From a virus: a DNA stretch of 64,000 nucleotides. Location of the stretch: positions 32,001-96,000 of the IMG/VR virus record IMGVR_UViG_3300020048_000054; one strand, written 5' to 3'. Made by a program: the position numbers and the translations under genes. The notes under the pieces were generated by a model. It saw only the letters and a program-made list of their open reading frames with translations. It was not told where the DNA came from and made no database searches. Shown here piece after piece: positions 1-64,000 of the stretch (within the stretch, counting starts at the first letter, position 1; each line of letters begins with the position of its first letter).

Positions 1-41
1 TTACACCAGGCCCCTTTAGATTGGGATTACCGAGATAACTC

Positions 42-503
42 TTACTTGGATTGTTGTTCCTCATTATTATCCAATGCCTTTCTTCTACTTCGACCTTGAT
101 TTACAAGATCTTGCAGATCACTCGTAGAACCAACATATATCGCATTTGTTGTGTTATTATTCACTGTGATTTTTTCTTTTTCAATTTCTTTTTTTTGCTG
201 ATATAGACCCATTAGATCTTTGTTCATCTCAGCTAGCTGTTTTGCAAAGTTAGAAACAACTTCGAATCCACGAGGAGAATCTAGACTTTCTGCCAGTGAT
301 ATTGCATTCTCTAGGCTATCTTTACCCTTGTCTATTAATTCTTTCAGATTAAGTCTTGCATATTCAAAATCATTATCCATTCTTTTGTCTGCAGGAATTC
401 CCTCTGCTACTTTTACTTGTCTTAATTCTTTCTTTGGGGCAGAAAAATCAACTCCAAGACTTTCGGATATAGTATCAAACACTTTTGGAATATTTTCTTT
501 CAT
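42..503 (-). CDS. gp16: Terminase small subunit (T4 gp16-like)
   Basis: Motifs DFEYARLNLKELI, SPRGFEVV and NNTTNAIYVGSTSDLQ are typical of T4-like gp16; follows gp15. Confidence 0.9.
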   Translation of the reverse strand: MKENIPKVFDTISESLGVDFSAPKKELRQVKVAEGIPADKRMDNDFEYARLNLKELIDKGKDSLENAISLAESLDSPRGFEVVSNFAKQLAEMNKDLMGLYQQKKEIEKEKITVNNNTTNAIYVGSTSDLQDLVNQGRSRRKALDNNEEQQSK

Positions 504-1159
504 AGGGTATTGTCCTCAAGTATATTGACATCAATTTCTTTAATAATCCCAAAGTCACTTACTCTACTGAATATATGTGCTTTAGCAGTGAATGAGAAAG
601 AAGAAATAACAGATCTTCTTGTTGTCATATCTCCTTCATACTGTTCTGTCATGTTTGTTGTATTGAGTATTATTGGAACATCAACATTAGTATCTACGTC
701 ATTCATCTTAAGAGTAACTATAAATTCTGGAGAGAAGTATGGAAGTATTTGTTCCATTATTTGTAGATTATCATCGACGGTTCTTGTGAAACAATATAAA
801 GAAAATTGCACATTATATGGAACTTCTGAATATGCTTGTTGTGTATACGTTTCTCCGTTTACTAATGAACTTTTAAACTTTTTGTTTATTTTGTTTATTT
901 TTCTAGTGGGATCATATTGAAGAGTTGTCATCTCAAATGCCATTTTAGGAAGCAAAGTTTCGATTTTAACATTACTAGAAATAGAACTTGATTCGTTAAT
1001 TCTTCTGATAAATTTTTCTTTACCAGAATATGTAAGAGGAACTCTTGTTCTTTCTATTTTGCCATCTGATGTGTCTTTTGAAATATAAATTTCATCAAAC
1101 AATCCACCAAACGCTAATGTTAATTTTCTTAATGTTTGATTATAAAAGTATTGAAACAT
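500..1159 (-). CDS. gp15: Tail completion / sheath stabiliser (gp15)
   Basis: YFYNQTLRK..FGGLF, VPLTY..KEKF, LPKMAFE and QIMEQILPYFSP motifs; gp13-14-15-16 order. Confidence 0.92.
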   Translation of the reverse strand: MFQYFYNQTLRKLTLAFGGLFDEIYISKDTSDGKIERTRVPLTYSGKEKFIRRINESSSISSNVKIETLLPKMAFEMTTLQYDPTRKINKINKKFKSSLVNGETYTQQAYSEVPYNVQFSLYCFTRTVDDNLQIMEQILPYFSPEFIVTLKMNDVDTNVDVPIILNTTNMTEQYEGDMTTRRSVISSFSFTAKAHIFSRVSDFGIIKEIDVNILEDNTL

Positions 1160-2085
1160 TAGTATATTCCTTCAGAAAATGGATCAATATCGGTAAAGTT
1201 GTATACATCAAGTGAATCTTCAGTATATTTAATGGATTCATTATCACCTGTGGAGAGAGAATCTATCGGAGATATTGGAATTATGAGATTAGTTCCAGTT
1301 ATACCTGTAACATAATATTCGGCACCAGACTCTTTTCCTCGAATACTTTGTGAGTTGTATAGGAACGAACCACTAATTCCATATACTTCCATTGTGTTAC
1401 TAGTTGGATAGAATTTAACACAATGAGCTTCTGCAGTTGCATTTGCATATGCTCCTCCAGTAGCACCAGTGATTCCGCGTACCTGATATACCATTTCTCC
1501 ATCGTAGAAAATTTTACCAGTAGAAATTTGAGTAGATATGCTAAACAAATCTACTTCTGCTCTATTTTCTGTTGTTACTGCATCAATATCAGTTTCACCT
1601 GTTGCAAACTCATCACCATCTTCTAGTGTAGTTAGTTCGCAGATTAGTGAGTATGTGTATAACTTACCGGCTTGATAAAACGGATTTTCGTGTTCTACAA
1701 AGTTAATTTCAAACAATCCACTACTGAGAGGAAAATAAATTAAATCTCCTTCTCTTGGTCTTGTTATTCCATCATATTTTTCTGCTATTTCTTTATTAAA
1801 TCGTTTCTTAGAAATAATAAGAGTAATTTTATCTCTTACCTCTAATCCAAACTTCGAGATGATATCTCCCTCTCCTTCAAAACCAGAAACAGATTGAATA
1901 TACATTTCTAAAGGAAACGATTTACTAAATCTATATTGAGCTTCTCCGAATTCAACATTTTTATTATATTGTTCGCGAGGAATATAAAGCATATCCCTAC
2001 CCATAGCTTTGATGATCTCTATAGAGAGATCTTCAATTATGTTTTGCTCGCCTGAGTAGTCTTTGAAGTAGGGATTCTTTGCCAT
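1159..2085 (-). CDS. gp14: Neck protein (gp14)
   Basis: EQNIIEDL..E.I, GFEGEGDIISKFGLEVRD, RPREGDLIYFP and FEINFVEHENPFYQ motifs. Confidence 0.93.
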   Translation of the reverse strand: MAKNPYFKDYSGEQNIIEDLSIEIIKAMGRDMLYIPREQYNKNVEFGEAQYRFSKSFPLEMYIQSVSGFEGEGDIISKFGLEVRDKITLIISKKRFNKEIAEKYDGITRPREGDLIYFPLSSGLFEINFVEHENPFYQAGKLYTYSLICELTTLEDGDEFATGETDIDAVTTENRAEVDLFSISTQISTGKIFYDGEMVYQVRGITGATGGAYANATAEAHCVKFYPTSNTMEVYGISGSFLYNSQSIRGKESGAEYYVTGITGTNLIIPISPIDSLSTGDNESIKYTEDSLDVYNFTDIDPFSEGIY

Positions 2086-2086
2086 A

Positions 2087-2893
2087 TTAACCGATCATGA
2101 AATTTATGGGGAGTTCGTACTCTAGCTGGATCTGTTGTTCGATGAGAGCAATTTCGTTCTGAGCTTCTGCTACAATCTCTGGACCTCGAAGAGTGACTCC
2201 ACCTGGCAGAACAACTCCACCAAATTTAGCCATATTCATTCCCCATTGTCTTTTGATCAGAGCAGTCAGATACTTCTTGAGTAATCTGTCGTTGTAGATT
2301 TCCGTAAATTTGTCTGGGTTTAGAAGAACATAAGCTTCGATCATGATGTTGGCTCCTGGAACTAATTCCTGTTGCCAATTCATTTCGACATGTAGCTTAT
2401 TTGTTACTTTACTAAATCGTATAGTTTTTTCTGGTTGAAACATATCCGAAATCAGATTAATATAACGCTTGGTGCTGTCATATTGAGCTAATCCCAGATT
2501 TGTGCTGGACATGAGGTTGGTATTAATACCAAAGTAATCGGTAAGAGCCATTTGGTATCTAACATCGAACATAGACAAATTACCAAATGGGCCAAACTGG
2601 AATAGTTTGACTACGGTGACTATATCCATCCCGGTTGGTCCATCGCCACCAAACCCATTTACCGGACCAAGAGTATCGGTGTTGATATATTCATTGGCTA
2701 TATCTTGTGCAGTAACGGGATAAAGAAAGAAAGCTTTCTCTACTCCGTCAAAGTGTCTTTCAGAGAACTGTTGCAAAGCATCATCTAAACGGTCTTCACA
2801 TTGCTGCCAATCTACATTAATATCAACAACTGGTGCTCCCAGCTGTCTCAATGAGTATTCGATAAGAGTTTGTCGTGAATTAGGTGCTGCCAT
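2087..2893 (-). CDS. gp13: Neck protein (gp13)
   Basis: LRQLGAPVVDINV, ERHFDG and LKKYLTALIKRQWG.N..KF.G..LPGGVTL motifs. Confidence 0.93.
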   Translation of the reverse strand: MAAPNSRQTLIEYSLRQLGAPVVDINVDWQQCEDRLDDALQQFSERHFDGVEKAFFLYPVTAQDIANEYINTDTLGPVNGFGGDGPTGMDIVTVVKLFQFGPFGNLSMFDVRYQMALTDYFGINTNLMSSTNLGLAQYDSTKRYINLISDMFQPEKTIRFSKVTNKLHVEMNWQQELVPGANIMIEAYVLLNPDKFTEIYNDRLLKKYLTALIKRQWGMNMAKFGGVVLPGGVTLRGPEIVAEAQNEIALIEQQIQLEYELPINFMIG

Positions 2894-2909
2894 AAAATCT
2901 CCTTAAAGG

Positions 2910-2917
2910 TATTTATG
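2910..2917 (-). promoter_or_regulatory. T4-like late promoter (CATAAATA) upstream of gp13
   Basis: One mismatch to the T4 late consensus TATAAATA; lies just upstream of the RBS of gp13. Confidence 0.55.
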
Positions 2918-2928
2918 GCATTAACCAA

Positions 2929-3519
2929 TTACCCTAATTGCTGTGTGTTTAATGTAGTTTCATCTTTAGGTAACATCTTTGCATCTCTTTCATCCATAGC
3001 TTTCTGCATAGCTTCAGGCATGTCTGGAAGAGTCACTGGCATCTTATTTAGATCATCGAACGCTATATTCTCAAGATAATACTTTCGAGTGATCGGTGAT
3101 ATAGCTTCGTCTGGTTTGCTAGCGACATAGTTAGTAAACCCAGGCATGGTGATTGGGCAGTTCAACTTTGGATAGTCTAGCTTGCTGTAATCATTACCAT
3201 TTGCAACTAACCAAGTACCAGCACGATCCCCACAGCCACATCCGCCACAGAAATACTGTCCATCTGTCTTACTTTCCTTCAAATGCTCGCAGGGAGGAAC
3301 CACGCCGTTCAGGTGCTTATCTCCGAAGCAGCTGAGAACTCTCAATTGCTTTGTTGCTCTGTTTATCTTCTTTTCGTTTAGACCCTTAGAAGTAAGAGAC
3401 ATAGCAAAACTCTGTATCATTCCTATTTTTCTAGAAATAATATTTTTAGTATCTGGTACAGTCACTGTTCTGAATTTTATTGGGTCTGGCTTACTAGAAC
3501 ACGTTTTTTCATCACTCAT
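2929..3519 (-). CDS. Hypothetical Cys-rich protein (possible metal binding)
   Basis: 196-aa ORF with SCFG..PPCEH..FCGGCGCG..LNCP; co-oriented with the structural operon. Confidence 0.6.
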   Translation of the reverse strand: MSDEKTCSSKPDPIKFRTVTVPDTKNIISRKIGMIQSFAMSLTSKGLNEKKINRATKQLRVLSCFGDKHLNGVVPPCEHLKESKTDGQYFCGGCGCGDRAGTWLVANGNDYSKLDYPKLNCPITMPGFTNYVASKPDEAISPITRKYYLENIAFDDLNKMPVTLPDMPEAMQKAMDERDAKMLPKDETTLNTQQLG

Positions 3520-3524
3520 AATAA

Positions 3525-6101
3525 TTACTCCAGTTCAATCCTTCGAATAAGACGAACATTAACTTTAGTTCTTCTTGGTACTAAGTATATAGATCCATAA
3601 TCTTTCTTGCTGTAACTCTGTCCAAACATAAATGCTTGGTTTTTAAATATCTGAGAATCTAAATCAAATTTGGTGCTAGATTGCATTTTAAAATATGGTG
3701 TAGATGTCAAATATATGCCGCTATTCATAGATTTGAATGCTTCTGGAATGAAAAATCCATGATTCAATTTGTTATTAACAAATTCAAGCTCATTCTTTGA
3801 TGGCAAATACCAACCAGAAAGTCTGGAATGCTCTCTTAGTTTTTCCATGGCTTTAGATTGTATGCCATAGTATACATTGCTATCTCCAAATGTATTCCAC
3901 ATACCATCATACATTGATGGTGGAATTACCTCGGTGCTTTCAAATTCATCATTTAAGAAATCCATAGTGTAATCATTTGATGCAACAACAATTGCCCATT
4001 TCTTATTAGTAGTACCATATCCAACCACAGATGGTTTGTATGCAAAAGCACTACCAGTTGTAGGATTACCTGTTACTGTTGAACCTATGGTATTTACAGG
4101 ATTGCCTGGTTCAAATATTCCAACATATAATCCATTCTTGTAGTAAGTTAAATCAGAGGTTGGTAATGTATTTTCTGGAGCAGTAAAGGCATTTACTCGA
4201 AGACTTCTATTTGATATTTCATCACAATTGACGCAATTTTCCAAATCTGGGGAGTCTATGCAACATATACGACCCTCCTGAAAAAATCCTCCTGCCCGAT
4301 CACAAGCACCTTCGGTGGTTGAAATACAATTCCTTGTATCAAAATCACCACAGCAACTTCCAAGTATTTGAGAGCTACAGATGACTTCATCTGGTTCTAC
4401 CACAGCTAAACACCTAGTATTGATGCACGATAAATCTATTATATCTGTAATTGATCTAGTTGGTTGATTATCAAAATCAGCAGAATCGCTAGAAATTTTG
4501 ACAATACCATTATTTTCATCTACAGCAAAACAAAATTCTTTACTTGGATCGTAATCATTAATTTCAGTATCAAATAAAGAATTAGAACACGAAACTAGTT
4601 TATATTTTTTAACAGGAATATTTAACTCAGAATTTTCAGAACTGCATGTCATGGTTCCATTACTTTCAATTCCGCATATTGTATAAGCACCCAATGAAAC
4701 TCTAACATAATCCTTTGCAGGTAAGCTTCTTACTATTGATTTAATTCTATTAACGGTTGCGGTATTAAATGGAGAATAATAGTCAAAACTTTTATCCTTT
4801 TTTTGCACAGCAAATCCTAGAGTTGATACGCTAAATAAAACACCACCAGTAGGATCTGTTAGCAAAGATGTTACCTTAAAATCATAAACATTATGTTGAT
4901 ATAATTTAATTAATTGATCAATTGGTAGTGTATTATTGTTGAAAGTTCTATACTGATTAGTTTTTCCATTATAGAATCTACCAGTTATTTTTACTCTCTC
5001 ACTTGTATTGTTTATACTAGCACTGAATGTTCTGGTTGCTATTAGATCTTTTACAGGAAGAGTTGGTGGTGTTACTGGTACTGGTGAATCTGATGCATTT
5101 GTAAAACTTTCACTGAATTTAGGAGAGGCAAAATATACAGGTACTGAATTTTCATTTAGTATTGCAAAATATCCATTAGACCATATTTCATTTTCTGGTA
5201 AATCAAAATTCATTGAATATGCACCAGGACATAGTTTTGTTACTCCAACACCAACTAATGATTTTGCTTCATTTGTGATGTCTATAGAAGTTTGATTTTC
5301 GTGTCTTGGAGCTAATATAACATCATATAAAAATGGAACAGTTTCATTTCTTATTTGAAAAGCAAATTGATTTACTGATTGAATAAACTTGCCCATGAAT
5401 CTTGAGTCATACCAAGACTTTGTTCCGCATCTGTTGGAATCTGGAAGATTCCAACAAAACAAATTAGTACCATTGCTACACGAATTCATTACATTATCAT
5501 TACTTATAGAGAGCGCACATTCATCTCGAACAGGAAATGCTGCTCCTACTTGAGTATCACACTGTCTTCCGTTTGTGTAGAAGATTGATGTGTATGGAAA
5601 TGCAGCCAATTCAGCACATTCTTTTTCTGAACATAAATCGGTGCAATTAGAAACTACTGTACCATCATCTAAAAACTCTGGATGGCAACATGCTCTCTTT
5701 TTTCTAAAATCTATTTGATTAGACTTACTAGCAGATCCAGAAATACACCAACCATCCTTTATACCTAAATCTGTTTGAGTTTCCGTACAAGTTGCTAAAT
5801 CTCCTGCTTTCCATAATCCACTAAGAGATTCGCATTCACATAATGTTGTTTTTTGTAACTTGCTTGATGTTGTTGACTTGCACGCACAGCAGCATCCAAG
5901 AGTCGAAGGAGTTATTGAATTATCACAATCTCCTGCAATAAAGTGTCCACCTGAACTATTACATTCGGTTAAACTTGTGTTGGCAGTACGATTAACTGTT
6001 CCTTCGGTTATAACGTGACAACATCCAGTTATTCCAGAATTTGCAATATACTGCGAATAATCAACTGATGTTTGTGATCTTGTTCTAAATTGAACCGACA
6101 T
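3525..6101 (-). CDS. Large Cys-rich virion fibre/adhesin-like protein with C-terminal DUF1566/Lcl-like domain
   Basis: Likely start MSVQFRTR at 6101; GCC/ACC repeats; C-terminal GWYLPSKNELE..YLTST..VRLIRR. Confidence 0.6.
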   Translation of the reverse strand: MSVQFRTRSQTSVDYSQYIANSGITGCCHVITEGTVNRTANTSLTECNSSGGHFIAGDCDNSITPSTLGCCCACKSTTSSKLQKTTLCECESLSGLWKAGDLATCTETQTDLGIKDGWCISGSASKSNQIDFRKKRACCHPEFLDDGTVVSNCTDLCSEKECAELAAFPYTSIFYTNGRQCDTQVGAAFPVRDECALSISNDNVMNSCSNGTNLFCWNLPDSNRCGTKSWYDSRFMGKFIQSVNQFAFQIRNETVPFLYDVILAPRHENQTSIDITNEAKSLVGVGVTKLCPGAYSMNFDLPENEIWSNGYFAILNENSVPVYFASPKFSESFTNASDSPVPVTPPTLPVKDLIATRTFSASINNTSERVKITGRFYNGKTNQYRTFNNNTLPIDQLIKLYQHNVYDFKVTSLLTDPTGGVLFSVSTLGFAVQKKDKSFDYYSPFNTATVNRIKSIVRSLPAKDYVRVSLGAYTICGIESNGTMTCSSENSELNIPVKKYKLVSCSNSLFDTEINDYDPSKEFCFAVDENNGIVKISSDSADFDNQPTRSITDIIDLSCINTRCLAVVEPDEVICSSQILGSCCGDFDTRNCISTTEGACDRAGGFFQEGRICCIDSPDLENCVNCDEISNRSLRVNAFTAPENTLPTSDLTYYKNGLYVGIFEPGNPVNTIGSTVTGNPTTGSAFAYKPSVVGYGTTNKKWAIVVASNDYTMDFLNDEFESTEVIPPSMYDGMWNTFGDSNVYYGIQSKAMEKLREHSRLSGWYLPSKNELEFVNNKLNHGFFIPEAFKSMNSGIYLTSTPYFKMQSSTKFDLDSQIFKNQAFMFGQSYSKKDYGSIYLVPRRTKVNVRLIRRIELE

Positions 6102-6102
6102 A

Positions 6103-9100
6103 TTAGCAGCTTTCGTATGAATTACAATTAGGGCATAGCATATCAACACAAACACCCGGAATTATATAAACTCTCTTACTAGTTATTTGAGATTTGTTTA
6201 CTACTTGTGCTGTAAATGGAGATGGTGTTTCTACCGTGGATGGAGCAATAAGACCACCAGATCCTTGCCAATTATTAGGATCACCACCACTACCATCATT
6301 ATACTCGGGGCATAACCCCACACCTGAACAGACACCTGGAGATGTTTCTACACACCCTCCTCCACAACCGCACAAACCCTCACATTCTGTGTCTTGCGCA
6401 ATACACAACGGAGCATCTACTGAACCCCCACCACCAGTAGGAGCACATGAATCAGGACCTTCAAATCCATTCTGATAAGCTAATGGAATCTTCATATTAT
6501 CATCAGTTTTCATAGTAGTGGTGACTGCGCCAGAACCATCATCATGATAAAACACAGTAGATGTTCTAAATGAATCTAAATTATATCGAAGATTTCTACC
6601 AAAAATTCCTCTAACATACTGTATCTGTGTAGTAGTATCACTAGCGAGTTTTTTCAAATATCTTTCTCCAAGTTTTTGAATACCATTTATATTATTTGGT
6701 GGGTAGTACATATCTGGAGGACCACCTCCCTGTGCTGGAGGTCCTATCGGATCAAAACTTGGTTCTGGTAAAGCCCATGATGATGTAGTATTATTACAAC
6801 ATCCGTCCCCTATAGGAGATGGCCACACATATGCAGTGCCGTAATTTATTAAACCACCTAGTTGATATGGATCGTAAGTAAAGACAATAGGATTATTTTG
6901 GCCTCCCATACAAAATTCATTTGGACTTACTGGATTATTTCTTATTGAGCCAATAAAGTTACTGTCTATACTTGCAGCCAATCCATCCTGCAATTCTCTG
7001 TTCGCTATGGGTGTACTATCATACCTGTCTAAAAATGTCTTTAACCAAGTCTTTCCTCGTTGTAATAAAAATTCATGAACTATGTCCTTTATATTAGAAT
7101 TTTTAAAAAGGTTCAGATTATAAGTATTTTTCTTATATAAAGCTTTAGTGCAAGTAGATTGGCCATATTTGTATGTTATTCTTCCCCACAGAGGTGGGAA
7201 TGGTGCATATAATCCAGCTTTGATTCTATCTTGATATGGCTCTATTTTATTTACAAATTTTGGTAATTCGTTTGACAAATCTGTATATGGAATGTTATCG
7301 TTAACTGGATCACATAGTAAACAATTAGTTAATTGTTCTGGTGTTGTATATCCATATCTTTTTAAACAGTTTTCTCTAGTTTCTACTTTATTGCTACTTG
7401 TTTTATATGAACCAACATAATTACATCTAAAATTAATATCTGTACTAATAAGTGTACTAGGAGCAGAGGTAACTAAACCAACAGTAGCATTTAATACTTC
7501 TCCTACGTTATTTGGAACCGCTGTTCCGATAAAGGAAGGAGCGAATGCACTTGTATTAGTTTCATCATAGTATAATATATTATTATCACGCGATAAAGCA
7601 TACCCAGCAGGATTTAATCCAGCCGGTAATGTAATACCAATAATAGAAGCATTAGCATTAAATAGTGGTAGTATACTAAAATCGTTTTCTACATACCCAG
7701 CTGCAGCATCTAATAATATAGCTTTAGATTGTGGTACTGAAAATACAGATCTAAATGGAGCTTGAGACGATCCTGCTACTTGTTCGGCAAACTCGCTATT
7801 AGACGGTGATGGGGGAGCGTTAGGAGGTATTATGCTACGATTTCCATCGGTATTTAATACAGTTGGATCTGAATTCACTATTATAGGAAAACACCAAAAA
7901 CATGCAGCATATTCAGGGTCTTCTGGTGGTAGTGGTATGCAATTACACTCATCAAACTTAAAATCAGTTCCAGCACCGAGTGTAGCACAGCTATTATCAC
8001 CATTAGTAAGTTCAAAATCAAAAGGTGTTCCGCAGCTATTATCTACACACGTTTTGAAACAAGGCTTGGTTAGGCATGTTTGATCAGCAACACAAGGTCC
8101 TGGTTCGAATCCTACGGAGCATTCAGCACCACAAAGTGTTGTTTCTTGTAAACATTGTGTTCCGTCACATCTATGACATGTTTTAGATATGCACTTATTA
8201 TCACAAGTATTCTGAAATTCATAAAAGTTTATATTAACTTCGGAACAAGAATTTCCAGTAGTAATAATTTCAGTACAACCACATGGTGAGCCATTTGGGT
8301 TACATTCATAGCAAGTTAATTGATTTTGAACTGTGCAGCAAATATCTTTCTCTAAATTCACATCAATTGGGCATTTTGTATTCTTACCCATATAAATTCC
8401 ATTAAGCCCATCAACCGCATCATTGCATGCGAATGGTGTATCTACATTTTCGCATCTATAAATATTACCTTCTTCTTGTATGCAACATGCTCCCGGAGCA
8501 ATGATATGATCGCAGCAATTTGCACTGGTGCAATTAGGAGCAAGAACAGTAGTTCCTTCTAAGTAATCACAATGCGCTTCTGTGAGTTGTCCTAAACATG
8601 TTCCGTTTTTGCAGCATATTGTAGGAGTCTTACATTTATTAAAACATAGACCAGAAGGTTCAGGAGGAACTGCTGCAGGTTTTCCTATATTATCCGTGTT
8701 GTCAGTTTCTGGAAAAAATCCAACTTGACCACATGTTATACCTGAGATAAAATAGCCACCAATAATTTGACACAGAGTTGGATCTATATCAGAAACACAT
8801 TTTCCTTCTGTGCAACAAACTCCATCAAACTCTTTTTGTTCTCCTACTATGCATGAATTTTTATCGCAAGGAACTATTCCTTCAAAGTTTCCATCTCGTT
8901 CTGTGCAGTATGTCTGTGTGACATAATCATCGCAGTGTTTTGTTCCATCTACATCGAAGTAGCAGCAGGAACCACGAACACCAGGATTTTTAATATTTTC
9001 TGCGCCAATTCCTCTTGCAGTAAAACTTGCACGCCAAACTTCGTCTTCACTCGTTCTCCACATGTGAAGAATATTAACGCCAGGATAAAATATTGGTTTA

Positions 9101-9963
9101 CTTTCTGCATCAAATACAACATCTTCTGGGAAGTTCCAAATATCCTCTCCATGAACAATCAAGGTGACAGACATGACCTGTCCGTCAGGAATTGCAATAA
9201 TATTACTTGTAGTGAATGCTTTAATTCCGAGTGGAGTAATTAAGTTAAAAACTGTTGCTCTAGAAACATCTAGTGTAATTCCTTCTACTCCAGCGATATA
9301 GAAATTAGAGAGATTTACTGTAAAATCACCACGTTCTATTGGACCAACAGAGAGAGATGATTCAATAATATCAGCAACTATATTTCTTCCAGCTGTCTCT
9401 CCTCCGAAATTCACATATCCATAATTGAAGGTAGTGATGTGTTCAACTCGATTTGTTCCAAGGGAAGTTTCAGGAATCAAATCCGTAGACATGATTGCTG
9501 TTTTAGATTGTGCATACACAATTCTATTATTCTCTGCAAATTCAGAAATTCCACCAGCTCCACTATTGGCAGATATTGTAAACACCAAAGCACCATCTGT
9601 GCTGTATGTTATTCCCAATAAACCATCAGTTCTAAAGTTATAAAAATCTAAAGTAATACCACCACACACACCTTTTAGAATAGATGTTTCTGAACCAAGA
9701 GAAAATGCTGTTACTCCTGCATATACTCCGGTTGCTCCTTTAAGAATTCCTGGGCTTACGTTATTTCCATCAGATAAACCAAATTCTACTACTCCTTCTT
9801 CGGTTACAAGTACGGATGTAATATAATTAGAATCTAAGCCAGTGGCTCCAGTAGATCCACGAACCGTTTGATTTGCTCCAGTAGCACCAGTTGCTCCTAT
9901 GGGTCCAGCTGAACCTAACCCGCTGCCTGGATATATTGTACTGAAGCCAATCTCATTTGCCAT
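6103..9963 (-). CDS. Large Cys-rich virion fibre-like protein (collagen-like N-terminus, GxCC repeats)
   Basis: N-terminal GATGATG; repeated GSCC/GVCC/GACC units; 1286 aa. Confidence 0.6.
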   Translation of the reverse strand: MANEIGFSTIYPGSGLGSAGPIGATGATGANQTVRGSTGATGLDSNYITSVLVTEEGVVEFGLSDGNNVSPGILKGATGVYAGVTAFSLGSETSILKGVCGGITLDFYNFRTDGLLGITYSTDGALVFTISANSGAGGISEFAENNRIVYAQSKTAIMSTDLIPETSLGTNRVEHITTFNYGYVNFGGETAGRNIVADIIESSLSVGPIERGDFTVNLSNFYIAGVEGITLDVSRATVFNLITPLGIKAFTTSNIIAIPDGQVMSVTLIVHGEDIWNFPEDVVFDAESKPIFYPGVNILHMWRTSEDEVWRASFTARGIGAENIKNPGVRGSCCYFDVDGTKHCDDYVTQTYCTERDGNFEGIVPCDKNSCIVGEQKEFDGVCCTEGKCVSDIDPTLCQIIGGYFISGITCGQVGFFPETDNTDNIGKPAAVPPEPSGLCFNKCKTPTICCKNGTCLGQLTEAHCDYLEGTTVLAPNCTSANCCDHIIAPGACCIQEEGNIYRCENVDTPFACNDAVDGLNGIYMGKNTKCPIDVNLEKDICCTVQNQLTCYECNPNGSPCGCTEIITTGNSCSEVNINFYEFQNTCDNKCISKTCHRCDGTQCLQETTLCGAECSVGFEPGPCVADQTCLTKPCFKTCVDNSCGTPFDFELTNGDNSCATLGAGTDFKFDECNCIPLPPEDPEYAACFWCFPIIVNSDPTVLNTDGNRSIIPPNAPPSPSNSEFAEQVAGSSQAPFRSVFSVPQSKAILLDAAAGYVENDFSILPLFNANASIIGITLPAGLNPAGYALSRDNNILYYDETNTSAFAPSFIGTAVPNNVGEVLNATVGLVTSAPSTLISTDINFRCNYVGSYKTSSNKVETRENCLKRYGYTTPEQLTNCLLCDPVNDNIPYTDLSNELPKFVNKIEPYQDRIKAGLYAPFPPLWGRITYKYGQSTCTKALYKKNTYNLNLFKNSNIKDIVHEFLLQRGKTWLKTFLDRYDSTPIANRELQDGLAASIDSNFIGSIRNNPVSPNEFCMGGQNNPIVFTYDPYQLGGLINYGTAYVWPSPIGDGCCNNTTSSWALPEPSFDPIGPPAQGGGPPDMYYPPNNINGIQKLGERYLKKLASDTTTQIQYVRGIFGRNLRYNLDSFRTSTVFYHDDGSGAVTTTMKTDDNMKIPLAYQNGFEGPDSCAPTGGGGSVDAPLCIAQDTECEGLCGCGGGCVETSPGVCSGVGLCPEYNDGSGGDPNNWQGSGGLIAPSTVETPSPFTAQVVNKSQITSKRVYIIPGVCVDMLCPNCNSYESC

Positions 9964-9974
9964 TAGTTATTCTC

Positions 9975-12884
9975 TTATCTGCAGGAAGTGCATGTGTTTA
10001 AAGACTTAAAGCTAAATTCAAATTGATTCTGCTGATCTTTAGCTTTAAAATATATAGGAACCATACGACATGCTCTAACTTTAGCCACTTTGTCAGTCTT
10101 AAGAGATGATATCATCTTTCCTGTACCAAAATCTTGTGCATATGCACGATGTGCCTGAGCTAATTTATAACTCTTCCACGAATCTGTTGATGGATCAGAT
10201 AGTGATATTGGAGCTTCTAAACTATAGTTCTGTTGTTGATAGGTTTTAACACTACCACCACTAGTTCCTGCTGCCCTAGAATCTACCATTTTTCCGCCAG
10301 TAGTAGAAGACCAATATGAGGAATCTATAGAAAGCGTAACGGAGGAACCAGTAGAGTGATATATTATACCAGTATTAATGGCATCAATATTGTAATATAC
10401 TATATTCAATTCCAAAGCACTGGGAATATACCAATCTGAATAACCATTATATGATTCTTTATTTTTCTCGCTAATGTGATATAAAGCAGTCGAAGATGTG
10501 TTTATAGCATTCCACATTTCCTTGTACTTAGATTTAAAGTAATTGCTGCTTCTGGAGATCTGAGTTCGATCAATATCAGATTGCCAGTAACTAACTCGAC
10601 TGTGTTTAAATCTATCATACGCAAGAGGATCAATTGTCTCAAGCTTGCCAGCTATTGTGTAGGTATTTGGTATGAACCAAGTATTACGTTCAATAGAAGT
10701 GTCATCAAACATTCTGGTGTTTAATAATCCATCAAACACCGTTGTTCCATATGGAGTCAATATGTTATTCTGCCACAGTGTGTTACTATAATTACTCATT
10801 TCCGAAGAAACAGTAAATGCATTTACGGACATACTCATACCAAACGAAACATTAGTTGTATTAAAATCTTCAGCAGCTACAATTAGAACCCATGCGTTTG
10901 GAATGTTATCCCCATGAATCTGCTTCGAAAGTTGTCTATATGCCAACACTGAGTTATATCCGTATTTTTTATTCTCAACGGATTTCTCATTACATGGTTT
11001 ATTTTCTGTTGTCAAACAAGTATCGGAAAGTCGATTGTAGAAAGTTAGATCCAAGTAATCACGAACACCAGAAAGAGATTTAATATCTGATGTCAATACT
11101 CTACCATTACTCTTACCTAATTCATTCAGAGTCACATATCTGGATGGTGAGAAGTTAGAGCAGTTGCATCTCAATGATCCATTGTATGTGCCGTTAACAG
11201 CGACATATCTTTTTACAGAATTGATTGTGTTATTTTCAATTTCGGAGATTACTTCTCCTTTAGCAAAGTAACCATCATTGTCAAACGCAGCAGGGGGATA
11301 ACCAACAAATCCAGCAACAATTCCACCACCAAACGAATCTCCAATTTTAAGATCTGTTGGAATTTCTTCTGTGTTGTCTGTTCTTATTGCCGCAAATTTT
11401 AATGAAGGAGATGTGTCAGAATCCTTACAGCATATTGATGATGAACACAAACTAGTTGGTCCTTGATACACACCACCATCAGCCGCACATTCTGTTGGTG
11501 TTGTATCATCCTTGCAATTATCGACTCCAAAACAACAAGCTCCTATAAATCCTTCCACACAGCAATTTCTTTCACCACAAGTTACTCCTTTATATCTTCC
11601 CCCAAGTTCTTTGCATAACTCTTCTGAAGCATCACTGGCGGAAAGATCATAACAATCACCATTAACACAGCAGGATGCAGCGATTGGACAATTACTAGGG
11701 CAACCATCTTCTAATTCACTACATCTAACATTTGGATAAAAAGATCCATGAGCTTTATCGCACAATTCATCATTAGTTTCAAAACAAGTGCCATTGGCAC
11801 AACATGCACCACCAGAATAACAATCATCAGACAAATATCTAATATTGCATGATTTAAAATTAAAGTTTCCACCGATAGAATCGCAGAAAGATTTGGTAGC
11901 ATAGTCTAAACATTTACGGTTTACTATTGAAGAAGTACCTGTGCTACAATAACAGCAAGAACCAATTATTTGATTTTTATAGGTTTCGTTGGAATATGTA
12001 ATTCCTTTTCCTATAATATTCATTTCAAATGAACCAGTACGTCCTCCACTTCCATCCACAGCATATGTGATACCTTCAGTTCTAAACGACACCTTTGGGT
12101 ATAAGTTACGATTTTCGTCAGTAACTGTTATAAAAACAGATTGATCTGTTCTGGTTATTCCGAAACCACCAGACACAAGTGAAGATTTAACTGTTATTTC
12201 ATTTAATACATTAGATACATTGTCAGTAAGTGCATTTATCCAGTTTATATTTCCGGTGTATCCCTTTTTAAATTCAGTATCAAAGTGTTGATTAATTTTG
12301 AATTTAAATGTATCTAATGTTATTCCTTTAAAACTTCCAGCTGTTGGAGTAATTATAGATCTAAAATATTTTGTGTTTGCATCGTTAGTCCCATCAATAG
12401 CTGTTCCAAAGTTATTAGCTCCAACAGTAACATACATCAAACTTCCTGTGGTTCCTACTGCAGAATTAGTAGTACCCGGACTTGAAATGTAAAAAGAAGA
12501 TAGACTAATTCCACCAGTAACTTCTCCAACTAACTTTATAGTCTTAAACATAAACATATAAGGGTCAGCAGTGAATCCACCATAAATGCTAGTATCTTCT
12601 GCGCTGCCAGTTTCTCCAACTGTAAAGTTTGGGAAAGGATCTCGTGAACTACTTCCAGCAGGTGATGTAGTAGTTAAGAAGAATCCAGTATTATTCTCAT
12701 AGGTGATTCCTAATATAGCTCCAACAATTTGTGTTGAAACAAACTGAATACCATCAGATCCCGTTGGACCAGTAATAGAGTATCCAGTAATACCTGTAGG
12801 TCCAGTTGCTCCTGTAGCTCCTGTTACAGAATTTACACCAGCAGTGATTAGAATATTTGGTATATTTGATGAACCGAATGACAT
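9975..12884 (-). CDS. Large Cys-rich fibre-like protein with C-terminal DUF1566/Lcl-like domain
   Basis: GATGATGPTG N-terminus; GACC repeats; IGDSFGGGIVAG; NGYSDWYIPSALEL..YWSST..VRACR. Confidence 0.62.
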   Translation of the reverse strand: MSFGSSNIPNILITAGVNSVTGATGATGPTGITGYSITGPTGSDGIQFVSTQIVGAILGITYENNTGFFLTTTSPAGSSSRDPFPNFTVGETGSAEDTSIYGGFTADPYMFMFKTIKLVGEVTGGISLSSFYISSPGTTNSAVGTTGSLMYVTVGANNFGTAIDGTNDANTKYFRSIITPTAGSFKGITLDTFKFKINQHFDTEFKKGYTGNINWINALTDNVSNVLNEITVKSSLVSGGFGITRTDQSVFITVTDENRNLYPKVSFRTEGITYAVDGSGGRTGSFEMNIIGKGITYSNETYKNQIIGSCCYCSTGTSSIVNRKCLDYATKSFCDSIGGNFNFKSCNIRYLSDDCYSGGACCANGTCFETNDELCDKAHGSFYPNVRCSELEDGCPSNCPIAASCCVNGDCYDLSASDASEELCKELGGRYKGVTCGERNCCVEGFIGACCFGVDNCKDDTTPTECAADGGVYQGPTSLCSSSICCKDSDTSPSLKFAAIRTDNTEEIPTDLKIGDSFGGGIVAGFVGYPPAAFDNDGYFAKGEVISEIENNTINSVKRYVAVNGTYNGSLRCNCSNFSPSRYVTLNELGKSNGRVLTSDIKSLSGVRDYLDLTFYNRLSDTCLTTENKPCNEKSVENKKYGYNSVLAYRQLSKQIHGDNIPNAWVLIVAAEDFNTTNVSFGMSMSVNAFTVSSEMSNYSNTLWQNNILTPYGTTVFDGLLNTRMFDDTSIERNTWFIPNTYTIAGKLETIDPLAYDRFKHSRVSYWQSDIDRTQISRSSNYFKSKYKEMWNAINTSSTALYHISEKNKESYNGYSDWYIPSALELNIVYYNIDAINTGIIYHSTGSSVTLSIDSSYWSSTTGGKMVDSRAAGTSGGSVKTYQQQNYSLEAPISLSDPSTDSWKSYKLAQAHRAYAQDFGTGKMISSLKTDKVAKVRACRMVPIYFKAKDQQNQFEFSFKSLNTCTSCR

Positions 12885-15730
12885 TATTGACTATTCCTTA
12901 AAAGCTTTGGTGTCTTCCATAATTTATATTGTTCTGAATTAATCGGTGGAGTTTTACCATCACATCGCATAAGTCTGATAGGTCTAACTTTTAGTTCTGC
13001 AGATCGATTTTCTTTCTTCACCGTAAACTGCGAAGATTCTCCATTTGGATCAAAGTATATTGCCCAAGTAACAGATCCATGTTCTGGCTTTCCTGAAGTA
13101 TAAACCCCTTGATCCGTGGTGGTATCAAAAGATCCAGTTGATGACCAGTGCCAATCATATAATGGTATTCCGCTATTACTAAGTAATGCAGCATTCATAT
13201 CAAATCCATAATAGGGATTTGTAGAGTCTGTTATAGAATTTGCTGCTAAGAAAGCCAACTCGTCGTGGCTAGGAATAAACCAATCAGATAATGCAGTTGG
13301 ATTTGCAGTCAATCCGTGTGTGTTTGTGAAATCATTATTATTAAATGCAGACAGAGCGCGAACAGCAGACATAGTTATACCTGAATTAAATTCACTGTAT
13401 GTAAAATATGGAGAAACCGACAATTTAATATAGTGAGCATTGTCTGCGGAAATCATACGAATGGTGTTGTATATTCCCCAATTTCTATTCCACAAACCAT
13501 TTGATGCTTTTACACTTCTAGTAAATAATCTAGCAACAGGATCTTTTCCATTTAGTCTGGAGGAATAACATGTTTGGAATGTAACAGATTTAATGTTATC
13601 TAACGACTCTCCAGTTACACCGTAGTATCCTTCACCATATTGTAAATATGATGAATCATATCGTTTATCCAAATATGTAAAATCTGAGTATTTGTATTTG
13701 GTTAAATCCAAAAGTGGACCCCATGCTATTCCAGGTCCATACCAAGGAAAGGTATCTTTCTTTGCAAGTTCTTCTGTTGGATTTACAAACTTTCCAGCGT
13801 CATTTATTGATGATGGATATAGAGAAACTATAATGTAATATGAATCTACATCGTTATTGAGTAGCACTTCGCAGCTTTCTCCAGTGATTCCATAACCAAC
13901 ATAATCAGTTTCACTCTGATAATAGTTTGCTAATGTTTCTCCACCATATATGAAGTCTGCAGTGCTTCCGTGTCTAGAAAATGCATGAGAGCCGCCAAGA
14001 AGTTTAGATGACTTGGGATTATATACACCAACAACCATTCCACCGCCAATTATATCTCCTGGTCGTAATGAGACTCCAAGGAACCCACCACACTTGAGAT
14101 ATGAAGAACAAGTGATACCAGCGCATGTTGTTGTATTACCATGATAATATGATCCAGAACTCAAACAAACTTCAGCAGTGGTTTGTGTGCATATTCCAGT
14201 TGGTGTGCAGCATGCACCAGTTCCTGTCGAACATATTGGATTACTATTATCAGAAAAGCATAATATGCCTCTTCCATTAAAACTACCACCACCAAGAATA
14301 CAATCTTCTTTTGTTACTTGTTCACAATTTCCAGCACCATCACAACATGCACCAAGAGCATTGAATGAATTATTGCAATCAACCTCGTTACATGTGGTAT
14401 TAAATCCAGAAAATATAGATTCTATTGAATCATTATTTAGAGATAGACAATCTATCGGAGAAATATTTTCTAAACATGAAGTTGTTATTTTACCATCAAT
14501 TGTATTTTTGATACAGCATGTTCCGAATGACTCTGTACATACACTAGTAGAATCAATTGTGCCGCAAGTAGTACCAACACCAGAGAAAAATCCAGATTTT
14601 TGTGTGCATATTTCTTGTGTAGAAAGAGTGCAAGAATTATTACCTAAACAACAAGCTCCAGTCAATCCTGAGAAAAAATCTAATGCAATCTGTCCTTCTG
14701 ATGTTGCGCTGAACTGTTGGATATTATTATCACAGAAATATTTTCCAGTAGATCCAATACCTTGACCAAAAATATATCCATACCAAAAATCATTTCCTGA
14801 TATAAAATGTATAAGATGAGATTCACCAGTTGTTAAACATGGTAATTTGTTTAATGGCCATTTTATACTAGGACCCCAACTAGCATTTAAAAATGTGCCA
14901 TCTCCTGTGGCTCCAGTCACAAACAAACTAAATGCAGTTTGATATTTTGGTGGAGGACTAAGACTTATATTATATTTTACGGGGTCTACTAAATCAGGTT
15001 TAAAACTAGAAACATCTAGAACAAGTGTCTTAGTTTTTGATCTGTTATTAGAATCTGTAAATTCACTAGATGCCTGTATAAAAATTAGAAGCTGTCCACT
15101 AGAACCTCCAGCACCAGAAATTGATCCACCATCACTCACAACATCGTTAATCTGATTGGCTCCTCGAACATGCTCAAAGACATTTGCTTTGTTGATTCTA
15201 ACAGTATCAGTTACATTTCCATACTTAGCAGATCCTAATGTAGCACCAACAAGATTTCCAGATGAATCTGTCGCAATGATTTCACTCAGCTCTCCGACGC
15301 TAAGTGTAAAACCACCATCATACCTATCGACAGTTATTGTTATAGTGTCAGCATCGCTAGTAATTCCTACCAATGATTTAAACCCAGTGCTACCACGAAG
15401 TTTTCTGAGAGTGATGTTTCTCTCATCAGTAGATCCAACAAAGACAAAACCAGTTCCAGTAGAACCAGTTATACCACCAACCAGTACAGTTGTATTTCCT
15501 GTTATGCCTAACAGTTTTCCGGAAGCAGCGCGAGTTATTCCATTACTGAATGATGATATAAGAGTATATCCAGAAAGCGTAATTCCGGTTATTCTAAAAG
15601 ATGCGGTAGCACCAGTATTGCCGTAGAAATCATCACCACGGGGTCCTTGTGGTCCAGTATTACCAATAACTCCGTATATGGTAATTCCTTTTATTGCCTT
15701 AAATTGGCTAGTACCACGAATTGAAGGCAT
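12884..15730 (-). CDS. Large Cys-rich fibre-like protein with C-terminal DUF1566/Lcl-like domain
   Basis: GNTGPQGPRG; GACC repeats; PGDIIGGGMVVG; SDWFIPSHDEL..WSST..VRPIR. Confidence 0.62.
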   Translation of the reverse strand: MPSIRGTSQFKAIKGITIYGVIGNTGPQGPRGDDFYGNTGATASFRITGITLSGYTLISSFSNGITRAASGKLLGITGNTTVLVGGITGSTGTGFVFVGSTDERNITLRKLRGSTGFKSLVGITSDADTITITVDRYDGGFTLSVGELSEIIATDSSGNLVGATLGSAKYGNVTDTVRINKANVFEHVRGANQINDVVSDGGSISGAGGSSGQLLIFIQASSEFTDSNNRSKTKTLVLDVSSFKPDLVDPVKYNISLSPPPKYQTAFSLFVTGATGDGTFLNASWGPSIKWPLNKLPCLTTGESHLIHFISGNDFWYGYIFGQGIGSTGKYFCDNNIQQFSATSEGQIALDFFSGLTGACCLGNNSCTLSTQEICTQKSGFFSGVGTTCGTIDSTSVCTESFGTCCIKNTIDGKITTSCLENISPIDCLSLNNDSIESIFSGFNTTCNEVDCNNSFNALGACCDGAGNCEQVTKEDCILGGGSFNGRGILCFSDNSNPICSTGTGACCTPTGICTQTTAEVCLSSGSYYHGNTTTCAGITCSSYLKCGGFLGVSLRPGDIIGGGMVVGVYNPKSSKLLGGSHAFSRHGSTADFIYGGETLANYYQSETDYVGYGITGESCEVLLNNDVDSYYIIVSLYPSSINDAGKFVNPTEELAKKDTFPWYGPGIAWGPLLDLTKYKYSDFTYLDKRYDSSYLQYGEGYYGVTGESLDNIKSVTFQTCYSSRLNGKDPVARLFTRSVKASNGLWNRNWGIYNTIRMISADNAHYIKLSVSPYFTYSEFNSGITMSAVRALSAFNNNDFTNTHGLTANPTALSDWFIPSHDELAFLAANSITDSTNPYYGFDMNAALLSNSGIPLYDWHWSSTGSFDTTTDQGVYTSGKPEHGSVTWAIYFDPNGESSQFTVKKENRSAELKVRPIRLMRCDGKTPPINSEQYKLWKTPKLLRNSQ

Positions 15731-15731
15731 G

Positions 15732-16943
15732 TTAACTAATTCCTAATATTTGCTCTAGTGCTTGTATTCTAGACTCCAGAGAAACTAATGTGCTATCAAC
15801 ATTTACAAAGTTTGGAGTGGCTAATACTCCCTTTACTGTTGCATTAACGAATGAGATATATTGCGGCAGGTATGATACTACATTATCTTTCTTCACTCTG
15901 ATTATTGTTTTGGTTGCAAATGTTGATATTTGATCTTTGACGTTAGCAGTAGCTTGAATGTTTGTCTGAATCTGTGGAGTTTTAAACTCGGTTACTGCTC
16001 CCGATGTAACTGTTACTTTACTAAGACCCAATACAGCTTCAGATATCTGATAAGTTGTATAATTAGATTTCCATAATGTAGGATTGACATCCGTATGTTC
16101 TACAATAATAGAATTATCTGTTGTATCGACAGACACAATAGAAGAATATAAACCAATTCCTTTATTTGTTTGTGGGTTTATTGGTCTTATTGATTTTTGG
16201 GCAAGAGCATCAACAAAAGAAAAAGAACCATTTACATATAATTTCTCAAGAGTTCCATATGAATTTCCATAAGTTGCATATGCTTCTGGGTACTCGGTTA
16301 TTGATAAAAATTTTGGAGAACTAGTATCAACCCAACCATCGGGAACAACAGAAGCTGCATCAACAACTCTTATCTCGCCTATATTAACCTCAGAAGATCT
16401 AAATGATGCATTAGCGGATGATGAGGATTCATATCCAATGTAGTTTACAACGATTGAATTAAAGTCACCACCCGAAACTGGGCATACCTGAAGAATAGGT
16501 TTTACGATATAACCGTTATCTTCAATCAAACCGTATGTGATGCCGCCAAGAATATCTGGGCTTAGGAAGAATATATCAGTACCACCGTCACCTCCACTAG
16601 TAGCAGAAATTCCAGCTATAGTTGACATCAAATTTGGATAATTAATTAATCCATGTGTCACCACAGTTGCGTATGTAATACCGTCAGTAACAGCGATAGA
16701 TTCTACAATTCCAACAACTTCAGCCAATGACATATCTGTTGCAGCACCTTCGAAGTTTGGGTCTGCAATAGATTGAGTAAATACACCAGCATCAACATCA
16801 TAACGAATAACATTTCCTGCAACAATAGTTGGATCCCAATTAGTGTCCGTCTTTTGTTGAAATGATAATCGTCTTCCATTGATCGAATCAACAGAACCAA
16901 CAATTATTCCTGAGATTATGGAGTTATTCGTGCAAGATGGCAT
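15732..16943 (-). CDS. Tail fibre-associated protein with tail-collar-like segment
   Basis: IGEI..VPDGW..LSITEYPEAYATYG resembles the phage tail collar domain; coiled C-terminus LESRIQALE. Confidence 0.55.
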   Translation of the reverse strand: MPSCTNNSIISGIIVGSVDSINGRRLSFQQKTDTNWDPTIVAGNVIRYDVDAGVFTQSIADPNFEGAATDMSLAEVVGIVESIAVTDGITYATVVTHGLINYPNLMSTIAGISATSGGDGGTDIFFLSPDILGGITYGLIEDNGYIVKPILQVCPVSGGDFNSIVVNYIGYESSSSANASFRSSEVNIGEIRVVDAASVVPDGWVDTSSPKFLSITEYPEAYATYGNSYGTLEKLYVNGSFSFVDALAQKSIRPINPQTNKGIGLYSSIVSVDTTDNSIIVEHTDVNPTLWKSNYTTYQISEAVLGLSKVTVTSGAVTEFKTPQIQTNIQATANVKDQISTFATKTIIRVKKDNVVSYLPQYISFVNATVKGVLATPNFVNVDSTLVSLESRIQALEQILGIS

Positions 16944-16952
16944 CTATGTTCC

Positions 16953-18056
16953 TTATGTCGTTGTTTCTAGACCTCTGTCGTATGGACTAGGGTCTATGTC
17001 TGCGTCTGCTACCATGTGAACTAAAATATCATCAAAAATTACTGCACCGCTGGCAACATTAAATATCACACCATATGTATTGCCACTAGTTGTTAGAGTA
17101 GCAGCTCCAGTTGGAGAAAATCTAGCAGTAGTATTCCACCCACGAGTGCCAGATGTTAGCCTCATATCTCTATCTGCAGATTTATTATATCCATCATTGG
17201 CAGTTCCACTCTTTGGTGAATATAGAGTGATTGTTGGAGTTTTATATTGCGGAATGCTAAACTTATGGGTGTAGCTATAACTTGGAGTTACTGTAAAGTT
17301 AATTGCTGTAACATCATTTCCAGAAGATAGAGTAATATTACCGGGAGAGGTCTGGTGTGTGTATGAGGTATAGTAATACTTTTCCTGCAATTTCTTTTCT
17401 TCTTCTGGAGTTGTAACTGTTTCACTAGACACACCAGAGAAATTCAAACCAACTTTGGCAATACTAATTTGAGTATTTGGTAATACTTTAAAACCAACAG
17501 AGAAGTAATGATCACCAGAAACTCCTAGGTTACCAACAAACTGTGGATTTAAAGTTACTGAATAATTTTGCCAAGTTTCATATACTGTTACTATTTCATT
17601 AGTATTGGAGAATTCATAAATTCCTGGATTCACAGCTTGTCTAAAATAACAAGCCATAGTTGTTCCAGTTATTCCGGTGGTCTTTGCAGAGAAAGAAAGA
17701 CGTAAAGTACTACCACCAACTATATTACAATTTGCTTGTTTATTTTCAATATAGCAATAACCACTTGTTACAGCTGTGATGTTATTAGCTACTGTTAAAT
17801 AATATGAAGAAAGTGCAAATTCTGGCTCTGATGAATTAAATGCTTCTTGGTATATTGATATTACACCACTGCTTTCCTCTGATCGTTTTTGAGTATCAAT
17901 AACATACCATCTATCTGCTATTTTTTTACTCTCAGCAGTATATGTTGTTCCATCTTTTCCTATATTTGAGAAAAATGCATTATATGGAATAGAAAATGTA
18001 GTGCCTCTTTGCCAGAGATCAAAATTACCGTTTATGATTAAGTTATTAGTTGTCAT
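16953..18056 (-). CDS. Virion structural protein with carbohydrate-binding-like fold
   Basis: NLIINGNFDLWQRGT..ADRW N-terminus, common in phage tail/fibre proteins. Confidence 0.6.
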   Translation of the reverse strand: MTTNNLIINGNFDLWQRGTTFSIPYNAFFSNIGKDGTTYTAESKKIADRWYVIDTQKRSEESSGVISIYQEAFNSSEPEFALSSYYLTVANNITAVTSGYCYIENKQANCNIVGGSTLRLSFSAKTTGITGTTMACYFRQAVNPGIYEFSNTNEIVTVYETWQNYSVTLNPQFVGNLGVSGDHYFSVGFKVLPNTQISIAKVGLNFSGVSSETVTTPEEEKKLQEKYYYTSYTHQTSPGNITLSSGNDVTAINFTVTPSYSYTHKFSIPQYKTPTITLYSPKSGTANDGYNKSADRDMRLTSGTRGWNTTARFSPTGAATLTTSGNTYGVIFNVASGAVIFDDILVHMVADADIDPSPYDRGLETTT

Positions 18057-20023
18057 GATTGTCCTATCTCAGTGCTATCATATCCCGTTATAGAACTAGT
18101 AGTAGTAAAGTATCTAAAATCTTTTTGGATCATTATTATGGGTCCTGTTACTCCAGTTGTTGGATTGTACTTATATACTTCTAATATTGTAGATATTCCA
18201 AATTGTCCGGGAGTATTATTACTCGCATAATAATTATCAATAGAAGGAAAAGCTATAGATACAGTCTCTGGAATTGGTCCAGTAGTTGCATTCCAACCTA
18301 ATATAGAAGTGTCTAGTGTATAACCATTCGTATCAGCAACATCAAACAATGCTGCATGTGCAATTGTGTTTATATAACCAGAAATTATTGATCCGGTTAG
18401 AATAACCGAATTAAATTTCCAACCATAAACTCTATGACGTTCGTTCCGTATGCTAATATCACGACTCCAACTAAGATTATAATCATTTTTGATATATGTT
18501 GTTGGATATACACCACTACTGCTTAAACCACCAATAGCAGTGCTTGCAGTTATACCCAAAGATCCACTCAATGTTGTTCCGTAAGGTAGACGAATTACTG
18601 GAGTCATTATATCAGTTGTTGGTGTAATGGTACTTACAATAGACGACCAACGAGAAGAACCCAATCCAAATGCATTTATATAATTAGATTGAGTGAACTG
18701 ATCTGGAGCTAGAGTACCTACACCAAGCTGCTCAAATTGTAAAAAGTTTCTATTATTAACATCACCACCACCATCCATATTTGCTGATATTAGTGCAACA
18801 TTTTTCATTCTATATTCTGTGTATGTTTGAGTCCATTCTCCTTCCACTGGAGTCTCGCCTCGTTCAAATTCAGATGTCCAGTTTGATGCTGCAATATTAT
18901 TATAGAATTTATTTATTACAAAATTAGTTCTAACCGGTTTTTCCCCATTTATATGAGTTATTCTAATTTGATGTAATCTATATACATCATCTAAAGTTCC
19001 TAGTGTTGATAAATAAATTTTATTATCAGGGGTATGCTTAGTTATATGTTCAAATCCGCTTTGTCCACTTCCTACAGTTTTTATACTTTTGCCGTATATA
19101 GCAGGGACTTGAAAAACTCCAGAAGTAGTATATGGATATGAGGGAGTTTCTGGATTGATATTTAAACTTTTTGTTAAATTACCAAATACATTATTATCAC
19201 CATACTTAATATTATTAACAGCATGTATATGACCAGTAGTTTTTCTATTAGCTTCATTATCTGTACCTAAGTATAAAGAAGCAGTCAAGCCGTTAACACT
19301 CAAGACTCCATTAAAGACTCCATCAAAAGAACCACCAGACACACCTTGTACTATTGTAGTGTTTCCGAGAGTACCCTCTGTTGCAATAAATCCACGGTAC
19401 GGAAGAATTAAACCACTATCTCCTGTTAATCCGAGAAGCATTGGTTTAGAAACATATAAAGTTACATCAGGTTCGAGCGTTGTACCCGCACCAGAGACAC
19501 CACCGCTCAGAAAGTAAACTACACCCTTCTGTAGAGTAGCACCGGGAGTACCAGTAAATGACGAAATGATAGATGAACCACTGATTCTACCAGTAGTGGC
19601 AACTTGAACATTGTCACCAGTAAATCCTGTAACAATACCAACAACTTCAGCTGTGCATTCATCGTCTGCTAATGCCTTTTGTGCTTTACCAGTAGAATCG
19701 ACATATACGATATTTCCAACAGTAACCCCAGTGTTTGCAGGCAGAACTATAGTTGTTCCAGAAATATCACCTGCGAAGTTAGAAGTCAGAGTACCATTAA
19801 CCGTAACATTGTTAAATACCATATCTCTGGTAACATTGCCTGATAGACTTAATGTATAACCACCATTTGCAGCAGTATGTGGTGATGCGGTTATTCCGTC
19901 TCCACCAACAATGTTTGCAACATTCAGCGCATTGAGCCGTTGAATCATGATATTATTTTTAGCATACCAACCACCAAATGTGGTTCCTAAACTTAATTCG
20001 GTTATATCAACAAAATCTGCCAT
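18053..20023 (-). CDS. Virion structural protein (fibre/baseplate associated)
   Basis: TTFGGW..KNN N-terminus; AEVVGIV and YFLS..G..SKP segments shared with 15732..16943. Confidence 0.55.
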   Translation of the reverse strand: MADFVDITELSLGTTFGGWYAKNNIMIQRLNALNVANIVGGDGITASPHTAANGGYTLSLSGNVTRDMVFNNVTVNGTLTSNFAGDISGTTIVLPANTGVTVGNIVYVDSTGKAQKALADDECTAEVVGIVTGFTGDNVQVATTGRISGSSIISSFTGTPGATLQKGVVYFLSGGVSGAGTTLEPDVTLYVSKPMLLGLTGDSGLILPYRGFIATEGTLGNTTIVQGVSGGSFDGVFNGVLSVNGLTASLYLGTDNEANRKTTGHIHAVNNIKYGDNNVFGNLTKSLNINPETPSYPYTTSGVFQVPAIYGKSIKTVGSGQSGFEHITKHTPDNKIYLSTLGTLDDVYRLHQIRITHINGEKPVRTNFVINKFYNNIAASNWTSEFERGETPVEGEWTQTYTEYRMKNVALISANMDGGGDVNNRNFLQFEQLGVGTLAPDQFTQSNYINAFGLGSSRWSSIVSTITPTTDIMTPVIRLPYGTTLSGSLGITASTAIGGLSSSGVYPTTYIKNDYNLSWSRDISIRNERHRVYGWKFNSVILTGSIISGYINTIAHAALFDVADTNGYTLDTSILGWNATTGPIPETVSIAFPSIDNYYASNNTPGQFGISTILEVYKYNPTTGVTGPIIMIQKDFRYFTTTSSITGYDSTEIGQS

Positions 20024-20024
20024 T

Positions 20025-20759
20025 TTAGACTACGCTTTCTATTTTTATGTTATTTAAGAAGTACATACCATCAGCTCTTTTTTGTGCAATTGGAACAAAA
20101 CTATTAACATTAGCCGCTGTGGTAAGATCATCGGTGATTACAATGTCTACTATTCTTAGGTAATATCTAGAGGAACCACATACTGATGTTCCTTTAACTT
20201 GCAACTCATGCTTTTGTTGTGCATCATCTGTAATAGTATTACAGTCAACAATTTGCCCGGTAAATTCTCCATTTGCGCTGGTGTTTAGTGCAAAACCAAT
20301 ATAAGAATTTTCTGGAATAGAACTCAGCTCAATAGGAATTGGACCAGGAAGACCATTTACTTTGAAATATACCCAAAAGAACAATCCAGAAGATTGTGCT
20401 TTACATAAAAACCAATTGTTTCTTTCTATATTAATAGTATCAGAAGTTACAGTTATCATGTTAGGATCTAGTGGCGTTGCGCCATCCCAACCAGGACCAG
20501 AAGAATTTTCTGTACCAGCAAATACAATAGTACTCAACCAATTGGATATCATTCTCATAGTCAATGTTTGATGTACGTTCATTCGAAACTGAATTTCATT
20601 CAGTTCTTGAGCTTGTAAAATCTTTCCGGGTTCAAATGCAACCATTTTATAGCCATCAGAATATACTCCGTCAGAAGCAGAACCAAAATCTATTTTACCA
20701 AAACCAGGCACAGAAAAATCTGGATGGGTTTGTGAATATGATATAGTGTATGTTGCCAT
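20025..20759 (-). CDS. Virion structural protein (DUF4815/VrlC N-terminal-like)
   Basis: YKMVAFEPGKILQAQELNEIQ motif. Confidence 0.55.
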   Translation of the reverse strand: MATYTISYSQTHPDFSVPGFGKIDFGSASDGVYSDGYKMVAFEPGKILQAQELNEIQFRMNVHQTLTMRMISNWLSTIVFAGTENSSGPGWDGATPLDPNMITVTSDTINIERNNWFLCKAQSSGLFFWVYFKVNGLPGPIPIELSSIPENSYIGFALNTSANGEFTGQIVDCNTITDDAQQKHELQVKGTSVCGSSRYYLRIVDIVITDDLTTAANVNSFVPIAQKRADGMYFLNNIKIESVV

Positions 20760-20760
20760 T

Positions 20761-22497
20761 TTATAATAAGAATGAAATCTTGGTTGAAGGTTCTGAGCCG
20801 GTAGTAGTATCGAATACTATATTACTATTTAGTGTTTTTGTGGTAACATATTCAATTTTATTTACCTTATAATCGGGACTGGATATGCCATCTAGTGCAA
20901 CTACTGTATAATTTACTGCATTTATAGAAATAAATGCAGCATTGGTTAATTCATCAAATAGTAGTTCATCTACTCCAGCAATTTCTATATCTGTTCCGAG
21001 TAAATCTAAACTTTCCTCATCATATACCTCTGTTATTGACACAACATTAGATTCATAGTCACTGGAAGTTGCAGTAGCTTGATTCTCGGATATTACAACT
21101 GTAGTTGTTTTAGTATCAACAAATACCTTACCGGGAGATATAACAGGAGCGGGTACTGCACCGGGTGCAGGCTCTACTCGTATCTTTGTAGTCATTCTTC
21201 CATTTATAGTTTGATTTGGTTGAGTATTAAGAAGTGGATTTACATTGTCGGTAGTAGTAATATTTTTTACTATTCCAACCTTGGCAAATGAAGTTTGATT
21301 TGTTCCAATGGTATCCAATGTAGATTTAGTTAATTGTTTAATTACTAACACTTTTGGTGCTGGTAGGAAAGATGAAGGATCTGCTATATCTGGTATTAAA
21401 ACCGTCTTCAAAGCATTTCTTAAATTGGTATTGACTGCAGCTGGTATATTAAAGATGGGATTCACATAGTTAGAACCAGATGCTCTAAGGGTAACACCAT
21501 TTGCAATAAATGCATTTCTTCGTATATCAAAATAGGTTGTGATGTTCGCAAGAGCACCAATGCCCAATGGATCTAGAATGGTTATTTCAGCAGTCGGAGT
21601 TGGAAGTACTCTATCTTCTATAGAAAGAGAAGAGACATCCAGATGAAGATAAACAATACCTTTATTTAAATTCTGAGCATAGATGTAATTGTTATATTGA
21701 ATAAAGTACTTGTTATTTGTATCTAAATCTCCAGCGTAAAATTTAGTGGTTAATTCATCTATTGGATTTTTTACTACAACTGAAGAAGACGATAAGTAAT
21801 CTACATGCACAGATTTATACCCAAGCGAATCTCCAACAGAATGGCAATACGAACATATCCAATCTGATGAACCAATTCCAGAAACTAAATCGCCTTTAGA
21901 GCGTACAGTTGCTGTTAATGGATCAATGGTGTCTTCGTTATAGTAGAAAAAACAAGAACCAGATATACCTGCTCCACCAGAACATACTGAATTATACCTT
22001 GAAGCATAAGAGCCAGATGTTGTCTGTGTGGTGAATTCGTATAAGTTATTAACTGGTAGAGTGCTCTCGGTTAAAAACTTACTCAAAGAAAAATCAATCT
22101 TATATAAAGCCATCCAAACATAACCGTCAGAGTATGCCTGTATTCCAGTATAATGTGATGGTTGTTGGGTGGATAGAAATTGAGCTTCTCCAAGTAACCC
22201 TATTGGTTGATTTTTTCCAACACACAAATATACTAAATCAGTTGTGCTGTTGTAACAATATGTGTTTTCTCCCGATGAATTAAAATAATACGGTTCAAAT
22301 TGTCGATTATAAGACCAATTTACTCGTGGAATTACTATAGAAACCTCATCTTGGGTAATTCTACTTATGAGGGAAATGTCAGTATCATCTACCGAATCAC
22401 TTGCGTTAGAAACACCACCCATAAATACAAAAAAATTAGTCATTTCTTTTTTCGTGGCTGCAGCTGTATATGATTTTATTTGATTTTTTGTAGTCAT
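20761..22497 (-). CDS. gp8: Baseplate wedge subunit (gp8-like)
   Basis: VIPRVNW, VYLC and SDGYVW..LY motifs; downstream of gp7. Confidence 0.75.
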   Translation of the reverse strand: MTTKNQIKSYTAAATKKEMTNFFVFMGGVSNASDSVDDTDISLISRITQDEVSIVIPRVNWSYNRQFEPYYFNSSGENTYCYNSTTDLVYLCVGKNQPIGLLGEAQFLSTQQPSHYTGIQAYSDGYVWMALYKIDFSLSKFLTESTLPVNNLYEFTTQTTSGSYASRYNSVCSGGAGISGSCFFYYNEDTIDPLTATVRSKGDLVSGIGSSDWICSYCHSVGDSLGYKSVHVDYLSSSSVVVKNPIDELTTKFYAGDLDTNNKYFIQYNNYIYAQNLNKGIVYLHLDVSSLSIEDRVLPTPTAEITILDPLGIGALANITTYFDIRRNAFIANGVTLRASGSNYVNPIFNIPAAVNTNLRNALKTVLIPDIADPSSFLPAPKVLVIKQLTKSTLDTIGTNQTSFAKVGIVKNITTTDNVNPLLNTQPNQTINGRMTTKIRVEPAPGAVPAPVISPGKVFVDTKTTTVVISENQATATSSDYESNVVSITEVYDEESLDLLGTDIEIAGVDELLFDELTNAAFISINAVNYTVVALDGISSPDYKVNKIEYVTTKTLNSNIVFDTTTGSEPSTKISFLL

Positions 22498-22576
22498 TGT
22501 AGTGTTTACCGATAATAATTAATACACGGTTAAATATGTAGATACTTTATTGTGTGGTTTATATACCATTTAAATT

Positions 22577-25500
22577 TTATGCTGATCCAAAAATAAACGG
22601 AAGATTATAATTGTATGTCTCGTATGTCCCATTTACATAAGATCCTACTTTTTTCATTGTATCGATGTTAGCAGTGTAGCCAGCTGGTAATTGATAAGTG
22701 ATGCCATTAGGACCTTGTCTGTTGGTAGGAAAACAAGGACCAACAAATGGATCAAAAACAAAACCATCATAATCAACAGATCTGGCAGAAATCACATCAA
22801 TAGTCCCATTAGATCTAATTCCAATAACAGTGTCAGCAAAAGCATGAATCCATGCAAAGTGATTTTCTAGTTTTTGTTCGTCTGCAATACCCATTACAGT
22901 TATTGTTGCATTCATATCATAATCGTTAACAGGAACACCAGCAGGATTAACAGGTAATTTACCAAAAGCATCCTTATAACCAATAGTTTTTACAATATGG
23001 TTATTATTTATATAATTACTTTCGTATAACAAATGTGCAGGTGCCTGAAGGTCACTAGCAGTATTTCCAAAATACTCGAATGGGGAAAAGCTGTATATAT
23101 CTCCCGTGTTGCCAGGATTTTCTTTTGGTATGTTATATTCTGGATGATAAAATCCATTAAGTTTTATAGGATTTCCCCAACCCATCTGAGTTCCTACTAT
23201 ATGCGCTGAAGGTGGTACATAATGTATATTATCATCAAACATACCAATATTGTCAATAAATCCAGGAACCAGTTTTGGAATGAAAAATCCTGCATATGTA
23301 TTTCCAGATGTAGTTGAAACTAATCCACCAGTTGCACCAAACTTAAACCTTGCGCTTGAAGCAAATCCATAATTGCCATTAAATAATGGGCTATTTCCAT
23401 ATAGACTATAATTCCATTTTGCAGCAGTTAATCCGAAGTCTCCAAGTAAATTTATTTTATTTTTTACAAGCTGAGCACCAATAGATAAGTTTTCACTACT
23501 AGCAGTAACTGCATGAGCAGCACTAAATCCACAAGGAAGTAAAGTTTCATTTGCAGATATTGGAGTCCAATTACCATTGTTTCCTAGTATAGAGATTGTT
23601 CCACTTCCCAGTGCGCCGCCTGATATTTCAGTGTTAGGAAGACCTTTAAAGAATCTAAGAATAGAAACACATCTGGGCGGAACATACATCAATTCCCGCA
23701 CACCATCTACTACTATAGTTACACCAAAAATTACATCATATAATTCTTTATCAAAATCTATATTAGCACTGTACGACCAAGTACCAGAAACTGAATTATA
23801 TACTGCAGAATATCTTTGTATCTTTTTTAACTTATCTCTCAAATATGGCACAGAAGAATTATAATCCATAAATTTTACCACTTCACACATCTGAGTTGGG
23901 TGTGCAAAATTATCAACATTGGTTGGTAGATATCCAGTGTAATTAGGATCTACACATACAGCAACTCCTCCACTTTGATAACCACCACGCACATTAATAA
24001 CCGGAAATCTTCTTCCGGCTGAAGGTCCGGTTAAAACTTTTGGTATTAAATTCAATGCATATGCCACTTCTTTACACATACCGTTTGTAACAGGTACTCC
24101 AGTATTAAAAAGACCATTCCATATGTATTTTTGTTTAAATTCATCACCCCCCAAACTAAGTTTTCTGTTTACACCATCGGAGTTTGGAACGATTGCAGAA
24201 TCCCTTGCGCCAATTGTACCAAAAAGAGGATGTCGGTTTTTAGTGCCTGTTGTGAACTTTTGTCTTGGTACTGCAGAACTACCATCTACAATATCGACAG
24301 CACCATACAAACTAACTCCATATAGTTTTCCGGATTTATGTAAACACCAAACAATTATGTCTTCACTTGGAGATAATAATCCACCGGAAGCAGCAATGTC
24401 AACAAAATCTTTATTCTCAATAAAGACTGCTTCTCCGGAATCGTCAGTAAGAAATCCATCACCAACATAATTTGCATCAAAATATACTAAACGCTTTAAA
24501 TAGATATTTCCAGGACTATCGGCTCGTGAAGCAATTGACTCTGCACTAAAATCAGAAGAAAACAATATACTAACCGAACCAGTCGTGCTTAGCATTACTA
24601 ATGTTTGATCATTACTTTGATCTATTGATTTATATTGAATCGGACTAGCAATATTAAATATTTCTCGCACATTTCCTAGAGTTGGATGTGTAGTATCAAT
24701 GTCATTTTGTGTTGGTGTATTTAGAATAAGTTTATAAATGGAAGCTGTAGGACTGTCTGGATCATTATTATATGCTGTTCTTGGTACACTAATTTTTCTT
24801 TCACTACTTGTTATAAAAGTACCACCAATATATCCAGCTGCTATTGAATATTCATTAGATCCCTTAACTTCGTTTGTTCCAAAATCAAACCATTGATATT
24901 TTTTAATGTTTGATTTTTGAATTCTGAAAGAAGTTCCCCCTCGTCTTTGGGTATCTCCAACATCATAGTATGAATTCAAAGGACCTGCTTCCACAGTTGG
25001 TGAAGTTTGAATCCAATTACTAACATACTTAGCCAGGCTTATACCTCTTAGGCCAAGGGAATTGTCTGCGAGGATTGTTGTTAAGTATTCATTAGCTCCA
25101 GACTTATCTGTCCCTTTGCCGGCAGCTCCTCCCAAAAAAGGAAACGATTCTAAATTACTATTCCAGCTTGATATATCCGAAGAAAGAGCTTCAATTTCGA
25201 ATAAATTTCCAAACGCAGTAAATCCATTAGAACTAGAAACATAAGGAAATTCTGGATATCTTGAATCTATTGCATTAATATTTTCATTTCGTTCAATCAT
25301 AAATCCGTATGTATCCTGATCCGTGAATCTCAACAGATTAAGATCAGATTGATATGCAGTCATTCCTACCGGATTATTCACGCCAGGAGAACAAAACGCA
25401 CATCCACCACTATTGCAGGATGCGTATAAAATATTTGGACTTATTCCATTTGTCGAATCTAGCTCATAAAAACTTCCAATCTTCATATGAGCCAGACTAG

Positions 25501-26671
25501 AACTAATTACATCAGTACTAACATCTGGATCCCACGACGGAACTTTATGTTGGGGAACTGCAACAGCAACTCCGTATGGATCACACTCGTGTGTGCAGCA
25601 ATAGCATGAATAATTTTTCGAAGCATCGCACGCATCGCTAAAATCAAATTGATTATAAAACGCAGAATTTAAAACATCAGATGCTGGATTTGCCGAAAAA
25701 GTAATTCCCGGATTCATTAATAAATATCTTCCAATCACAGGCAATTCTGAAGCTTCACTAGTAATAACACCATCTCCGTTGTTATCCACTCCAGTGTCAG
25801 TGTCAACTAATGGAATATATTGCTCAAAGAATCCTAACATACCTGCAGGATGTGCTCCTGCTAATAATGTGTCTTTGTATGTTATATCACCAGTATTTGG
25901 TGCATCTGATGTTAAAAGATATGAGTATTCTTGCCAGAAATAATCATCAGGCAGAACTGCTTCATTTAATGCGGCACCAAATAGATTGGGGCGACTTTCT
26001 ATATTATAACCAACACCCCCGGCAATAATACCAGCGGCATCAACCGGAGCATCCGGATCAAATCCAAATGGTAGATCAATTATTCCAGTTTCTCCAGAAA
26101 TATTCCAAGATATATCAATATACTTACCACCATTCATTCTCATTAAGTATTTTTTAGGATAATCAATAGTAACATTTGACACATTAAACAGAATTTTTAA
26201 CAAATAGCGATATGAATTTTCTGTACCTTTACTAATTAAGAAGTCTGTCTTAATAGAACGCAAAAACTTTCTAAGATTTTGTCTATCTTCTGGGCTAATT
26301 GCAGCGGGGGTAATAAATGGAGCGTATACTTTTACATACTCATCTAGAAATATATCCGGAACCGAATCAATATTTAATAATTCTTCTATATCATATGGAG
26401 TTAGATTTATGTCTTCTTTTTTAAATCCACAATACATCCAATTGTAATATGCTTGTAAAAATGATACTAAATACTGCTCACCAATATTTGATCCATAATT
26501 TTGATTTATCCAAAATGGAAGTTGACTCTGTATGTCAAGCGGAGAAGTGCAATATGATTCTCCTACAGTTTCTGTTGGTAACCCCTGAAGAAGCTTTAAA
26601 AAAGGAACAACTGACTGATTGACTTCTTCAGTTGGTGCAGTTTGAGGTTGTTTTATAAACGGTAATAGCAT
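22577..26671 (-). CDS. gp7: Baseplate wedge initiator (gp7-like) with long C-terminal extension
   Basis: IQSQLP, FLQAYY.W, SKGTENSY.YL..ILF, WQEYSY and HPAG motifs; follows gp6. Confidence 0.7.
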   Translation of the reverse strand: MLLPFIKQPQTAPTEEVNQSVVPFLKLLQGLPTETVGESYCTSPLDIQSQLPFWINQNYGSNIGEQYLVSFLQAYYNWMYCGFKKEDINLTPYDIEELLNIDSVPDIFLDEYVKVYAPFITPAAISPEDRQNLRKFLRSIKTDFLISKGTENSYRYLLKILFNVSNVTIDYPKKYLMRMNGGKYIDISWNISGETGIIDLPFGFDPDAPVDAAGIIAGGVGYNIESRPNLFGAALNEAVLPDDYFWQEYSYLLTSDAPNTGDITYKDTLLAGAHPAGMLGFFEQYIPLVDTDTGVDNNGDGVITSEASELPVIGRYLLMNPGITFSANPASDVLNSAFYNQFDFSDACDASKNYSCYCCTHECDPYGVAVAVPQHKVPSWDPDVSTDVISSSLAHMKIGSFYELDSTNGISPNILYASCNSGGCAFCSPGVNNPVGMTAYQSDLNLLRFTDQDTYGFMIERNENINAIDSRYPEFPYVSSSNGFTAFGNLFEIEALSSDISSWNSNLESFPFLGGAAGKGTDKSGANEYLTTILADNSLGLRGISLAKYVSNWIQTSPTVEAGPLNSYYDVGDTQRRGGTSFRIQKSNIKKYQWFDFGTNEVKGSNEYSIAAGYIGGTFITSSERKISVPRTAYNNDPDSPTASIYKLILNTPTQNDIDTTHPTLGNVREIFNIASPIQYKSIDQSNDQTLVMLSTTGSVSILFSSDFSAESIASRADSPGNIYLKRLVYFDANYVGDGFLTDDSGEAVFIENKDFVDIAASGGLLSPSEDIIVWCLHKSGKLYGVSLYGAVDIVDGSSAVPRQKFTTGTKNRHPLFGTIGARDSAIVPNSDGVNRKLSLGGDEFKQKYIWNGLFNTGVPVTNGMCKEVAYALNLIPKVLTGPSAGRRFPVINVRGGYQSGGVAVCVDPNYTGYLPTNVDNFAHPTQMCEVVKFMDYNSSVPYLRDKLKKIQRYSAVYNSVSGTWSYSANIDFDKELYDVIFGVTIVVDGVRELMYVPPRCVSILRFFKGLPNTEISGGALGSGTISILGNNGNWTPISANETLLPCGFSAAHAVTASSENLSIGAQLVKNKINLLGDFGLTAAKWNYSLYGNSPLFNGNYGFASSARFKFGATGGLVSTTSGNTYAGFFIPKLVPGFIDNIGMFDDNIHYVPPSAHIVGTQMGWGNPIKLNGFYHPEYNIPKENPGNTGDIYSFSPFEYFGNTASDLQAPAHLLYESNYINNNHIVKTIGYKDAFGKLPVNPAGVPVNDYDMNATITVMGIADEQKLENHFAWIHAFADTVIGIRSNGTIDVISARSVDYDGFVFDPFVGPCFPTNRQGPNGITYQLPAGYTANIDTMKKVGSYVNGTYETYNYNLPFIFGSA

Positions 26672-28434
26672 TATATGGATATTGGTTTTGTTGTGGTAAT
26701 ATCGAGACTTAGATAAATTTCATCTTTTGCTTCTATTTTCCCAGGATTAAGTGGATTTACGTTTAAAGTAAATACTTCTGATGTTATATTTGGAATTAAT
26801 GTAACTACACCTGTCTTATAATTTATATCTCCAACAATAGCATCTAAATCTAAATATTCTCCATCAGAATTTATTGTGTATAATTTTAGTTTACCAATTA
26901 GTGGTGGATTCGCTGCTCCCGGAAATTTAATTGGTTTATCTCGAATACTAACTAAACCTTGTGTGTAATATGGGCTAGTAAATTCAGAAGAAAATAATCC
27001 AGTACCATTAGAATTTGTAGTGGGTCCTTGTGTAATTCTATTTTTTAAATTTATAGTAGATATAACGGTAGATGGAGCTACCAATACAACTAACTTTAAG
27101 TCATTCTCGATATCTGTATTCAAACTGTATCCAGGAAATGACTCAACCACTGTCTTTATTGCCGAAGTTGTTAAAGAATTATTATATCCACCGGTTGAAT
27201 ATGCTTCTTTAAGTTTAGATTTTATCAATTCAACTGTTGTTACTGGATCGGAAACTACAGTGTCTTTATTGAAGTTTACATTTAATTTTAAAGATACAAC
27301 CACCGCTCTTGGTGGAATATATTCTGGCAATACGGTTATAATAGATCTCTCTTTAATTAAAGATATAATATTTTGAATTTCGGTATTATCGTCTGTTCCT
27401 ATTGCTGCAATTGAAAATAATACTCTTCCATACATTGGAGGAGAATTATCTTCACCACCCCAAACATTAACATTGTCGGAATAGCCTAGCTGAGCAAGAA
27501 ATCCATAATAATCAGATTTAGTAACAAGTCTTTGTTGTGCAGAAAATACTAATGGTGCAACACGTTTAGCTTCATCTAAATCTGGAGCATCTAATCCACC
27601 AAATGATGGTTGATTATTTACTATAATACTAGAATCAGGAGTTTGAATCGGAGTAAATATTGATGTTCCATTAGCATTAGAACCATTAGATGAAAGATAT
27701 TCAATATTTACTATATCTCCTCCTATTAAGTTCGCAGTGTTGCTGGAAGTAGTCTGGAATTTGATAACAAAACCAGAAGAAGTTCTTTCTATTGAGTAAA
27801 GATTGGAAGAATCGCTTACAAAAGATCCACCATAAGTATCTAATAATTTCCAATAGACAAAATCAGCATTTTGTCTACTCACAGAAACTCTAAGAGTCTG
27901 TATATCCATATTTAAGTCTGCAATTAGAATTTTTTGATCTGGAAAATCAAAACCATCACCACCATAACTAAGTGACACATATGATCCTTCATACATCGAA
28001 AAATACTCAGTAGTATTAGGGACACCATCAAGTAATGAAATGCTGTCAATATTCCAAAACTGATAATCAACTCCTTCTGGAGTTTTACCACGAACACTCA
28101 CAGAGTATGGTATGGTTAATATATCAGGATCTGTAACATTCTGTAGCTGTATTCTAGTTCTTGCACTAGTCTTAGTTGGAACAACATACCCAAGTGGCTT
28201 TACTAATGAGATGATCGACTTTTCTAGCTGTGCAGAGTCTAAGAAGCATTCACCAGAGATCATATTGGCATAATGTGCATAATATAAAGTATTGTACGCC
28301 AAAAGATCTAAAAGAAAATTGACAGCGGATCCTTCAAAATTAAGATCTCTTACGGTATCTTGTTTCTGCAGATATGTGCGAAGAGATGTTCGTATTTGTT
28401 CAAAGTCGAGTTCTGTTAAATTTATTTGTGCCAT
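26671..28434 (-). CDS. gp6: Baseplate wedge subunit gp6
   Basis: ELDFEQIR..L, NFEGS..LLDLLAYNT, FLDSAQ, AQQRLVT..DY and WGGEDN.PP.YG motifs. Confidence 0.92.
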   Translation of the reverse strand: MAQINLTELDFEQIRTSLRTYLQKQDTVRDLNFEGSAVNFLLDLLAYNTLYYAHYANMISGECFLDSAQLEKSIISLVKPLGYVVPTKTSARTRIQLQNVTDPDILTIPYSVSVRGKTPEGVDYQFWNIDSISLLDGVPNTTEYFSMYEGSYVSLSYGGDGFDFPDQKILIADLNMDIQTLRVSVSRQNADFVYWKLLDTYGGSFVSDSSNLYSIERTSSGFVIKFQTTSSNTANLIGGDIVNIEYLSSNGSNANGTSIFTPIQTPDSSIIVNNQPSFGGLDAPDLDEAKRVAPLVFSAQQRLVTKSDYYGFLAQLGYSDNVNVWGGEDNSPPMYGRVLFSIAAIGTDDNTEIQNIISLIKERSIITVLPEYIPPRAVVVSLKLNVNFNKDTVVSDPVTTVELIKSKLKEAYSTGGYNNSLTTSAIKTVVESFPGYSLNTDIENDLKLVVLVAPSTVISTINLKNRITQGPTTNSNGTGLFSSEFTSPYYTQGLVSIRDKPIKFPGAANPPLIGKLKLYTINSDGEYLDLDAIVGDINYKTGVVTLIPNITSEVFTLNVNPLNPGKIEAKDEIYLSLDITTTKPISI

Positions 28435-28824
28435 TTATAGATTTACCGCTATTGATACGGTTTGTTCCTGTGCTTTTGTTGGTGAATTGTTCAAAATAAA
28501 TCTTATATTCACTCTGGCATCAGTATTTATCTCATTTAGAACTGGGTATTCTATTTCAACGTCTCTTATAGTTATTCTGGGTTCTAGAGTGCGTAATTTT
28601 TCTGCTACGTCACTCTGTAAAAACGACAAAGAAGCCGAAGATGGTTGATCAAACAATAAGTCCAATATACCAGTTCCAAAATAATAATTAAACGGTCTTT
28701 CACCCAATCTAGTCAGTATTATATTTTTAATTGACTGAATAATAGCTGCATTTCCGGTGGCGAGGGTTATGTCCCCCGTGTCTGTATTTTTAGTAAAGAA
28801 TATATTGAGATCTCTGTTTTTCAT
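28435..28824 (-). CDS. gp25: Baseplate wedge subunit gp25
   Basis: AIIQSIKNIILTRLGERPF..FG..LLF and LEPRI motifs. Confidence 0.9.
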   Translation of the reverse strand: MKNRDLNIFFTKNTDTGDITLATGNAAIIQSIKNIILTRLGERPFNYYFGTGILDLLFDQPSSASLSFLQSDVAEKLRTLEPRITIRDVEIEYPVLNEINTDARVNIRFILNNSPTKAQEQTVSIAVNL

Positions 28825-31800
28825 TGTTTGAATTTTCCGAATCGTCTATTATCTTCACTACGCGCCCGTTCTTGTGCGACTATTTGAGCAAGCGATGAAA
28901 CTCCACCATCATCCTTAGATGTATTTAGTTGTAATTCTTTGGATCTTATATCGGGGTTTGAAGATTCAGAGTCTCTAATTAATGTTATTGTCATTCGATG
29001 TCTAAGCATTCCCATATTATGATTAATTGCAGAAACCAACCAATAACCAGAATACCTCTTGCCTGGTACATTTATTCTAATTTTATTACCGGGTCGTAAA
29101 GTAAGATCGCCATTGACAGTTATCATAATTTTATTTGAAAGAATTTGCATCATTTGAGCATTTCGAAGAAGTGGTCTTTCTGGTGGTGTTTCCCAGAAAG
29201 AACAATATGTTTGAGAATACTTTAAGTAATTCAAGAAATTTTCACCCAAACAAGGACAGCTACAGTTTAAATTACTCTTTGGTTCTGCCCAAACACATCC
29301 TAACCAATCTTCTCCTAGAACTTTTTCAATAAGATCACATTCCTTAATATCTTTTTCTAGTTGAATTAATTCTTCATTTGTCGGTTCTGGTCCGGTAATC
29401 CCAACCAGCAGCTTATCCGGTCTAAGTTCCGGGCATGGGCAATTACATAGTGGGTTGGATGGAGGACATGATGAGTTATCCGGAGGAAATGGATTTGCAC
29501 AAGGATAATTAGAACTAAAACTCGTCCAACTATTCCATATTCAGTTTCTCCCGAAATATCATTTTTCCATACGGCTTTCTGTATTTCTGTTGATAGTAAT
29601 GCAGTTGGTACTGCTGGATGTTTCCAGGCAGATACTCCATAATAATAGCCAAAGAATGTAGTTTCATCTTCTGGTTTAATTCTAGCATTTCTATTCCGTA
29701 AATCTACCTCAAAGAATGCTCCCCATGAACCTGTTCTTTCAGCTCCAGGATCATACGACGCATAAGACTTAAAATATTCGGTGTCGATAGGAAGTGCCTG
29801 CACACCTACTGTTTGCACATACATAAAGACATTTCCGGGAATTAATAAATCGTAAATATCATTTCTTACTGTAGCATCAATAGAAGAACTAGATCCATCT
29901 CCGTAATAACCTGTGCTACTACTTGTAGAACTATATGGATTAGTTATCCAAGTTCCTTCGTACGATCCTCCTACGAAAGATGACTGACCAACTGCTCCAT
30001 ATGGTCTTACATTATTAAATTCAAAATATGAATTGGGTAATGCTAGTGGATTTATTCTAGTAGCTCTTTTTATTAAATCGTGATAAAATATTTCATTTAA
30101 AGTTCCAGGATTAAAAATTCTTTCGGAAAGATTAGGAGTGTATGTTCTTACATTTCCAACATTATCTTTTACTATTAAAGTTTGATCAGAATTCGCAATA
30201 GAAGTTTGGCTTAGATAAAATGTATTGTTGAGCGAAGTTCCCGTATTGATAGCTCCCAATACTCCATAATTAGATACTATATTATTGAAAATTACACCGT
30301 TTCGAACAGTGTTGGAAATTCTGGCATTTTCACCATACGATATTGGAGAATCTAATACTTGCTTTTGATCGTTTATATCGTTTGTTGAAGTAGAAGTCGC
30401 GTTTCTATCATAGGTGTTGATTCCTTTTAAATATCCAGCAGTAACCGTGTGATAATCTGTACTGTTTACTAGTGCTTTATTTTCTGGTTTTAGACTTTGT
30501 TTCTTTTTACGGATTCGTTTAACAGCAACGTCAAATCCATATGGATCTTGTCCTAGTACTGAGATATTATAATCTGCAGACTTTGCTCCGAATGGACCTG
30601 TAGTTAACATTACATGATATGGCAAATAGTATTCAGATCCCGGAGTATCATAGAATCCCTTTGGGAAATCGTATAAAGTATTTGCACCAATTGGTTGAAT
30701 AAACTCAATTCGAACAAAACTTTCAAGCTCTTCTAATACGTTCTCTATTGGACGTTTTGCTTCGTCACCTGCATCTGGTTCTTGAATGTTTGTAAAATTT
30801 CTAGAATTCAAATACTCAATCGGATTGAAATCAGGAATTCTCTCTAATCCGAATGGCTGAACAACACAAATACCAGTTGGTAATTGAGTACTATTTTTAT
30901 TGTCGCTGTATATCTCTGCAATATCACAAGTTATTGTGATGGTTGTTATATCTTCTCGATTATTACAATTTAAAGGATCTAAAGGTGGAGAAATTAAAGT
31001 TACAACTACTGTATTATTACCAATGTATTCAACATTGGTGCTAGAATATCTGTCTGATGTTAAATTGATACCAGAAACTTCATTAACTAATATATTTTTT
31101 ATTAATTTATTTTGTTCTAAATTTTCTACTAAAATATCTTTTTGTGTGAAATTTTTATTCTCTTCTATTGTTGTAATTTGTCTTCGAGGTTCACATGTAA
31201 AACTGGGGGGGATGTCAACGCCATCGGTGCCGAATTCGTCAACTCCGCCATCATTGCCGGGGCCGTTACCATCGATACCTGGATCATAAACTGCTATGTG
31301 TTGCAACGTATTTGTTACTCTTTTTACCTTTGCTTGGAATGCTATAAAGTATTCAAACACTCCTGTTGGATTTCCTGCTGCACCTGAGTCTGGCCCACCA
31401 GCTGGATCAAATGAAGAGAAGAAAGCATTGGCTCCAGCTCCTAAATCAAAATTATATCCAGAATCATAATATGGATGTTTAATTTTAGGATTTATAGATT
31501 TATCATTATCATAAAATATATCATAAGGGTAATACGAAGTCACACCAGCAGAAAACCCCTTAAAATTAGCAGTGACACCTGATAATCCCAAATTAGCAGT
31601 GGCACCTGATAATCCATATAGTAATTGTTTAAGAACTTCTTTGTGTGCTAATTTTTCATACTTACTACCACGAATAGGAATACGAGTAATGCTTTTAACA
31701 TTAAACAGATTCAATGGAGCAGAATTTGCAGTAAACCCTACTTCTTTAGAAACAAAGAATGCTTTTCTTTTTGTGTATTCTTCATATACAGTTGCAAACC

Positions 31801-33922
31801 TTGTTTTTTCTATCTCTATTATGTTTCTCATATTATTAAAATATGGAGAAGCTAATAGTTCCTTACGGTTAGTAATTGGATCTGTGTATGTACTTTTTAT
31901 AAAAGTTTGTTTGTCTTCATTCGTGCAAAAACAATTGGCTACAAATCCTGTACCACCCCCGGAAGATTCACCACAATAGTAATCAGATAGTGGAAGGCCA
32001 GTTGTCGGTTCTAGTATTTCACTACAGAGTGGATAACTTTCGGCAATGGATTTACCAGTTTCTAATCTCGTTATTGAATTCCTTATAACATCTTCTGCTA
32101 TGTCTATGCGTTTCACTTCTAAATCATATAAGTATTTTGTTTGTATATCTGGAGTTTCTCTCAGATACATCAATTCACCAATTGTTTTACTGAATGGTCC
32201 AGTTATTCCAAAGTCATAACTTAGTGTTAATCCGTTTGGGAATGTTGGAACTTCGTCAGTTTCTAATGTAAACCCAGCTGTAAGTCCAGCTGTAAATCCA
32301 GATCTTTTATAGTTAACTAAATCACTAAAGCCACCAGCAGAAACAACTTTATATTCATCGGTGAGTATAGCAGCCTCTTGATCTTCGTCTAAAACAGTAT
32401 AATCACAGCAAATACTATATCGATATACTTTCCACTTTTCTTTTAAGTTTTTCTTCTGAGCATATTCAACTTTTTTATCTTTAATTTTGTTCTTGATTTC
32501 TCTTTGAATTATAGAGCATGTTGCTCCGCTTAATTCAATCTGATCAAACATTGGTTGCCATGTGATGGAGCTATCACGATTTCCATGAGTATATCCATGA
32601 TGCTCCCAACTAACTGATTTCTCTTTGTTGCTATAATTTGGAGAAAAATAACCAGATATATTGTCTTGTACCACATTAACTACAGTAGGAACCGTAGACA
32701 CATCAGAAGGTATAAGTGGATATCTTTCAACTTTAGACCATTTATTATAATCCTTAAAATAGTCATATTTAATTTCTGTTATAGTATGTGATTCATTATA
32801 ATCTAAATATTTTCTATATGGTTCATTCCATGCTGGTTCAACTAATTGATATTTTGCAGCTAGAGCATTTGCCTCAAATAATCTCAGAGAATTGGATTCA
32901 TTTAAGATTCTCAAATCAATGATATAACCAAGCTGTAATATTTGATTTACAGTAATTGAGTATTCCCTATACTTCTGTTCTTCCTGCAACAGCGATTCAA
33001 TACTTCTAAAATTCCACCTATCTAAATCTTGCCAAAACAGAAAATTACAAACATATGGATTGCTTTCAGCTACTGCATATTCTGCCAAATACTGCATAAG
33101 TTGAAGTGGTTTAATTGGTCTATTTAATTTACTCCAAGGGTACATCAATTGGTTTTGTTTATACCAAATCCAATTTTTTGTTGGTTCGATAAACATACTT
33201 TTTTGAGTAGTACCCTGCATAGATCTGCCAGTCTTAAAAAACTTGCTTTCTATTAAATTGACTAAACCTATAGGTTTTGGCTTAGAATTAAGTTTTTTAT
33301 TAAGTGCAGCAATTACTGCGCGTACAACTGGTCCACCCGCAGCATTTAAACCCGACGCTAAACCTGCTACTATAAGAGCATTTCTACTCATCTTAATTGC
33401 TTCTCTTGCAAATTTATCTAATGCTCTTTTAAAAACATCGTTGCTACTGCTAGCTATTGTAGTAATAATATCAGATCCAGTTGATCCAGCTAATTCAGAA
33501 AAATCTCGATGATTTAATAAATAATGTTCATATGATAAAAACTGAACAATTAAAGCATTCTTAGTAATATGAGTATCTGGATCATATTTATTAGAATCTG
33601 CTTGATCTGATTCAGCTTGAACATTATAGATTTTAAACCGTAAAGATTTATACGATTTACTAATGTCTGGGTTTTCAACTCTAATAATTAAATCTTCAAA
33701 ACCACTAAAATTTATCTGTTCTGCTGTTGAGCTAAGATCTCGTATTGTTAATTGACCAGAAACAGAAGCTTCAAACATTCCTTCTGTTATTGATAACGAC
33801 ACAAAAGAAAATACATTTAAATTTGGCCAAATTTTGTATATTTCGCCAGATTTTCCTATTATTGTTATTTCGTGTATCAGTAAATTAGATATCTGTGGTG
33901 TTATATCAGTAATATTTGCCAT
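28821..33922 (-). CDS. Baseplate hub protein (gp27-like) with a large insertion, split by an apparent -1 frameshift near 29520-29540
   Basis: The N-terminus (SLSITEGMF..SGQLTIRD, FLFWQD..WNFRSIESL) is in ORF 29366..33922. The hub-type C-terminus (ITVNGDLTLRPG..YSGYWLVSAINH) is in a frame open from 29540 to 28821. Confidence 0.6.
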
Positions 33923-33924
33923 AA

Positions 33925-34866
33925 TTAATCAATTCTCATTAAGGTATTAGCTGTCTCTATTGTATCTCCAAGTAAGATATTAGCTTTATTTATCACGAAT
34001 GGGACAGTTTCTGAGTTTATAATATTCAATTTAATCTTGTTGTAATATTCCGAAATAAACACATCTTCTTTATTCTTAACTCTAATACCTGTTACCGCTA
34101 AATTGTTTATAATTCTACTTAGTATTGTTAATTGAAATGATGTTTTGTCATCTTCATTACAAGTATCCATTATCAATGTACCAAGAATCGGAGTTCCATC
34201 GGCTTCTCCAGTTGTTTTAGTAAAAGGATTCACTGCTCTATTTGATCCATCTATAAACTGTGCTGGTGCTTGTAAAAATGGAGAATATCCAATAATATTA
34301 ATTGTGGTTGTTGATGTTGTTAATGGATCACAATAATTAGTTAATTTGATGAAACTGCCACTAGAAGCAGAAGTTATTCTGCGTATTTCAGCAGTAGGCC
34401 ACACTTGATTAGCAGTGAATGCATTAACAATTGGTAAATCGTAATTTTCTTTAATTACGATTTCTTTATAGAAAGGATCCCACGACTCAATAACACCATA
34501 TGAGTTTTCTGAGAAGTATAAGATATCATTTGGTACTATTTCTACATTTTCATAAATGTAATATACTTTTTTATTCTGTAGTTTTTCTAATGCAGATCCA
34601 AATGCTTCTTGTTGAATTGGCCAGTCTCTGTTAACATCATATATTTTATTTACTAATAACAATAACCAGTAGTATTTAAATTCTTTATAGATTTCGTATG
34701 ATAACTGATCTGGTCTTAAAACTGTTTCAAATTGCTGTGTTGTGTAGAAACTAGTATTTGCAAAAAAAGATGGTTTGATTGCAATTCTAGAAAAAATGTC
34801 AATCACAGAGCGTTCTCCAGTAGAAAACGGGTATATTATGGTAGGTAATTTTTCAAAATATGTCAT
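33925..34866 (-). CDS. gp53: Baseplate wedge protein gp53
   Basis: YFEKLPTI.Y, RPDQLSYEIY and YYWLLLLVN.I.D..DWP motifs. Confidence 0.85.
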   Translation of the reverse strand: MTYFEKLPTIIYPFSTGERSVIDIFSRIAIKPSFFANTSFYTTQQFETVLRPDQLSYEIYKEFKYYWLLLLVNKIYDVNRDWPIQQEAFGSALEKLQNKKVYYIYENVEIVPNDILYFSENSYGVIESWDPFYKEIVIKENYDLPIVNAFTANQVWPTAEIRRITSASSGSFIKLTNYCDPLTTSTTTINIIGYSPFLQAPAQFIDGSNRAVNPFTKTTGEADGTPILGTLIMDTCNEDDKTSFQLTILSRIINNLAVTGIRVKNKEDVFISEYYNKIKLNIINSETVPFVINKANILLGDTIETANTLMRID

Positions 34867-35684
34867 TATAGTTCTTTGTTGGGTTTACCACCGCTAGTAT
34901 ATGATGCTCTACTTCGACTTACGATACTTTCGTGATCAGAACCTTCCATCAATGACCATGTTCTCATTGATGGCTCTATTTCGGTAAAAGATACAGTGAT
35001 ATCTAATCCCAAAAAGTAATCATTGGTTGTTAAAACTGGACCAAGTTTATCTAATCGATTTATAGACACATTACTTAAAACAGATAATCCTATATTATTA
35101 CTAAGCACTTTAGAGTTTCCTTTTCCACCATTAGGAACAATTTTAATATCCCACATCGGTGGTGGTTTTGTCTGAACGTCCGAGAAAAGAAAAGGATATA
35201 ATCTGGTTTGGAATCCATTTGCTATTGTATCTAAATTTATTGCATCTTTAGCATTTTTTGCATATAAACTAAATCCAAAACTGTGTACACGTTTTGCTGT
35301 GTTTTTGAAACCAAGATCACTCAATGAAGTTTGTACCATGCCCTCACCCATAGCTCCAGCTATTGTATCAGCTATAATATTCCCACCCAAACTAGAACCT
35401 ATACTTCTTATTTTTTGAAAATCTCCAGTTAAAGCATCTCGTATTCCACCGAATATCATATCACTTTTGCTTGGTTCAGCATCTTCATAACTTGCTACGT
35501 TTGGTGCAGCATATCTTTGAAGAGGGAGGATATAGTTATCGTTAGGATCTTTAGATTCTTCGAAATTAACTCGGTATTTTGCTAGAGTATTAAATGAAGT
35601 ACACCTAAATCTTACCCAAGCAGCAACTTGTTTGTCATAAATAGCAATATCAGACGAATTTGGATCTGGAAACTGTATAGCCAT
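34866..35684 (-). CDS. gp48: Baseplate tail-tube cap (gp48-like)
   Basis: FKN..R.HSF.F.L.AKN..DA..I..F..P..W.I and L..SFTEIE pattern; adjacent to gp53. Confidence 0.65.
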   Translation of the reverse strand: MAIQFPDPNSSDIAIYDKQVAAWVRFRCTSFNTLAKYRVNFEESKDPNDNYILPLQRYAAPNVASYEDAEPSKSDMIFGGIRDALTGDFQKIRSIGSSLGGNIIADTIAGAMGEGMVQTSLSDLGFKNTAKRVHSFGFSLYAKNAKDAINLDTIANGFQTRLYPFLFSDVQTKPPPMWDIKIVPNGGKGNSKVLSNNIGLSVLSNVSINRLDKLGPVLTTNDYFLGLDITVSFTEIEPSMRTWSLMEGSDHESIVSRSRASYTSGGKPNKEL

Positions 35685-35693
35685 TTAAAATTT

Positions 35694-36134
35694 ATGCCTT
35701 ATAAGAGTAAGTTTAATCCCAAAAACCCACAAAAATATATTGGCAATTCTGCCAACATCATATGTAGATCACTTTGGGAAAGAACTTTCTGTAAATATTT
35801 AGACGAAAACCAAAATATTCTGAGATGGTCTAGTGAAGAATTGGTTATTCCCTATGTTTCCCCCATTGATGACAAAATACACAGATATTATCCAGATTTC
35901 CTGTTTGAGATGAAAAAGAACAATATGGTAGAAACTCTGGTGGTTGAAATTAAACCAGCAAAGCAAACAGAAGAACCAATAAGAGGAAAAAAGAGTAAAA
36001 AAACATTCCTCACAGAGACTGTGCAATTTCAGATAAATAAGTCTAAGTGGGAATCAGCAAAAAAATTATGTCATGCGAATGGGTGGAAATTTGTGGTTTT
36101 GACGGAAAAAGACTTATTCAAAGGAAAGAAATAA
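35694..36134 (+). CDS. gp4: Head completion protein gp4 (TnsA-like endonuclease fold)
   Basis: MPYKSKFNPKNPQKYIG..RSLWE, WSSEE..IPY.SP.D..HRYYPDF, EIKP.KQT and KW..A motifs; ATG at 35694. Confidence 0.9.
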   Translation: MPYKSKFNPKNPQKYIGNSANIICRSLWERTFCKYLDENQNILRWSSEELVIPYVSPIDDKIHRYYPDFLFEMKKNNMVETLVVEIKPAKQTEEPIRGKKSKKTFLTETVQFQINKSKWESAKKLCHANGWKFVVLTEKDLFKGKK

Positions 36135-36731
36135 ATGGCTAGTCCCCTACATGACGGAACTCCAGCGGGATTGATGGAATATATCAGCAAAAATAATGGG
36201 CTACAGCATGCCTCTCGTTTTAGAGTGTCAATACAAAGAAATGGAGAACAGATAGATGAACCGCACATATTTTTATGTGGACTTGCTCAGATTCCCACTG
36301 CTAAGATTAAAATATACCAAGATGTATTATCTGGATCTGCTTCGATAATTCCAATTCCATATGGCATTGAATACTCAGGAAATCTCCTAGAATTTATGAT
36401 AGAAGAATCTTGGGCAAGCAGACGTTACTTCGAAGACTGGCAATCTTCTATATTTGCAAAATCTGGTGGTATAATTGATCCAGTACCAGTATTCAACAAT
36501 AGAGTTAGATTTTATGAAGATGTTATTGGAAAAGTGGAAATAGAAGCAATATCTATTGCTAACAACATAGATACAACACCACTCAAATATGAATTATATG
36601 GCTGCATACCAATGGAAATTGTCCCAACTCAATTTGAATCATTAAACGGATTCAACAATGTGTTAAAATTTAGTGTTAATATGATTTATCGTTACTATAA
36701 AGTACAAAAAGAACAAAAAACCTCAGATTGA
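36135..36731 (+). CDS. Tail tube-related protein (gp19/gp54-like)
   Basis: GL..SRF.V, R.YFE.W, FYED..G.VEI, Y.L.G..P and F.V..Y.YY pattern. Confidence 0.6.
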   Translation: MASPLHDGTPAGLMEYISKNNGLQHASRFRVSIQRNGEQIDEPHIFLCGLAQIPTAKIKIYQDVLSGSASIIPIPYGIEYSGNLLEFMIEESWASRRYFEDWQSSIFAKSGGIIDPVPVFNNRVRFYEDVIGKVEIEAISIANNIDTTPLKYELYGCIPMEIVPTQFESLNGFNNVLKFSVNMIYRYYKVQKEQKTSD

Positions 36732-36745
36732 AAGTGAATTAGCTT

Positions 36746-37483
36746 ATGTTAAAAGAATTATTGATTGAAAATACCCCAAAGTACACTCAGATTTTACCAT
36801 TTTCTCAGACAAGAGTGACATATCGTCCATTTGTAGTCCGTGAAGAAAAAAGTTTGATGATTTCTAAGGAAACTGCAGGATTTGAAGACTTAATGATGAC
36901 AATACGAAATGTCATCAATAATTGCACGACAAATCTACCAAATGACGATTGCAAAAACTTGCCATTTTGTGATTTGGAGTATCTTTTTATAAAAATTAGA
37001 GAAAAATCTGTAGGAGAGTCTGTTGTTTGCAACATCACCTGTCCAGTAACCAAAGAAGTGGTGCAGACTACGATGGATCTGCAAAAAGTAAAAATCACTA
37101 GCAAGAAATCGGAAAGCAAACTACGAATTGATTCAAATATTTCTGTAGTTCTACAGCAACCAACAATGCAAACATACTTGACTCTCAATAAGTATGAAGT
37201 TAAACAGGAAGAAGATGGTGTTTTAGAGTTATTGGCTCTGTGTATCTCTGAAATTCATTCAAGTGACGAGATTTATTACACAAAAGATCTACCACACACA
37301 GAAGTTCTTCAGTTTGTTGAGTCACTAACTGCAAAACAATTCTCAATACTGTTGAATTTTATAAAAAATATTCCAACAATAGAAGTATCAATAGATTATG
37401 TGACATCTGATAAGGTAAAACGGTCAATTATATTGCGAGGATTTACCGATTTTTTAGAATTATTCTTGGTTATGCATCTCTGA
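36746..37483 (+). CDS. gp26: Baseplate hub assembly protein gp26
   Basis: PKY..LP, YRPFVVREEK.L, DLEYLFIKIREKSVGE and terminal G..DF motifs. Confidence 0.88.
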   Translation: MLKELLIENTPKYTQILPFSQTRVTYRPFVVREEKSLMISKETAGFEDLMMTIRNVINNCTTNLPNDDCKNLPFCDLEYLFIKIREKSVGESVVCNITCPVTKEVVQTTMDLQKVKITSKKSESKLRIDSNISVVLQQPTMQTYLTLNKYEVKQEEDGVLELLALCISEIHSSDEIYYTKDLPHTEVLQFVESLTAKQFSILLNFIKNIPTIEVSIDYVTSDKVKRSIILRGFTDFLELFLVMHL

Positions 37484-37632
37484 GTGTTATTTTGCAGTTA
37501 AACTTTCAATTGATATTTGAACACAAGTTACCGATTGATGGGATTGAAAGAATGCTGCCGTGGGAACGAAATATCTTTATGGATATGATGAAAGATTATA
37601 TCGAAAAACAAAATGAAGCTATGAGAAAATAA
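37450..37632 (+). CDS. gp51: gp51-like baseplate hub assembly catalyst, in the -1 frame of gp26 (probably reached by frameshift; alternative TTG start at 37492)
   Basis: Not in the ORF track. The frame reads FRIILGYASLSVILQLNFQLIFEHKLPIDGIERMLPWERNIFMDMMKDYIEKQNEAMRK*, containing the gp51 motif NF.L..H..IE.M.PWER. Confidence 0.8.
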   Translation, partial: FFRIILGYASLSVILQLNFQLIFEHKLPIDGIERMLPWERNIFMDMMKDYIEKQNEAMRK

Positions 37633-37635
37633 CCC

Positions 37636-39549
37636 ATGAAACCAGAACATACCAAGAACATAAAAAAATTCATCAAGAAGTACAAATCTATACTAAAACT
37701 TCCATTCATGAATAAGTTTTCAGATGAACCTAATGCAGAAGCTATAGGTAAGCCAATGGTAGAGATTTTACCTAGTATTGATCGCATTTCAGAAGAAGAT
37801 AATACAGGTATTGCTAAGCTTGCTGCAAAATATGATCCAACTGCTAAAGTTTCTGGTGGTTTTGGAAAATCTCCTATTGTGACCATATTGAATTCTGGCA
37901 ATAAGAAAGAAGCAGCTCTAACTGGAGAGGTGAAGAGTGATGGTCCAGAAACTATCGTAAGAACTCTTTCTGGAAAATCAGATTCTGTAATTCCATATTC
38001 GTATTTAAAACCAACAGATACTCCTAGAGTTATGTCTGGCGGTAATAAGCTTATATCTCCTCCTGAAAAATCAAATTCTGTAATTCCATATTCGTATTTA
38101 AAACCAACAGATACTCCTAGAGTTATGTCTGGCGGTAATAAGCTTATATCTCCTCCTGAAAAATCAAATTCTGTAATTCCATATTCGTATTTAAAACCAA
38201 CAGATACTCCTAGAGTTATGTCTGGCGGTAATAAGCTTATATCTCTACCAAAAACAGATGTAAAGAAGTTAGTAGATCTATCATTAACAAATCAGATTAC
38301 TAATAAGATTATAAAGACGAAGAACAACGAATATACATTAAAAATACCGGAATATGGTATTGGTAAAAATATAATATCTGGATTGATGAGCGTTGTTAAA
38401 GCGGCCAAACCAGCAGTAAAAAACGCAGCAAAAAATTTCGGAACAATTGGTGATAAATTAAATCCATTAACTGATGCGTTGAAATCTGCAAAAAAAATGG
38501 GAATGTCTTTAATTTCACAAACACAGAGAGATGAATCCAGCTCTACGTCTCCTGTGTCTTCAAATCCCGCAACACCACCTGTTGTCACTAATGAATATCC
38601 TGCTCAGGCTGTAAAGGGAAATCCAGTCTCTGCGGCTGCTGCGGCTGCTCCTGCGGCTGCTCCTGCGGCTGCTGCTCCTGCAGTTTCTGCTGCTTCTACT
38701 ACTACGTCTGCTGCGGCCGCTGCTCCTACTCCTACAGCTGCTGCTCCTACGGCTGCTGCTCCTACGGCTGCTGCTCCTACTCCTGCGGCCGCTGCTCCTA
38801 CTCCTGTGGCTGCTAGTGGTTCAATATCAACAGCAACTGAACCAGCTAAGGGTCCTGAAACAAAAATTGAATCAAACTTTGACAATGGAGTAGGATCAGA
38901 TCCGCAACAGGCGCAAGCAGCAGCAGAAGAAACATTAAAAACAGCGGACATCCCAGAAGAAGCAGGAGCAGGTGCCGCTAGAGGAATTGCAGGAATTGTT
39001 GATGCAGTTACTACAGTTGCTCAGGTAGCAGGAACTATTGCTACAGGTGGTGTTGGAGGAGCTGCTTTTGGTGCATTGAAGGGAGTTGGAGCAATGGCTG
39101 GTGGTGCTAGTAAAGTTGCAGGAGGTTTGGGTAAAGTTTCAAAACTTGCAGGAGCAATGCCTGGTGGTGGTGGCGAAGGCGGCGGTGGTGGCGGTGGGGG
39201 AATGGGAGTGCCTGGGGGTGGTATGGGTTCTATGCTAGGAGGCGGTGGGAATGCTGCTCTTGCTGGAGGAGCATTAGCTGCAGTGGGAGGAATTGCAGCA
39301 GGAGTTGGTGGGGTTGCGGCGGGAATAGGTAGTGCAGTTGGAGGACTTGCAGGGGCATATGCTACTGTGGGTGGTAAACTAATAGATGCAGTATTTGGAG
39401 GAAACGATAAGAAAGAATCTGTGTCTGTATCAAATGATGCTAGATCTAATGCTACCATTGTAAACTCAGTATCTAATCAATACGACGTATACAGAAAAAC
39501 TGCAGATGATTCATTCATGTTACCAAATTACAGAAGAGAATATGGTTAA
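37636..39549 (+). CDS. Putative tape-measure / baseplate hub protein (gp29 position), low-complexity
   Basis: Follows gp26/gp51; Ala/Pro/Thr tract and long Gly/Ala-rich hydrophobic stretch. Confidence 0.45.
   Translation: MKPEHTKNIKKFIKKYKSILKLPFMNKFSDEPNAEAIGKPMVEILPSIDRISEEDNTGIAKLAAKYDPTAKVSGGFGKSPIVTILNSGNKKEAALTGEVKSDGPETIVRTLSGKSDSVIPYSYLKPTDTPRVMSGGNKLISPPEKSNSVIPYSYLKPTDTPRVMSGGNKLISPPEKSNSVIPYSYLKPTDTPRVMSGGNKLISLPKTDVKKLVDLSLTNQITNKIIKTKNNEYTLKIPEYGIGKNIISGLMSVVKAAKPAVKNAAKNFGTIGDKLNPLTDALKSAKKMGMSLISQTQRDESSSTSPVSSNPATPPVVTNEYPAQAVKGNPVSAAAAAAPAAAPAAAAPAVSAASTTTSAAAAAPTPTAAAPTAAAPTAAAPTPAAAAPTPVAASGSISTATEPAKGPETKIESNFDNGVGSDPQQAQAAAEETLKTADIPEEAGAGAARGIAGIVDAVTTVAQVAGTIATGGVGGAAFGALKGVGAMAGGASKVAGGLGKVSKLAGAMPGGGGEGGGGGGGGMGVPGGGMGSMLGGGGNAALAGGALAAVGGIAAGVGGVAAGIGSAVGGLAGAYATVGGKLIDAVFGGNDKKESVSVSNDARSNATIVNSVSNQYDVYRKTADDSFMLPNYRREYG
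37975..38245 (+). repeat. Three tandem 93-bp (31-aa) near-identical repeats
   Basis: ttctgtaattccatattcg... recurs at 37983, 38076 and 38169. Confidence 0.95.
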
Positions 39550-39551
39550 AT

Positions 39552-39580
39552 AAAAGAACCCCATCTCGGTGGGGTTCTTT
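39552..39580. terminator. Bidirectional intrinsic terminator between convergent genes
   Basis: aaagaacccca-tctcgg-tggggttcttt hairpin. Confidence 0.8.
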
Positions 39581-39607
39581 CTTAAGATTAACTAATTACA
39601 AATTATC

Positions 39608-40540
39608 TCAGTCGCCAGCTAGCTTTTGGAAGTACGAGAGAGAATCCATTTCCTCTCCTGGCTCATCTGTTGGAGATGGCTCTTGCTTCTTACCCGAAGT
39701 CTTACCACGACTCTTAGCAGCCTTCTCTTCCTTGCTGTCGAATGGAGTCTCAATAGTCTCATCTTCTGCACGACTTTGATTATCCATAACGCCAGATCGA
39801 ACATCGTCTCCAAGAATCTCATACAGACGAGTCTTCAGAGTTGCATAGTCCTTGAAGTTCTTTGGAGAAACAAACTCATTAAGAGGATATTGCTTGTTCC
39901 AAATTGCTTCCAACTTTGCATCATCTCCACCAAGTAGAGGAGATGCAGGAGAAAATTCTGACTTGTCGTAGTTGGTATAACCAGCCACCTTACGAATCTT
40001 CAATTTGAAGTCAGCACCTGCCCAGAAGTTAAACGGATCCATTGCACTCTCATCCTTGAATTCTGGATACATTGCTTCCTTGATCTTATCAAAGATCTTG
40101 ATGCCATACTTGAAGAGGAATACCTTTCCTTCGTTCTGTGGATTGGATTCATCCTTGATTACAAGAATGTTGGAAATGTAAGACAACTTACGCTTGCGCT
40201 CACGAGCAATGTTCTTGTCTGATTCAATTCCACTATTCCACAATTCGTTATTCAACTCACACACAGGACACTTTGCACCGCTTGTTGTCAAGCAGTTCTC
40301 GATGAACCAACCATTCTTTCCCTGAAAGGCATGAGAGTATAGTTTAATGAATGGAAGTTCTTCCTGCTTCGGTGCTGGCAGAAACCGAATTACTGCATAA
40401 CCGTTTCCGGACTTATCGGGTGTAGCACGCCAGAAGCGATCATCCTTATAATCCTTCTTTCCTTCGATACTCTCAAGAGCCTTCGAAAGATCACTGATGC
40501 TTGACTTTGCCTTGTTCTTAAAATCGCTAAATGATGACAT
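39608..40540 (-). CDS. gp32: Single-stranded DNA-binding protein gp32
   Basis: DDRFW, GNGYAVIRFLPA, WFIENCLTT..CPVCE, GKVFLFKYG.KI and YTNYDKSEF motifs; acidic tail SYFQKLA. Confidence 0.97.
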   Translation of the reverse strand: MSSFSDFKNKAKSSISDLSKALESIEGKKDYKDDRFWRATPDKSGNGYAVIRFLPAPKQEELPFIKLYSHAFQGKNGWFIENCLTTSGAKCPVCELNNELWNSGIESDKNIARERKRKLSYISNILVIKDESNPQNEGKVFLFKYGIKIFDKIKEAMYPEFKDESAMDPFNFWAGADFKLKIRKVAGYTNYDKSEFSPASPLLGGDDAKLEAIWNKQYPLNEFVSPKNFKDYATLKTRLYEILGDDVRSGVMDNQSRAEDETIETPFDSKEEKAAKSRGKTSGKKQEPSPTDEPGEEMDSLSYFQKLAGD

Positions 40541-40623
40541 TCGTATCCTTTGTGGGATCTACCCACGGTTAAATTTTGACGGGAACTCCCCGCCTCGACA
40601 TAAGTAATTATAACACATAATAC

Positions 40624-40851
40624 TTAAATTGGTAGTTTATTCTTTATTTTTGGTAGAAGATTAATCTGGCGTGCCTCTTCTTGAAGCTTCTCGATGATTG
40701 GTTTTGTTAGAAACTTTGCAGCGGCTTCTGGTTCAATCTCCATGTCTTCAGTGACAGCCATCACGGCTTCCAAGTATGTGCCATTCCACTTGCTTATGTG
40801 TATCTCCACTTTTTTACAAAACTGTTGTTGCTTTTCTGGATCAAATATCAT
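40624..40851 (-). CDS. gp33: Late promoter transcription co-activator gp33
   Basis: F..VE..YLEAV..IEPE.AAK.L..I.EKL..EA..NLL pattern; start MIFDP at 40851. Confidence 0.85.
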   Translation of the reverse strand: MIFDPEKQQQFCKKVEIHISKWNGTYLEAVMAVTEDMEIEPEAAAKFLTKPIIEKLQEEARQINLLPKIKNKLPI

Positions 40852-40904
40852 TTTAGTTCCTATTTCTATGGTTATACATACTTTTACTAATACGGAGAAT
40901 TTTA

Positions 40905-42164
40905 ATGGCAGACACCGATAAAGACCTGACAATTGATGTTTCAGGAAACACCGCAAGTATAGCAACAGATTACTTATATGTCAATGGTATAAGTTCAGAT
41001 GCTGCACACGTTCAAATAACCAAGGTGATGTGGGGTGCAAGCGGAGAAGCATTCCGGGTATCGCAGACTACTCCTCTTCCTGTTAATATTTATTCCACCA
41101 ATCCAAGTACTATACTAGGAATATCTGGCTCTGTGTCTGGAACAGTCACTGTGCAGAATAGTGGAACTACTGGTGGCTTTGTATATGTCAAAGGAAGCAC
41201 TGGATATCAATTACCAGTCACTGGAAACATTCAAGGAGTGACTAACGGAGTTCTCATCGGTGTTACAGGAACTCTGAAAATTTCTCAACCAATCATAGTT
41301 GGTGGAGCTGGTTCTGCTGGTAACACTGTTAATGCTGTAGCAATTACTGGTGGTAGATATTTCTCATCTTCTACCGACAGTATTACCGTAACAGGATCTG
41401 TTGCTGTTAGTGGTGGTAGATATCTAAACGCAGTCACTGATACTGTATCATGCCTTGGTTCAGATCTTGGTAGTAAAGTTCTCACCAAGCTATTTGATTC
41501 TGCTGGTTCGACTTTATCATCCACAGCTAATGCTTTAAACGTCTATATGACTAATGCTGGCTTTACTGCAACTGTGAGTATATCTGCCAATACTGGAGTT
41601 TCTAACTATAACAACATTCCTCTTGTTGTTGCAGGAACCACTGGTGGTGGAGCTATTGTTGTAAAGGGCGAAAATGGGGATGCTATCGAAGTCACTGCTA
41701 CTACTCCTCTTGATGTAAATGTAACGAATGATCTATCGATAGATGATACTGCAATAGTTAATGCTCTTACTTTAGAGACGAATCCATTAGTATCGCGCTT
41801 GACAGATATCAAAACAAACACAGCAGTTATATCTTCGCTCAAGACAGATATAACCAATGGAAATCTTAGAGCTAAGATCTCCGAGATTACTCGACCAGGC
41901 AAGGTAGCTAGTGCGACTAAGACTATAACTCCATCTGCTGGTCAGTTGGAAGCAAACATAACACTCAAGGTTGGAGTTACACTCAAAGCACACAGTACTA
42001 ACACAGACATTGTTTATGTTGGTGGATCTGCATTGCTTACTAACACCACCGATGGGTATCCACTAGAAGCTGGTGAAAGTATATTCATAGAGTGTGCTAA
42101 TGTTAACGGATTGTATGCCAGATCAGTTACTGGATCACAGAAGTTAAGTTACATCGGTTCATGA
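40905..42164 (+). CDS. Putative virion structural protein
   Basis: Gly/Thr/Val-rich; C-terminal KA..TNTD.VYVG..DGYPL.AGES beta domain. Confidence 0.5.
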   Translation: MADTDKDLTIDVSGNTASIATDYLYVNGISSDAAHVQITKVMWGASGEAFRVSQTTPLPVNIYSTNPSTILGISGSVSGTVTVQNSGTTGGFVYVKGSTGYQLPVTGNIQGVTNGVLIGVTGTLKISQPIIVGGAGSAGNTVNAVAITGGRYFSSSTDSITVTGSVAVSGGRYLNAVTDTVSCLGSDLGSKVLTKLFDSAGSTLSSTANALNVYMTNAGFTATVSISANTGVSNYNNIPLVVAGTTGGGAIVVKGENGDAIEVTATTPLDVNVTNDLSIDDTAIVNALTLETNPLVSRLTDIKTNTAVISSLKTDITNGNLRAKISEITRPGKVASATKTITPSAGQLEANITLKVGVTLKAHSTNTDIVYVGGSALLTNTTDGYPLEAGESIFIECANVNGLYARSVTGSQKLSYIGS

Positions 42165-42165
42165 T

Positions 42166-43536
42166 ATGTCAGGAATACGAAGAAACACAAAAAGAACATT
42201 CACACAGAAAGACAAGAGATCATTTCATCTTGTTGGCAGTGATCTGTTCTTTGGATTGGTGTTTGCTTCGAAGCAGAGTTATTACTATAAGGTAAATAGA
42301 AACTTAGTAACAACTCCGTCTTTCACATTCTATAGCAATCAGACTAAAGTAATAATTGATTATAGTAATTCTAAGAACGCAGATGATCTGTCGTATATCG
42401 CTTCATTCTTTAATTCTCTTACTTCAGGAATTACATTTGAATATACCGATACTATCTATGTGAATGATGCATCTGGTACATCAGCTGACCTTTCTGGCAT
42501 TTATCAGTTCACATCATTTGAACAAAATAAGTTAATAAAAGCTAACTTAATTTCAAATGCTAGTATGCCCTCTTCTAGAGATTTCTATAATTCTAAATTC
42601 TTTACAGACACACCACAGCTGAATAAATCCGGTGGAGTTTCCGATACTCAACAAAGAACCAATATAATTAAAAATACTATTCCAAATGGATTGTATTCAT
42701 TTACTCGGTTGGGTGTTGTGGTTGGTGACTATGTTGATTTTTCTGGAACTGACAATAATAAATGGATGAAGTTAAAAGTAAAAGATCTATTCATCGATAC
42801 TGATGGCTTTGAATGTATTGAAGTAGAATCGGCAATCGCTGATGAGAATCTGATAGGAAATGGTATCCTAGTTAATTTATACTTCGAAGGAGAATCTTCA
42901 ACAGAAGTCAACTTGAATGATAAGACTTATGGAACCTGCGTGCTTACATTTGCAAATGGTTCTAGTAGATGTTTACCATGCCAAAATGCATTTCAATGCA
43001 CAGATAGATCAGCACAGCTAAAAGCAGTATCGGCAACATATACTCCATACGTCACCTGCGATGATATCAATTCACTATCAACAACAGTTGCAACAGTTGC
43101 ATCAACAAATACAACTGCTGTAGTGCCGACTCCCACCGTTGCTCTAACAACAACCGATGCCACCACAACATTAGCTATATCAAGCACTGTTAGACCTAAA
43201 ACTACAGTTAAGAATATAAGTATAAAGCTAGCAACAATAGGCGGAAAACTAACAATAACTCAAGATGGAATAGCATTAAACGAAGTTGCTGTTGGAATTG
43301 ATACCACTATAAAGATATCAACTAGCGATCCGACTTTATTAAATTATTCGTTTGCGTTCTCTTCTACAAATCCAGAAAAAATAGTAACACCAATCGTGGA
43401 TAATATTATTAATATTGGAAAGCCAGGAACATCAAGTTCATATATTTCAATACAGACTGGTAAACAAAATAAAGAAATATATCTAACGTCTTCTTCTAAT
43501 AGAAGTTTGTTCTTTAAAATAAAAATAGTTAAATAA
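42166..43536 (+). CDS. Hypothetical protein (probably structural)
   Basis: 456-aa ORF translationally coupled to the previous gene. Confidence 0.5.
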   Translation: MSGIRRNTKRTFTQKDKRSFHLVGSDLFFGLVFASKQSYYYKVNRNLVTTPSFTFYSNQTKVIIDYSNSKNADDLSYIASFFNSLTSGITFEYTDTIYVNDASGTSADLSGIYQFTSFEQNKLIKANLISNASMPSSRDFYNSKFFTDTPQLNKSGGVSDTQQRTNIIKNTIPNGLYSFTRLGVVVGDYVDFSGTDNNKWMKLKVKDLFIDTDGFECIEVESAIADENLIGNGILVNLYFEGESSTEVNLNDKTYGTCVLTFANGSSRCLPCQNAFQCTDRSAQLKAVSATYTPYVTCDDINSLSTTVATVASTNTTAVVPTPTVALTTTDATTTLAISSTVRPKTTVKNISIKLATIGGKLTITQDGIALNEVAVGIDTTIKISTSDPTLLNYSFAFSSTNPEKIVTPIVDNIINIGKPGTSSSYISIQTGKQNKEIYLTSSSNRSLFFKIKIVK

Positions 43537-43559
43537 AAACACCCCTGTTGCCAGAGGTG
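43535..43559 (-). terminator. Intrinsic terminator ending the tmRNA coding piece
   Basis: Minus strand CACCTCTG-GCAA-CAGGGGTG-TTTT. Confidence 0.8.
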
Positions 43560-43820
43560 AGTCAATTCAGATGCGGGATGACCAGTCCCCACTGCTTTAA
43601 GCAGCCATTGCTAATTGGTTAGCAATCATGGTTTGCAACTGTTTATTTACGTTTCTTGTTACCCGAAACGGACATCTACTTCTTCACTACTACTTGCCAA
43701 TCGATACCTTATCGGGCCCCTTAACAACTAATACTTGGGTTGGTTCCCGTGAACCGAATGGACCCGAGGGGAGTCGAACCCCTGTGTTGTGCAACTCTCG
43801 TTCCAATATCAACAATGTCA
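43540..43820 (-). ncRNA. ssrA: Circularly permuted (two-piece) tmRNA
   Basis: The acceptor piece (T-arm AGGGG-TTCGACT-CCCCT, then CGGGTCC-A, 43783-43759) comes before the coding piece (5' GGGCCCG at 43719). The 7-bp acceptor stem has G3:U. pk1 is CGTTTC/GAAACG plus GTAAC/GTTGC. The tag ORF ANQLAMAA* spans 43623-43597. Confidence 0.9.
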
Positions 43821-43821
43821 A

Positions 43822-43904
43822 TGCAAGAGGAGGGATTCGAACCTTCGTAGAAATGAATCAGCAGATTTACAGTCTGCCCTCGTTGTCCGCTTGAGTACTC
43901 TTGC
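43822..43904 (-). tRNA. tRNA-Tyr(GTA)
   Basis: Cloverleaf; anticodon arm GCAGA-CTGTAAA-TCTGC; long variable arm; no encoded CCA. Confidence 0.92.
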
Positions 43905-43912
43905 TTATTATA

Positions 43913-44293
43913 TCAAAGCTTAGCGCGTGTTAAATTTAATAGTTTATGAATTTGCAAATCACACTGAGTGTCTCTTTGTTTACCTGGCCAGAAGATATAA
44001 TCTTTGGCAATATTCTTCTTCAAACTTACAAGCAATGGCAGAATAACCTTTTCTATTTCTCCCATTCGTGCCTTTAGCAACTCATCGTATTGATTCTTAA
44101 CAGCAATAGCCCCATCACATGTGGAGTTAATTTCTAGGATCATATCGAGCTTAGCTTTAATCGCTGCAATCTCATCTGAGTCTGCAGGGGGTGGTGCTAT
44201 AAGCTCGCCTAGTTCGCTTTCATTGACTGTACTAAAACCAAAGTCAGTATTTAAAAGAGAAGGGTCGATGTTGTACGAGAAAGGATCTGCCAT
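43913..44293 (-). CDS. Conserved hypothetical T4-like phage protein
   Basis: DFGFSTV..E and ILPLL..LKKN..KDYI.WP motifs. Confidence 0.7.
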   Translation of the reverse strand: MADPFSYNIDPSLLNTDFGFSTVNESELGELIAPPPADSDEIAAIKAKLDMILEINSTCDGAIAVKNQYDELLKARMGEIEKVILPLLVSLKKNIAKDYIFWPGKQRDTQCDLQIHKLLNLTRAKL

Positions 44294-44312
44294 AGTATTA
44301 TATATTCGTAAA

Positions 44313-44385
44313 TAGGATGTATAGGATTCGAACCTATTGCCACCTCGTTATAAGCAAGGCTGGGCCTCCCAGACCCCCACATCCC
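44313..44385 (-). tRNA. tRNA-Ile(TAT), non-canonical D-arm
   Basis: Acceptor GGGATGT/ACATCCT; anticodon arm CCTTG-CTTATAA-CGAGG; T-arm ATAGG-TTCGAAT-CCTAT. Confidence 0.75.
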
Positions 44386-44421
44386 GTGTGGTGTATCAAT
44401 TATACACTGATGTTTGGTAAG

Positions 44422-44649
44422 TTACAACCAATAAATGTTACTTTTTTTATTGGTTACATGTCCCTTTTCATTTTTCACCAAGTAATTACTATTCTGTCGA
44501 TCTTCATCGTTACCTAACCTGTAGTTGATTTGCTCTACTCCTACTGGCAGTAGTTTAGTCTTATCTAACAATTCAATTACTTGCTTAGTAACAGCAACTG
44601 CTTCTTCTTCTGAAAGTTGTAGAGGAATATCAATATGAATTCTGAACAT
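44422..44649 (-). CDS. Hypothetical protein
   Basis: Start MFRIH with AAGGAG RBS; the upstream extension in the ORF track overlaps tRNA-Leu. Confidence 0.6.
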   Translation of the reverse strand: MFRIHIDIPLQLSEEEAVAVTKQVIELLDKTKLLPVGVEQINYRLGNDEDRQNSNYLVKNEKGHVTNKKSNIYWL

Positions 44650-44664
44650 AATCTCTCCTTTAAA

Positions 44665-44748
44665 TAGCACGGGTGGGACTTGAACCCACAAGACTTTACA
44701 GTCGGCAGATTTTAAGTCTGCTGCGTATGCCAATTCCGCCACCGCGCC
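44665..44748 (-). tRNA. tRNA-Leu(TAA)
   Basis: GCAGA-CTTAAAA-TCTGC anticodon arm; long variable arm; GGTTCAAGTCC T-loop. Confidence 0.93.
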
Positions 44749-44772
44749 ATGATTGCCCCCGTGGGCAATGTT

Positions 44773-45066
44773 TTAAGCCTTCTCGTTCATGCGATCAATT
44801 GTACGCTCAAGTGTCGAAATACGGTCACTGTATTCACGGCGAAGTTCGTCTTCACGAGCAAATTCAGTAGCAGCTCGTAGATCTTCCTTAGTGTTTCGCG
44901 CATAGCGGAGTAGTGTTGAAACACCAAAACCAAGACAGATTACAGCAGCAACGCCAGCACCGGAAACCCAATCGGATGATTCAATCGTTGCAGAGTTAAG
45001 AAAGACTGCACCAAAAACAACAGCTCCAACAAAATAGTGATGATAATTAACTTCACGGTAAAACAT
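44773..45066 (-). CDS. Small membrane protein (two hydrophobic helices)
   Basis: Start MFYREV after AAGGA; two hydrophobic segments and a charged C-terminus. Confidence 0.55.
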   Translation of the reverse strand: MFYREVNYHHYFVGAVVFGAVFLNSATIESSDWVSGAGVAAVICLGFGVSTLLRYARNTKEDLRAATEFAREDELRREYSDRISTLERTIDRMNEKA

Positions 45067-45097
45067 AAAATTTCCTTTTTTATAAGGTATGAGTAAT

Positions 45098-45475
45098 TTA
45101 GTATTCAATTCGTTGAACACCATAGTCTGTAGTATAGTGTATTGTATGGAAAACTTCAATACACCAAGGTAAACATTTTTCACATGGCTTGGACATTCGC
45201 ATCTGCCCAAACTTATTAAACCTAACATTAATTAGATGTAGTTTTTTGCCTTTGTCTTCTTTTGTAAGTTTCCTAAAAGCGTCTAGCTCTGAGTGCATTT
45301 CTTCGAAGTTATATCCAATCTCTTTTGCCATTGGATGTGTTTTAAAGAAATTCATGCCAGTTGCAATGATTCTCTTTTTGCATATAATCAGAGAAACATG
45401 TTTTTTCTGCCTTGGTATAGTCAAGCAGATAGGATAAGCCATTTGAAGATATTCTTCTGCTTGAGCAATAACCAT
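45098..45475 (-). CDS. Cytidine/dCMP deaminase-superfamily zinc enzyme
   Basis: H..IIATG.N..KTHP, HSE and SKPCEKC motifs. Confidence 0.8.
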   Translation of the reverse strand: MVIAQAEEYLQMAYPICLTIPRQKKHVSLIICKKRIIATGMNFFKTHPMAKEIGYNFEEMHSELDAFRKLTKEDKGKKLHLINVRFNKFGQMRMSKPCEKCLPWCIEVFHTIHYTTDYGVQRIEY

Positions 45476-45481
45476 GAGTGA

Positions 45482-45509
45482 ATTATAACAAGATACACAA
45501 ACTAGTCAA
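45482..45509 (-). promoter_or_regulatory. Sigma70-type promoter (TTGACT-16-TATAAT) for the deaminase, near-leaderless
   Basis: The ATG lies 6 nt after the -10 box. Confidence 0.65.
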
Positions 45510-45697
45510 GAACTAATTTGAGTATATTTCACTAAAGCTTCCCAATCATCGGTTATATGAACATCTGCTCCTGTTATACCGGGAACTCTTTTACCATCGA
45601 CTATAACATAGGTGCCAGTTATTCCACCAGTTATTCCACCCACTCCGTATTTAAGGTACACAACAGGTATGATGTTTATGTTTTCGTTGAATGCCAT
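45506..45697 (-). CDS. Small hypothetical protein with GITG repeats
   Basis: 63-aa ORF with GGITGGITG..GITG. Confidence 0.5.
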   Translation of the reverse strand: MAFNENINIIPVVYLKYGVGGITGGITGTYVIVDGKRVPGITGADVHITDDWEALVKYTQISS

Positions 45698-45711
45698 ATT
45701 AGTATGTAGAT

Positions 45712-45811
45712 AAAAATAACCGGGGAGTGCCCAACTCCCCGGTCTGACGGTCGAAAGGTAGCGAAGTTCCTTTTTCGCATGAACTGCGTAGTTCGCGAGT
45801 GTAGCCCGTCA
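45712..45811 (-). ncRNA. Candidate structured small RNA with its own terminator
   Basis: TGACGG/CCGTCA closing stem encloses two hairpins, then ACCGGGGAGT/ACTCCCCGGT and a T-run; CATAAATA at 45815-45822. Confidence 0.45.
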
Positions 45812-45840
45812 TGTTATTTATGCATATACATATTTCTACT

Positions 45841-48192
45841 ATGACATGGTTAGAACCCTATAACTCAAATCTCACTACACTTGTTGATATCTACAAATAT
45901 GGTGGTCACCATCATCAGTATCCGGAATTTGCCCAATTCCCAATATCTGAAGTAAATACTTCGGCATTTTTTAGAAATGAAACAGTAGTTGTTAGTAATC
46001 AATCAATTAACTATAGTGCAAATTTTAGTGGATGTACTGTTAATCCTGCTGGCAAATCACACGGAGATAATGGTGGTATTTGGTGTGGTGCTTCTTGCAA
46101 TTCTCAAAGTCGTCCGTGGCCTTTCTGCAAAGCATGGTGGTTGTATTGTGCTGTGGGATCACAGCAGGAGGCTGCGAACAATGGGTGTGCAGATATAACT
46201 CCACAAAACAGCATTGATATTTTTGGTTCTTCTATAGTACCAGATGGTGGTCTTCCATATCCAACAAGACTTATAGATCCATTTGATGTAGATATTATGC
46301 CCATCGATGATCCAGATGGAGATAATCCAATACAGAATTATAGATATTGGAATAATTCTAATCTTTGGTACAATGCATTTAATAATGGTATGGTTTTGAT
46401 TAAAAATAATGGTCCTGCTTATGAAGACGGTGGAGAAGAATATTTAATATCAGTAGGGCATCCAATAACAGCACAACCATGTGAAAGAGATCAAACATTT
46501 TCATTCTTTGATTCAAGTAGCCAACAGACTATAAGTAGGGTATTTCAATGCCCATGTGTTGCTTGGGATCTTCCAGTTTCTAGTTTTGCGTGTTCTGCAC
46601 CAAATGGGATGTTAACTCAAGACAGTTATAGACTATGGGTAATGAAACGAGGACAACAACCAATACCTAGTAGCATATTACGACACAAAATTTTATTGGG
46701 AACTCTTCCCACTAATATAATGGATATTAATAAAGGTTGGCCGGTATATGATGTAGATTCTCATATGAGAGTTTCTAAGTATTTGGTGTTCAAAAAAACA
46801 AATGGTAATATTGATGCAGTACCAGATAGATCTTTAGGAAAAACAGAGATGATTTCGTATGGCGGCTTTACTCAAAATTTGTGGCAGAGTACATTCTCTG
46901 GCCAGGGTGATGATGGACATCCATCTTTTACAATAACACAATCTTCTACTCCAGAAACTATATTCATGGGTTGGAATTATGTGGCAACTAAATGTTCAAG
47001 TAAAATTCAACCATTAGACAAAACCAGCGCAGAAAACCTATATCGTAAAGTGTTCGATGGTGGACCAAACGGGTTTATGTCTATTACTGTAAATCAAGAA
47101 TTGGATCCAGGAGTATTTAATCCAACAAGTTTTAGTACTTATGATCCAAATGATTTTTCAACAGATCCCGCTAGTTATCGCGGTACTTCTCAGGGTGGTC
47201 AACCCGGTAAAGCCGGTCTGGCTTTAGCATTTTCAACTCAAATTCTATTAAAAAATTTAGAGAAACCAGAAATAGTATTTTATCAATTTCCAGGACAGAT
47301 ACAACAACCAGATAATTCAACGCTAGATGCTATATCTGATAATTCCACAAAATTTCCATTAAAAGAATCTCCATATTTGTCTAGAGAATCTAAGAATAAT
47401 ATTTTTGAGAACAGTAATACTATAGCTTTTAATCAACAAACAATGTTGCAAGCAGCAGAATTAAATGAGTTACAAGAAAAATTTTATAAAAATCAAAGCT
47501 TAACTATTCGAGGGTATAATAAGTGGTTAACTAAAGCTAATTTGCAGCAAAACCCAGAAGATATATTTGGCACATATGTTAGAAAAATAAACAGACCGTT
47601 TGATAATTTTGGTTATAGCGCGAACAATATAATTCCATTAGATCCGATGTCTATTAGTATTGGCGCTTCACCAAATGGAACATATACTATAACTGCAAGC
47701 CCAGATCAATATCGTGTTGTTTCTGCACATAAAGAAATAATTAATAATGTAGACAGTTCTTTTCAAGATCAAATAAAATCAAACACCTTTATTAATAATA
47801 TAGATTATATTCACCTATTAGAAAATAAAACCATAAGTGTTGATCTCACCAGCATGACAAATACTCAAGTATGCTGGATAATTTTCACAATTGATACTGG
47901 TAATATAATTACTTGTAATGAATATCCGGAGCTAAAAGATAATACAGGAGGAGACTCTGCAAATGCACCATGTGGTGCATCTAGAAATTTACTAAGAATT
48001 GAAGGTTCTCTTAGTAACACATTGATCTTGATATCTGATATCGGAACAACAACAGTTATATCCAGTATGAATGACAGTCCAGTAAACAATGCAGCAAATG
48101 CAACAAAACCACCAAAATTTATTTTAGCATATGCCAAAAAAGAAAATGGTGTGATAACATTCTACCACTCAAACGGAATCAAGATTCAGTAG
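45841..48192 (+). CDS. Large putative virion protein; C-terminus paralogous to 20025..20759
   Basis: IAF..LQAAELNELQ and CGASR motifs and the terminal N.IKI resemble the 20025..20759 product. Confidence 0.55.
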   Translation: MTWLEPYNSNLTTLVDIYKYGGHHHQYPEFAQFPISEVNTSAFFRNETVVVSNQSINYSANFSGCTVNPAGKSHGDNGGIWCGASCNSQSRPWPFCKAWWLYCAVGSQQEAANNGCADITPQNSIDIFGSSIVPDGGLPYPTRLIDPFDVDIMPIDDPDGDNPIQNYRYWNNSNLWYNAFNNGMVLIKNNGPAYEDGGEEYLISVGHPITAQPCERDQTFSFFDSSSQQTISRVFQCPCVAWDLPVSSFACSAPNGMLTQDSYRLWVMKRGQQPIPSSILRHKILLGTLPTNIMDINKGWPVYDVDSHMRVSKYLVFKKTNGNIDAVPDRSLGKTEMISYGGFTQNLWQSTFSGQGDDGHPSFTITQSSTPETIFMGWNYVATKCSSKIQPLDKTSAENLYRKVFDGGPNGFMSITVNQELDPGVFNPTSFSTYDPNDFSTDPASYRGTSQGGQPGKAGLALAFSTQILLKNLEKPEIVFYQFPGQIQQPDNSTLDAISDNSTKFPLKESPYLSRESKNNIFENSNTIAFNQQTMLQAAELNELQEKFYKNQSLTIRGYNKWLTKANLQQNPEDIFGTYVRKINRPFDNFGYSANNIIPLDPMSISIGASPNGTYTITASPDQYRVVSAHKEIINNVDSSFQDQIKSNTFINNIDYIHLLENKTISVDLTSMTNTQVCWIIFTIDTGNIITCNEYPELKDNTGGDSANAPCGASRNLLRIEGSLSNTLILISDIGTTTVISSMNDSPVNNAANATKPPKFILAYAKKENGVITFYHSNGIKIQ

Positions 48193-48250
48193 TGGTTTGA
48201 CTTAACTTTTGTTTTAATTCTTCAATTTCTTTCATCAATCTATAAATGAC

Positions 48251-48288
48251 ATCATCCCCTCTATTTTCGTAGAGGGGATGATTTTTTA
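48251..48288. terminator. Intrinsic terminator between convergent genes
   Basis: atcatcccctcta-ttttcg-tagaggggatgat followed by a T-run. Confidence 0.75.
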
Positions 48289-48299
48289 ATAGAGATTCT

Positions 48300-48512
48300 T
48301 CAGTCTTGCAGAAAGAGTCGCTTGCTCTCATTTAGCTTTCCTTCGTTACGAATGCGGGAATCGCTTATGATCTTTTCATTAGCGTCATTCCAACCAACAG
48401 CCCATTCTTGCCAATAGCTGTTAGCTCCTTCGTGAACATTGGATGCTTTTTCTCCGCCATTAATTCTAGCTGTATATCCTGCGTCGTAGGCAGAACCGGG
48501 TGTATATGTCAT
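48300..48512 (-). CDS. Rmf/CrpP-fold-like small protein
   Basis: AYDAGY.A..G..W.EW..GW.DA pattern resembles ribosome modulation factor. Confidence 0.5.
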   Translation of the reverse strand: MTYTPGSAYDAGYTARINGGEKASNVHEGANSYWQEWAVGWNDANEKIISDSRIRNEGKLNESKRLFLQD

Positions 48513-48640
48513 TTTGACTTATCCTTTTTCTTTTTCTTTTTCTTATTGAAAATCATATCCCAATTTTCAGACCAAACTTTAGAATCTACTGGTCGGTACT
48601 TATCTCCCTTACCTGCACCATGCTTACCATTTGAACCCAT
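48509..48640 (-). CDS. Small basic hypothetical protein (GKGDKxRP..NWDxIF type)
   Basis: Reads MGSNGKHGAGKGDKYRPVDSKVWSENWDMIFNKKKKKKKDKSK*; AGGA RBS; stop overlaps the next ATG. Confidence 0.65.
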   Translation of the reverse strand: MGSNGKHGAGKGDKYRPVDSKVWSENWDMIFNKKKKKKKDKSK

Positions 48641-48673
48641 AGGTATCCTCTTTAATATCTATAATCTGCAATT

Positions 48674-49006
48674 TTATATCTTTGCAATAATCAACCCGAT
48701 AATGGCGATAATGCAACCAATAATAGTTTTCGTATCAATTCTTACGTTGTAAAGTAATATTGGAAAAACTATACACAGTATTGTGGCACCAACATCCCAA
48801 AGAATATTCGTTAGTACTAATTCTTTTGGTGACTTGATATTGCGTATTAAGAAAAACCAACCATTTGTACTAATGAATGCAGCAAGCATGCATAACCCAT
48901 AAACTGTCCAAGGTTTATCTGCATATAATTTATTATAGCATAAATCTGCATATATCCAATTGGCAATGCTAACACCAATCAAAGATGAAATAATTACAAT
49001 CCACAT
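48674..49006 (-). CDS. Small four-helix membrane protein (SMR/EamA-like)
   Basis: Four hydrophobic segments in 110 aa; start MWIVII at 49006. Confidence 0.55.
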   Translation of the reverse strand: MWIVIISSLIGVSIANWIYADLCYNKLYADKPWTVYGLCMLAAFISTNGWFFLIRNIKSPKELVLTNILWDVGATILCIVFPILLYNVRIDTKTIIGCIIAIIGLIIAKI

Positions 49007-49008
49007 AA

Positions 49009-49081
49009 CTCCTCCGACTGGATTTGAACCAGTGACATGCGAGTTAACAGCTCGCCGCTCTACCAACTGAGCTACAGAGGA
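49009..49081 (-). tRNA. tRNA-Asn(GTT)
   Basis: GCGAG-CTGTTAA-CTCGC anticodon arm; canonical D and T arms. Confidence 0.95.
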
Positions 49082-49095
49082 CCATCATAATAAAA

Positions 49096-49169
49096 CATTC
49101 CCGGTTGGATTCGAACCAACGACCACTGGCTTAGAAGGCAAGTGCTCTATCCAACTGAGCTACGAGAAT
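49096..49169 (-). tRNA. tRNA-Arg(TCT)
   Basis: CTTCTAA anticodon loop; TAGCTCAGTTGGATAGAGC D-arm; GGTTCGAATCC T-loop. Confidence 0.92.
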
Positions 49170-49202
49170 ATTTGCGATAGTATTTCATACCGCATCACTA
49201 AC

Positions 49203-49535
49203 TTAAACCGTAAGCTTCAATCCACTGTTTGCGCCAACAGGTCCATTACTTGGAACCACTAGCCCAGAGATCATTCCCTGATACTGCCCGGACATCTCTG
49301 AATCGATGTCAACGACAAACATAACAAACTTATCTGGAATTGAAATGCCAGTCTTATGTGTCTCTTCACTCAAGTAAGGCATCCACTTTGCAAATGCCAA
49401 CTTTCCTTGACCAACAGAGAACAGAATTGCAGAATCCTTGAGGATGTGACATTCTTCACCCTTGTTATACTTGCAAATAATTTCTTCACCCGAAGTCAAA
49501 CGAACCATTTTAATATTACTCATAATTTTCCTCAA
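49203..49535 (-). CDS. Conserved T4-like small protein (Sm-like fold candidate)
   Basis: IKMVRLTSGEEII, W.PY and Y..SGLVVP motifs. Confidence 0.7.
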   Translation of the reverse strand: MRKIMSNIKMVRLTSGEEIICKYNKGEECHILKDSAILFSVGQGKLAFAKWMPYLSEETHKTGISIPDKFVMFVVDIDSEMSGQYQGMISGLVVPSNGPVGANSGLKLTV

Positions 49536-49753
49536 TCACAATTACATTTACCTAGAAGCTTTTCCCAAATACTACATTTCTTTGGTACTGTTGGGACACT
49601 ACAACAAAGTTCAGTGTACCCACGATAATCAGCTACATCTTTTGGGTTTTCTTTTGCTCTGCTAAATGCACGAGCCACTTCTGCTGCAGTGAGAAGTAAG
49701 TCAATACATCTTCCATCAATATGTGCTTTTGTATAAAAATACTTTGGTTCCAT
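49532..49753 (-). CDS. Hypothetical protein
   Basis: GGAGG RBS; coupled to the downstream gene. Confidence 0.55.
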   Translation of the reverse strand: MEPKYFYTKAHIDGRCIDLLLTAAEVARAFSRAKENPKDVADYRGYTELCCSVPTVPKKCSIWEKLLGKCNCD

Positions 49754-49780
49754 ATAGATCCTCCATAATATCTATACACG

Positions 49781-49811
49781 AAAAGGGGGTGTTGATTGCT
49801 CAACACCCCCT
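49781..49811 (-). terminator. Intrinsic terminator
   Basis: Minus strand AGGGGGTGTTGA-GCAA-TCAACACCCCCT-TTT. Confidence 0.75.
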
Positions 49812-49830
49812 CGCAGAAACAAACATCCAA

Positions 49831-50100
49831 TCAAAGCATATAGCGCGAACCATCGGGACGGAACCCGTAGGTGCGATCACCGGGATGTGTGTCAACCATA
49901 CTGTAACGAGTCTTACCCGTTGCAGAAATATCAGTCTCAACTTGCCAGTTGTCATGACGCTCAACAAGCTCACGAATGTTGCTCATGGTGGCGCGAAGAT
50001 TCTTCACACCAAATCGAGCGCGTGCTTCGGAGGCGGTAATAGTCTTACCGTTTGCGAGATAGTTAATAACCTTACGAGTCTTGCTAATAGTGTTAGCCAT
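49831..50100 (-). CDS. Helix-turn-helix DNA-binding protein
   Basis: VINYL..GKTITA.EA.ARFGV.NLRA..S.IR winged-HTH pattern. Confidence 0.7.
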   Translation of the reverse strand: MANTISKTRKVINYLANGKTITASEARARFGVKNLRATMSNIRELVERHDNWQVETDISATGKTRYSMVDTHPGDRTYGFRPDGSRYML

Positions 50101-50182
50101 AATTTACAATCCTTTACTAGACTTTGTTAGAAGAGATTAATGGTGTAAGTCTATACAATCACCATTAGTTTAACTTAGTTCA

Positions 50183-50365
50183 TTATACACAATTTGAATC
50201 TGGTGTCAACACTTTTGTCCAAGAAAGCGAAGATTCTTCTGCTTTCATATGATCGCGAAAAGCGAAACGCTTAACGACTTCATTATCCAAATAATACAAG
50301 ACAACGTAGATAACATCTTTCTCGTTTTCATCAATATACATTGGGCATATGCTAGCAGTCTTCAT
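50183..50365 (-). CDS. Hypothetical protein
   Basis: AAGGAG RBS; 60 aa. Confidence 0.55.
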   Translation of the reverse strand: MKTASICPMYIDENEKDVIYVVLYYLDNEVVKRFAFRDHMKAEESSLSWTKVLTPDSNCV

Positions 50366-50387
50366 AGTTTAACTCCTTTAAATACAG

Positions 50388-50461
50388 TGACTCCAAGGAG
50401 ATTTGAACTCCTGTTATGGCATTGAAAGTGCCGTGTCCTAACCAGGCTAGACGATGGAGCC
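50388..50461 (-). tRNA. tRNA-Glu(TTC)
   Basis: GGCA-CTTTCAA-TGCC anticodon arm; GTCTAGCCTGGTTAGGAC D-arm. Confidence 0.92.
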
Positions 50462-50474
50462 TAACACTTGCAAA

Positions 50475-50547
50475 TGCCTCCACTAGGGATCGAACCTAGG
50501 ACCATTCCGTTAAAAGCGGAATGCTCTACCAGCTGAGCTATAGAGGC
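50475..50547 (-). tRNA. tRNA-Lys(TTT)
   Basis: TTCCG-CTTTTAA-CGGAA anticodon arm; canonical arms. Confidence 0.95.
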
Positions 50548-50562
50548 GACTTGTTAGATTGA

Positions 50563-50591
50563 AGTATAACACACAACAACACAACCGTCAA
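50563..50591 (-). promoter_or_regulatory. Sigma70-type promoter (TTGACG-17-TATACT) for tRNA-Lys/Glu
   Basis: Near-consensus boxes 15 nt upstream of tRNA-Lys. Confidence 0.75.
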
Positions 50592-50593
50592 TT

Positions 50594-50745
50594 AAAAATC
50601 CCTGACTTTTAAGGTCAGGGAGAATCGTTTACCTAGTATTCACAGGGGAGGCGCCGATTCTCCTTACGACGAGAGTTTTAATCTCGACTTAGCGTGGATG
50701 TCTCTAAACCACCTAAATCTACTGTGTTAAAGAGTACAGGCTCTT
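50594..50745 (-). ncRNA. Candidate multi-stem structured RNA ending in a terminator
   Basis: Several stems (AAGAG/CTCTT, CACAG/CTGTG, GTGG/CCAC, CGAGA/TCTCG, GGAGAATCG/CGATTCTCC), then TCCCTGAC/GTCAGGGA-TTTT. Confidence 0.4.
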
Positions 50746-50805
50746 CTTAATATAATATCATATCAGTATAGTAACATATGGTAACATTAAAATTCGTATA
50801 GATGT

Positions 50806-51330
50806 TCATTGGGTTGTTCCTTGATCTATAAGTATATCATGTTTTTCACATTCGTCAAGAAACCATTTTGGAGTTTTTCCGTTAGACCACTTTGCAAACC
50901 TACGTTTGTCTCCGACATAATAGGCACGATATGCTTTTACTGCATCTGTGTTTTTATACACTTCAGGCATGGCTTGAGCAAACTTAGTACAAATAGTGTC
51001 TGGAAGATTACTAGGAGCATTACATGTAAACCATTGTGCCATACTAGTTGATTTATGGGTTTTACCATAACGGCTAGTATATTCATTAGTCAGTTCATAA
51101 GTATGGTTTGCTAGCCAATAGTAATTAGATTTAGATGCCCTTGCCCAAATAGTGCATGGGTGATTATGAAAGCATGGCTTATATAATGTTCGTTTATTAT
51201 CCTGTACGACATCTAAAGAATGCACAGTAGAAAGCATTTGGCATCCTTCGAGAATCATTTTAACTACATGTTTATCACACATCATTTGTGCAGCCACATA
51301 TGGGTCTGCATCTAATACAAATATATTCAT
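50806..51330 (-). CDS. Pyrimidine-dimer DNA glycosylase / endonuclease V family protein
   Basis: MNIFVLD.DP..AA..CDKHVVKMILE..QMLST, HPCT.W, EY..RYGK.H and AYR.YY motifs. Confidence 0.85.
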   Translation of the reverse strand: MNIFVLDADPYVAAQMMCDKHVVKMILEGCQMLSTVHSLDVVQDNKRTLYKPCFHNHPCTIWARASKSNYYWLANHTYELTNEYTSRYGKTHKSTSMAQWFTCNAPSNLPDTICTKFAQAMPEVYKNTDAVKAYRAYYVGDKRRFAKWSNGKTPKWFLDECEKHDILIDQGTTQ

Positions 51331-51333
51331 AAT

Positions 51334-51552
51334 TTACTCGAAGTAATCTTTGGGTTCTCTATTTTCAATCTTCTTTGCTTTTGGATATTCTGCAGATGGT
51401 AACACATTGTGTAGCTTTTTCATAACCTTTGCTAAAGAATTATGGTCGAGCTTATCCAAAAGATATTGCTCGTATGCAACAACTGCATCTCTCGACAATT
51501 CTATTAGAGTATTAGTCCATTCATCCGAGTGCCGAGTTTTGTTTGGTAACAT
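51334..51552 (-). CDS. Hypothetical protein
   Basis: Probable start MLPNK at 51552; AYEQYLLD motif. Confidence 0.5.
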   Translation of the reverse strand: MLPNKTRHSDEWTNTLIELSRDAVVAYEQYLLDKLDHNSLAKVMKKLHNVLPSAEYPKAKKIENREPKDYFE

Positions 51553-51793
51553 CGTTGGAAGATCCCGTTGGTTCGAATAGAGGCAAACTCTCGTTTGCTT
51601 TATTATATTTATCCATAAGTTCCCACGATTCCATAAGAATATTAATAAGTGATTTAACTTCTTCTGCAGTATATCCATCCGTAACACCTTCAACATTCCA
51701 ATCTGATAAAACTAAAACAGACTCTCCACTTTCAGGAATAACAACAGAGGCGGTTGGTGATTGCATGATATCAGACATTTCTATATTTTCCAT
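51521..51793 (-). CDS. Hypothetical acidic protein
   Basis: Probable start MENIE at 51793 after GGAG. Confidence 0.5.
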   Translation of the reverse strand: MENIEMSDIMQSPTASVVIPESGESVLVLSDWNVEGVTDGYTAEEVKSLINILMESWELMDKYNKANESLPLFEPTGSSNDVTKQNSALG

Positions 51794-51795
51794 AA

Positions 51796-52116
51796 TTACA
51801 CTCCAAGTAACACTGTAAAGTTTATGACACTGGTTCGATGAAAGCTTTTCCAATCTCTACTTTCATTATCCCATACGGGGATGATGTCGGTATACCCTTG
51901 CGGATTTTGTATGCCTTGTGCATACTTTATCTTATACTTCCTAGGAAGTTTTCTTATATTCCTAGTACATCTTAGCGACCGAAACTGACCATTCAATCTT
52001 TTTCTAAAAAACACTTGGCACACATGGTTTTCAAGTTGCTCAATCATCCACTCGGTGGATGGGTTGATGATTTTAGTTAATTCTCTATTAGATATATCTC
52101 GAATGATCCCTACCAT
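51796..52116 (-). CDS. SH3/Sm-like WYL_2 (DUF2693)-type protein
   Basis: V.F.K..G..R..CT.N and VWD..WKSF motifs. Confidence 0.7.
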   Translation of the reverse strand: MVGIIRDISNRELTKIINPSTEWMIEQLENHVCQVFFRKRLNGQFRSLRCTRNIRKLPRKYKIKYAQGIQNPQGYTDIIPVWDNESRDWKSFHRTSVINFTVLLGV

Positions 52117-52832
52117 CAGAACACCTCATCCCATACTCCCGACACTAATTTATGAGAGTTTAAATTACCATGTTCTGATTCTGCTAGATCTACATCATAT
52201 ACAGATCCCAATCCTCTTGCATGATTCACAATAGTTTGTTTGTGTTGAGTGAGACTTCTGATATGCTTCTCGTGTTCTGCTGATACTTCTGAATGGTGGT
52301 GTGCCATTCTTTGTTGATCTTCTATGTTTGATCCAATTGGAGTAGCTCCACGAAATTGATTCATAGTCGATGCTTTAATAGCAGCAATTGCATCATTTGC
52401 ATTTGTGTGTGAACTTTCCCACGCTGCTCTGTGCTTTTGAATTGCAGAATCTACGGAGTCGTGTACTGTTTTTAAATAATTTAAATACTTCGATGGCTTC
52501 TTGCCAAACGCACGATCCACCAAATGGCGTATTGAATGTTCTTGTGTTGGGTGGTGTTGTGGAATTGGAACTAATGATTTTCCGATTCCTAGCTGATTAG
52601 TAAGAACTTCGTTTCCTCTGTAGTTTCCGCTGATATTATATTCTGCCATTCCTTTTGTATACTCAGGCTTATTGGCGAAGAAACCTAGTTTCCGAATATG
52701 TTTTGATATTGGAATATGAATGTCATCATGTACTATTTGTTGGTGTAATCTGTCTGCAGCATAACGAGGAGAAGAAGTAAAGTCCTTCATTTCAGTTAGT
52801 AATCCTTTTACATATTTAATGTTATCATTCAT
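52116..52832 (-). CDS. His-rich hypothetical protein, possible internal head protein
   Basis: Start MNDNIKYVKGLLTE; member of the late small-gene array. Confidence 0.5.
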   Translation of the reverse strand: MNDNIKYVKGLLTEMKDFTSSPRYAADRLHQQIVHDDIHIPISKHIRKLGFFANKPEYTKGMAEYNISGNYRGNEVLTNQLGIGKSLVPIPQHHPTQEHSIRHLVDRAFGKKPSKYLNYLKTVHDSVDSAIQKHRAAWESSHTNANDAIAAIKASTMNQFRGATPIGSNIEDQQRMAHHHSEVSAEHEKHIRSLTQHKQTIVNHARGLGSVYDVDLAESEHGNLNSHKLVSGVWDEVF

Positions 52833-53256
52833 AGAAGTCTGGGTGCTCTTTTCCATACATTCTTACGATTCGACCAGCCATAGCATTTGCTTCATCTTCG
52901 TGTGGAGATCCAGTAGAACCATCTAGATCATCACTCTTTTCGTGTTGTGCTTTATGAACCATCTCGTGTGCAATACTACGGCATATATCAAACACAGCTC
53001 GATCTTTGATGTAGACTTTTATCTCTCCAGTTTTCATATTGTAACTGGCAGTTGTCATCTCTGGTTCTCTTTCGTCGAGTAGTATAACAGAAGGAGTTGC
53101 TAAGTCAAGATGGTGTGCTGCGAATTTAACAAAGTCATCAACCCTGTCCTGCTTGTCGTATTGTTCAAGATGGTGTGCTGCGAATTTAACGAAGTCATCA
53201 ACCTTGTCCTGCTTGTCATATTGTTCTATTAGATATTTTGATATGTAATTTTTCAT
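52825..53256 (-). CDS. Zincin-like metallopeptidase domain protein
   Basis: SIAHEMVH..Q..EDEAN motif; leader MKNYISKYLIE; internal 20-aa duplication. Confidence 0.7.
   Translation of the reverse strand: MKNYISKYLIEQYDKQDKVDDFVKFAAHHLEQYDKQDRVDDFVKFAAHHLDLATPSVILLDEREPEMTTASYNMKTGEIKVYIKDRAVFDICRSIAHEMVHKAQHEKSDDLDGSTGSPHEDEANAMAGRIVRMYGKEHPDFYE
53105..53226. repeat. 60-bp in-frame tandem duplication
   Basis: tcaagatggtgtgctgcgaatttaac... at 53105 and 53165. Confidence 0.9.
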
Positions 53257-53675
53257 TTAGTATCTTTTTCTTTTTTTGGTTGTAGCTCTGTTAGTTTCTT
53301 ATAGATTCTATTCTTTCGTGGATCTGTGGTTTGCCACCGCAGACTCGTCTGTGGAAATCTTGTCATGTGGTGATTCACTGCAGACGCTACATGGCGAAGT
53401 ACATGCAACGTATCCTCTGTCGATACTCTAGTTGGGCGCACATAAGAATTGTTGATAGTGAATGCAATACTCGAAGAACTATGATTACCCGAACCACTGA
53501 ATGGTCGATCCCATGAATGTTCTTTTTTGATCGTGACAATCCCAACTGTCTTGTTATCTCTACCCACAAACTTATAATCGTGCTGAGTATATCTCGGATG
53601 GATCTTAGTATCTCCTAAAAATCCATGTGGAGTATTCTGAACCTGTTTTGCGGTAATGCCTTCAAATAGTCTCAT
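53253..53675 (-). CDS. Hypothetical protein, distant paralogue of 55622..56188 and 56193..56732
   Basis: Shared C-terminal HH..T.D.RK.RIY pattern. Confidence 0.55.
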   Translation of the reverse strand: MRLFEGITAKQVQNTPHGFLGDTKIHPRYTQHDYKFVGRDNKTVGIVTIKKEHSWDRPFSGSGNHSSSSIAFTINNSYVRPTRVSTEDTLHVLRHVASAVNHHMTRFPQTSLRWQTTDPRKNRIYKKLTELQPKKEKDTK

Positions 53676-53854
53676 ATAGGTATTTATTAAAAAGAAACCT
53701 CCCGTGCGTAGATCGGGAGGTCAATTCTGAGATACAATCCCAGAGAGTTACTTTTTATTTATATTGTTTTTGGCGCAATTACATTTCTTTTTTGTCACTT
53801 TAGGTGGTTCAACTTTTCGAAATGGAATTGGTGTGGGTTGTGGTTTCTTTGGAA

Positions 53855-54421
53855 TCATTCACAGTTCCATTTTCTTAGAGATTTGTTAATGCGCGAATCT
53901 GGATCACGGGCAGTCTTAGCAGAGGTTAGTTTGGCTTTCATTCCCTTCATACGAGAGCAGAATGATTTACGGCGTTTTGCTTTCTTAGAGCCAGGTTTTA
54001 ATTTAGATGGTTCGGTTGTAACAGCAGTCTGTAGTTTAGAACCGGGGTTTGCTCTACGGTATGAAGCAACACCCTTTTCGTTTAAACCACCTTCTGGGTC
54101 TTTACCTTCTTTGCGCTGCCATGCTTCGGATTTTGCTTCTTCAATAGGAACGCAGTTTGGAACTTTCTTTCCACCCTTGTTTTTCATTCCAATGGCTTCA
54201 TATCCTTTCCAACAAGCTTTTTTTAAACCTTTACTTTCTTCTTCCAGAGTACCAGCTAATTTTTCAATCTGTTTTGCTGCCTTTTCATCATGGGCAAAAT
54301 GTGCCTTTACTTGACCAACTGTTGGGTTTTTCTGACCAATATGCTTTGCTGCCAATTTAGTAATAGCATCTTTAGCAGCTTCTTGCATAATACCACGGAT
54401 AATAGTCTCTGGATTGTTCAT
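53855..54421 (-). CDS. Conserved T4-like phage protein (DUF6321-like)
   Basis: CWKGY..GMK.K.GK.VPNCVP and AWQRKEGK.P.GGLN.KG..RRKSFC.RM..DPDSRINK.LRKWNC motifs. Confidence 0.75.
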   Translation of the reverse strand: MNNPETIIRGIMQEAAKDAITKLAAKHIGQKNPTVGQVKAHFAHDEKAAKQIEKLAGTLEEESKGLKKACWKGYEAIGMKNKGGKKVPNCVPIEEAKSEAWQRKEGKDPEGGLNEKGVASYRRANPGSKLQTAVTTEPSKLKPGSKKAKRRKSFCSRMKGMKAKLTSAKTARDPDSRINKSLRKWNCE

Positions 54422-54460
54422 AGGTTCTCCTTAGTATATAGAAAATCCCTAAATAACCGG

Positions 54461-55180
54461 ATGAAGCATTTTAGCCAATATATCACAGAAGAGCCAAACT
54501 TGACTCTGCAATACCACGATACCCTCAATAAGAAGCTGTGGAGAGGTACTAATTTGAAGTCAGTGGTTCGCAAGAAGTTACTGCATATTGGTACTGCATG
54601 GGCAGCATGGGCACATATACCAACAGATGCAATACTGGATATCATTCTAGTTGGTGGTAATGCCAATTTCAATTACACAGACCACTCTGATGTTGATATT
54701 CACATAATAGTCAACAAGAAGAAACTTCCAAACTGCCCAGAGCTGGTGGATGATTACTTCAAAGACAAAAAAGAACTATGGAGTCTTACTCACAAGATCA
54801 AGATATATGGGCATGATGTGGAACTCTATGCTCAGGATAAGGATGCTAAACTCCCAAAGGATCAGGGAGCATATAGCATACAAAATGATAAGTGGATAAA
54901 CCAACCAAAGCATCACGATGTGGATATGGATAATGCTCACATTCAGAAGAAAGTTGTTGAGTTTAATAAAAAGATTAATACTCTAATAGCAACAAATGCC
55001 AGCGATCAATCTTTTAAACAACTAAAAGATAAAGTAAAGAATATGAGAGCTTCTGGTCTTCAGAAAGCTGGAGAGTTTGCCTTTGAGAATCTTGTATTCA
55101 AAGAGCTGAGAAACACCGGAGTACTCGACAAGATGAATGAGTACATTCGATTACGCAAAGACGAAGAACTTAGTCTTTAA
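54461..55180 (+). CDS. Pol-beta-superfamily nucleotidyltransferase with capsid-targeting-like leader
   Basis: DIILVGGNANFNY..SDVDIHI and VELYAQD motifs; start MKHFSQYITEE. Confidence 0.75.
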   Translation: MKHFSQYITEEPNLTLQYHDTLNKKLWRGTNLKSVVRKKLLHIGTAWAAWAHIPTDAILDIILVGGNANFNYTDHSDVDIHIIVNKKKLPNCPELVDDYFKDKKELWSLTHKIKIYGHDVELYAQDKDAKLPKDQGAYSIQNDKWINQPKHHDVDMDNAHIQKKVVEFNKKINTLIATNASDQSFKQLKDKVKNMRASGLQKAGEFAFENLVFKELRNTGVLDKMNEYIRLRKDEELSL

Positions 55181-55181
55181 A

Positions 55182-55469
55182 TTACTTTCCAAGTCTCTTG
55201 CGAATCTCTGCACGAACATTAATGGCTTCGTCCGTGTGATCTAGCATCTTCTTCTTTAGCATTGCAGCTTTGTCTTTGTCTCCAGCTTCCACTGCTGCAT
55301 CATGCTTGACTCCATGATCTGATGCGGATCGTTCGTACGTCGCAGCGAGTTTGCGGAGTTCTGCTGTTGGAGTGCCTGCAATCTCTTTAGCGGTGTGACT
55401 TTCAGAAACCATTTTGCTGTAGGTTTGTGCGAGTTTTTGATTTATTGGATCTTTGAATTCGTATTGCAT
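55182..55469 (-). CDS. Hypothetical helical protein
   Basis: Start MQYEF just downstream of CTAAATA. Confidence 0.5.
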   Translation of the reverse strand: MQYEFKDPINQKLAQTYSKMVSESHTAKEIAGTPTAELRKLAATYERSASDHGVKHDAAVEAGDKDKAAMLKKKMLDHTDEAINVRAEIRKRLGK

Positions 55470-55621
55470 AATAGTATTTAGTCTTCTTCTGTGTCTAACA
55501 TATGGCATAAAACATATGCAAAAAATCCAGCAGCAATCATAGCGTCTAACACGAAGATACTTATTCCGATTTGTGAGTTTGTCATAGGAACAGGTATTTA
55601 GTAATATGGCTTTTAATTTAT

Positions 55622-56188
55622 CTATGATGGCCAGTCTCGCGGACCGAGAGGTCCTAAATATGACATATTTACGGCAGTAATACCAAGCTTTTTTGCACCT
55701 GCTTGATATATTCTATGTTTCTTTTTATCGGGTGTGTAATACATGATGTTCTTGATTCCACGACTTCGAACAAAGTGATGAATATGATCAAATGCAGCTT
55801 TTGTAACATGCGAAGGAAATTTGTTACTTCCGACGGTACTAAAACTAAATTCATTAGATGGTCGATCTGGTTGACGAACTCCAAAGTCAATCTCTGCAAT
55901 CGGGCCAGGATGGAATAGTTTATCGTACCTATGAGCCAACTCGTGAGCTTGATCAGAACTTACTGGAAAATGAGCAGGTAATCTGTGTCGTATTGCATGA
56001 AATCTATCTGCATCAACACCAGAACCCGTGCCAAGAAGTGTTATGTTGGTTTGAACACCCGCATCTTTATTATGATAAAGCGCAAAGTCAGGAGCTTTTG
56101 AATTTGTTTCAAGATCAGGATGTTCATGAGATACCACACCGGGTTTGTCATGAAAGATCTCTGAAAGATATTGTTTAAAGCTTTTCAT
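55622..56188 (-). CDS. Putative internal head protein (leader MKSFKQYLSE)
   Basis: Capsid-targeting-like leader; paralogue of 56193..56732 (shared IDF, FPSHVT..FDH.HHF). Confidence 0.65.
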   Translation of the reverse strand: MKSFKQYLSEIFHDKPGVVSHEHPDLETNSKAPDFALYHNKDAGVQTNITLLGTGSGVDADRFHAIRHRLPAHFPVSSDQAHELAHRYDKLFHPGPIAEIDFGVRQPDRPSNEFSFSTVGSNKFPSHVTKAAFDHIHHFVRSRGIKNIMYYTPDKKKHRIYQAGAKKLGITAVNMSYLGPLGPRDWPS

Positions 56189-56192
56189 ATTA

Positions 56193-56732
56193 TTACATAT
56201 CCCAATGTGATAGGCGAGTTCCCATGATATTCGTTGCACCAACACCAAGTCGTTTTGCTGCTCTTTGATATAGTCTGTCTTTTTTATCATTACCAGTTTC
56301 GTAGAATATATGATTCACATTATGAGAATTTATAAAATGATGAACATGATCAAATACCGTTCGTGTAACATGACTAGGAAACATCTTACCTGGCTCGGCT
56401 TTATTAAAGACCTGGACTTTTTTTCCAGGTCTACTTAAATCTTCTTCTTCTGTGCTAAAGTCTATTTTCGCAGCTCTACCGGAGTGTAAATCACCAATAT
56501 TCACTCCCTTCATATACTTTCCTACTTCGTGATACATATGCTCCGGAATATCATTGTAGTTAAATGCTACTCCTCTTGTATGTGTTCCGTGTTCTTTGTT
56601 GTAGTAATGATGTGGACGATCTGGTTCGTGTGCAATACTTCCACCATATCCCAAATCCGGATGATATCCACCCTTGATGTGTTCCTTTGGAGGAGCAAAG
56701 ATCTCAGAGATGTATTGAGTAAAGCTTTTCAT
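56193..56732 (-). CDS. Putative internal head protein (leader MKSFTQYISE)
   Basis: Capsid-targeting-like leader; FPSHVTRTVFDHVHHF..KK.RLYQ. Confidence 0.65.
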   Translation of the reverse strand: MKSFTQYISEIFAPPKEHIKGGYHPDLGYGGSIAHEPDRPHHYYNKEHGTHTRGVAFNYNDIPEHMYHEVGKYMKGVNIGDLHSGRAAKIDFSTEEEDLSRPGKKVQVFNKAEPGKMFPSHVTRTVFDHVHHFINSHNVNHIFYETGNDKKDRLYQRAAKRLGVGATNIMGTRLSHWDM

Positions 56733-57478
56733 TTGTTTTTTCTTCGTGGCATTTTTAATTTACCAGATACGATGTTAGAAGATTCCTCTGACTCTGGTCT
56801 GCCCCATTTCATAGTCACGGGATGTGTTGCTATTCCTGACTTTTTAGCTGCTGCAATTGTTTGTGTATCGTCTGCACGAGTAGCCCAAATTTGATTATCA
56901 GGCATTCCATGTGCTGGTTTTGCTTTGCCAACCCTTAGCGTGGGTGGCACATGCTGTACCTTATTCTCAGGATCTTGTATCAACCCTTTCCACATCTTTA
57001 CTGCACCAACAGTATTTGTATGACCAGACCATATTGTGTGATGGTTTGATATGTGTTTGTACATTTCACCAGGCACAGAGAATCCAACTTTCTTGGAGCT
57101 ATGATCAGGATGTACAAATGTTGCTCCTGAAGACCAATTTCCTTCGTTACTGTGTCCAAAAGCGGATGCAACTACACTTTTAGTTTTATTATGAACTGTT
57201 AGAAAATGGTGTGTGTAATGCCCAACTCTTCTTTGAGGATCTTTACTATCCGCTCCGTCAGGATCATAATGATCTCCTCTTTTATTACTAGAACTATACA
57301 CGGTATAGTCTTTTCCAATAGTACCGATTGGTTTTATTGTTCTCTTTTCTGTTGCTGCATGTTCTCTCCATTGATCTTCATGCATACCAATATACGGTCT
57401 TTTTGTTTTGATACTGGGTTTGCTGAGATCATCAGACAATTCAATGTCTTCGGAGATATATCGAGTAAAGCTTTTCAT
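56729..57478 (-). CDS. Putative internal head protein, GNAT-like (leader MKSFTRYISE)
   Basis: VHPDH..MYKHI..SG..T.G..MW..L pattern; paralogue of 57475..58200. Confidence 0.55.
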   Translation of the reverse strand: MKSFTRYISEDIELSDDLSKPSIKTKRPYIGMHEDQWREHAATEKRTIKPIGTIGKDYTVYSSSNKRGDHYDPDGADSKDPQRRVGHYTHHFLTVHNKTKSVVASAFGHSNEGNWSSGATFVHPDHSSKKVGFSVPGEMYKHISNHHTIWSGHTNTVGAVKMWKGLIQDPENKVQHVPPTLRVGKAKPAHGMPDNQIWATRADDTQTIAAAKKSGIATHPVTMKWGRPESEESSNIVSGKLKMPRRKNK

Positions 57479-58200
57479 TTTTTTTTCCGAGTTTTCTTCT
57501 TTGGCAACACTAACATTGCGCGTTTCACTGGAGATCCCCAATTCTCTTGGTCTATCCAGATCTTAGACGTAGGAACACCCACTGCAGGAACTCGCTTAGC
57601 ACCAGAGCTAGTCTTGAATTGCACGTTTGCGTCTCTGTCTCGAATGAGTCGTTCCCAGACATGAGCGCCACCGGGGCTTTGTTGTATGCCACTTTCGACT
57701 GCGTGTTTCTTTGAGATGTGTTTGTATATCTCAGCAGGAAGCGAGATTCCATTATCGCTATATCTGTGCCCCAATGCAGCATGAGTCATGGTGGGTTTAT
57801 AGGTTCCACGCTTAGCAACTTCGTTGTTCATGCCTTTACCGACTCTTCCGTAAGTTATTGCTGCGATCTTACCGCTCGTATTATGAACTGCCACATAGTG
57901 ATGTGTGTCATTTAACTCGCGGTCTAATCGTTGTTCGTGTCCGGGATACTCACCTTCGTAGTCAGCGAGATTCGCGTCTTCACTCTTTCTATAATTGCCA
58001 TGTCCTATGGAACTATAGACAGTATAACGATCTCCGATTTTACCGAGCTTCTCTACGTTTCGACCATTTGCTATTGCATGCTTCTGCCAAGCTTTATGCG
58101 GGATACCAAGCACAGATCGAGGTTCACTTACACTTTCAGGATGCCCAACATCGTCTATTACTTCAATATCTTCGAGGATGTACTGTATAAAGCTTTTCAC
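57475..58200 (-). CDS. Putative internal head protein, GNAT-like (leader MKSFIQYILE)
   Basis: GIS..IYKHI..SG.QQSPGG..VW.RL pattern. Confidence 0.55.
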   Translation of the reverse strand: MKSFIQYILEDIEVIDDVGHPESVSEPRSVLGIPHKAWQKHAIANGRNVEKLGKIGDRYTVYSSIGHGNYRKSEDANLADYEGEYPGHEQRLDRELNDTHHYVAVHNTSGKIAAITYGRVGKGMNNEVAKRGTYKPTMTHAALGHRYSDNGISLPAEIYKHISKKHAVESGIQQSPGGAHVWERLIRDRDANVQFKTSSGAKRVPAVGVPTSKIWIDQENWGSPVKRAMLVLPKKKTRKKK

Positions 58201-58323
58201 TATAAGAGTATTTATCTCAAAGAATTCTTATGGGGGAGTCTCATGGGTAGGAGTCCCTTGTTCAATTTAATCCCATCGAATTCGATGGGATTGGAGTCCC
58301 TTAAAGCTTTTCACTGTAATGGA

Positions 58324-58728
58324 TCACATATCATTGGCATCCATTTGGACACCTTGACCAGATGGGACTCCGACTCCACGAACAGGAGTTTTGAGTGGTT
58401 TGTTTGGTGTGTTATATCCGCCAGTCTGTACTTTTCCATTAGACATTGGTTGATTACTCCACACTTCGCCACCTGCAGTTTTTTGACGAAGATTGTTAGG
58501 ATTGCTCTGCATGTTCTTTACTGCTGCCTCTTGTCTCTGTTCTATTCTATCGAACTCTGCATCCTGCGGATCATATGCTGGTTTATTACCACCCATATTC
58601 GACATAGCTAGTCCTATGCCAGCTGTTGCTGCTAGACCAGCTGCTGCGTAACCTACCTTTTTCATGAATCCAGCTTCGTCTAAGCGTTGTTCTAGGATCT
58701 GACGATATTCTTCTTGAGTTCTAGCCAT
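58324..58728 (-). CDS. Hypothetical protein with one hydrophobic helix
   Basis: AAAGLAATAGIGLA segment; late promoter directly upstream. Confidence 0.6.
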   Translation of the reverse strand: MARTQEEYRQILEQRLDEAGFMKKVGYAAAGLAATAGIGLAMSNMGGNKPAYDPQDAEFDRIEQRQEAAVKNMQSNPNNLRQKTAGGEVWSNQPMSNGKVQTGGYNTPNKPLKTPVRGVGVPSGQGVQMDANDM

Positions 58729-58735
58729 AGTATAT

Positions 58736-58743
58736 TATTTATA
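58736..58743 (-). promoter_or_regulatory. T4 late promoter TATAAATA
   Basis: Exact consensus 7 nt upstream of the ATG at 58728. Confidence 0.75.
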
Positions 58744-59045
58744 CGGGACTCCAACTAGGAGTCCCTTTCGATTTAATCCCGTCGAATTCCACGGGGTAGG
58801 AGTCCCATGCTAGGAGTCCCTTAAAGGATTTTTGGGGTGGGAGTCCCTGTAGGAGTCCCGGAGGGGGATTCCGGGTAGGGAGTCCCTTAAAGGAGTTTTG
58901 CGTCTTAAAGGCTTTTGGGGTAGGAGTCCCAGAGGAGGATTCCGGCTAGGGGAGGTAACTAAGAATTCTTTGAGGGGAGCAAGCTAGCACGAGGCTCCAT
59001 CGGGAGTCCCATGACACCCCTGTACTGTTCGGACAGGTGTATTGC

Positions 59046-59828
59046 TCACTTGCGAAATGATGAATCTCCAAAGTCGATGCAGACAAGTCGCCCGCAATAG
59101 ATTCCCACATTGCCACCATGCATGTCAGCGTAGTACGGGCGACGACGACTCTCACGAAATGTACGAGCATTCGCGGGGTCAGTCTTGCGTCCGTCAACCT
59201 GATCGTCATCAGTCGCAGGAAGATCACGCAATGCATTCACAAGTGGCAGACATGCATTCAACTTGTCAGCGAACTCAGACGCATGCGCTCCAAAGGGATC
59301 ATCGCCAGCCAATGCTTCAACAAGATCATCCCATGATTCGATCTTCTGTTCATCGCTGTTCTTGAACCACACGCGACTGAGAATGCTCACTGTCTGCATC
59401 TCTACGATGTGTGATGGAAACCCTTGACGTACTCGTGCTCTCTTCTGTGCGTATGTGTAGTCGCCCACGGGATCGTGACACACATCTGCGACTGCTGTCT
59501 CGTATCCGTACTGTGGGTATGCACCGAGGTGCTGCGTTGCTGGGCACGTCCATACTACGAAACGTCCCACTGGCGGTGCGTACCCATGCTGCGCTGCTGC
59601 ACGTTGGCGCACATACGCTACGACTGCATCCCATAGACTCGCAAAGAGTTTGATGGCAAATGAATCGTCGCGATTGGGTTCTGCACCATTCATATAGAAT
59701 GCTGCTTCTGCGCCCATGCTCTTGCACTCAGTCAATGGTGCAATGTAGTGCGCGATCTCTCGCACATCGTACTTGATGCTCCATGCGCTTGTGGGGGTCT
59801 CAATATGATCAGGTAGAATTCGTGTCAT
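59046..59828 (-). CDS. Protein kinase-like (ePK/Rio/APH fold) protein
   Basis: MGAEA, FAIKLF, DMHGGNVG and IDFG motifs; likely start MTRILP at 59828. Confidence 0.75.
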   Translation of the reverse strand: MTRILPDHIETPTSAWSIKYDVREIAHYIAPLTECKSMGAEAAFYMNGAEPNRDDSFAIKLFASLWDAVVAYVRQRAAAQHGYAPPVGRFVVWTCPATQHLGAYPQYGYETAVADVCHDPVGDYTYAQKRARVRQGFPSHIVEMQTVSILSRVWFKNSDEQKIESWDDLVEALAGDDPFGAHASEFADKLNACLPLVNALRDLPATDDDQVDGRKTDPANARTFRESRRRPYYADMHGGNVGIYCGRLVCIDFGDSSFRK

Positions 59829-60018
59829 GCTCTCATTGTACTCTATGCTTCTATGTAACACTAGTGCGATAAACAAGGTAGAAATCGTATGGTTTTCGAA
59901 TAACATGTCGTTTCCTAGCTGGAAAACGCATAGTGCAAAGTTGATAGTGAATTATATTATCGGAACCACAGCACCACGGTATTATTGAACCCTTGTGGTT
60001 TCAGCTTGTTTAGCTCAG

Positions 60019-60047
60019 TTGACGCTGTGTGCCGCTTGTGGTATGAT
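60019..60047 (+). promoter_or_regulatory. Sigma70-type early promoter TTGACG-17-(TG)TATGAT
   Basis: Extended -10; ATG 9 nt downstream. Confidence 0.75.
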
Positions 60048-60056
60048 GGGACGCAT

Positions 60057-60680
60057 ATGACTACCACTTTCACTCCTCAATTCTCACCTCTTCGCACCTT
60101 CACGCATCACCTGATGGGAAAGGTTGATGTGTATGTAATGCGCCGCAACACGCGTGTTTCAGCTTCGGGTATTCAGGCTGAGTTTCTCATGAACAATGCA
60201 GAACCAAATCGGCGCAATCACTACGCGCTCAAGCTCTACATCACCGCCAGTGAAGCATTCGCGGCGTATCAGCGCCAGAAGATCGCCGCTGCAGCGGGTG
60301 CTGCTCCGCCAGTGCGGCGTATGGTGATGGTGATGCGAAACGGTCCATGTCAATGCGGAAACATCAACGAATGCACTGGCACTTGTTGGTGTCGTGGTCG
60401 CATCATGTGGGGATATCAAACATGCGTGGCTGCGCGTATTGGTGTCACATGGGGTGTGACTCGCGAAGGTGATACTAGCGATACAGGTATTCGCAAGCTG
60501 TACACCACCATGCGTAATCTCAACACCATTGGTACGCAGCGTGATGACAAACCATTAGGTGTAATGCACGGTCGCAAGTATCTCATGGTGTGCGATCTGC
60601 ATGGTGGAAACATTGGATTCTGGCGCAAGTCGCCAGTCGTGATTGATTTCGGTTCGGACATCATCAACATCGGTTTATAA
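60057..60680 (+). CDS. Protein kinase-like protein (paralogue of 59046..59828)
   Basis: SGIQAE, YALKLY, DLHGGNIG and IDFG motifs; shared MN.AEPNR and AY.RQ..AA..G.APPV.R. Confidence 0.75.
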   Translation: MTTTFTPQFSPLRTFTHHLMGKVDVYVMRRNTRVSASGIQAEFLMNNAEPNRRNHYALKLYITASEAFAAYQRQKIAAAAGAAPPVRRMVMVMRNGPCQCGNINECTGTCWCRGRIMWGYQTCVAARIGVTWGVTREGDTSDTGIRKLYTTMRNLNTIGTQRDDKPLGVMHGRKYLMVCDLHGGNIGFWRKSPVVIDFGSDIINIGL

Positions 60681-60689
60681 GGAGACACT

Positions 60690-60869
60690 ATGAAGACTCA
60701 CACAATTATCATTCTGCCTGACGGCGAAACTTGGAATACAATCGGCGACTGCACCATCATGGTCATAGACGATAAACAATTCAAAGAACTTTGCGAGGAT
60801 CAAGTCAGGGCATGCGAGATGAAACCTGTTGCAGCACTTTCGTTCAATGATTTGGAAATTGGTTCATAA
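60690..60869 (+). CDS. Small hypothetical protein (59 aa)
   Basis: AAGGAG RBS; reads MKTHTIIILPDGETW... Confidence 0.6.
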   Translation: MKTHTIIILPDGETWNTIGDCTIMVIDDKQFKELCEDQVRACEMKPVAALSFNDLEIGS

Positions 60870-60877
60870 GGAGCAAT

Positions 60878-61024
60878 ATGGAAATGCAATACTGTGATGA
60901 TTGTGGGTGCGAACTTGCAACACGCGAAGAGCGTGTTGTCGTGCCAAGTCTCTCTCGCGACATTGAAAGCGCAAACAAGGGAGAATCTGCTGTTCTCTGT
61001 CTCATCTGCTACATGGGGGTTTAA
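60878..61024 (+). CDS. Small zinc-finger-like protein (48 aa)
   Basis: AAGGAG RBS; CDDCG..CLIC. Confidence 0.55.
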   Translation: MEMQYCDDCGCELATREERVVVPSLSRDIESANKGESAVLCLICYMGV

Positions 61025-61140
61025 GCTATGGTTCATACCATTTTACTTGTCGGAGTCATCTCTACGCTAGTGCTCGTGCAACTAGTCATCGTGTTTGTTG
61101 TTTATGCAATTTGGTCTTCAATTTCAAAGGATCGCCACTC

Positions 61141-61452
61141 ATGAGTGTACTTACCCGAATGACTCGCCGCTTGTCGTTTCGTTTGCCATCTGCGCCAGGT
61201 TGGTGCTTGGAATACAACCTCAACGATTTTCACTTCACGCTGACGTACTTCGGCACAGTGAAAGAACACTGGCAGTACAGTTTGCCAGGACGCATTCAAC
61301 CAGCTCTCGTGACACTCGAAGCGATTGCTGAAGACCGTTTGCAACTCGAAGCCGATGCCATCAAGCGTCACCAAGAGATGAGCGTGTATGTCGATACGCA
61401 TGATGAGCGTCATGATGAGCCTGATTTCACTGATCTGTTTCCAACCCTCTAA
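61141..61452 (+). CDS. Hypothetical protein
   Basis: Start MSVLTR after AAGGA. Confidence 0.5.
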   Translation: MSVLTRMTRRLSFRLPSAPGWCLEYNLNDFHFTLTYFGTVKEHWQYSLPGRIQPALVTLEAIAEDRLQLEADAIKRHQEMSVYVDTHDERHDEPDFTDLFPTL

Positions 61453-61464
61453 GGAGCCACTATA

Positions 61465-61836
61465 ATGCTGAACAATCTCTTGAACAAACTGCGCGCACTT
61501 GTTACAATTAAGTCTCACAAGTGGGAATCGATTTCCACTGCAACACCTTCTCTTGAGGAACTGACTGATATGAGTACTAATGACATGATCGTGAACAGCT
61601 TTCGTTCTTTGCTTCGTTATACTGCAACTGAAATTGCACACATTGATAACGAGAATGAACAACGCCACCTGTTCGCAAATGCACGCAATGTGCGTGTTCT
61701 CGCTCGTGAAGCTGGCTGCCTCAAGGCACTTGATCGTGCAATCGCAGCCGATGATGTAACGGTTGAAGTCTTTGTTGATTCAGACTTCAGCTGGTCGAAG
61801 TACAACAGCAACATCGCTGCGTGGGTGTCTGCCTAA
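61465..61836 (+). CDS. Hypothetical protein
   Basis: AAGGAG RBS; 123 aa. Confidence 0.6.
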   Translation: MLNNLLNKLRALVTIKSHKWESISTATPSLEELTDMSTNDMIVNSFRSLLRYTATEIAHIDNENEQRHLFANARNVRVLAREAGCLKALDRAIAADDVTVEVFVDSDFSWSKYNSNIAAWVSA

Positions 61837-61905
61837 ATTCTCCCCGTGTGGTGGGTGTGGTGGGCGACGAAGTTTGTCCCGCCACACCCTCATGAGGACC
61901 AAACC

Positions 61906-62151
61906 ATGAGTATGGATCATAAGGACTTTATGCTTTCGCAGGAGAATACACTAATGTCAGACGAAGAGTATTACTATACTGCAGTTAATCTCGACCGCGA
62001 TGTTCCCGAATGGGAGCCTGATCTCGATGAAGAAGCGGAAGATGATGATGACGAGCAAGAAGACTTGGAAGAGGATCGCCACATTGACGGTGGTAGCCAG
62101 TGTGGTAGAGCTTCGGAGGATTGGTCAGGTTACTACAGTGATCTAGACTGA
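61906..62151 (+). CDS. Small highly acidic protein
   Basis: GAGGA RBS; EEAEDDDDEQEDLEED tract. Confidence 0.6.
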   Translation: MSMDHKDFMLSQENTLMSDEEYYYTAVNLDRDVPEWEPDLDEEAEDDDDEQEDLEEDRHIDGGSQCGRASEDWSGYYSDLD

Positions 62152-62174
62152 CTGCCTGATTCATACACTCTCGA

Positions 62175-62210
62175 CCCTAGCACAGCGAAAGCTGTTCTAG
62201 GGTTTTTCTT
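62175..62210 (+). terminator. Intrinsic terminator
   Basis: accctag-cacagc-gaaa-gctgtt-ctagggt-ttttcttt. Confidence 0.75.
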
Positions 62211-62343
62211 TACCCATTGTTGATAGTGATACGGTTTGTTATCGGACTGTACGCCGCATGTACATGTCCGAATAACATGTCGATTTGTTATCGGACGTAA
62301 GTCTTTATATTATCGGACTTTAGAAATGTCTCAATTATAGGGC

Positions 62344-62372
62344 TTGCGCCCTGCTACCCTTTGTGGTATGAT
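62344..62372 (+). promoter_or_regulatory. Sigma70-type early promoter TTGCGC-17-(TG)TATGAT
   Basis: Same TTGTGGTATGAT core as the 60019 promoter; ATG 8 nt downstream. Confidence 0.65.
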
Positions 62373-62380
62373 TCGACCAT

Positions 62381-63817
62381 ATGGCTACCGCCCTTCAATC
62401 GTCTAAACAACTCGCCTTTATCGCCGCGCTTCGCAGCGTGGCAGGAGACACTAATAGCATCGTCTCGCGTAGCAAGCTTGTCGAAGCTGCCGCGATCTGC
62501 AACATCGCATGTCCGCCAGCGTGGATCGTCAAGGATCCTTCTCGTGCAGCTGGTCGTGGATTCTTTCGCGTTCCTGAATTGCTGAACGCTGCAGCATCTG
62601 CTGCTGCAGTTGCTACCATGGCGCCTGTTGCAGATACTGCAGCATCCACTGTGATGGCTGTGATTGGTGCGACCAACACCATCAAGACTGTCAGCCACAG
62701 TAAGATTCTTGGTATGACTGGCGGAGATCGCACTACGCTGATCCCTGACAAGATCGATACCTACGTTCCGTGGGGACACTTCAGTTCAATCGAAGCGATC
62801 ATTCGCTCCGGTTTGTTCTCTCCGATGTTCATCACTGGTCTTTCCGGTAATGGTAAGACTACGATGATTGAGCAAGTCTGTGCGAAACTCAAGCGCGAGT
62901 GCTATCGCGTCAACATCACCGCAGAGACTGATGAGAGCGATCTTCTCGGTTCATTCGGACTCGTTGACGGTAACACCGTCTGGCAGGATGGTCCGGTTAC
63001 GCTTGCACTCAAGAGCGGAGCTGTTTTGCTCTTGGATGAAATCGACTTGGGATCTGACAAGATCATGTGCCTTCAGTCTGTTCTCGAAGGTAAGGGCGTG
63101 ATGCTCAAGAAGATCGGTCAGTTCGTGCATCCTGCTGCGGGTTTCACCTGCGCCGCGACTGCGAACACCAAGGGTAAGGGCGATGACAATGGTCGATTCG
63201 CCGGTACTCGCATTCTCAATGAAGCGTTCTTGGATCGCTTCGACTTCACCTACGAGCAGGAGTATGCACCGAAAGCGACTGAGAAGAAGATTCTTCTCAA
63301 GAAGATGGCGAAGTTCGGTAAGGTTGATGATGTGTTCGCAGAGAACCTCGTGCGTTGGGCGGAGATCATTCGCGCATCGTATGATGACAATGCGATTGAT
63401 GAGATCATCACGACTCGCCGCTTGGAGGGTATCTGCAAGGCGTATTCGATCTTCAATGATCGCATGGAAGCGGTGAAGATGTGCGTTTCTCGCTTTGATA
63501 CGCTCACTCGCACGGGTATGGTGGATGCGTATAGCAAGATTGATGCGGATGTGAATCCGGTTGCTGAAGCTGCTCCAGTCGCAGACAATGCAAAGTACTG
63601 CATGTTGGATCGCTACACGAGCGCAGAGATCACGAATGGTAATCCAATCTTCCTGCCGTTTACGCGCTACGAAGACAAGGATACTGTTCGCAATGCAGGT
63701 GCGCGTTGGGATGCGACCAACAAGATGTGGGCAATCACTCATCAGCAGTATATGGCTACTTCAAACGCCATCGCGGCATCTAATCATGGCTACTTCAAAC
63801 GCCATCGCGGCATCTAA
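62381..63817 (+). CDS. cobS: CobS-like / MoxR-family AAA+ ATPase of T4-like phages, with C-terminal DUF5710-like segment
   Basis: Walker A GLSGNGKT, RVNIT.ETDE.DL.G, Walker B LLLDEID, TANTKGKG, LNEAFLDRF and ITTRRL; C-terminal KD..GARWD..K.W. Confidence 0.85.
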   Translation: MATALQSSKQLAFIAALRSVAGDTNSIVSRSKLVEAAAICNIACPPAWIVKDPSRAAGRGFFRVPELLNAAASAAAVATMAPVADTAASTVMAVIGATNTIKTVSHSKILGMTGGDRTTLIPDKIDTYVPWGHFSSIEAIIRSGLFSPMFITGLSGNGKTTMIEQVCAKLKRECYRVNITAETDESDLLGSFGLVDGNTVWQDGPVTLALKSGAVLLLDEIDLGSDKIMCLQSVLEGKGVMLKKIGQFVHPAAGFTCAATANTKGKGDDNGRFAGTRILNEAFLDRFDFTYEQEYAPKATEKKILLKKMAKFGKVDDVFAENLVRWAEIIRASYDDNAIDEIITTRRLEGICKAYSIFNDRMEAVKMCVSRFDTLTRTGMVDAYSKIDADVNPVAEAAPVADNAKYCMLDRYTSAEITNGNPIFLPFTRYEDKDTVRNAGARWDATNKMWAITHQQYMATSNAIAASNHGYFKRHRGI

Positions 63818-63819
63818 TC
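63752..63819 (+). repeat. Perfect 34-bp tandem duplication
   Basis: atggctacttcaaacgccatcgcggcatctaatc at 63752 and 63786. Confidence 0.95.
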
Positions 63820-64000
63820 AGGAGAACATTTGGGATAAGTTTGGCGCTTGTCCTACGGAACTCCAATCAATCAACGGAGTAGCCACTCTGATGATGATTG
63901 CGGCTAAGCCACGGGCGACACACGCCTAATCTGCCGTTGTTGACGCAACGACAATCCCCAAGACTAGCAATCTTCGGGATTGTTGTTGATAGTGATGTAA

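What the first reader, a model, noticed from the sequence alone, without database searches (positions are those of the whole stretch)
43535..43821. Phage-encoded circularly permuted, two-piece tmRNA
Seen, on the minus strand directly after tRNA-Tyr: (i) An acceptor piece ending in the T-arm AGGGG-TTCGACT-CCCCT and CGGGTCC-A (43783-43759). (ii) A 39-nt intervening segment. (iii) The tmRNA 5' end GGGCCCG-ATAAGGTATCGA (from 43719), which pairs with (i) as a 7-bp acceptor stem with G3:U. (iv) Pseudoknot pk1 (CGTTTC/GAAACG plus GTAAC/GTTGC), an 11-nt spacer, and the tag GCT AAC CAA TTA GCA ATG GCT GCT TAA = ANQLAMAA*, with the stop codon in a hairpin loop. (v) A possible second pseudoknot (GGGA/TCCC plus GGTCA/TGACT) and a terminator. 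Inter-piece helices are plausible (TTGGCAA/TTGCACAA; GATGTC/GACATT). Established: G3:U is the alanine identity element, the 11-nt spacer matches E. coli, C-terminal AA is the ClpXP-type degron, and two-piece tmRNAs occur in Alphaproteobacteria, some cyanobacteria and some betaproteobacteria. The phage tmRNAs I know of are one-piece. Inference: this is a compact permuted tmRNA, possibly of independent origin, that lets the phage run or rescue trans-translation. The acceptor piece's 5' end may be made by processing of the upstream tRNA-Tyr. No SmpB gene is in this window.
Basis: partly seen in the sequence, partly recalled or inferred. Interest (0 to 1): 0.92.

Follow-up and report, generated by a model that had tools for sequence, protein, structure and literature searches.

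The report
Two-piece tmRNA gene in a phage
An uncultured T4-like aquatic phage carries a genuine rearranged ("two-piece") gene for tmRNA, the RNA that frees stalled ribosomes; the call is sound, but such genes are already known from cultured phages, so it is a new member of a known kind.

Summary
ARAGORN calls a permuted tmRNA, and Rfam's tmRNA_permuted model scores 70.8 bits (cut-off 47). I found at least 66 related IMG/VR phage contigs. Across 56 distinct sequences the acceptor stem, T-arm, inter-piece helices P2a and P2c, PK1 stem 1, the tag hairpin and a second pseudoknot all show compensatory changes, and G3:U70 is invariant.

Phage-encoded two-piece tmRNAs are already published (Melnitz, HTVC008M, S-CAM1). 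I confirmed S-CAM1's gene here at 128 bits on the cyano model. This scan has also noted the same family on other DNA.

This ANxLAMAA family fails all three lineage-specific models (alpha 6.6, cyano 34, beta 37 bits). It forms its own long-branched clade, and its origin is unresolved: an independent permutation is neither supported nor excluded.

No SmpB gene is on this or five related contigs, so host factors are presumably used. The window's spacer is a plain 39 nt, whereas relatives carry 5 to 167 nt, many with a conserved structured RNA. It is a real gene of a known kind and moderately interesting.

The parts
43822..43904 (-). tRNA-Tyr (GTA), directly upstream. Its 3' end lies 2 nt before the acceptor piece. 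CCA is not encoded.
   Evidence: ARAGORN; Rfam tRNA 48.8 bits; the same 2-nt junction occurs in 9 family members.
43759..43821 (-). Acceptor piece. It holds the P2c strand (43819-43815), the P2a strand (43793-43787), the T-arm (43783-43767), the 3' acceptor strand (43766-43760) and discriminator A (43759). It is followed by TTC, not CCA.
   Evidence: Rfam RF04321 alignment; covariation in 56 distinct sequences.
43720..43758 (-). Intervening segment of 39 nt, presumed to be excised. It contains only a weak 5-bp hairpin.
   Evidence: It is replaced wholesale in close relatives (39 nt against about 74 nt) while the mature parts stay the same. Family spacers range from 5 to 167 nt. The fold z-score is -0.44.
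43671..43719 (-). 5' part of the coding piece. It holds the 5' acceptor strand (43719-43713) with G3 pairing U70, the D-loop analogue (43712-43701), the P2a strand (43700-43695) and the P2c strand (43675-43671).
   Evidence: G3:U70 is present in 56 of 56 sequences; all six P2a pairs and two P2c pairs covary.
43635..43670 (-). Pseudoknot PK1. Stem 1 pairs 43670-43665 with 43655-43650. Stem 2 pairs 43662-43658 with 43639-43635.
   Evidence: Three pairs of stem 1 covary. Stem 2 was fixed by my search pattern, so it is untested.
43597..43623 (-). Tag reading frame: resume codon GCT (43623-43621), then ANQLAMAA, then stop TAA (43599-43597), 11 nt after PK1.
   Evidence: There are 8 codons in all 66 members, with synonymous changes, TAA or TGA stops, and 10- or 11-nt spacers that break the longer upstream frame.
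43592..43604 (-). Hairpin holding the stop codon in its loop.
   Evidence: The sequence shows it. One pair covaries.
43560..43589 (-). Second pseudoknot. Stem 1 pairs 43589-43586 with 43578-43575. Stem 2 pairs 43583-43579 with 43564-43560.
   Evidence: Stem 2 occurs in at least five compensatory versions across the family.
43535..43559 (-). Intrinsic terminator: an 8-bp hairpin plus a T run. It marks the 3' end of the coding piece.
   Evidence: Terminator scan. The hairpin sequence differs in relatives but the structure is kept.

Best explanation
Window 43535-43821 (minus strand) is a working, circularly permuted ssrA gene of an uncultured T4-like phage.

Shown here: the gene order is acceptor piece, then spacer, then coding piece. 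All the tmRNA parts are present, and selection maintains the helices and an 8-codon tag across a family of at least 66 phage contigs.

Inferred from established tmRNA and tRNA biology:
1. The gene is co-transcribed with tRNA-Tyr.
2. tRNA 3'-end processing frees the 5' end of the acceptor piece, which is about 62 nt.
3. RNase P cuts before G43719.
4. A tRNA 3'-end nuclease trims back to A43759, and the host CCA-adding enzyme adds CCA, as it must for the phage's seven CCA-less tRNAs.
5. The two pieces stay paired through the acceptor stem and helix 2.
6. Host AlaRS charges the RNA through G3:U70.
7. Host SmpB and EF-Tu bring it to stalled ribosomes.
8. Translation resumes at GCT 43623 and adds ANQLAMAA, a C-terminal ..AA degron for host proteases.

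The likely benefit is more ribosome-rescue capacity during infection. The gene's evolutionary origin is unresolved; its architecture is most like the beta type.
For: - Detection: ARAGORN calls tmRNA*. RF04321 scores 70.8 bits against a cut-off of 47.
- Family: 66 contigs were parsed, giving 56 distinct sequences. 92.8% of cells are paired, against 36-47% when partners are slid. There are compensatory changes in the T-arm, P1, P2a, P2c, PK1 stem 1 and the tag hairpin, and G3:U70 is present in 56 of 56. PK2 stem 2 occurs in at least five compensatory versions.
- Tag: always 8 codons, with synonymous changes.
- Spacer: free to change while the mature parts are fixed.
- 3' ends: all seven tRNAs in the window lack CCA and are followed by T, as is the acceptor piece.
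- Terminator: present.
- Precedent: S-CAM1 carries a permuted tmRNA in its tRNA cluster, and the literature lists others.
Against: - There are no expression, processing, charging or tagging data.
- There is no SmpB (PF01668) and no CCA-adding enzyme (PF01743) on this contig, which is 60% complete, and no SmpB on five related contigs. Function therefore depends on unknown host factors.
- The alpha, beta and cyano models all score below their cut-offs.
- The helix Rfam models as P2b has an invariant G-G.
- PK1 stem 2 could not be tested.
- My parser required a paired acceptor stem, so that count is partly circular.
- The promoter of the unit is not identified.
Confidence: 0.88

Rival explanations
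1. The RNA is a competitor rather than a helper. It occupies host SmpB and stalled ribosomes in order to replace the host tag with a short tag that has a different fate, or to blunt host trans-translation, as reported for the CDS-less tmRNA-like RNA of mycobacteriophage DS6A.
For: The 8-residue tag is shorter than those of the beta-type bacterial genes I recovered (10 residues). No phage SmpB was found. The DS6A precedent is cited in PMC11915505.
Against: The tag frame, the resume context and the C-terminal ..AA are conserved with synonymous changes. That argues the tag is translated and works as a normal degron. A pure decoy would not need PK1, PK2 or a tag.
Confidence: 0.08
2. On origin: the ANxLAMAA family arose by its own permutation event in a phage-borne one-piece tmRNA. 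That would make it a fourth lineage beside alpha, beta and cyano.
For: It fails all three lineage models: alpha 0-28, cyano 24-36 and beta 29-58 bits against cut-offs of 50, 70 and 84. Genuine members score far higher: 128 bits for S-CAM1 on cyano and 234-335 bits for bacterial genes on beta. The family is a 100/100 clade on a long stem with no supported sister group.
Against: No one-piece relative sharing its PK1, tag and PK2 region was found. The order of elements and the layout of the second pseudoknot match the beta type. Low-GC, phage-like contigs score 96 bits on beta and could bridge the gap. AU tests do not reject a clade with beta-type genes (p 0.20 and 0.28).
Confidence: 0.2
3. It is a decaying relic with no function.
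For: None beyond the lack of expression data.
Against: The mature parts are near-invariant beside a freely changing spacer. There are many compensatory changes, and the 8-codon tag is kept in 66 contigs from many samples.
Confidence: 0.02

Closest known systems
Phage-encoded two-piece tmRNAs of aquatic T4-like myophages: Synechococcus phage S-CAM1/S-CAM3, Pelagibacter phage HTVC008M, OM43 phage Melnitz (PMC9004378)
   Same: A permuted ssrA gene sits among the phage's tRNA genes in a T4-like genome. CCA is not encoded and the spacer is short. I confirmed S-CAM1's gene at NC_020837 108734-108917 (RF04321 99 bits).
   Different: S-CAM1's gene is a clear cyano-type member (128 bits) with a host-like tag of 21 residues as ARAGORN calls it, and Melnitz's is reported as alpha-type. 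The window's family passes no lineage model, has an 8-residue tag and keeps PK1 plus one downstream pseudoknot. No isolate phage in the collection matches it by blastn.
Betaproteobacterial two-piece tmRNA (Rfam RF01850; Sharkady and Williams 2004, from my own knowledge, paper not held)
   Same: It is the best-scoring lineage model for every sub-type. The order of elements is the same: P2, PK1 hairpin, tag, pseudoknot-like hairpin, terminal hairpin. The resume context is similar, and the family's tag ends in ..AMAA like the model's consensus.
   Different: The family scores 29-58 bits against a cut-off of 84, whereas bacterial members score 234-335. The bacterial genes I recovered have 10-residue tags of the ANDERFALAA type, and some of them encode CCA.
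Caulobacter two-piece tmRNA (Keiler, Shapiro and Williams 2000, cited in PMC9004378)
   Same: This is the experimentally established case in which one precursor is cut into an acceptor piece and a coding piece that work together. It is the mechanism I infer here.
   Different: It belongs to the alpha lineage. The alpha model gives only 6.6 bits here.
One-piece phage tmRNAs (for example in mycobacteriophages and Enterococcus phages, and in IMG/VR loci L002, L010, L016)
   Same: They are phage-borne ssrA genes. Some share the identical 24-nt T-arm plus 3' acceptor strand.
   Different: They have the standard gene order, longer tags and four pseudoknot regions. The shared 24-mer is also common in ordinary tRNAs of many phyla, so it carries no lineage signal.

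Membership tests
tmRNA (ssrA), any form | tRNA-like domain: a 7-bp acceptor stem plus a T-arm | tested here: met
   RF04321 scores 70.8 bits against a cut-off of 47. Four of 7 acceptor pairs and 3 of 5 T-arm pairs covary.
tmRNA (ssrA), any form | G3:U70 alanine identity pair | tested here: met
   G43717 pairs with U43762. The pair is G:U in 56 of 56 distinct family sequences.
tmRNA (ssrA), any form | Short tag frame that starts at an Ala codon and ends in a hydrophobic ..AA, then stop | tested here: met
   The frame is at 43623-43597 and reads ANQLAMAA. It is 8 codons in all 66 members, with synonymous changes.
tmRNA (ssrA), any form | Pseudoknot PK1 just upstream of the resume codon | tested here: inconclusive
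   Stem 1 covaries at 3 pairs. Stem 2 is invariant because my retrieval pattern fixed it.
tmRNA (ssrA), any form | Works with SmpB; is alanylated; tags proteins | not testable with these tools
   No SmpB gene was found on six partial contigs. This needs biochemistry.
Two-piece (permuted) tmRNA, RF04321 | The 3' half of the tRNA-like domain is encoded upstream of the 5' half, with a spacer between them | tested here: met
   The sequence order shows it. ARAGORN calls tmRNA*. The same order is found in 66 contigs.
Two-piece (permuted) tmRNA, RF04321 | The precursor is cut into two RNAs that stay paired | not testable with these tools
   The support is indirect: the spacer evolves freely while the inter-piece helices P2a and P2c covary.
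beta_tmRNA (RF01850) | Score at or above the curated cut-off of 84 bits | tested here: not met
   The window scores 37.4 bits and relatives 29-58. Controls score 234-335.
cyano_tmRNA (RF01851) | Score at or above the curated cut-off of 70 bits | tested here: not met
   The window scores 34.1 bits and relatives 24-36. The control S-CAM1 scores 128.
alpha_tmRNA (RF01849) | Score at or above the curated cut-off of 50 bits | tested here: not met
   The window scores 6.6 bits and relatives 0-28. The control L353 scores 174.

The most novel reading that the evidence does not exclude
The ANxLAMAA family is a fourth, phage-borne origin of the two-piece form: its own permutation event, not a descendant of the alpha, beta or cyanobacterial lineages.
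Probability: 0.2. Interest if true: 0.6.

Novelty: new member of a known kind. Interest (0 to 1): 0.35.

Why it matters
The gene shows that an abundant, uncultured clade of T4-like aquatic phages invests in its own ribosome-rescue RNA while apparently borrowing SmpB, AlaRS, the processing enzymes and the proteases from the host. The family is large and varied enough to serve as a natural experiment. Its spacers run from 5 to 167 nt, and there are three different arrangements upstream of the acceptor piece. That variation bears on what a two-piece tmRNA precursor needs for maturation. The window's own copy, however, is a plain example, standard tools find it, and phage two-piece tmRNAs are already in print.

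Tried and rejected
1. I treated the 24-nt T-arm plus acceptor strand as a lineage marker. It occurs in one-piece phage tmRNAs and, in bacterial genomes of many phyla, in one-piece tmRNAs (mostly Clostridia) and in ordinary tRNAs, so it carries no signal.
2. I thought the conserved spacer element in relatives was a twister or other known ribozyme. Rfam gave no hit even at E up to 10, so I dropped the idea.
3. I tried MAGs labelled 'Gammaproteobacteria' as a centre for sampling betaproteobacteria. They are tiny genomes with no taxonomy shown and gave nothing useful.
4. The Sharkady and Williams 2004 paper is not held.
5. blastn of the window's gene and of a typical family member against isolate phages matched only the neighbouring tRNA-Tyr gene or a short stretch of the tRNA-like domain.
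6. The TATAAT next to tRNA-Tyr ends 2 nt before the tRNA, so I rejected it as that tRNA's promoter.
7. A tree of the tRNA-like domain plus PK1 and tag left the deep forks unresolved.

Full report
**What is there.** I read the region on the minus strand.
- tRNA-Tyr lies at 43904-43822.
- Two bases later comes an acceptor piece. It carries the 3' strands of helix 2, a T-arm (43783-43767), the 3' acceptor strand (43766-43760) and discriminator A43759.
- A 39-nt spacer follows (43758-43720).
- The coding piece starts at G43719 with the 5' acceptor strand. It continues through the D-loop analogue, the 5' strands of helix 2 and pseudoknot PK1 (43670-43635).
- After an 11-nt spacer comes the tag frame (43623-43597), then a hairpin with the stop codon in its loop, a second pseudoknot (43589-43560) and an intrinsic terminator (43559-43540 plus a T run).

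ARAGORN calls a permuted tmRNA. Rfam 15's tmRNA_permuted model RF04321 scores 70.8 bits against a cut-off of 47, E 1.4e-11 for the whole window.

**The genome.** The window is part of a 109-kb IMG/VR virus record, estimated 60% complete. It has a T4-type gp32 whose nearest cultured relatives are cyanomyoviruses at about 54% protein identity. No psbA was found on the contig, and the host is unknown.

**Relatives.** A 24-nt pattern found seven near-identical genes. In these the mature parts are almost invariant, while the spacer is replaced wholesale: 39 nt against about 74 nt of unrelated sequence. That is what an excised segment should look like. A gp32-syntenic contig gave a more distant copy with the tag ANELAMAA. 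A pattern from the PK1-to-resume region then retrieved 67 contigs. All twelve contigs I tested pass RF04321, at 51-98 bits.

**Covariation.** I joined each member's acceptor and coding pieces and aligned 56 distinct sequences.
- 92.8% of cells are paired, against 36-47% when the 3' partners are slid by 1-3 columns.
- Compensatory changes occur in 3 of 5 T-arm pairs, 4 of 7 acceptor pairs, all 6 P2a pairs, 2 of 5 P2c pairs, 3 of 6 PK1 stem 1 pairs and 1 pair of the tag hairpin.
- G3:U70 is G:U in 56 of 56 sequences.

There are three caveats. My parser required a paired acceptor stem. PK1 stem 2 was fixed by the retrieval pattern. The helix Rfam draws as P2b has an invariant G-G and is not supported.

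**The tag.** All 66 parsed members encode exactly 8 residues, starting at a GCY codon 10 or 11 nt after PK1 and ending in ..AA and a stop. The window has ANQLAMAA; others have ANELAMAA, ANYMAMAA and AAPMAMAA, among further variants. Synonymous changes, the use of both TAA and TGA, and the 10- versus 11-nt spacers all support this frame. The spacer difference also shifts the upstream frame that ARAGORN extended.

**Processing context.** All seven tRNAs in the window lack an encoded CCA and are followed by T, as is the acceptor piece. The same 3'-end pathway can therefore serve both. No CCA-adding enzyme and no SmpB were found on this contig, and no SmpB on five related contigs (50-76% complete), so host supply is likely but not proven.

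The region upstream of the acceptor piece varies across the family:
- tRNA-Tyr abuts with a 2-nt gap in 9 contigs, including the window.
- An unannotated cloverleaf-like element abuts in 19.
- A TAAATA box, which resembles the T4-type late promoter, lies within 16 nt in 24. A further 12 have a one-mismatch version. The background rate is 0.8% per 16-nt window.

**Comparison with what is known.** The claim that phage tmRNAs are all one-piece is out of date.
- Buchholz et al. 2022 (PMC9004378) describe a two-piece ssrA in OM43 phage Melnitz. They count 53 ARAGORN-permuted forms among 133 distinct phage tmRNAs, and their Table S1 lists S-CAM1, S-CAM3, HTVC008M and others.
- The 2025 tmRNA database paper (PMC11915505) holds 79 phage sequences and created RF04321.
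- I confirmed S-CAM1's gene, which RefSeq does not annotate. It scores 99 bits on RF04321 and 128 bits on cyano_tmRNA, and has a host-like tag.
- Earlier notes of this scan report the same family and other phage two-piece tmRNAs on other DNA.
- None of the searchable papers contain these tag sequences, and no isolate phage in the collection matches the family by blastn.

**Lineage.**
- The window scores 6.6 bits on the alpha model, 34.1 on cyano and 37.4 on beta. Five relatives score 0-28, 24-36 and 29-58. All are below the cut-offs of 50, 70 and 84.
- Controls behave as expected. Bacterial beta-type genes recovered from metagenomes score 234-335 bits, an alpha-type gene scores 174, and S-CAM1 scores 128 on cyano.
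- Two contigs, one of them low-GC and phage-like, score 96 bits on beta, which suggests a gradient.
- In the database paper's phylum table, permuted forms whose best model is beta turn up sporadically in many phyla, so a best hit to beta is weak evidence of ancestry.
- The family's order of elements and its second pseudoknot resemble the beta type.
- A maximum-likelihood tree of the tRNA-like domain plus PK1 and tag gives the family 100/100 support on a long stem (0.59) with no supported sister group.
- AU tests do not reject a clade with beta-type genes (p 0.20 and 0.28).

The origin is therefore unresolved. An independent permutation is possible, but nothing shows it.

**Verdict.** It is a new member, within an unplaced sub-family, of a kind already published for cultured aquatic phages and already recognised by standard tools.

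Noticed in passing
Relatives, e.g. L224:7660-7731, L222, L248; not in the window: Most spacers of 71-99 nt hold a conserved structured RNA. It has an outer 3-bp stem that swaps strands in some members, two hairpins whose loops can pair (one compensatory change in L248), and often a third covarying hairpin with a CCTAGG loop. Rfam gave no match even at E up to 10. If the spacer is excised, this RNA would be released as a discrete piece.
   Followed up: partly
L229:5330-5500 and L230, L238, L264, L275: A third spacer class of 165-167 nt has no Rfam match and no convincing ORF.
   Followed up: partly
L236, L249, L256, L274 and ten others: The spacer is only 5-6 nt, so the acceptor stem is nearly a closed hairpin in the precursor.
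   Followed up: no
L256:11462-11546(-), L249:4446-4545(-) and 17 others: A cloverleaf-like element of about 85-100 nt has a 6-7-bp closing stem and three arms. It lies between tRNA-Tyr and the acceptor piece and is preceded by its own CTAAATAA box. Neither ARAGORN nor Rfam calls it a tRNA.
   Followed up: partly
Family loci, 16 nt upstream of the acceptor piece: An exact TAAATA box, resembling the T4-type late promoter, is present in 24 of 66 contigs, and 12 more have a one-mismatch version. The background rate is 0.8% per 16-nt window. This suggests late expression in those phages. The window lacks the box.
   Followed up: partly
NC_020837.1 108734-108917(-) (L282): Synechococcus phage S-CAM1 has a clear cyano-type permuted tmRNA (128 bits) that is not among the annotated features of its RefSeq record.
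   Followed up: yes
L335:997-1576, L401:316-705 (metagenome contigs, GC 0.35-0.39): These are low-GC, phage-like contigs with permuted tmRNAs that have 10-residue tags, spacers of 91 and 224 nt and an unusual TGCGAAT T-loop. L401 scores 96 bits on the beta model. The L335 spacer begins with an ATG-led open frame.
   Followed up: no
window 43822-50547(-): The window has seven tRNA genes (Tyr, Ile, Leu, Asn, Arg, Glu, Lys). All lack an encoded CCA, and six of the seven are followed by TT.
   Followed up: yes
window 44427-44399(-): The only sigma-70-like promoter match near the cluster lies upstream of tRNA-Ile (10 of 12 matches to consensus). It may drive the tRNA-Ile, ORF, tRNA-Tyr and tmRNA stretch.
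   Followed up: no
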